Assembly: GCF_016806735.1 (NCBI RefSeq)
Contig: NZ_CP060530.1
Span: 930,001 to 962,000 of the forward strand
Length of the DNA: 32,000 nucleotides
From: Candidatus Micrarchaeum sp.
GTDB lineage: Archaea; Micrarchaeota; Micrarchaeia; Micrarchaeales; Micrarchaeaceae
Reading direction: 5' to 3'
Part shown: piece by piece, positions 1 through 32,000 of the stretch
Position numbering within the stretch: position 1 is the first letter of the stretch
How the letters are laid out: each line of letters starts with the position of its first letter
The notes under the pieces: generated by a model
Database searches by the model: none
Seen by the model: only the letters and a program-made list of their open reading frames with translations
What the model was told of the DNA's origin: nothing
Made by a program: the position numbers and the translations under genes

Positions 1-134
1 TCGTCGCCTTCAGGATATTTGAGCTCTTCCCTGGAATATTGCATTTCCGGCTCTAGAACATTATAAGAGCGCGTTATCTCCTTGACAATAAAGTCTTCCG
101 GAGACGATTTAAGGACGAGAATTTCATCTTCCAT
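1..134 (-). CDS. partial CDS (N-terminal 44 codons; runs off window start); possible TruD/Pus7-family tRNA pseudouridine synthase
   Basis: Not in the ORF track because it is open at the window edge. ATG at 134-132 reads MEDEILVLKSSPEDFIVKEITRSYNVLEPEMQYSREELKYPEGD. A PEDFxVxE motif close to the N-terminus is typical of TruD-type enzymes. Overlaps the stop of the upstream HPP gene by 11 nt. Confidence 0.35.
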   Translation of the reverse strand, partial: MEDEILVLKSSPEDFIVKEITRSYNVLEPEMQYSREELKYPEGD

Positions 135-747
135 CTTTGCTCCTCCTTTTGTAACGGGGCTTTTTTGCATACTGCATGTCCAATCTCTTTTCCTTCTTCG
201 TGATCTCTACCTTGAGCGCTTCCCTTTCGATTTCAAACGTAGTCTTTTCCAGGAGGTAGCGCAGTGCCACCACTATCACGACTCCGGAAGCTATTATTAC
301 AATGCCGATGTAGCCTATCCTGAAAAGCACGAAAGCGAAGGCTATTGCTGCTGCTGGAGGGTGCTCGCTCTTGGTTATTATCATAAGCACGGAAACAGAG
401 AATATGACGAGCGCTGCTACGGCATAAAGAGGCAGCACTGCAAGAGACAATCCTCCAAGCGTGCCCACTATGCCTGCAATTATGTAGCTCTTGACGAATT
501 TGGAATTCCTGGCTGAGCGCGAGTTTGGTGTTATGAACATTATGTATATGCTGCTAGCGAATGAAGTGAATATGACTGCCGATGTGCCGAGGCCGTAAGC
601 CTTGTCAATGTTGAAGTATTCTAGAAGGAAGACCAGAAGGGCTAGGTTCAGGCCAGCAAGGACTGCAGGGATTATCCTGTGCTTGAGCCTTTTCCAAGCC
701 TCTTTTACGCTCTTTGGCTCCCTGTACCTGTACTCTCTCGCCATCAA
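124..747 (-). CDS. HPP-family integral membrane protein
   Basis: 207 aa with several hydrophobic helices and the family-defining SEHPPAAA (HPP) motif. Basic C-terminal tail. Start lies 1 nt after the stop of the MFS gene. Confidence 0.7.
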   Translation of the reverse strand: MMAREYRYREPKSVKEAWKRLKHRIIPAVLAGLNLALLVFLLEYFNIDKAYGLGTSAVIFTSFASSIYIMFITPNSRSARNSKFVKSYIIAGIVGTLGGLSLAVLPLYAVAALVIFSVSVLMIITKSEHPPAAAIAFAFVLFRIGYIGIVIIASGVVIVVALRYLLEKTTFEIEREALKVEITKKEKRLDMQYAKKPRYKRRSKDGR

Positions 748-748
748 A

Positions 749-2026
749 TCAGTTCTTCTGCTTGTATATTCCCAAGAATATGAATAGAGAGAGAAATATT
801 AATAACCCGGACGCTATGAAGGCGAAGGAATAGCCAACATAATAGGCCATGTAGCCTGCAACAAGAGAGCCTATGAAGTAGGCAATCCCTACGACGCTGC
901 TGTATAAGCCAAGCTTCCTTCCGGGCTTTTCCGATCCAACAGTCTCGAATAGCAGCGTGTTTGAAACCGTGTAGAACATAGCATAGGCAAGCCCTGCAGT
1001 CAGGGCATAGAGTATCACGTTTATGAGAAGAGATCCGAATCCGGTAAGGAAAATAAAGGCAAAGCCTATTGCCACATAACCAGCTGCCCTCATCGCCAGG
1101 GAGCTCCTGAGCGTGCTCTTTTCTCCCTTTGATTCTGTGAAGCGGCCAGAGTAGTTGAATACGTAGGATTGCACGGCGTATCCTGCAAATATTATGCCGA
1201 ATACGTACACATTTGCAAGGCCTATGTCCCTGAGCCCTGGCACATAGGTGGTGTTGAATATGGCGCTGCCAAGATAGAAAGCGAACATGCCTATGTAGAT
1301 GACTGTGAGCTTGGAAAGCTGATTGTGCTTGCTGCCTATAATCCCGCGTATGAACTTGTACCCTGGAACCCTTATGAATATGAGATTATGCATCAACAGC
1401 CTGAACCTGAGCGCCATGCTATTTTTTATTATTGAACGCCTTTCGAGGTTCTTTGCCGGCTCCGTTATTGACATTGCTATAAGTATGCTGATTATTACGA
1501 AGGGTATGAGCAGCAGCATTACCACTCTTAATGGAAGAAAGCCAGTGAGCACAGATGCGGCGAGCAGGCCGATGGAGCCCCCTATGCTAGAGAGCATCTG
1601 CAGCTTGGAGAATCCGCTCGCCCAGAACTTTTTCTCTATCGTTTCCATGACCAAAAGGCTTAGGGGGGTCGCAAGAGCCGCAGTGAAAAGCGAGAGGAGC
1701 CCGAAAAGGGTTATAGCCATGGCTATGTTGTTTGTGAAGGAGAGTGCCAAGAGAACCAGGCCTGAGCTTGCTATGGATATGTATACGAAAGGCTTTCTGC
1801 TGCCATACCTGTCTACTGCCATGCCCCAAAGGACCGAAGCGGGTATCGAAACGCCGTAGAATACCGCCATGGCGTACGACACGTCAATTACAGTGCCGCC
1901 AAGGTCGAGTATGAAAAGGGCTATTATAGTGCTTATCGGCCCGTAGGCTATCTGATAGGGCAGCATGGAATACATCCACAGCCCTTTTTTGCCCTTTATG
2001 CCGTCAAGCTTAGGCAGCAATTCCAA
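749..2026 (-). CDS. MFS transporter
   Basis: 425 aa with about 12 hydrophobic segments. MFS motif A (GxxxDRxGxRK) is seen as GMAVDRYGSRKP between TM2 and TM3. Confidence 0.75.
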   Translation of the reverse strand: MELLPKLDGIKGKKGLWMYSMLPYQIAYGPISTIIALFILDLGGTVIDVSYAMAVFYGVSIPASVLWGMAVDRYGSRKPFVYISIASSGLVLLALSFTNNIAMAITLFGLLSLFTAALATPLSLLVMETIEKKFWASGFSKLQMLSSIGGSIGLLAASVLTGFLPLRVVMLLLIPFVIISILIAMSITEPAKNLERRSIIKNSMALRFRLLMHNLIFIRVPGYKFIRGIIGSKHNQLSKLTVIYIGMFAFYLGSAIFNTTYVPGLRDIGLANVYVFGIIFAGYAVQSYVFNYSGRFTESKGEKSTLRSSLAMRAAGYVAIGFAFIFLTGFGSLLINVILYALTAGLAYAMFYTVSNTLLFETVGSEKPGRKLGLYSSVVGIAYFIGSLVAGYMAYYVGYSFAFIASGLLIFLSLFIFLGIYKQKN

Positions 2027-2122
2027 TGAACCACGCAGAGTATATTATTCTTGAAGGAATATAAAAGGATTTTAGCAAAAGGGTTAAAAAAAGGTTTTCC
2101 TTATTTAAGTTTGGTGATTAAA

Positions 2123-2749
2123 GTGGAAGAGATAAAAGGATTAAGGAAGTACGAGCTGCCACCGCTGCCATACAAGCTTGACGCCCTGGAGCCGTACATA
2201 AGCAAGGATATAGTGGACGTGCATTACAACGGCCACCACAAGGGCTACGTCAACACGGCGAACACGCTTATAGACAGGCTCAACGGAATAATAAAAGAAG
2301 AGGTCAAAAGCTACGACATACACGGGGTTTTGAGAAACCTCACATTCAACATAAACGGGGACAAGCTGCACACGCTTTACTGGAAGGACATGGCCCCCGA
2401 AGGCAAGGGAGGAGACAAGCCCGGAGGAAAGCTTGGCGACCTGATTGACCAGCAGTACGGCGGCTATGAAAAGTTCAAGAAGATTTTCACAGAAGCGGCG
2501 AACTCGAACCCTGGAACGGGATGGGCGGTGCTGACATACGACAAGGAGAACAGCAACCTGAACGTAATGACTGTGGAAAACCACTTCATGAACCACCTCG
2601 CAGAGATGCCGATAGTCCTGATACTGGACGAATTCGAGCACGCGTACTACCTGCAGTACAAGAACAAGAGGGCAGATTACGTAGGCGCATGGTGGAACAT
2701 CGTCAATTGGGACGAAGCTAACAAGAAGCTTGACGGCCTCCTAGAATAA
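2123..2749 (+). CDS. sod: Fe/Mn superoxide dismutase
   Basis: [26 protein letters not shown], and metal-ligand motif [19 protein letters not shown]. The track ORF begins at TTG 2051. The in-frame GTG at 2123 gives the usual N-terminal length and sits about 20 nt after the TATA-like ttatttaag (2101-2109). Confidence 0.9.
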
Positions 2750-2764
2750 TCTAAAGTGCGTTTT

Positions 2765-2797
2765 GGCGCGGAGGCCTTCCTCCCGCCACTTGTTTTT
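2765..2797 (+). terminator. GC-rich hairpin plus T-run downstream of sod (convergent with ftsZ)
   Basis: GGCGCGGAGG-CCTT-CCTCCCGCC forms a 9-bp stem with a 1-nt bulge, followed by TGTTTTT and a second TTGTTTT. Confidence 0.5.
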
Positions 2798-2834
2798 GCC
2801 TTGTTTTAGCAGATAGAAGAAAGTAAAGCGGAGC

Positions 2835-3899
2835 TCAGAACATGTCGTCGAGCTCAACCTTTTCCAAGTTCTTAATCTCCTTCTTTATGTTTGTGTCGGT
2901 GTATTCCGGGAATTCCACTCCGCTGACTACAAGCATTATGCGTATGGAATCCTTGGCCATCTCGTCGTCTATCCTGGCGCCCCACTTTATGAGCGCATCG
3001 CTGCTTATCCTGCTCGCGACCTCCTGGAATATGGTTTCTGCTTCCCTTAGCGTAAGGCTTTCGCCGCCGATTATGTTTATCAGCGCTTTCTTCGCCGTTG
3101 CCATATCTGCGTCTAGCATAGGGCTCTTTATTGCGTTTTCAAGCGCTATGAGCGCCCTGTTCGACTGCGTGGAGGTTGCCATGCCCTCTCCCGAGCCTAT
3201 GACAGCATAACCAGAATCCTTCAACACCATCCTGAGGTCAGCGAAGTCTATGTTTACCATTCCGGGCTTCGTGACCATCTCGACTATGCCCTTAGTGGCG
3301 CTGGAAAGCACCTCGTCAGAAACCCTGAACGCCATGTTTAACGGCAGATCCGGTGCCACTGAAAGAAGCTTGTCGTTGTGAATTATTATTACGGTGTCGC
3401 ACATCTTCTTCAGCTTGGAAAGGCCTTCCAGCGCGTTGTGCATCCTTGTCCTTCCCTCGCTCGAGAATGGAAGCGTGACTATTGCAACAGTAAGCGCGCC
3501 GTTCTCCTTTGCTTCGTGCGCTATCGTGCTTATTGATCCGGTGCCTGTGCCTCCTCCGAGTCCGCACGTCATGAAAACCAGATTTGCGTCGGAGAGCATG
3601 TGCTTTATCTCGTCCTTGCTCTCCATTGCGGCTTCCTCGCCGACCTTTATGTCGCTTCCTGCACCCAATCCCTTTGTAACCTTCTTGCCGAGCAGGAGCT
3701 TCCTCTCGGCCCTTGTCTTTATCAGATGTGGTGCGTCGGTATTCATGGCTATTAGCGTTGCGCCCTCTATGCCAAGAGTAGCAAGCCTGTTTACGGTGTT
3801 GCTGCCGCTTCCGCCTGTTCCAACAACGTATATCTTGGGTTTTGCACCCTCTATAAATCTCAGGATCTCTTCATCGTCAACACTTGTAAACTCGCTCAT
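2835..3899 (-). CDS. ftsZ: cell division GTPase FtsZ
   Basis: GTGGSGSNTVNRL and the tubulin signature GLGGGTGTGS. 354 aa with an acidic C-terminal tail. Confidence 0.92.
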   Translation of the reverse strand: MSEFTSVDDEEILRFIEGAKPKIYVVGTGGSGSNTVNRLATLGIEGATLIAMNTDAPHLIKTRAERKLLLGKKVTKGLGAGSDIKVGEEAAMESKDEIKHMLSDANLVFMTCGLGGGTGTGSISTIAHEAKENGALTVAIVTLPFSSEGRTRMHNALEGLSKLKKMCDTVIIIHNDKLLSVAPDLPLNMAFRVSDEVLSSATKGIVEMVTKPGMVNIDFADLRMVLKDSGYAVIGSGEGMATSTQSNRALIALENAIKSPMLDADMATAKKALINIIGGESLTLREAETIFQEVASRISSDALIKWGARIDDEMAKDSIRIMLVVSGVEFPEYTDTNIKKEIKNLEKVELDDMF

Positions 3900-4066
3900 G
3901 AAATCACGGTCGCTGATTATTATGCTCCTGAAAAGGTTAAAAATCTATTTACAGAATTATTCAGGATAAGGGCTGCCTTGGAAAAGAGCAGTGCAAATCC
4001 GTAAGTATTTGTTTTTCGATTACGATTGTGCAGCGGCTTGCGCCGAATTTCTATTTGGATGATTCA

Positions 4067-5038
4067 ATGGCTGAAAATGGCAAAAATAAAAAGGAAGAGA
4101 GCAAGAAGCTCACTTCAATACCAGTGCATGACATAAGGCTCAAGAAAGGCATGACTGTAGAGGGGCTGTTCAGTGAGATGGAGCACGTAGGCGGATTCTC
4201 GGCCCAGCACATGATAACAGGCACACACATAATGGAAGACATGCTAAAGGACAAGAAATCCTTCAACTTCCTGTCCTTCCCGGCAGACATTGTATCCACA
4301 GGCCTTAGGGGGGTGCTTGCATCCATGACCAAGCACTTCAACGCCATAATAACAACAGGCGGAACAGTTGACCACGACCTTGCAAGGGCGTTCGGCGGCA
4401 AATATTCTTTGGGGACCTTTAACGCTGACGACGCTTACCTTCATTCACTCAGGGTATACAGGCTCGGAAACGTATTCATCGAAAACGACGAATATGGCCT
4501 AAAGGTTGAAGAGAGCTTCAAAAAGATAATGGATGACATATATTCGTCAAAGGATTACAAGAAGGAGTACAGCGCAAGCGAGCTGCTTTACGAATTCGGA
4601 AAGCGCATAAAGGACGAAGGGTCCATACTAAGGCAGGCCTACCTGCACAATGTCAAGATATTCAACCCCGGAATACTCGACGGCGCTTTTGGGACGCAGC
4701 TGACGATATATTCCCAGGATCACGACTTCAAGCTCAACCTCATAAGGGACGAGCTCGAGCTTAGCAATATATCCTTCGACAACAAGGTAACCGGAGCTCT
4801 CATGATTGGCGGCGGAATAAGCAAGCACCACGTAATATGGTGGAACCAGTTCAAGGGAGGGCTTGACTATGCGGTTTACATAACCACGGCCACGCAGTTC
4901 GACGGAAGCCTTTCTGGTGCAAGGCTCACCGAAGCAGTGTCATGGGGAAAGATAAAGGAAAAGGCGAAGTATGTAACAATAGACGGCGATGCTACGATAA
5001 TACTGCCCTTCATGATGTCTGCGCTAGGAATAGAATGA
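4067..5038 (+). CDS. dys: deoxyhypusine synthase
   Basis: Length and motifs of DHS (ITTGGTVDHDL, MIGGGISKHHV, DGSLSGARLTEAVSWGKI). The track start at GTG 4028 is probably too early; ATG at 4067 gives MAENGKNKKEE. Confidence 0.85.
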   Translation: MAENGKNKKEESKKLTSIPVHDIRLKKGMTVEGLFSEMEHVGGFSAQHMITGTHIMEDMLKDKKSFNFLSFPADIVSTGLRGVLASMTKHFNAIITTGGTVDHDLARAFGGKYSLGTFNADDAYLHSLRVYRLGNVFIENDEYGLKVEESFKKIMDDIYSSKDYKKEYSASELLYEFGKRIKDEGSILRQAYLHNVKIFNPGILDGAFGTQLTIYSQDHDFKLNLIRDELELSNISFDNKVTGALMIGGGISKHHVIWWNQFKGGLDYAVYITTATQFDGSLSGARLTEAVSWGKIKEKAKYVTIDGDATIILPFMMSALGIE

Positions 5039-5039
5039 T

Positions 5040-5717
5040 TCAGCGCTTTGGCTTTATTACGGTGCCTTCGTGCTTCCTGCGCGAGATGGCACTTTCTATG
5101 TTCTTTATGCTTTTGTCAAGGAAGTGAAGCTCGGTGTTGGAGCGCTTGGCTATTTTGCAGGCTATGACGTCGAAGACGAAATTCGAGCGCGCGACCCTTG
5201 TATCGTCCTTCATCGCAAGTTCAAGGAGCTCGTCTATGTCCATGGCATTAACGAATTTTCCCTTTTCGTTGTAGATGCCCTTGGGAGTGCTGACATTTAT
5301 CACGTGCGTAGCATCGGCAGACTCTGCTAGAAGCATGGTCACGGTATCAGTGCTTATTCCCGGTATTATTCCACCGGTAATCACTATGCTGCTGTTTTTG
5401 ATCTCTGAGCGGATGCCGTTCGGATCTCCTCTGTACACTGCAGATGAATTCCCGAATGCCGAGTGCAGCAGCCATGCATTTAGGTATGTAGTCTGTATCC
5501 CTATGTTGTCCTTTATGTACTGCGATTCCGTGAATTCTGATGCAGCGGTTATGTATTTTTTGCTTGTGAAGCCCCCTCCAACCACTATTATGAATGACGT
5601 TCCCTTGGAAGCGTGCTTCTTTATCAGTTCGACGAAGCTCTTTATAAAAAGGATATCCAATTCTCCGTTCTCCTTCGTAAGCGTGCTTCCTCCCAGCGAA
5701 ATCGCTATGGTACCCGT
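5040..5717 (-). CDS. pyrH: archaeal-type UMP kinase (amino-acid kinase fold); start codon unresolved
   Basis: TIAISLGGSTL...IIVVGGG...ITGGIIPGISTD...FVFD matches archaeal PyrH end to end. The conserved N-terminal IAISLGGS lies upstream of the track start (TTG 5660) and directly after an in-frame TGA (5720-5718) with no ATG/GTG/TTG between them. See findings. Confidence 0.8.
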   Translation of the reverse strand, partial: TGTIAISLGGSTLTKENGELDILFIKSFVELIKKHASKGTSFIIVVGGGFTSKKYITAASEFTESQYIKDNIGIQTTYLNAWLLHSAFGNSSAVYRGDPNGIRSEIKNSSIVITGGIIPGISTDTVTMLLAESADATHVINVSTPKGIYNEKGKFVNAMDIDELLELAMKDDTRVARSNFVFDVIACKIAKRSNTELHFLDKSIKNIESAISRRKHEGTVIKPKR

Positions 5718-7001
5718 TCACTCCCCTAGATCTATGGTGTCTCCGACCTTTGGCGCATATGCCTCGAATCCCTCACCCTTGAGGTTTTCTGCGAAAGCCT
5801 CGGTGTTTTCCGGGCTCCCGTGCACGCATACCACAATGTTTGGGGCGCTTTCCCTTACAAACTTGTAAAGGTCGCTCATGCCAGAATGCGCAGAAAAATC
5901 ATAAAAACCTACCTGAAGGTTGAACTCCTTGTCAACCTCCTCTATGTATATCTTGCCAGTGTTCATGAGCCTCCTTCCCCTTGTGCCTTCCACTTGATAG
6001 CCAGTGAGGAATACCTTGGATTCGCTGTTGAGCCTTGTTATATAGTGCATTGCAGGGCCGCCATTAAGCATCCCCGCAGTAGTCACGACAATGGAACCGC
6101 CTTCAAGGGCCCTCTTTCTATCTGCCAAATCGTTGACCCAGTTGCATTCGTTCGCGGCCTTGGAAAGCAGATCCGCGTTTCTTATGAATTTTTTGTTGGA
6201 TAACACTATTTCCGTTGCCTCTCTTGCCATTCCGTCTATGTATGTGCGCTCTATCAGGCCATTCTTGTATAGTATTGCGAGGAGCTCCTGGCTTCTCCCG
6301 ACTGCAAATGCGGGCACAAGTGCTATGCCGCCATTGTCGGTCGTTTCCTTTACACCCTCGACAAAATCGTGAACTAGCTTGTTCCTGTCAGGGTGCTCCC
6401 TTGTTGCATAGGTTGACTCTATTATTAGCACGTCGCTCCTTACGGGCTTGGCGCCTTCGTGCAGCAATTGCGGCGACATCTTGAAATCCCCGGTATAGAC
6501 TATGCGCTTGTTGTTCTTGGCATTGGTGCGCTCTACAAGAGTTATGGCGCTTCCGGCTATGTGCCCTGCATCGTAAAGCTCTATGTCGAAGTTGCCCATG
6601 TGAAGGGGCCTTTTGTAATCGGTCTCCATGAAGCGCTTTGAGAATTTATCGAGTTGCCTCTTGTGGAAATTTATTTTCGTGTGCTCCTTCCTTGATATCT
6701 TTATGGTGTCGTTGAGCAGGAGCTCGGAGAGCCCGAGAGTAGGGCTTGTTCCTATTGTGGGCATTGACATCTCGTTGTACAATGAGGGCGACGACCCGCT
6801 GTGGTCTAGATGCGCGTGGCTTAGTATCAGTGCGTCGGCCTTGGGCTCCGCTATTGGATATTCGGTCACATCGTCAATCTTGACACCGTAATCGAACAGC
6901 AGATTCCTTTTGTCTTGGAGGAATATGGCAGAACGGCCTACTTCGTGTGCCCCGCCAAAGAAGCTTAATTTCATCGAAAATACCTTTGTGGCGGAACTCA
7001 C
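5718..7001 (-). CDS. metallo-beta-lactamase / beta-CASP family ribonuclease (aCPSF2-like size class)
   Basis: HAHLDHSG (HxHxDH) motif and beta-CASP-type middle region. 427 aa with no N-terminal KH domains. Confidence 0.85.
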   Translation of the reverse strand: MSSATKVFSMKLSFFGGAHEVGRSAIFLQDKRNLLFDYGVKIDDVTEYPIAEPKADALILSHAHLDHSGSSPSLYNEMSMPTIGTSPTLGLSELLLNDTIKISRKEHTKINFHKRQLDKFSKRFMETDYKRPLHMGNFDIELYDAGHIAGSAITLVERTNAKNNKRIVYTGDFKMSPQLLHEGAKPVRSDVLIIESTYATREHPDRNKLVHDFVEGVKETTDNGGIALVPAFAVGRSQELLAILYKNGLIERTYIDGMAREATEIVLSNKKFIRNADLLSKAANECNWVNDLADRKRALEGGSIVVTTAGMLNGGPAMHYITRLNSESKVFLTGYQVEGTRGRRLMNTGKIYIEEVDKEFNLQVGFYDFSAHSGMSDLYKFVRESAPNIVVCVHGSPENTEAFAENLKGEGFEAYAPKVGDTIDLGE

Positions 7002-7152
7002 CGCTGCTTTAGATTCGTAAAGAAATTATAAAAACGTTGTTTATTCTTGAACCCTGTTTGATATTTGTCATCAGGGCCTTATTCGGTGAATTGGAAAGAT
7101 ATTTAAGTTATCATAACGTTTTATTAAATGTCAATATTTTTGCAATGATTTT

Positions 7153-7971
7153 ATGCCCAACGAAATAAATTTCATGGACCTGACAGTTTTGAAAAGGATA
7201 AAACCTGACACTACCGTTGAAAAGTTCGGCGGACTGATAAATTCCTCATTTTTCGACGCATCGAATGCCCTTGGAACCCTAAAGCTCAAAGGCTTGGTTG
7301 ATTTTACCACATACGTACCGGGCCAGAATGCCATAAGCGTAACCGAGATGGGAAAGAAGCTGATTGAGGAAGCGGATTCGAAGGAGAAGATGCCGTTCGA
7401 CCAACTTGATCTGGCAATACTTACGCAGCTCTCAACGGGCAAAAGGAATCTGGCTGACCTGAGCACTGCAGTCAACATAAGTTCCAAGGATCTTGCAATG
7501 CACCTTTACAAGCTGTCGGAACAGCAGTATTTATCAGCTGACATAAGGAACGGAGTCATGGACATGTCGCTAACTGAAAAGGGATTCATGCAGGCCAAGG
7601 CAGGCATGCCGCAACAGGCAACCCAGGCTCAACCTCAGCCGCAGGCTCAGCAGCAGCCGAAGCCAGCGGTTCAAACGCAGCCGCAGCAAACTCCTGCGGC
7701 TCCAAAACCGAATCCAACTACTGCGCCACAGCCACAACAGGGTCCAACACCTTCGAATACTGCTGCGGCTCCAATGGCAGCGACTGCGCAGCCACAGGCG
7801 GCACAGCAGGAACAGATGCAGCATCCGGCAGAGGACAAAGAGATAGCCGAGATGCAGAAGCAGCTCTCGTCCCAGCAGGTTAAGAAACCAAGCAAAACGA
7901 TTTATTATGTTGTTGCAGTCGTGGTAATAATCATAATACTAGCTGCGCTTTTTGCAAAAGGCATATTATAG
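7153..7971 (+). CDS. hypothetical tail-anchored protein: two wHTH-like repeats, Gln/Pro-rich linker, C-terminal TM helix
   Basis: N-terminal repeats MDLTVLKRI... and LDLAILTQLSTGKRNLADLS... resemble wHTH units. Residues about 150-240 are low-complexity Q/P/A/T. The C-terminus YYVVAVVVIIIILAALFAKGIL is a single TM. Confidence 0.6.
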   Translation: MPNEINFMDLTVLKRIKPDTTVEKFGGLINSSFFDASNALGTLKLKGLVDFTTYVPGQNAISVTEMGKKLIEEADSKEKMPFDQLDLAILTQLSTGKRNLADLSTAVNISSKDLAMHLYKLSEQQYLSADIRNGVMDMSLTEKGFMQAKAGMPQQATQAQPQPQAQQQPKPAVQTQPQQTPAAPKPNPTTAPQPQQGPTPSNTAAAPMAATAQPQAAQQEQMQHPAEDKEIAEMQKQLSSQQVKKPSKTIYYVVAVVVIIIILAALFAKGIL

Positions 7972-7975
7972 TTAA

Positions 7976-8626
7976 ATGAGAAAACCTTTGGGTGAATGCA
8001 AGATGGGCACTTTAATGGATTATATGGACGCCCACGCACTGCTGGGCAAATATGGTATAAAGGCGCTTGATGCCGCTTATGTGGGAAGCGCAAAAGAAGC
8101 AGTGGGATTTGCGAAGGGAAGAACGATAGTGATGAAGCTCATATCGGACAAGGCGCTGCACAAGTCAAAGAGCGGGCTCGTAAAGCTAAGCCTATCAGGA
8201 GATGCAAAGATAGAAGGAGCCTATTCCGAACTGGTAAAGCTCGGAGAGAAATTGAAACCTTATAAGATACTGGTGCAGGAGCAGGTTTCAAATGGAACTG
8301 AGATAATAATAGGAGGCAACACAGACCCGCAGTTTGGAAAGCTCATACTTTTGGGGCTTGGCGGAATATACGTTGAAGTGTTCAAGGATGTCTCGGTAAG
8401 GCTGTGCCCAATAACCGAATATGACGCCAACGCCATGATAGAAAGCCTGAAGTCAAAGCAGATAATGCTTGCGGACGAAAGGAACGGGAAGATAGTGAAA
8501 AACCTGCTGCTCAAAGTATCGGAGTTCCTTGTGAAAAACCAGAAGATTACTGAGCTGGACCTGAATCCGATAATATTGCACGACGGGACGTACGATGCGG
8601 TTGACCTGAGGCTTATAGGGGAATGA
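7976..8626 (+). CDS. acdB: ADP-forming acetyl-CoA synthetase (acetate-CoA ligase), beta / ATP-grasp subunit
   Basis: ATP-grasp-like LLGKYGI...VMKLISDKALHKSKSGLVKL...ELDLNPI, sitting immediately upstream of the alpha subunit. The true start may be an internal Met (MGTLMDY or MDYMDAH). Confidence 0.75.
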   Translation: MRKPLGECKMGTLMDYMDAHALLGKYGIKALDAAYVGSAKEAVGFAKGRTIVMKLISDKALHKSKSGLVKLSLSGDAKIEGAYSELVKLGEKLKPYKILVQEQVSNGTEIIIGGNTDPQFGKLILLGLGGIYVEVFKDVSVRLCPITEYDANAMIESLKSKQIMLADERNGKIVKNLLLKVSEFLVKNQKITELDLNPIILHDGTYDAVDLRLIGE

Positions 8627-8630
8627 TTTT

Positions 8631-10061
8631 ATGGCAGGAAAATATTACAATCTCGACAACATGTTAAAACCTAAAAGCGTTGCCATAATAGGGGCTTCGC
8701 AAAGCCCTGAAAAAGTGGGCCACATAATAATGCAGAACTACCTCAACGTCGGTTATGACGGTGATCTTTATCCGGTAAATGTCAGCGCTGAAGGGCTCAT
8801 ACTCGGCAAGAAGTCCTACAAGAGCGTGCTCGACATCAAAAAACCCCTTGACCTTGCCGTAATAGCCATACCTGCGAAGTTCGTTCCTCAGTCACTGGAA
8901 GAATGCGGAAAGGCAAAAGTGAAAAGCGTTATAATCGTAAGCAGCGGCTTTTCGGAAGTTGGCGATACCGGGCTGCAGGAGCAGATAGTGTCGATAGCCA
9001 AAAAGTACTCGCTGCCTGTGCTCGGGCCCAACTGCCTCGGAGTCATGGATTTGCGCTCGAGGGTTGACACCATGTTCCTGCCGACATTCAAAATAGACAA
9101 GCCCAGCATAGGGGGCGTAAGCTTTGCCTCCCAGAGCGGGGCCGTAGGCAGTGCCGTCCTTGACCTGATATCGCATGAGAACTTCGGGCTCTCCAAGTTC
9201 ATATCTTACGGCAACGCCGCAGTTGTTGACGAAGTGGATATACTAAACTACTTGGGGCATGACCCAGACACCAAAGTAATAATATTTTACATAGAAGGAG
9301 TGAGGCGCGGAAAGGAATTCGTCGAGGTCGCAAAAGAAGTGACAAAGCTCAAGCCAGTCATAATGATAAAGGGAGGAATAACCCCGGCAGGATCGAGCGC
9401 GGCACATTCGCATACTGCATCGCTTGCTGGCAGCTATGCAGCATATGAAGCGGTATTCGAGCAGTACGGATTCATACAGGCAAAAAGCCTTGACGACATG
9501 CTTTATTTCGCGAAGATATTCGAGGCGCAGCCGTTGTCCACTAAAAAGCGCATTGCGATAATAACCAATGGCGGAGGCGTCGGAGTGCTCGCGGCAGATT
9601 CGCTGTACTTGAACGGCTTGCAAATGGCCGAGCTTTCCGATGATGCAAAGAAGGAACTCAGGAAGGTCATGCCGCCAATAGTGAACATGAGCATGCCGAT
9701 GGACATGGCAGGAGATGCAGACGACAAGAGGTTCGGAGCCGCGATGGAGGTTCTCTCCAAGGACCCGAACGTAGATGCGCTCATGGTAATCTCGCTGTTT
9801 CAGACTCCCGGTGCCGATTCCAGGGTAGCGGCGATGATAATAAAATATGGTTCTGAAGGGAAGAAACCAATAGTAGTAGTGAGCCCTGGTGGCAACTACG
9901 CCGAAGTGCACAACAACATGATGGAAAGCTCCGGAGTCCCAGTATACCCTTCGCCGGAAGATGCTGCCAAGGCGCTTGCCGCTTTGGTAAAATATTCTGA
10001 GTATAGGGAGAGAATGGGGTCTTTGAATGCCGAAGATAAAAATATCAAAAAAAGCAAATGA
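8631..10061 (+). CDS. acdA: ADP-forming acetyl-CoA synthetase, alpha subunit (CoA-binding plus ligase-CoA domains)
   Basis: N-terminal LKPKSVAIIGAS CoA-binding Rossmann motif, GPNCLG, and phosphohistidine loop AAHSHTASLAGS. Confidence 0.8.
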   Translation: MAGKYYNLDNMLKPKSVAIIGASQSPEKVGHIIMQNYLNVGYDGDLYPVNVSAEGLILGKKSYKSVLDIKKPLDLAVIAIPAKFVPQSLEECGKAKVKSVIIVSSGFSEVGDTGLQEQIVSIAKKYSLPVLGPNCLGVMDLRSRVDTMFLPTFKIDKPSIGGVSFASQSGAVGSAVLDLISHENFGLSKFISYGNAAVVDEVDILNYLGHDPDTKVIIFYIEGVRRGKEFVEVAKEVTKLKPVIMIKGGITPAGSSAAHSHTASLAGSYAAYEAVFEQYGFIQAKSLDDMLYFAKIFEAQPLSTKKRIAIITNGGGVGVLAADSLYLNGLQMAELSDDAKKELRKVMPPIVNMSMPMDMAGDADDKRFGAAMEVLSKDPNVDALMVISLFQTPGADSRVAAMIIKYGSEGKKPIVVVSPGGNYAEVHNNMMESSGVPVYPSPEDAAKALAALVKYSEYRERMGSLNAEDKNIKKSK

Positions 10062-11382
10062 CGTGATAAAGAAGGACAAAAACCTTTTTGTAACTACTAC
10101 TAGAGAGAGCTATCCGTTCGTTGCTGACAGGGGTGATGGCGATTTCACCTACGACATATCTGGAAACAGGTTCATAGATTTTTCGAGCTTTATTTCCGTA
10201 TACAATTTCGGCGTTAATGCAAACGCAAAGGTAAGGGAAGCGATAAAGGCGCAGGTTGACAAGCTCATGCATTCTGCCTTTACCGACTACTATGCCGAAC
10301 TGCCGGTGAAGTTTGCAGAGGAATTCACCAGCATGTTCCCGAAGCAGTATGGCAAGCTTTTCCTATCCAATTCCGGGACCGAGGCCAACGAAGCCGCAAT
10401 AAAGTTTTCAAAGGTCATAACAAAAAGGAGCAGCATAATGGCGTTCTACAACTCCTTCCACGGAAGGACAAACGGATCGCTGGCATTGACATCGTCGAAG
10501 ATCGTGCAGAGGGAGCACATGGGGCCATTCGTCAACGCCGTCCATGTTCCATATCCTTATTGCTACAGGTGCCCGCTGCACCAGAGCTATCCCGATTGCG
10601 GATTCGCATGCATAGATTACATAAAGGACTATCCGCTTTCTAAGGAGGTGGCCGGAGAGGAAATCGCAGCTTTCGTGGCCGAGCCGATACAGGGAGAGGG
10701 CGGCTATATCGTTCCGCCGAAGGATTATTTCAAGGAGCTCAAAAGGCTCACTGACAGCTACGGCATGCTTTTCGTATCGGACGAGGTACAGGCTGGATAC
10801 TTCAGGGCAGGAAAGCCGGCAGCGCTGGACAATTTCGGAGTGCATGCCGACATATACACGTTCGCAAAGTCCGTCGGTGCTGGGTTGCCGCTTGGAGTTA
10901 CAATGCTGAAAAGAAGCCTGCCGGACATACCGGCCGGGGCACACGCCAATACTTTCGGTGGGAACCTTGCAGTAATTGCGGGAGCGCACGCGCTGGCAAA
11001 GCACGTGAAGAATAACATGCGCTCCATAGAAGAGCAGGTGCATACAAAAGGTAGGATAATGAAATCCAGGCTCGAGAAGATGAAGGAGCGCTACGAGATA
11101 ATAGGCGACGTGCGGGGCATGGGCATGATGCTCGCAATAGAATTGGTAAAGGACAGGAAAACAAAGGAGCCAGCAGTAAAGGAAAGGGATTCAATAATGG
11201 AAAGGTGCTTCTACGACGGGCTGCTGATGCTGCCTGCAGGAGTCTCGACCATAAGGATAATACCCCCACTAACCATGTCCATGCACAATATAGAGGAAGG
11301 GCTTGGCATACTGGAAAGCGCAGTGGAAAAGGAAAATGCAGACATGCTTGGCAAGCTAAGGACGGCCAAGGCACGGAAATAG
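10027..11382 (+). CDS. class III PLP-dependent aminotransferase (GABA/acetylornithine aminotransferase family)
   Basis: SNSGTEANEAAIK, EPIQGEGGY, VSDEVQAG, and PLP-lysine context FAKSVGAGLPLG. Overlaps the acdA 3' end by 35 nt. Confidence 0.85.
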   Translation: MPKIKISKKANDVIKKDKNLFVTTTRESYPFVADRGDGDFTYDISGNRFIDFSSFISVYNFGVNANAKVREAIKAQVDKLMHSAFTDYYAELPVKFAEEFTSMFPKQYGKLFLSNSGTEANEAAIKFSKVITKRSSIMAFYNSFHGRTNGSLALTSSKIVQREHMGPFVNAVHVPYPYCYRCPLHQSYPDCGFACIDYIKDYPLSKEVAGEEIAAFVAEPIQGEGGYIVPPKDYFKELKRLTDSYGMLFVSDEVQAGYFRAGKPAALDNFGVHADIYTFAKSVGAGLPLGVTMLKRSLPDIPAGAHANTFGGNLAVIAGAHALAKHVKNNMRSIEEQVHTKGRIMKSRLEKMKERYEIIGDVRGMGMMLAIELVKDRKTKEPAVKERDSIMERCFYDGLLMLPAGVSTIRIIPPLTMSMHNIEEGLGILESAVEKENADMLGKLRTAKARK

Positions 11383-11542
11383 GAGCAGCAAAGGTATAAA
11401 AACACGAACAACGCAAACTATTTATAATAATTATGCCAAAAAGGTTAGTCAGAGCCTTATTCGGCCAGCTGCGTCAATCAATGCGGTTCGTTGGCGCTTG
11501 GCTTATGTTTAACAGCTAAATAAAATACTCAAAGATGGTTTA

Positions 11543-11971
11543 ATGGCAAACGTATATGACGTTGATGCATCGGAACTCGTGAAGATGGCAGCTGAAAAGC
11601 TCAAGAGCAAGGTGAAAAAGCCGGACTATGTCAATTATGTGAAGAGCGGAGCCGCAAAGGAGCGCGTGCCCGAGGATCCGGATTTCTGGTACATAAGGAC
11701 GGCTTCGATACTGAGGCAGGTATATGTGAACGGCCCAGTGGGAGTTTCTAGGCTTAGAACAAGATACGGCTCAAGGAAGGACCACGTAATACACAAGCAC
11801 CACCACATGCCCGCAAGCGGAAGCATAATAAGCGACGCTTTCAAGGAGCTTGAAGGCTTGGATTACGTCAAAAAGACAGGCAAGGGCAGGGTAATAACCC
11901 CGAAGGGAAAATCCTTCCTGGACAAGCTCTCCAACGAGATAAGCGGCTACAAGTCGCAGAGTGCAAACTGA
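11543..11971 (+). CDS. rps19e: 30S ribosomal protein S19e
   Basis: 142 aa with typical S19e sequence (DWYYIRAASILR-like FWYIRTASILRQVY, GSIIRKALQ-like GSIISDAFKELE). First gene of the conserved archaeal S19e...FtsY cluster. Confidence 0.9.
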   Translation: MANVYDVDASELVKMAAEKLKSKVKKPDYVNYVKSGAAKERVPEDPDFWYIRTASILRQVYVNGPVGVSRLRTRYGSRKDHVIHKHHHMPASGSIISDAFKELEGLDYVKKTGKGRVITPKGKSFLDKLSNEISGYKSQSAN

Positions 11972-11987
11972 ATGCTTTTGGTGCAGT

Positions 11988-12299
11988 ATGATGTCCGAAT
12001 CTTATGAAGGTCAGGACGACAGGGAAGCGAAGAAGGCGCTTGCGAAGGTTTACAGGGAGATGCAGCGCGAACAGCAAGTCAAGTCAATGCTCAGGCAGCT
12101 GCTGGATCCAGACGCGTACGAGCGCATAATGAACATAAGCGTCTCGAACCACGATCTATACATGCAGCTGTCGAACCTGATTGTGCAGCTTGCGCAGTCA
12201 AACCAGGTATCCGGAAAGATAACAGACGCGCAGCTTATATCGCTGCTCAACAGGCTCACGTACAAGCCTGAGCCGAAAATAGAATTCAAGCACAAATGA
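11988..12299 (+). CDS. PDCD5/TFAR19-like dsDNA-binding protein
   Basis: LRQLLDPDAYERIMNISVSN...QLAQSNQVSGKITDAQLISLL matches this family, and it holds the conserved position after S19e. ATG 11988 preferred over the track start GTG 11961. Confidence 0.8.
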   Translation: MMSESYEGQDDREAKKALAKVYREMQREQQVKSMLRQLLDPDAYERIMNISVSNHDLYMQLSNLIVQLAQSNQVSGKITDAQLISLLNRLTYKPEPKIEFKHK

Positions 12300-12321
12300 A
12301 GCTTACGATTATGGTGTTAAA

Positions 12322-12483
12322 ATGTCAAAGAAGAGCAAGATCAAGAAGGAGCGCTTGGGCAAGCAGATAAAAAGGTCCAGGAGAATACCGGTGCTCGCAA
12401 TGGTAAGGACGCACAGGAGGATACAGCAGAACCTGTTCGCCAGGAACTGGAGGAGGACCAAGCTGAACCTTAAGGGTGATTGA
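12322..12483 (+). CDS. rpl39e: 50S ribosomal protein L39e
   Basis: Not in the ORF track (53 aa). MSKKSKIKKERLGKQIKRSRRIPVLAMVRTHRRIQQNLFARNWRRTKLNLKGD has the typical L39e basic sequence and position. Confidence 0.85.
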   Translation: MSKKSKIKKERLGKQIKRSRRIPVLAMVRTHRRIQQNLFARNWRRTKLNLKGD

Positions 12484-12485
12484 AA

Positions 12486-12884
12486 ATGCCTGCAAAACTC
12501 ATAACGATAAACATAAGGAGATACCTGGTAACGCAGCCCAGGTCAGTGAGGCAGAAGCGCCTCAGCAGGTACGTCAGGGAAAGGATTGCGCACTACATGA
12601 AAGTATCGGAGGAGAACGTTAAGATAGACACTGCAATGAACAGCGCAATGACAAAGGTTTACACTAAGAGCATGATGCCGATAAAGGCCAACGTCAACAT
12701 AGACAACGGAGTGGCCAAGGTGTCATTGTATAGCGACAAAAAGCCAGCTGATACGCAGAAGGCGGAGCCCAAGGCCGCAGATAAGAAGGCAGGAAAGGGA
12801 AAGCAGGAGCAAAAGAAAGAAGCCCCCAAGCCCGAGCAGAAAAAGCCCGAAGCTGCGGAACCGAAGGCAAAGCCCAAGCAGTGA
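12486..12884 (+). CDS. rpl31e: 50S ribosomal protein L31e with Lys/Pro/Glu/Ala-rich C-terminal extension
   Basis: MPAKLITINIRRYL...VKIDTAMNSAM is the L31e core, followed by a ~50-aa KKPADTQKAEPKAADKK...AEPKAKPKQ tail. ATG at 12486; the track starts 6 nt earlier at TTG. Confidence 0.85.
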   Translation: MPAKLITINIRRYLVTQPRSVRQKRLSRYVRERIAHYMKVSEENVKIDTAMNSAMTKVYTKSMMPIKANVNIDNGVAKVSLYSDKKPADTQKAEPKAADKKAGKGKQEQKKEAPKPEQKKPEAAEPKAKPKQ

Positions 12885-12914
12885 TGCTTGGAAAGCCAAA
12901 GTAACGGTGCCCAC

Positions 12915-13589
12915 ATGCCAATCATAAAATATTCCATACACGAAAGCGGCTATGTGGGTGCATTCGGCACTGCGACGGACAAGTACGTTTTCATGGGCAA
13001 TTCGCTGAATGCTACAGGAGTCAGAGCGGTATCCGGTGCGCTTGGCTCAGAATGCATTCTTATAACCGTAGGCATGTCTGACCTTGTAGGGATTTTCGCC
13101 AGGGCGAATTCCAACGGGATAGTCCTGTCCAACATAGCCGCTGACAGCGAAGTAAAAAGGATAAAGGAGCTGGCAGAAGGCATAAACGTCGGTTGCATCA
13201 GCAGCAACCTCAACGCCATAGGCAACAACATTTTGGCAAACGACAAGATCGCGATAGTGAACCCGGAATACGGAAATGATGACATAAGGGAAATACGCGA
13301 CATACTCGGCGTAGAAGTAATAAGGTATTCCGGGGAAAGCTTCAAAACAGTAGGCGCGAGCAACGTCCTAACCAACAAGGGGCTGCTTATAAACAACAGG
13401 TGCAGCGACGAAGAGAAGGAGGAGCTCGACAGGGCCACCGGAATGGATTCCATAAGGACCACGGCCAATACCGGTGCGCTCAGCATAGGGCTTTCCGTGC
13501 TGGCGAATTCCAAGGGGGTCGTGATAGGCTCCGAGACCACGGGATTCGAGATAGCTAGGATAACTGACGCTCTGGACATAGGCGATTAA
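12915..13589 (+). CDS. eif6: translation initiation factor 6 (aIF6)
   Basis: About 224 aa with pentein-like internal repeats (GAFGTATDKYVF, GIFARANSNGIVL, IGNNILANDKIAIV, ASNVLTNKGLLI, LSVLANSKGVVI). Conserved position after L31e. Confidence 0.9.
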   Translation: MPIIKYSIHESGYVGAFGTATDKYVFMGNSLNATGVRAVSGALGSECILITVGMSDLVGIFARANSNGIVLSNIAADSEVKRIKELAEGINVGCISSNLNAIGNNILANDKIAIVNPEYGNDDIREIRDILGVEVIRYSGESFKTVGASNVLTNKGLLINNRCSDEEKEELDRATGMDSIRTTANTGALSIGLSVLANSKGVVIGSETTGFEIARITDALDIGD

Positions 13590-13603
13590 AAAAAGGTGAA
13601 AGC

Positions 13604-13777
13604 ATGAAGTACATAGTAAGAGGAACAATAAAAAAGGGCTCGAAGCAAAAATTTGAGCTCGAGATAGAAGCAAACAGCGAGAAGCACGCTACGGAGAGTG
13701 CGCTCGTAAAGATAGGCTCGAAGCAGGGGCTTAGCAAGAGCATGATAGCGATAAAGGAAGTCGTTGAAGCAAAATAA
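13604..13777 (+). CDS. rplX: 50S ribosomal protein LX (L18Ae / eL20 family)
   Basis: Not in the ORF track (57 aa). MKYIVRGTIKKGSKQKFELEIEANSEKHATESALVKIGSKQGLSKSMIAIKEVVEAK resembles archaeal LX and holds the conserved slot between aIF6 and prefoldin alpha. Confidence 0.75.
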   Translation: MKYIVRGTIKKGSKQKFELEIEANSEKHATESALVKIGSKQGLSKSMIAIKEVVEAK

Positions 13778-13786
13778 GGTCTTTGG

Positions 13787-14218
13787 ATGAGCTCTCAAGA
13801 AAGCGGCGAAAGCCTTGAAGAGGCGGTGCAGAACCTGCAGTACATGCAGCAGGTCTACCAGAACCAGTACACCACCATAAGCAGGGAAATAAACGCGGTC
13901 ATGGACTACATAAACGAGCTCAATGCTGCCAAGACGTCAATGGAAAAGTTTGAGAGGATAAAGAATTCCAATATCCTTTCACCCATAGGCTCGTCCATTT
14001 TCATAAGCGCCAAGGCGACCGAAGAGGCGAAGGTCCTGGTTGGCGTTGGCGGCGGATACCTGATAGAAAAGGAAATCGCAAAGGCGATAGAATACCTTTC
14101 CTCAAGGATAGAGATGCACACAAAGAACATGCAGGAGCTCATGAAGGCGAGGAGCAAAGCCGAGGACGCCATGTTCGAAATATCGACGAAGCTGGATAAG
14201 ATTTTGAAGCAGGCATAA
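13787..14218 (+). CDS. pfdA: prefoldin alpha subunit
   Basis: 143 aa with N- and C-terminal coiled coils flanking a beta-hairpin core (ILSPIGSSIFISA...VLVGVGGGYLIEK). Conserved cluster position. Confidence 0.8.
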   Translation: MSSQESGESLEEAVQNLQYMQQVYQNQYTTISREINAVMDYINELNAAKTSMEKFERIKNSNILSPIGSSIFISAKATEEAKVLVGVGGGYLIEKEIAKAIEYLSSRIEMHTKNMQELMKARSKAEDAMFEISTKLDKILKQA

Positions 14219-14219
14219 T

Positions 14220-15410
14220 ATGTTTGATTCGCTGCGCAAAAAAATATCGAATGCCATAGGTTCAATCGTAAAAAGCGAGCGCGAGGAGGAAGGCGCAAGC
14301 GCAGAAGGTGCTGCAGCATACGCGCAGAAAGCGGAAGAGGAACGCACAGAAGTTGTGGAAACCGCTGGCGCAGAAAAGGAGGAGGAAAAGCTGCCGGTTG
14401 AAGAAAGAAAAGAGAATGAAACTGTTACTGAAACGGCAAAAGAGGAAAAACCGGAAAGCCCGGCCGTCGAACCATTGATTGAAAAAGCCAAGAAGGAAGA
14501 GAAGATGAAGCTTTCCCTTTCTACGAGGCTTAAAGGCGTTTTCTCAAAGGAAGTAAAGCTCGGCGAGTCTGACATAGACAACTTCACAGATGAACTAATG
14601 CTAACACTGCTGCAGTCCGACGTCTCTTATGAGACAACTGACAAATTCATAAATTCGCTCAAGGAAACCCTGAAAAGCTCGACTTTCGAATCAAGGAACA
14701 TACGCGAAGGCGTTTCCGATTGCGTGAGATCCGAGCTTTCCAAGGTGCTCAAAGAAGGAATGCCGAAGGAGCAGCTTCTCCACATAGTAAAGGGCAGGCT
14801 TGACGCGGGAATGAAGCCAGTTTCGATAATGTTTCTGGGACCCAATGGCACCGGAAAGACCACCACAATGGCGAAAATAGCATACATGTTCAAGAAAAAC
14901 GGCATAAGCTCGGTTTTTTCTGCCAGCGACACGTTCAGGGCCGCGGCAATAGAGCAGACGTCGTTTCACGCATCGAAGATAGGCATGCCTGTGATAAAAG
15001 GCAGCTACGGCGCTGACCCGGCAAGCGTAGCTTTTGACGCAATAGAATACGCCAAGGCACATAGCTCGGATACCGTGCTCATAGACACCGCAGGCAGGCA
15101 GGAAACGAACAAGAACCTGCTTAACGAGATAAAGAAGATGGAGAGGGTGGCCAAGCCGGACATAACGATATATGTAGGCGAAAGCACTGCAGGAAACAGG
15201 ATTGCGGAGCAAGTGGCGGAGTTCTTAAAATACATAAAGATAGACGGGATAATACTCACAAAGCTCGACTGCGATGCAAAGGGCGGAAACGCCATATCGC
15301 TCTCTGACGTAACGGGATTGCCGATATTCTTCTTCGGGACCGGAGAAGGCTATGAAGAGTTAATGGAGTTCAATCCCTCTTTCATAATTGACTCCCTTGT
15401 TCCAAACTAG
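14220..15410 (+). CDS. ftsY: signal recognition particle receptor FtsY
   Basis: Acidic N-terminal region followed by an NG domain with GPNGTGKTTT, DTAGR and TKLDCDAKGG. Confidence 0.92.
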   Translation: MFDSLRKKISNAIGSIVKSEREEEGASAEGAAAYAQKAEEERTEVVETAGAEKEEEKLPVEERKENETVTETAKEEKPESPAVEPLIEKAKKEEKMKLSLSTRLKGVFSKEVKLGESDIDNFTDELMLTLLQSDVSYETTDKFINSLKETLKSSTFESRNIREGVSDCVRSELSKVLKEGMPKEQLLHIVKGRLDAGMKPVSIMFLGPNGTGKTTTMAKIAYMFKKNGISSVFSASDTFRAAAIEQTSFHASKIGMPVIKGSYGADPASVAFDAIEYAKAHSSDTVLIDTAGRQETNKNLLNEIKKMERVAKPDITIYVGESTAGNRIAEQVAEFLKYIKIDGIILTKLDCDAKGGNAISLSDVTGLPIFFFGTGEGYEELMEFNPSFIIDSLVPN

Positions 15411-15425
15411 GGCCGTTGCGACACA

Positions 15426-15432
15426 TTTATAA
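15426..15432 (+). promoter_or_regulatory. TATA-like box upstream of the ATPase gene
   Basis: TTTATAA about 30 nt upstream of ATG 15462, in the short ftsY-ATPase spacer. Confidence 0.35.
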
Positions 15433-15461
15433 TGTTTGTTTGAGAATAGTTTCTGATTTTG

Positions 15462-16778
15462 ATGGATGAAAAGCTCTACAGGATAGAGGACGAGATATTA
15501 AACAGGCTGGTTGGGCGATTCGTGAACGTCGAAAAGACCGAGAGGCGCAACGAGCTAATCAAGTTGACTGCGAAAAGCATACAGCCGGACATGAGTGATG
15601 ATGACATAAATACGCTCATAAGCGACATAAACGACCTTTCCCCCATAGACGTGCTTATGAAGGACGAATCCATAGAAGACATAATGATAAACAACACCAA
15701 GAGTGTTTTCGTATACGACTCCAAGGAAGGGCAAAAGAAGATGAATGACAGGTTTGAAGACAAGGAGAAGCTCTCCAGATTCGTGAACAAGCTCAAGCTG
15801 TACGCAACCAACGAGAGCGCCAAGGGCAACATACTTGACGTGCACACCCCTTCGGGAAGCAGGGCCAACATAGTTTCGTCGCCTCTCGGATATGACATAA
15901 CGATAAGAAACTTCAAGCAGACGGCCCTTAGCATAATAGACCTTATCAATTCCGGTACTTTGGATTACAGCATAGCTGCGAGGCTGTGGCTTTACATGGA
16001 CGGCTTCAAAGTGAGGCCGGCCAACCTGCTGATTGCGGGAATGCCAGCTGCAGGAAAGACTACGCTGCTGAACTCCCTGTTCTCATTCATGAGGCCCGAG
16101 CAGCGCGTCGTTACCATAGAGGAAACCTACGAATTGGACACATCCACGCAGGAGAACTGCGTCAGGCTGGAAACAAGCGAGGACATGCCAATGGTTGAGC
16201 TTGTAAAGAACGCCCTCAGGATGAGGCCCGACATGATAATAATCGGAGAAGTAAGGGGCGAGGAAGCCAATGACATGATAACTGCAATGAACATAGGAAA
16301 GATATCCATGGGCACCATACACGCTTCTTCATCCAGGGACATAATAAACAGGCTCCAGCACTCCCCGATGAACGTGCCCAAGGACATAATACCGGTTATA
16401 GACGCGCTCATAGTGCTGTCGCAGGTGTACGAGAATGGCGTGCCGCACAGGAAGATAGTGCAGATATCCGAGCTGGCAGGCATAGAAACGCAGATACTTC
16501 TTTCGGATCTTTACAAGCTCGACTACAAAACGCACAAGGCCTCTGCAATACTGCCCAGCGTCACTTACAGGGATACGCTTTCGACGCTTATCGGAGTGCC
16601 GCCTCCTGATATATTGGCAGAGGAGAACGTCAGGGCCATGATACTTGCACAGCTCAACAAGCTGGGAAGGCGGGACATAAGGAGCATAAACGAGACCGTA
16701 AGGGATTATTATACAGATCCAGATGCCGTGCTTGCGAAGCTGGGGCTCGGGAATCTTCATGCGGTTGTGCGCGTCTGA
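15462..16778 (+). CDS. type II/IV secretion-system family ATPase (FlaI/PilB/VirB11-like, archaeal type IV filament motor)
   Basis: Walker A GMPAAGKTTLLNSL, Asp box VVTIEETYEL, Walker B RMRPDMIIIGEVRGEEA, His box MGTIHASS. Confidence 0.85.
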   Translation: MDEKLYRIEDEILNRLVGRFVNVEKTERRNELIKLTAKSIQPDMSDDDINTLISDINDLSPIDVLMKDESIEDIMINNTKSVFVYDSKEGQKKMNDRFEDKEKLSRFVNKLKLYATNESAKGNILDVHTPSGSRANIVSSPLGYDITIRNFKQTALSIIDLINSGTLDYSIAARLWLYMDGFKVRPANLLIAGMPAAGKTTLLNSLFSFMRPEQRVVTIEETYELDTSTQENCVRLETSEDMPMVELVKNALRMRPDMIIIGEVRGEEANDMITAMNIGKISMGTIHASSSRDIINRLQHSPMNVPKDIIPVIDALIVLSQVYENGVPHRKIVQISELAGIETQILLSDLYKLDYKTHKASAILPSVTYRDTLSTLIGVPPPDILAEENVRAMILAQLNKLGRRDIRSINETVRDYYTDPDAVLAKLGLGNLHAVVRV

Positions 16779-17056
16779 TTCGCTTCGGTATTTTTCTGGT
16801 CCAGCAGCGCGTATATTCCGCTTATATGCGACGTAAGAAGCCTTCCTTTTTCAGTCAGCTTTATCATCTTGTCCTTTCCGTGCTTCTGGCTCTCGACAAT
16901 TCCCCTGATTTCGCAATCGCGTATGAAGTTGCACACATGCACGTAGGTAGTTCCGGTGCTCTTGGCAAGCTCGCTTATGCTCCAGTCCTTCGACTGGTCG
17001 TTAAGGCACAGGAGTATTCCAGCCTGCTTGGACCTAAGTATAGAGCTTTCTTCCAT
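16757..17056 (-). CDS. small winged-helix transcriptional regulator
   Basis: 99 aa. WSISELAKSTGTTYVHVCNFIRDCEIRGIVE...IKLTEKG has the HTH-plus-wing pattern. Converges on and overlaps the ATPase 3' end by 22 nt. Confidence 0.6.
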   Translation of the reverse strand: MEESSILRSKQAGILLCLNDQSKDWSISELAKSTGTTYVHVCNFIRDCEIRGIVESQKHGKDKMIKLTEKGRLLTSHISGIYALLDQKNTEANQTRTTA

Positions 17057-17154
17057 TTAACCATTCTTAATATAAAAACCATTTTATATAAACATTTGCG
17101 TTCTTATATTATTAGAACTTATGTAATGCGTTTTGGTTCTACATAGGTAACAGC

Positions 17155-17703
17155 ATGGAAAAAAGGTCAATCAGAAAAAGGTATGACAGGCTTGCGATAG
17201 TCACGACTTCTACAGGGGCAATACTGCTGATAATATCCATAATAAGGGGAGCAATGATGCTTGTGGCCTTCGCCAGCGGCATACAGATACACACGATACG
17301 CGACGTCAGCTTCGGCGTCATAAATTTCGCTTTCGATTTCGCAATACCTTTCGTAGGCGGCATAATACTCATAGCGGCAGGCATGGCGCTGCTCAACATA
17401 GAATTCAACTCGATAAAGAAAAACAGTGTGCTTGAAGTTCGCAGGAGCGCAAGGAATCACGAAATAAGAGTAACTGGAAAGATGCTCAATGACGGCGACA
17501 GAAAGGTGCTTGGCATGCTCTCTAAGGATGGCTTGATGCTGCAGTCAGACATAGTATCTGTTAGCGGCTTTTCGAAGGTCAAAGTGCACAGGATAGTAAG
17601 AAAGCTAGAGAATGCCGGGCTTGTAAAAGTTTCCAGATTCGGCATAACAAACCGCGTTGTCCTCGTAGACAGCAAAAGTTCCGCTTTCAATGCAAAAGCG
17701 TAA
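17155..17703 (+). CDS. membrane-tethered winged-helix protein (N-terminal TM helices plus C-terminal wHTH)
   Basis: 2-3 hydrophobic helices within residues 15-85, then DRKVLGMLSKDGLMLQSDIVSVSGFSKVKVHRIVRKLENAGLVKV, which is MarR/TrmB-like. Confidence 0.6.
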   Translation: MEKRSIRKRYDRLAIVTTSTGAILLIISIIRGAMMLVAFASGIQIHTIRDVSFGVINFAFDFAIPFVGGIILIAAGMALLNIEFNSIKKNSVLEVRRSARNHEIRVTGKMLNDGDRKVLGMLSKDGLMLQSDIVSVSGFSKVKVHRIVRKLENAGLVKVSRFGITNRVVLVDSKSSAFNAKA

Positions 17704-17752
17704 GGCTATTAAATTAATCCGATGATATATATTTAGGCGCCAAGGTGAAAAA

Positions 17753-18004
17753 ATGGTGAAGTTCATAATAGGAAGACAGCTCGTAGGGAAAAAAGTTGTG
17801 ACAAACGACGGTTTTGACGTAGGCAGGTTTATCGACGCAGACATAAGCCCGATAACCGGGAAGATAAACGCCTTCATAGTCGAGCCAAACATGGATAGCA
17901 ACATAACAAACAAGCTCAAGATAGACAGCGGGCAGATAAAAATACCATACAACGCAGTGCAGGCGGTAAACGACTACATAGTAATTGACAGGAAGTCTAT
18001 GTAA
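17753..18004 (+). CDS. PRC-barrel domain protein
   Basis: 83 aa. LVGKKVVTNDGFDVGRFIDADISPITGKINAFIVEP and KIPYNAVQAVNDYIVID are typical of stand-alone archaeal PRC barrels. Confidence 0.7.
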   Translation: MVKFIIGRQLVGKKVVTNDGFDVGRFIDADISPITGKINAFIVEPNMDSNITNKLKIDSGQIKIPYNAVQAVNDYIVIDRKSM

Positions 18005-18012
18005 CCGCGGGT

Positions 18013-18726
18013 GTTGGTATAATAATCTGCGGGGGCGACGAAGCTGGTCGCGGTGCCCTCGTCGGGCCCCTTGTCATATCCATAGTAGCAATAACAAAGG
18101 GATATGAGCATAGGCTATCCCGCATAGGGGTCCGCGACTCGAAGCTCCTTTCTCCCAAGCACAGATATGAGCTTTTCAATTCTATAACCAAAATAGCTGC
18201 AGAGGTAAAGACCGGCATCATCAGTCCGGCAGAAATAAACGAGGCCATGCAGAAGGGCATATCCCTCAACGAACTTGAAGCCGTGCATTTCGCAAGGCTT
18301 TTCGATTCCATGGGCTCGGACATAAAATCTTTTTACATAGACTCTCCCGATGTAATAGCGGAGAGGTTCGGAGTAAGGCTTAAGATGCTTTCATCCAAGC
18401 GCACGCGTGTTGTAGGGATAAAGTCCAGCAGGGAGGAGCTAAAGGACAAGCCCATAAAGCTCGTTGCCGAGCACAAGGCCGACGTGAGATATCCAGTAGT
18501 GTCAGCGGCCAGCATAATAGCCAAGGTCACGAGGGACGAAGAGATAAGGAAGCTTGAAAAGAAGCTGAAGATAAAGATAGGCTCCGGATATCCTTCGGAT
18601 TTCACAACCATAGACGCAGTGAGGAGACACCTCAGTACTGGCAAGTTTGACGGCAATCTGAGGCTGCACTGGAAGACAATGGAAAACATAAAGCAGACAA
18701 AGATAACTAATTTTTTCAGCAACTAA
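18013..18726 (+). CDS. rnhB: ribonuclease HII; start codon unresolved
   Basis: Reading upstream of the track start (ATG 18247) in the same frame gives GIIICGGDEAGRGALVGPLV...RDSKLLSP, the RNase HII catalytic N-terminus. Downstream motifs are HKADVRYPVVSAASIIAKVTRD and GSGYPSD. The frame opens at 17989 and has no ATG/GTG/TTG before the DEAGRG motif. See findings. Confidence 0.85.
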   Translation, partial: VGIIICGGDEAGRGALVGPLVISIVAITKGYEHRLSRIGVRDSKLLSPKHRYELFNSITKIAAEVKTGIISPAEINEAMQKGISLNELEAVHFARLFDSMGSDIKSFYIDSPDVIAERFGVRLKMLSSKRTRVVGIKSSREELKDKPIKLVAEHKADVRYPVVSAASIIAKVTRDEEIRKLEKKLKIKIGSGYPSDFTTIDAVRRHLSTGKFDGNLRLHWKTMENIKQTKITNFFSN

Positions 18727-18863
18727 GCCATTGATAAGGAAGCTTGTGAATAACTTCGTTTATTCAGACAGCACAGATGATGCATTGGGCTTCGCCTAAA
18801 TGGGATATAGGTTCAAAGTTGCGCATGCTATGGGCAATCGTTAGAGCCATTCCCAATGCAACA

Positions 18864-19679
18864 TCATATGCCTGCAGAGGGCCCCATGCGATAATTGCGC
18901 TTGCGAAGTAGCAGTATTACAAGTATTATTATTGCTGCTGTTTCTGCGGCTATTAATGCGTACAGCGTTGATTCGTTGTTCTGCTGGACCGTAACTGGTT
19001 TTGGAGGTATAGTCGTCGGAACAGTAGTTGAAGGTATTGTAGTATGTGATGAATTCTGCGGTATTGTGGTAGGGATTATGGAAGTGGTAAGCGATGTGCT
19101 TGGGATTCCCTTATTTTTTATTACTAGAACCTGCAACGTAGCATTCGTCAAGTTTGTGTATATGTAGCTCGAATTATAGGTAAGCCATTTTTGAGGTTTT
19201 ACGTAGCTTCCCCCATAGTAATTTAAGTTTTGTAGCACGCCACCGGACCACGACCATGTAGAAAGAGTTATTGCTTGGCCACCGGTTATCAGTTTTATAG
19301 GCTGGTAAGAACCTGAAGAACTGACAAACTTTACAGAACTTCCTGTGCTCCCATCAACTGCTATAGCTATTGCATCGCTTATGCCACTAATGGTTGAATT
19401 GCCTGGAGGCACATTGACATTGAAAGGAGTGAGCAGGATCAGTGAAAGATTATATGAAGAGTATGTTTTATTGTTAATGACCGCGTATGTGCCTGGACTT
19501 ACAACAAGGCGCGTAGAGGAGATGCCAACCGAACCACCTATGGCACCGTTTATTGTGGTATAGTTGCCTAAAGAGAAAGTAAAGTATGGCTTGCTTATTG
19601 ATGCGAACGACAACTGCGAAGCGTGTGCCATTGCAAAAACCATAAGGAAAACCAAGACCGCGTATATTGTTATATTCAT
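18864..19679 (-). CDS. secreted, C-terminally membrane-anchored putative surface glycoprotein
   Basis: Sec-type signal MNITIYAVLVFLMVFAMAHA/SQ, many N-x-S/T sequons, a Thr/Pro stalk (TTSIIPTTIPQNSSHTTIPSTTVPTTIPPKP), then TM AAIIILVILLL plus RKRN. Lies 18 nt downstream of pilin-like gene copy 1. Confidence 0.6.
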   Translation of the reverse strand: MNITIYAVLVFLMVFAMAHASQLSFASISKPYFTFSLGNYTTINGAIGGSVGISSTRLVVSPGTYAVINNKTYSSYNLSLILLTPFNVNVPPGNSTISGISDAIAIAVDGSTGSSVKFVSSSGSYQPIKLITGGQAITLSTWSWSGGVLQNLNYYGGSYVKPQKWLTYNSSYIYTNLTNATLQVLVIKNKGIPSTSLTTSIIPTTIPQNSSHTTIPSTTVPTTIPPKPVTVQQNNESTLYALIAAETAAIIILVILLLRKRNYRMGPSAGI

Positions 19680-19697
19680 GCAATCACTTAATACAAA

Positions 19698-21767
19698 CTA
19701 ATTTATCTCGTTTATTCCAGGCCCACATGAACCGCCGCCACCGCCAGTCCCTATATGCATATGATACCAGCCGCCACTCATCGACTGTCTGGTATCCAGA
19801 CCAGGACACCAATTTGTATTGGCCGTAGAGTATGAATTTGGACCATCGACATATATGCCACCATATCCTGAATTGCCTCCGCCCGAGCTTATATTCATTG
19901 TTCCTCCGGGCCAGTAACAGAAGCCATAGTTGTTTGAATGGTCGTTATATGCTTGAACAGTACATTCAGGGGGTCCAGAAGTTATCTGTGCTGCAGCGTA
20001 TACAAAGGCAGCAATCGATATTCCACCTGAGCTTGAAGAGGTTGCAGAGACTGTATATGAACCAGAATTTTGGTTGCATATGGCTGCATAGCCTGTTTCG
20101 TAACTGTCATTGCCATGCGTATATTCTATCTGGCTGCAACCAGATGGAAGAGACACACTGCTGCATTGAAACCAACCGCAACCAACCATTATTACAACTG
20201 CGGATGGAGAAGTGGAAACGGAATATGATAGCGAATGCGAACCTGAATCTCCTGTCGTCGACGAAGAGAAAGTTGAATAGCCAGGGCCGCCTTTAACGCC
20301 GAATATGGCCACAGCCAAATCAGGGCTGCCAGTTGTTATAGTGCATACGCCAGAAGTTGTAACGCCAACATCTGCATAATTGCTATTAGATTCAGTAACG
20401 CTTGACCATGATATCCCGATTCCTCCGTTTCCTGCCCCGCCAGCGCAGAAATATGTGCTGTAACCTGACATTGTTGCATTGGCTTCTCCGCCTATCGAAT
20501 CGCCAGTGTTGCCCTGTGAAGACATGTAGTATATGGTGCTTGTTGTGGTGGATGTAGTGGTCGAGGTTGTAGTGGATGTTGTTGTTGATGTGGATGTAGT
20601 GGTCGAGGTAGAGGTTGTGGTTGATGTAGAGGTCGTAGTTGATGTTGATGTAGTAGAGGTTGAGGTTGAGGTTGTGGATGTTGTCGTGGATGTTGAGGTT
20701 GTCGATGTGGAAGTGGTTGTTGATGTTGAGGTTGTGGTTGAGGTGGATGTTGTTGAGGTAGAAGTCGAGGTAGTGCTTGTACTTGTGGATGTAGTAGAGG
20801 TTGAAGTTGTAGTGGAAGTTGAAGTAGTTGTTGATGTTGATGTAGTAGAGGTTGAGGTTGAGGTTGTGGATGTTGTGGTTGAGGTGGATGTAGTAGTGGA
20901 AGTCGTAGTTGATGTTGAAGTTGTCGAGGTGCTTGTGCTCGTATATATTGTGCTTGTTGTAGCAGAAACCTTGAAGTTTGCAGTTATAGAAACGTTGGAA
21001 CGCAACGTAAGTGTCGTGGGTTCGGCAGCAAGCGTACTTAGACTGGATGCGCCGGAACTTATAGCCCAGGAACCGAATGCGTAGCCTGCAGGGGACACTG
21101 CATACAGAGTATAGGTCCCGGAAGCCAATGGCACTGTTATATTGTTGTGGTATATGACCCCATTTATCACTATTTCTCCACTGGTTGGACTTGTATAAAG
21201 AGTAACATTATAGAAAGGGACGTATGCAGGACTCATTGATTGTGTAGACGCACCTGCAGTTACATATGGTCCTGTGCATACGCCTGATTTGCATGTATAA
21301 TAATGAAGGTCGAAAGTGGCCGTTGTAGTACTGCCGAGCGGCGGCTCCACGCTCCCAGGTATGGAAACAGCACATATTACCCTAGTACCTGAACTAACAT
21401 TTCTGGGCAGACATGTCCCGTTATAGACGTTCGTGCCGGTACTTCCAATATTGGTAAGAGTTACGCTTATGGCGTTTGCGGGAAGGTGCATGCCTACTCC
21501 CAGACTGTCAAGGAAAACTACTGTGTATTTTATTGGTATGCTGTGCGCAGTATTTACACTGGTCAGCGTGCTCTGAACGCAGGGAAGAAGAGGCTCTATG
21601 TTGCATACTGGTGGAAGATAACTGATCGGGGCCTTTGGGCCTGAAATCACGAATATGAAGGCAACGAATATGGCGATTATGAGAAGCGCCCAAGCGTATA
21701 CGCTAAGCATTTCTATTGCAGATTGTGCATTATCCCTAATAAATAGGTGCCTAAGCTGCTCTTTCAT
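19698..21767 (-). CDS. large surface protein, copy 1: type IV pilin-like (class III) signal, shared N-module, Thr/Ser stalk, Cys/Gly-rich C-terminal domain of unknown type
   Basis: N-terminus MKEQLRHLFIRDNAQSAIEMLSVYAWALLIIAIFVAFIFVI resembles archaeal prepilin signals (xAQSAIEyLxxYxWALLII). The N-module ends with the InlB B-repeat-like YTLYAVSPAGYAFGSWAISS...ITANF. About 135 aa of T/S repeats follow, and I cannot assign the final ~275 aa. Confidence 0.7.
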   Translation of the reverse strand: MKEQLRHLFIRDNAQSAIEMLSVYAWALLIIAIFVAFIFVISGPKAPISYLPPVCNIEPLLPCVQSTLTSVNTAHSIPIKYTVVFLDSLGVGMHLPANAISVTLTNIGSTGTNVYNGTCLPRNVSSGTRVICAVSIPGSVEPPLGSTTTATFDLHYYTCKSGVCTGPYVTAGASTQSMSPAYVPFYNVTLYTSPTSGEIVINGVIYHNNITVPLASGTYTLYAVSPAGYAFGSWAISSGASSLSTLAAEPTTLTLRSNVSITANFKVSATTSTIYTSTSTSTTSTSTTTSTTTSTSTTTSTTSTSTSTTSTSTTTSTSTTTSTSTTSTSTSTTSTSTSTTSTSTTTSTSTTTSTSTTSTSTTTSTTSTSTSTTSTSTTTSTSTTTSTSTTTSTSTTTSTTTSTTTSTTTSTIYYMSSQGNTGDSIGGEANATMSGYSTYFCAGGAGNGGIGISWSSVTESNSNYADVGVTTSGVCTITTGSPDLAVAIFGVKGGPGYSTFSSSTTGDSGSHSLSYSVSTSPSAVVIMVGCGWFQCSSVSLPSGCSQIEYTHGNDSYETGYAAICNQNSGSYTVSATSSSSGGISIAAFVYAAAQITSGPPECTVQAYNDHSNNYGFCYWPGGTMNISSGGGNSGYGGIYVDGPNSYSTANTNWCPGLDTRQSMSGGWYHMHIGTGGGGGSCGPGINEIN
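20533..20931 (-). repeat. imperfect tandem coding repeats (Thr/Ser stalk of copy 1)
   Basis: ACN/TCN codon arrays encoding TSTSTTTSTSTTT. A 47-nt string (gttgatgttgatgtagtagaggttgaggttgaggttgtggatgttgt) recurs at 20638 and 20830, a 192-nt offset, which indicates a higher-order unit. Confidence 0.85.
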
Positions 21768-21796
21768 AGTTTAGATTGATGTAGTAGCATTTAAAT
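20932..21796 (-). repeat. direct repeat copy A (~865 bp: promoter plus 5' module of the pilin-like genes)
   Basis: Hand alignment to 26410..27273 shows identity except a 7-mismatch patch (21006-21018), 3 mismatches near the start codon, 2 mismatches just upstream of it, and one 1-nt indel in a G-run (21628-21631). Confidence 0.9.
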
Positions 21797-21797
21797 A
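21789..21797 (-). promoter_or_regulatory. TATA-like box for pilin-like gene copy 1
   Basis: The minus strand reads TATTTAAAT about 26 nt upstream of ATG 21767. It is conserved in copy 2. Confidence 0.4.
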
Positions 21798-21960
21798 GTT
21801 TTTAATTCGCATATGCGGTGCAGGTTTAGGCACATGATCTAAAGCAATTGGGTCGGCAAGTATAACACCTTTTTAAACCATGTTAATTAAGCCAGAGACA
21901 GAACGCGGATTATCTTTCTTTAAGGCAGAAGAACGTAGAGTTTCCTTGGCAACTAAGCTA

Positions 21961-21966
21961 TTTATA
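21961..21966 (+). promoter_or_regulatory. TATA-like box for tRNA-Arg
   Basis: TTTATA centred about 27 nt upstream of tRNA position 1 (21990). Confidence 0.4.
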
Positions 21967-21989
21967 GGAAAGCTCGCAAATAACTCTGT

Positions 21990-22093
21990 GGATCTGTAGC
22001 GTAGTTTGGATAGCGCACCCGGCTTCGGACCGGGCGGTCGCGGGTTCAAAATGACGTATGCAAGGCATACCCATGGAAATCCCGCCAGATCCG
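21990..22093 (+). tRNA. tRNA-Arg (anticodon TCG) with a 29-nt intron inside the T-loop
   Basis: Hand-folded. Acceptor GGATCTG/CAGATCC is 7 perfect bp. D arm is GCGT/GCGC. Anticodon arm is CCCGG-CTTCGGA-CCGGG. Variable region is CGGTC. T stem is GCGGG (22040-44) / CCCGC (22081-85), but 36 nt lie between the T-stem strands instead of 7. Removing 29 nt restores TTCAAAT. Discriminator is G and no CCA is encoded. Confidence 0.85.
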
Positions 22094-22138
22094 CTATATA
22101 AAGCAAAATACCAAGGCTAAGGATTAAACTTATAGCAA

Positions 22139-22876
22139 ATGGCGTGGTGCATGAATTTGAATTACAAAAATGTTTGCGCTGCCATTTTAATAGTTGTTGC
22201 AATCGGAATGGCGGCTTATGCAGCTTATAGCATACCTACTGAAGCGCCCAATCTCGGCGGCACCCAATATTACGGATTGTGTAGCAGGGGCTCGGCTCTA
22301 TTCGGGATAAGGAATCAGTCAGCTTATATTGGATATAACAATTCCGAAAACCAATTTGAGGAAAACGGCTCCTTAAACTCTATTTCGTGCTACTACAGTA
22401 TTGGCATTATGTATCCTGTATTCAACGGTACTTCCGAAGCCAATATTGCAAGCAACTTAACAGTCCCAGAAAGTTATGCGCATTATGCATACCCCACCGG
22501 GATCAACATAAATGTCATAGAGTTCAGGAATAGCAGTTATGTTTCCGGATTCGCAAAAAAATTTTACGCCAAAAGTGAAAAGTCAATACGCTATGACAGC
22601 AACGGCACGGCTTCGGAAAACGGCACAATCAATATAACCTTCGAATCTCGATATGATAGCGTATATGGCGTAAATGCTTCGGAAATACGCTTCGTGCCGA
22701 TATACAGAAATTACGAAGAATACCAGCTAGCCTTCAAAAAAGGGAACTATTTTGTAATAATAAACACTTATGGGATAAATGGCTCTTATGACACCGAATA
22801 CGCAAAAGACATTATGCTGAACGACTATCTGCGCATATGCGGCACTAGCTATAATAAGAGTTTATTTTGTTTATGA
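22139..22876 (+). CDS. type II membrane-anchored extracellular protein (island paralog family, member 1)
   Basis: N-terminal TM VCAAILIVVAIGMAAYAAY followed by an N-x-S/T-rich ectodomain. Shares the C-terminal motif YEEYQLAFKKGNYFVIINTYG with the next two genes. Alternative start at ATG 22151. Confidence 0.55.
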   Translation: MAWCMNLNYKNVCAAILIVVAIGMAAYAAYSIPTEAPNLGGTQYYGLCSRGSALFGIRNQSAYIGYNNSENQFEENGSLNSISCYYSIGIMYPVFNGTSEANIASNLTVPESYAHYAYPTGININVIEFRNSSYVSGFAKKFYAKSEKSIRYDSNGTASENGTINITFESRYDSVYGVNASEIRFVPIYRNYEEYQLAFKKGNYFVIINTYGINGSYDTEYAKDIMLNDYLRICGTSYNKSLFCL

Positions 22877-23537
22877 TTAGTTCCGCTAAGCTTAGGGAAT
22901 CGTTCCCGTATTCTGAGGAAGGAACATACGAATTTATTATAACGCTGCCAGTTACGTTCATATACTTGAATAGCGTAGTATACTGGTAGTCCGGCATATA
23001 ATACGGAAGGGTAAGATTTACCAGGCTTGGACTAACATTGAACAATGCTACGGACTTCACAAGATATAATTTTACCGCATTTCCGGAAAACGTATAGTTG
23101 ATTATTTTCCTGCCTTTGTAAGTATATCCGGTTATTGACTGGTTTTGGTTATTGCTGTATAGCATTGAGCTGAAGGCCTGCTGCGCGGTGCTGTTGTTGC
23201 TCATGAGGTATAATGCCGATGTTATAACCCCGGGATATTCGGTTTTCAGGCTTGCATTAGTCAGATTGAAAAGGGATACGGAAGCCTCCAGATACCCTGC
23301 TGATCGCAATGATGCCGGCATTGCAGTAATCCGGTTAACAATCACGGGAGTGTATAATGAAGAATTTACCACGTAATTCATATCTGATGGAACAAGGTTC
23401 AAATAGGCAAACCCATGTTTTGCAGTAGCAGGGGAATGATACGCCAATACCAAGCCTAAGACAGCAAGCATAGCTATTATAAAGATAAGAGTGATAATTG
23501 GCGCTTTTCCATTCTCTTGTGCATGCATAACCTTCAC
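22845..23537 (-). CDS. type II membrane-anchored extracellular protein (island paralog family, member 2)
   Basis: N-terminal TM IITLIFIIAMLAVLGLVLAY, a sequon-rich ectodomain, and C-terminal motif YQYTTLFKYMNVTGSVIINSYV. 10 nt downstream of member 3. Confidence 0.55.
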   Translation of the reverse strand: MKVMHAQENGKAPIITLIFIIAMLAVLGLVLAYHSPATAKHGFAYLNLVPSDMNYVVNSSLYTPVIVNRITAMPASLRSAGYLEASVSLFNLTNASLKTEYPGVITSALYLMSNNSTAQQAFSSMLYSNNQNQSITGYTYKGRKIINYTFSGNAVKLYLVKSVALFNVSPSLVNLTLPYYMPDYQYTTLFKYMNVTGSVIINSYVPSSEYGNDSLSLAELIINKINSYYS

Positions 23538-23547
23538 TTTTGAAGCT

Positions 23548-24534
23548 TTATTTAAGCTGGCCGTAGTTGGATTTTAGTTTTAGATACAATTTGTATGCCA
23601 AATTGTTTACATAAGATTCATTCACCTTTCCCGCAGGGAAATACGCGTCCAGAATTATTATATAATTTTTATAAGGCGGAACGGAGACCTGGTACATGTC
23701 GTAATTTTTGAACACCTTTCCGTACAGTCCAGATGATATAACCATGCCGTTCAGCGTGGAGCTGCCGTTCAAGCTGGCGGCTGAGCCAATGATTGTAGTA
23801 TTATAATACGATTCATTTTTTATGGTTGAATTTACGTTATTGGCGTTTGTTGAATTGTATATTAGCGTACCGTTCTTGTTGAAGTAGAAATAACCAGTTC
23901 CGTTGACAGGATAGTAATAGAGAGCATATGTATAATTTGCAGTTCTGGAATCGCTGAGTTCCATAATATCAACCTTTATTGCAGTAGGATATATGCCGTT
24001 CTCAGTCAAATTATCCAGTGGAACATATAGAACCTGGTTCGGAAACGAATTGTAGGACATCACGTTGTACAAAGCACCTGCAGCATAAAATCTCCTATAA
24101 ATGTAGTAACTTACATTTTTGTATGAATCCGAATATGTTTCTATCGAAGTATTGTAATCGGATGCGAAAGGTATGTTACCTAAGATATTTGTAGAATTCA
24201 ATATCCTTCCAAAAATAATTTCATCAGTAATATTAGTCTGGTTAGGAATTATCGTTGTAGTGACTGACGGAACAATCGAGGAAGTCGTTTTTGGTATCGT
24301 CGTGATTATTGTAGTTGTTGCTATTGGGGCTACACCTACATGAAAGTACGAATATGCGATTATTCCAAGAACTGCGATTATTGCTATTACTGAAATTATA
24401 TATTTCAAAAAGTGCTTTCCAGTAAGTGGTTTTGATTCGGGAATAGAGGGAGACACATACTCCTGTCCAGAAAGGTTATTTTCTACAATCGGTTGTTCAG
24501 TAACAGGATTATTTGCATCAATACTGTCGCTCAT
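23548..24534 (-). CDS. type II membrane-anchored extracellular protein (island paralog family, member 3)
   Basis: ~45-aa cytoplasmic N-terminus, TM IISVIAIIAVLGIIAYSYF, a Thr/Ile stalk, an Asn/Tyr-rich ectodomain with over 12 sequons, and C-terminal motif YDMYQVSVPPYKNYIIILDAYF. Its ATG overlaps the stop of copy 2 (ATGA). Confidence 0.6.
   Translation of the reverse strand: MSDSIDANNPVTEQPIVENNLSGQEYVSPSIPESKPLTGKHFLKYIISVIAIIAVLGIIAYSYFHVGVAPIATTTIITTIPKTTSSIVPSVTTTIIPNQTNITDEIIFGRILNSTNILGNIPFASDYNTSIETYSDSYKNVSYYIYRRFYAAGALYNVMSYNSFPNQVLYVPLDNLTENGIYPTAIKVDIMELSDSRTANYTYALYYYPVNGTGYFYFNKNGTLIYNSTNANNVNSTIKNESYYNTTIIGSAASLNGSSTLNGMVISSGLYGKVFKNYDMYQVSVPPYKNYIIILDAYFPAGKVNESYVNNLAYKLYLKLKSNYGQLK

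Positions 24535-32000: not shown

Follow-up and report, generated by a model that had tools for sequence, protein, structure and literature searches.

In ARMAN-2 (Ca. Micrarchaeum acidiphilum), 56% of the tRNA genes are disrupted (Fujishima et al. 2011, PMC3239211), and introns at tRNA position 59/60 have been described there in tRNA-Cys(GCA), where the bulge-helix-bulge (BHB) motif is relaxed, and in tRNA-Pro(GGG), where it is strict (PMC3239211). The ε2 splicing endonuclease of ARMAN-2 cleaved a 59/60 intron in vitro (PMC3239211). Its key residues are the triad Y236/H251/K282 together with K161, R275 and W384, and K161 lies within an ARMAN-specific loop (residues 158–168) that confers broad substrate specificity (PMC3488258). 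Homodimer assembly and activity on both strict and relaxed BHB motifs have been demonstrated for the ARMAN-2 enzyme specifically (PMC3239211, PMC3488258). Introns in the T-loop at 59/60 were therefore already described in this genus in 2011; since those of ARMAN-2 were reported (PMC3239211), the kind is known, and the Arg(UCG) intron analyzed here adds a member to it, as one more, ordinary example. The paper on Ca. Micrarchaeum harzensis A_DKE does not mention tRNAs, and RNA-seq reads of A_DKE are available under BioSamples SAMN15702898 and SAMN15702859 (PMC8975820).

The window, the whole 32,000-nt stretch of DNA analyzed here from the ultrasmall, acidophilic archaeon Candidatus Micrarchaeum sp., contains at 21990–22093 on the forward strand what we take, with a probability of about 0.92, to be the genome's single, functional tRNA-Arg(UCG) gene, carrying a BHB intron in its T-loop whose splicing we infer. 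The stem coordinates that a first-pass annotation had assigned, the 36-nt gap between the T-stem strands and the 29-nt insert were all reproduced from the sequence, and the perfect 6-bp hairpin GTATGC-AAG-GCATAC at 22056–22070 is present as that annotation described it (Table 1). Deletion of 22051–22079 in silico yields a 75-nt cloverleaf with the T-loop TTCAAAT, which ARAGORN calls as a clean tRNA-Arg(tcg); CCA is not encoded at the 3' end of the gene. The unspliced 104-nt stretch folds as a cloverleaf plus hairpin at −40.9 kcal/mol and beats 200/200 dinucleotide shuffles (z = −2.7), while the T-arm segment alone is a weak outlier (z = −1.75, with 13/200 shuffles folding equally well). Upstream of the gene, the box "ctatttata" is kept at equal distance in the orthologs of the genus, and comparable boxes are also found upstream of other tRNA genes in the same genome.

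Table 1. Features of the tRNA-Arg(TCG) locus, in window coordinates, and of two further tRNA-Arg genes, in genome coordinates.
Feature	Position	Strand	Remarks
TTTATA box, candidate archaeal promoter	21961..21966	+	24–29 nt upstream of the tRNA 5' end; read from the sequence, putative function
5' exon, 61 nt	21990..22050	+	acceptor 5' strand, D-arm, anticodon arm, variable loop, T-stem 5' strand, T-loop 54–59 (TTCAAA)
Acceptor stem, 7 bp	21990-96 / 22086-92	+	
D-stem	21999-22002 / 22013-16	+	
Anticodon stem	22018-22 / 22030-34	+	anticodon TCG at 22025-27
Variable loop, 5 nt		+	
T-stem	22040-44 / 22081-85	+	GCGGG / CCCGC; encloses 36 nt, not 7
Central BHB helix, 5' strand TTCA (T-loop 54–57)	22045..22048	+	pairs with 22074-22077
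5' bulge AAA	22049..22051	+	predicted cut between 22050 and 22051
BHB intron, 29 nt, tRNA position 59/60	22051..22079	+	sole strict-BHB excision at the locus yielding a tRNA in splice-and-rescan
Inner helix h' and hairpin	22052..22073	+	U22052-A22073, G22053-C22072, small internal loop, 6-bp hairpin 22056-61 / 22065-70, loop AAG
Central BHB helix, 3' strand TGGA, intronic	22074..22077	+	
3' bulge AAT	22078..22080	+	predicted cut between 22079 and 22080
3' exon, 14 nt	22080..22093	+	T-loop position 60, T-stem 3' strand, acceptor 3' strand, discriminator G
tRNA-Arg(TCT)	genome 160723-160829	-	32-nt intron at the identical site, between GCGGGTTCAAA and TCCCGC; BHB splice scan
tRNA-Arg(CCT)	genome G000:C1:330538-330635	-	21-nt intron at 59/60; site and T-arm as in Arg(TCG) and Arg(TCT)

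A strict 3-4-3 hBHBh' motif can be drawn across the insert, with the 5-bp T-stem serving as the outer helix h and a central helix made of three Watson-Crick pairs and one U·G. Both flanking helices are at least 2 bp long, h having 5 bp and h' 2 bp followed by the 6-bp hairpin; the weak points of the motif at this locus are the shortness of h' next to the bulge and the U·G within the central helix. Scored explicitly, the strict BHB lies 2.3 kcal/mol above the minimum-energy fold, which has a 6 × 6 internal loop in place of the BHB, so that energy minimization by itself does not yield the motif; an energy gap above the minimum fold is usual for bulges that are stabilized by the enzyme. In each bulge the endonuclease cleaves between the second and third nucleotides, and this established rule, applied to the motif, delimits the intron as 22051–22079 and places the predicted junction at 59/60. 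The strict BHB thereby fixes a junction that had been left anywhere from 56/57 to 59/60, and it replaces the relaxed motif that had been considered likely. Since the motif is strict, broad-specificity cleavage, which had been thought a requirement, is not obviously needed for the Arg(TCG) intron. Folding had been proposed as a check for a cleavable bulge motif, and the motif is present at both junctions. In a scan of the whole genome, approximately 97,600 strict-BHB candidates were each spliced in silico and ARAGORN was rerun on the products, which returned exactly the 22051–22079 excision as tRNA-Arg(tcg). Other identities were considered for the insert and rejected: a guide RNA would not fit within 29 nt, and a self-splicing group I or group II intron would have a catalytic core of hundreds of nucleotides. 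Inspection of the intron by eye revealed no C/D-box motifs, and no Rfam family other than tRNA matched anywhere in the window.

ARAGORN with default settings calls no tRNA in the window, and its intron mode, which searches the anticodon loop only, missed the Arg(TCG) locus when run on the whole genome; the prediction that standard scanners can miss such genes is thus borne out for ARAGORN in both modes. The Rfam tRNA model skips the T-arm of the unspliced gene and scores it at 30.8 bits against a threshold of 29. No second TCG-anticodon arm was found within the tRNA-like matches of the genome, and a BLAST search of the gene against its own genome matched only the locus itself and Arg(TCT), so that the check for another intact tRNA-Arg(TCG) in the genome found none. 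This gene is the sole tRNA able to read CGA in the genome, and it probably also reads CGG, because no tRNA-Arg(CCG) was found there; the two codons are rare yet used, each making up about 0.9 per 1000 codons in a set of 489 long ORFs. A scanner that, like ARAGORN, makes no call here would leave the genome seemingly short of one arginine decoder, and the practical value of the finding accordingly lies in annotation, where the only decoder of CGA goes uncalled by ARAGORN.

Introns in the T-loop are also found in other tRNA genes of this genome, including Arg(TCT) and Arg(CCT) (Table 1) and, in the BHB splice scan, tRNA-Leu(CAA), where the intron lies at 58/59 or 59/60. An "intact" tRNA-Arg(cct) that ARAGORN reports by default at 330560-330636 looks mis-folded, and the unspliced form scores 34.1 bits with Rfam. 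On the reverse strand of the window, 28917–29025 resembles tRNA-Pro(GGG), with 43 nt between the T-stem strands CCGAG and CTCGG. Read by eye, these appear to include an insert of 16 nt at 53/54 and, at 59/60, a BHB intron of 20 nt (TTCA/TGAA, bulges AAA/AAT), a layout that is the one published for ARMAN-2 pre-tRNA-Pro(GGG), although a strict two-round BHB script gave no solution. Also on the reverse strand, 30684–30793 is a tRNA-Leu(GAG) gene with a 21-nt anticodon-loop intron, which the BHB splice scan identifies as Leu(gag) and ARAGORN intron mode mislabels as Arg(cct).

Forty genomes of the order, including that of the Micrarchaeum window, were searched and the orthologs of tRNA-Arg(TCG) parsed. 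Within the genus, the intron is found at the identical nucleotide in 7/7 other genomes; in the other genera of the family it is present in 10 and absent in 4 (2 more were not resolved), and in the sister family of the order it is absent at 8/8 resolved loci. This distribution implies gain or loss of the intron in the course of the family's history. The 20 intron-bearing loci, counting the window gene, comprise 17 distinct T-loops, all interrupted at the same site by introns that range from 21 to 82 nt and are otherwise hard to align. The intron-less orthologs score 62–68 bits against the Rfam tRNA model, and their T-loop is TTCAAAT (TCCAAAT in two), which is the predicted spliced product. Exons are identical at 72–74 of 74 positions within the genus, and the intron varies in both length and sequence. 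The longest example is a side observation in its own right: the ortholog at G002:C7, in the same genus, carries at the same site an 82-nt intron, nearly three times the usual length, that folds as a long branched helix (−25.7 kcal/mol).

Across the 17 distinct orthologs, the central helix is paired in 67/68 cells, compared with 13–38/68 in shifted registers. Its intron strand is TGAA in 12, TGGA in 4 and TGCA in 1. The bulges are similarly constrained, the 5' bulge being AAA in 15/17 and the 3' bulge AAT in 13/17 (ACT in 3, ATT in 1). Inner pairs 1–3 are formed in 44/51 cells by 11 pair types, as against 9–34/51 when the register is shifted by 1–3 columns, and they are kept by exchange among GC, CG, AT and GU alternatives, a pattern of compensatory changes that constitutes covariation. 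In 2000 shuffles of the inner segments, the observed length of the anchored helix was never reached.

These comparisons bear on the possibility that the locus is a decayed pseudogene, in which a 29-nt insertion, left as a mobile-element scar or by a slip, inactivated the tRNA-Arg while another tRNA decodes CGA and CGG. The lack of an ARAGORN call and the low Rfam score (just 30.8 bits) could be read in this way, as could the location in a strain-variable region and the truncated copy of the gene in a related genome (G004, described below). We nonetheless consider decay very unlikely: no other tRNA with a TCG anticodon exists in the genome, little or no variation is seen in the exons across the genus, in contrast to a freely changing intron, the insert occupies the same nucleotide in 11 genera with its BHB kept by compensatory changes, and the promoter box is conserved. 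A pseudogene would not be expected to leave such a pattern of conservation.

The genome encodes one tRNA-intron endonuclease gene, for a 390-aa EndA (G000:C1:40419-41588, minus strand), which aligns over residues 10–390 with the ARMAN-2 ε2 enzyme (4FZ2 chain A; E = 7.7e-167) and is collinear with it through three units; Pfam identifies in EndA one catalytic domain and, in addition, N-terminal domain matches. The key residues are all conserved at an offset of +3 (Y239, H254, K285, R278 and W387), and the specificity loop reads GTYKLSNHGTL in EndA and GTYKVSEHGNL in 4FZ2, with the lysine kept. As judged from these sequence features, the EndA of this genome is an ε2-type three-unit splicing endonuclease, and the suggested determination of the endA architecture thus yields a 390-aa three-unit ortholog of the ARMAN-2 enzyme, of the ε2 type that had been named as one possibility. 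An RtcB ligase is also encoded (G000:C1:369800-371104, minus strand; E = 6.1e-167). Full-length orthologs of the three-unit enzyme were found in 22/23 family members and 14/15 sister-family members searched, and such orthologs are widespread in genomes titled Candidatus Micrarchaeota. Genomes whose tRNA-Arg(TCG) is intron-less encode the ε2 enzyme too, so the enzyme allows for the intron without being a predictor of it.

It could also be imagined that the insert is never removed and that a 36-nt T-loop is retained, either because the enlarged T-arm works or because the hairpin has another role, for example as a protein-binding element. The stable 6-bp hairpin inside the insert fits this idea, yet the hairpin sequence varies, the insert ranges from 21 to 82 nt, and conservation is limited to the elements recognized by the endonuclease, namely the TGRA pairing with the T-loop, the two 3-nt bulges and the bulge-adjacent helix. 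The T-loop and D-loop of tRNA engage in a conserved interaction, which retention of the insert would disrupt. Moreover, the matching enzyme is encoded in the genome, and the ARMAN-2 enzyme cuts 59/60 introns in vitro (PMC3239211). Retention of the insert is in our estimate just as improbable as decay of the gene.

The gene, the motif with its conservation and covariation, and both enzyme genes are shown directly, and the conserved structure together with the encoded enzymes suggests how the precursor would be cut and its exons ligated. Transcription would probably start from the TATA box about 25 nt upstream and give a pre-tRNA of roughly 104 nt. In this precursor, T-loop residues 54–57 (UUCA) are predicted to pair with UGGA near the 3' end of the intron, which together with the T-stem and the intron-internal helix would complete the strict hBHBh'. 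A homodimeric three-unit ε2 endonuclease would then cut at the modeled positions, between 22050 and 22051 and between 22079 and 22080, and RtcB would ligate the exons, of 61 and 14 nt, to give a 75-nt tRNA whose T-loop is UUCAAAU and which would then receive CCA.

Eight ORFs neighbouring the gene were scanned, of which six are without a Pfam match (18864-19679, 19698-21767, 22139-22876, 22845-23537, 23548-24534 and 24531-27170), one encodes a wHTH protein and one an RNase HII; none of the eight matched an integrase family. The two large Pfam-less ORFs, 19698-21767 and 24531-27170 (both on the minus strand), share a similar 5' module and bracket the tRNA gene together with three smaller Pfam-less ORFs. 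Window segments 20666–22061 and 26150–27279 both match one segment of the related genome G004, at 81–83%. G004, which belongs to the same genus and is a 54%-complete metagenome-assembled genome (MAG) that may be chimeric, has a tRNA-Arg(TCG) gene 100% identical to that of the window in a neighbourhood that is arranged differently. Its contig G004:C35 carries the full copy at 9614-9717 (minus strand) and, 4.2 kb downstream, a truncated copy at 5370-5444 (minus strand), in which the promoter and the 5' exon are retained along with some 14 nt of the intron, similarity stopping in the loop of the intron hairpin. The truncated copy and the rearrangement could be real strain variation or could reflect chimeric MAG assembly. 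The proposal that the gene sits within an accessory island is partly supported overall, by the six Pfam-less ORFs around it and by the rearrangement of the region in G004. Use of the tRNA as the att site of an integrated element in G004 was considered and rejected as the main reading, as a full copy upstream with a 5' fragment downstream misfits simple site-specific integration and the MAG is only 54% complete.

The truncated copy in G004 hints that the intron hairpin, beyond being a passive substrate of the endonuclease, may be a recombination breakpoint used repeatedly, from which the surface-protein island next to it becomes rearranged. We regard this as a quite unlikely conjecture; if true, island dynamics would be tied to how non-canonical tRNA introns arise or turn over in Micrarchaeota. 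Least probable of all is the reading of the insert itself as a recombination or integration scar of a variable island, with the T-loop as a hotspot for attachment or breakpoints and the BHB as secondary: the end of the G004 truncated copy within the intron hairpin loop, 4.2 kb from the full copy, the paralogous repeated gene modules in the window region and proposals that integrating elements disrupt tRNA genes (PMC3239211) would be in keeping with it, but the G004 geometry does not fit simple att-site integration, G004 is only 54% complete and possibly chimeric, introns at the same site occur in Arg(TCT), Arg(CCT) and Leu(CAA) away from the island, and no integrase match exists among the eight neighbouring ORFs.

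Taken as a spliced BHB intron, the Arg(UCG) insert leaves the picture of archaeal tRNA splicing unchanged. It resembles the ARMAN-2 pre-tRNA-Pro(GGG) in lineage, in the 59/60 position, in the strict hBHBh' motif and in the ε2 enzyme family (PMC3239211, Fig. 1C), and differs from it in that the Pro(GGG) precursor has two introns, at 53/54 and 59/60, whereas Arg(UCG) has a single intron of 29 nt with its own hairpin (PMC3239211). With the ARMAN-2 pre-tRNA-Cys(GCA), which has a 13-nt intron, it shares the 59/60 position and the enzyme family (PMC3239211, Fig. 4; PMC3488258), but the motif of the Cys intron is a relaxed hBH (bulge-helix-loop), whose cleavage requires broad specificity, while that of the Arg(UCG) intron is a strict 3-4-3 BHB. 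The geometry is also that of the canonical archaeal intron at 37/38, in which a 5-bp stem closes a 7-nt loop whose first four bases pair with the 3' end of the intron, and in both cases the cuts, which for Arg(UCG) are predicted, separate the intron from loop base 6 on one side and from loop base 7 on the other. Unlike the canonical intron, that of Arg(UCG) is positioned on the T-arm (54–60) rather than on the anticodon arm (32–38), and for this reason it is missed by intron-aware scanners that examine 37/38 only. The non-canonical introns of Thermoproteales likewise occupy many positions, the T-loop included, and the fraction of disrupted genes tracks the presence of a broad-specificity enzyme (PMC3239211); those introns, however, belong to another phylum, where the enzyme is an (αβ)2 heterotetramer convergent with the ε2 form (PMC3488258).
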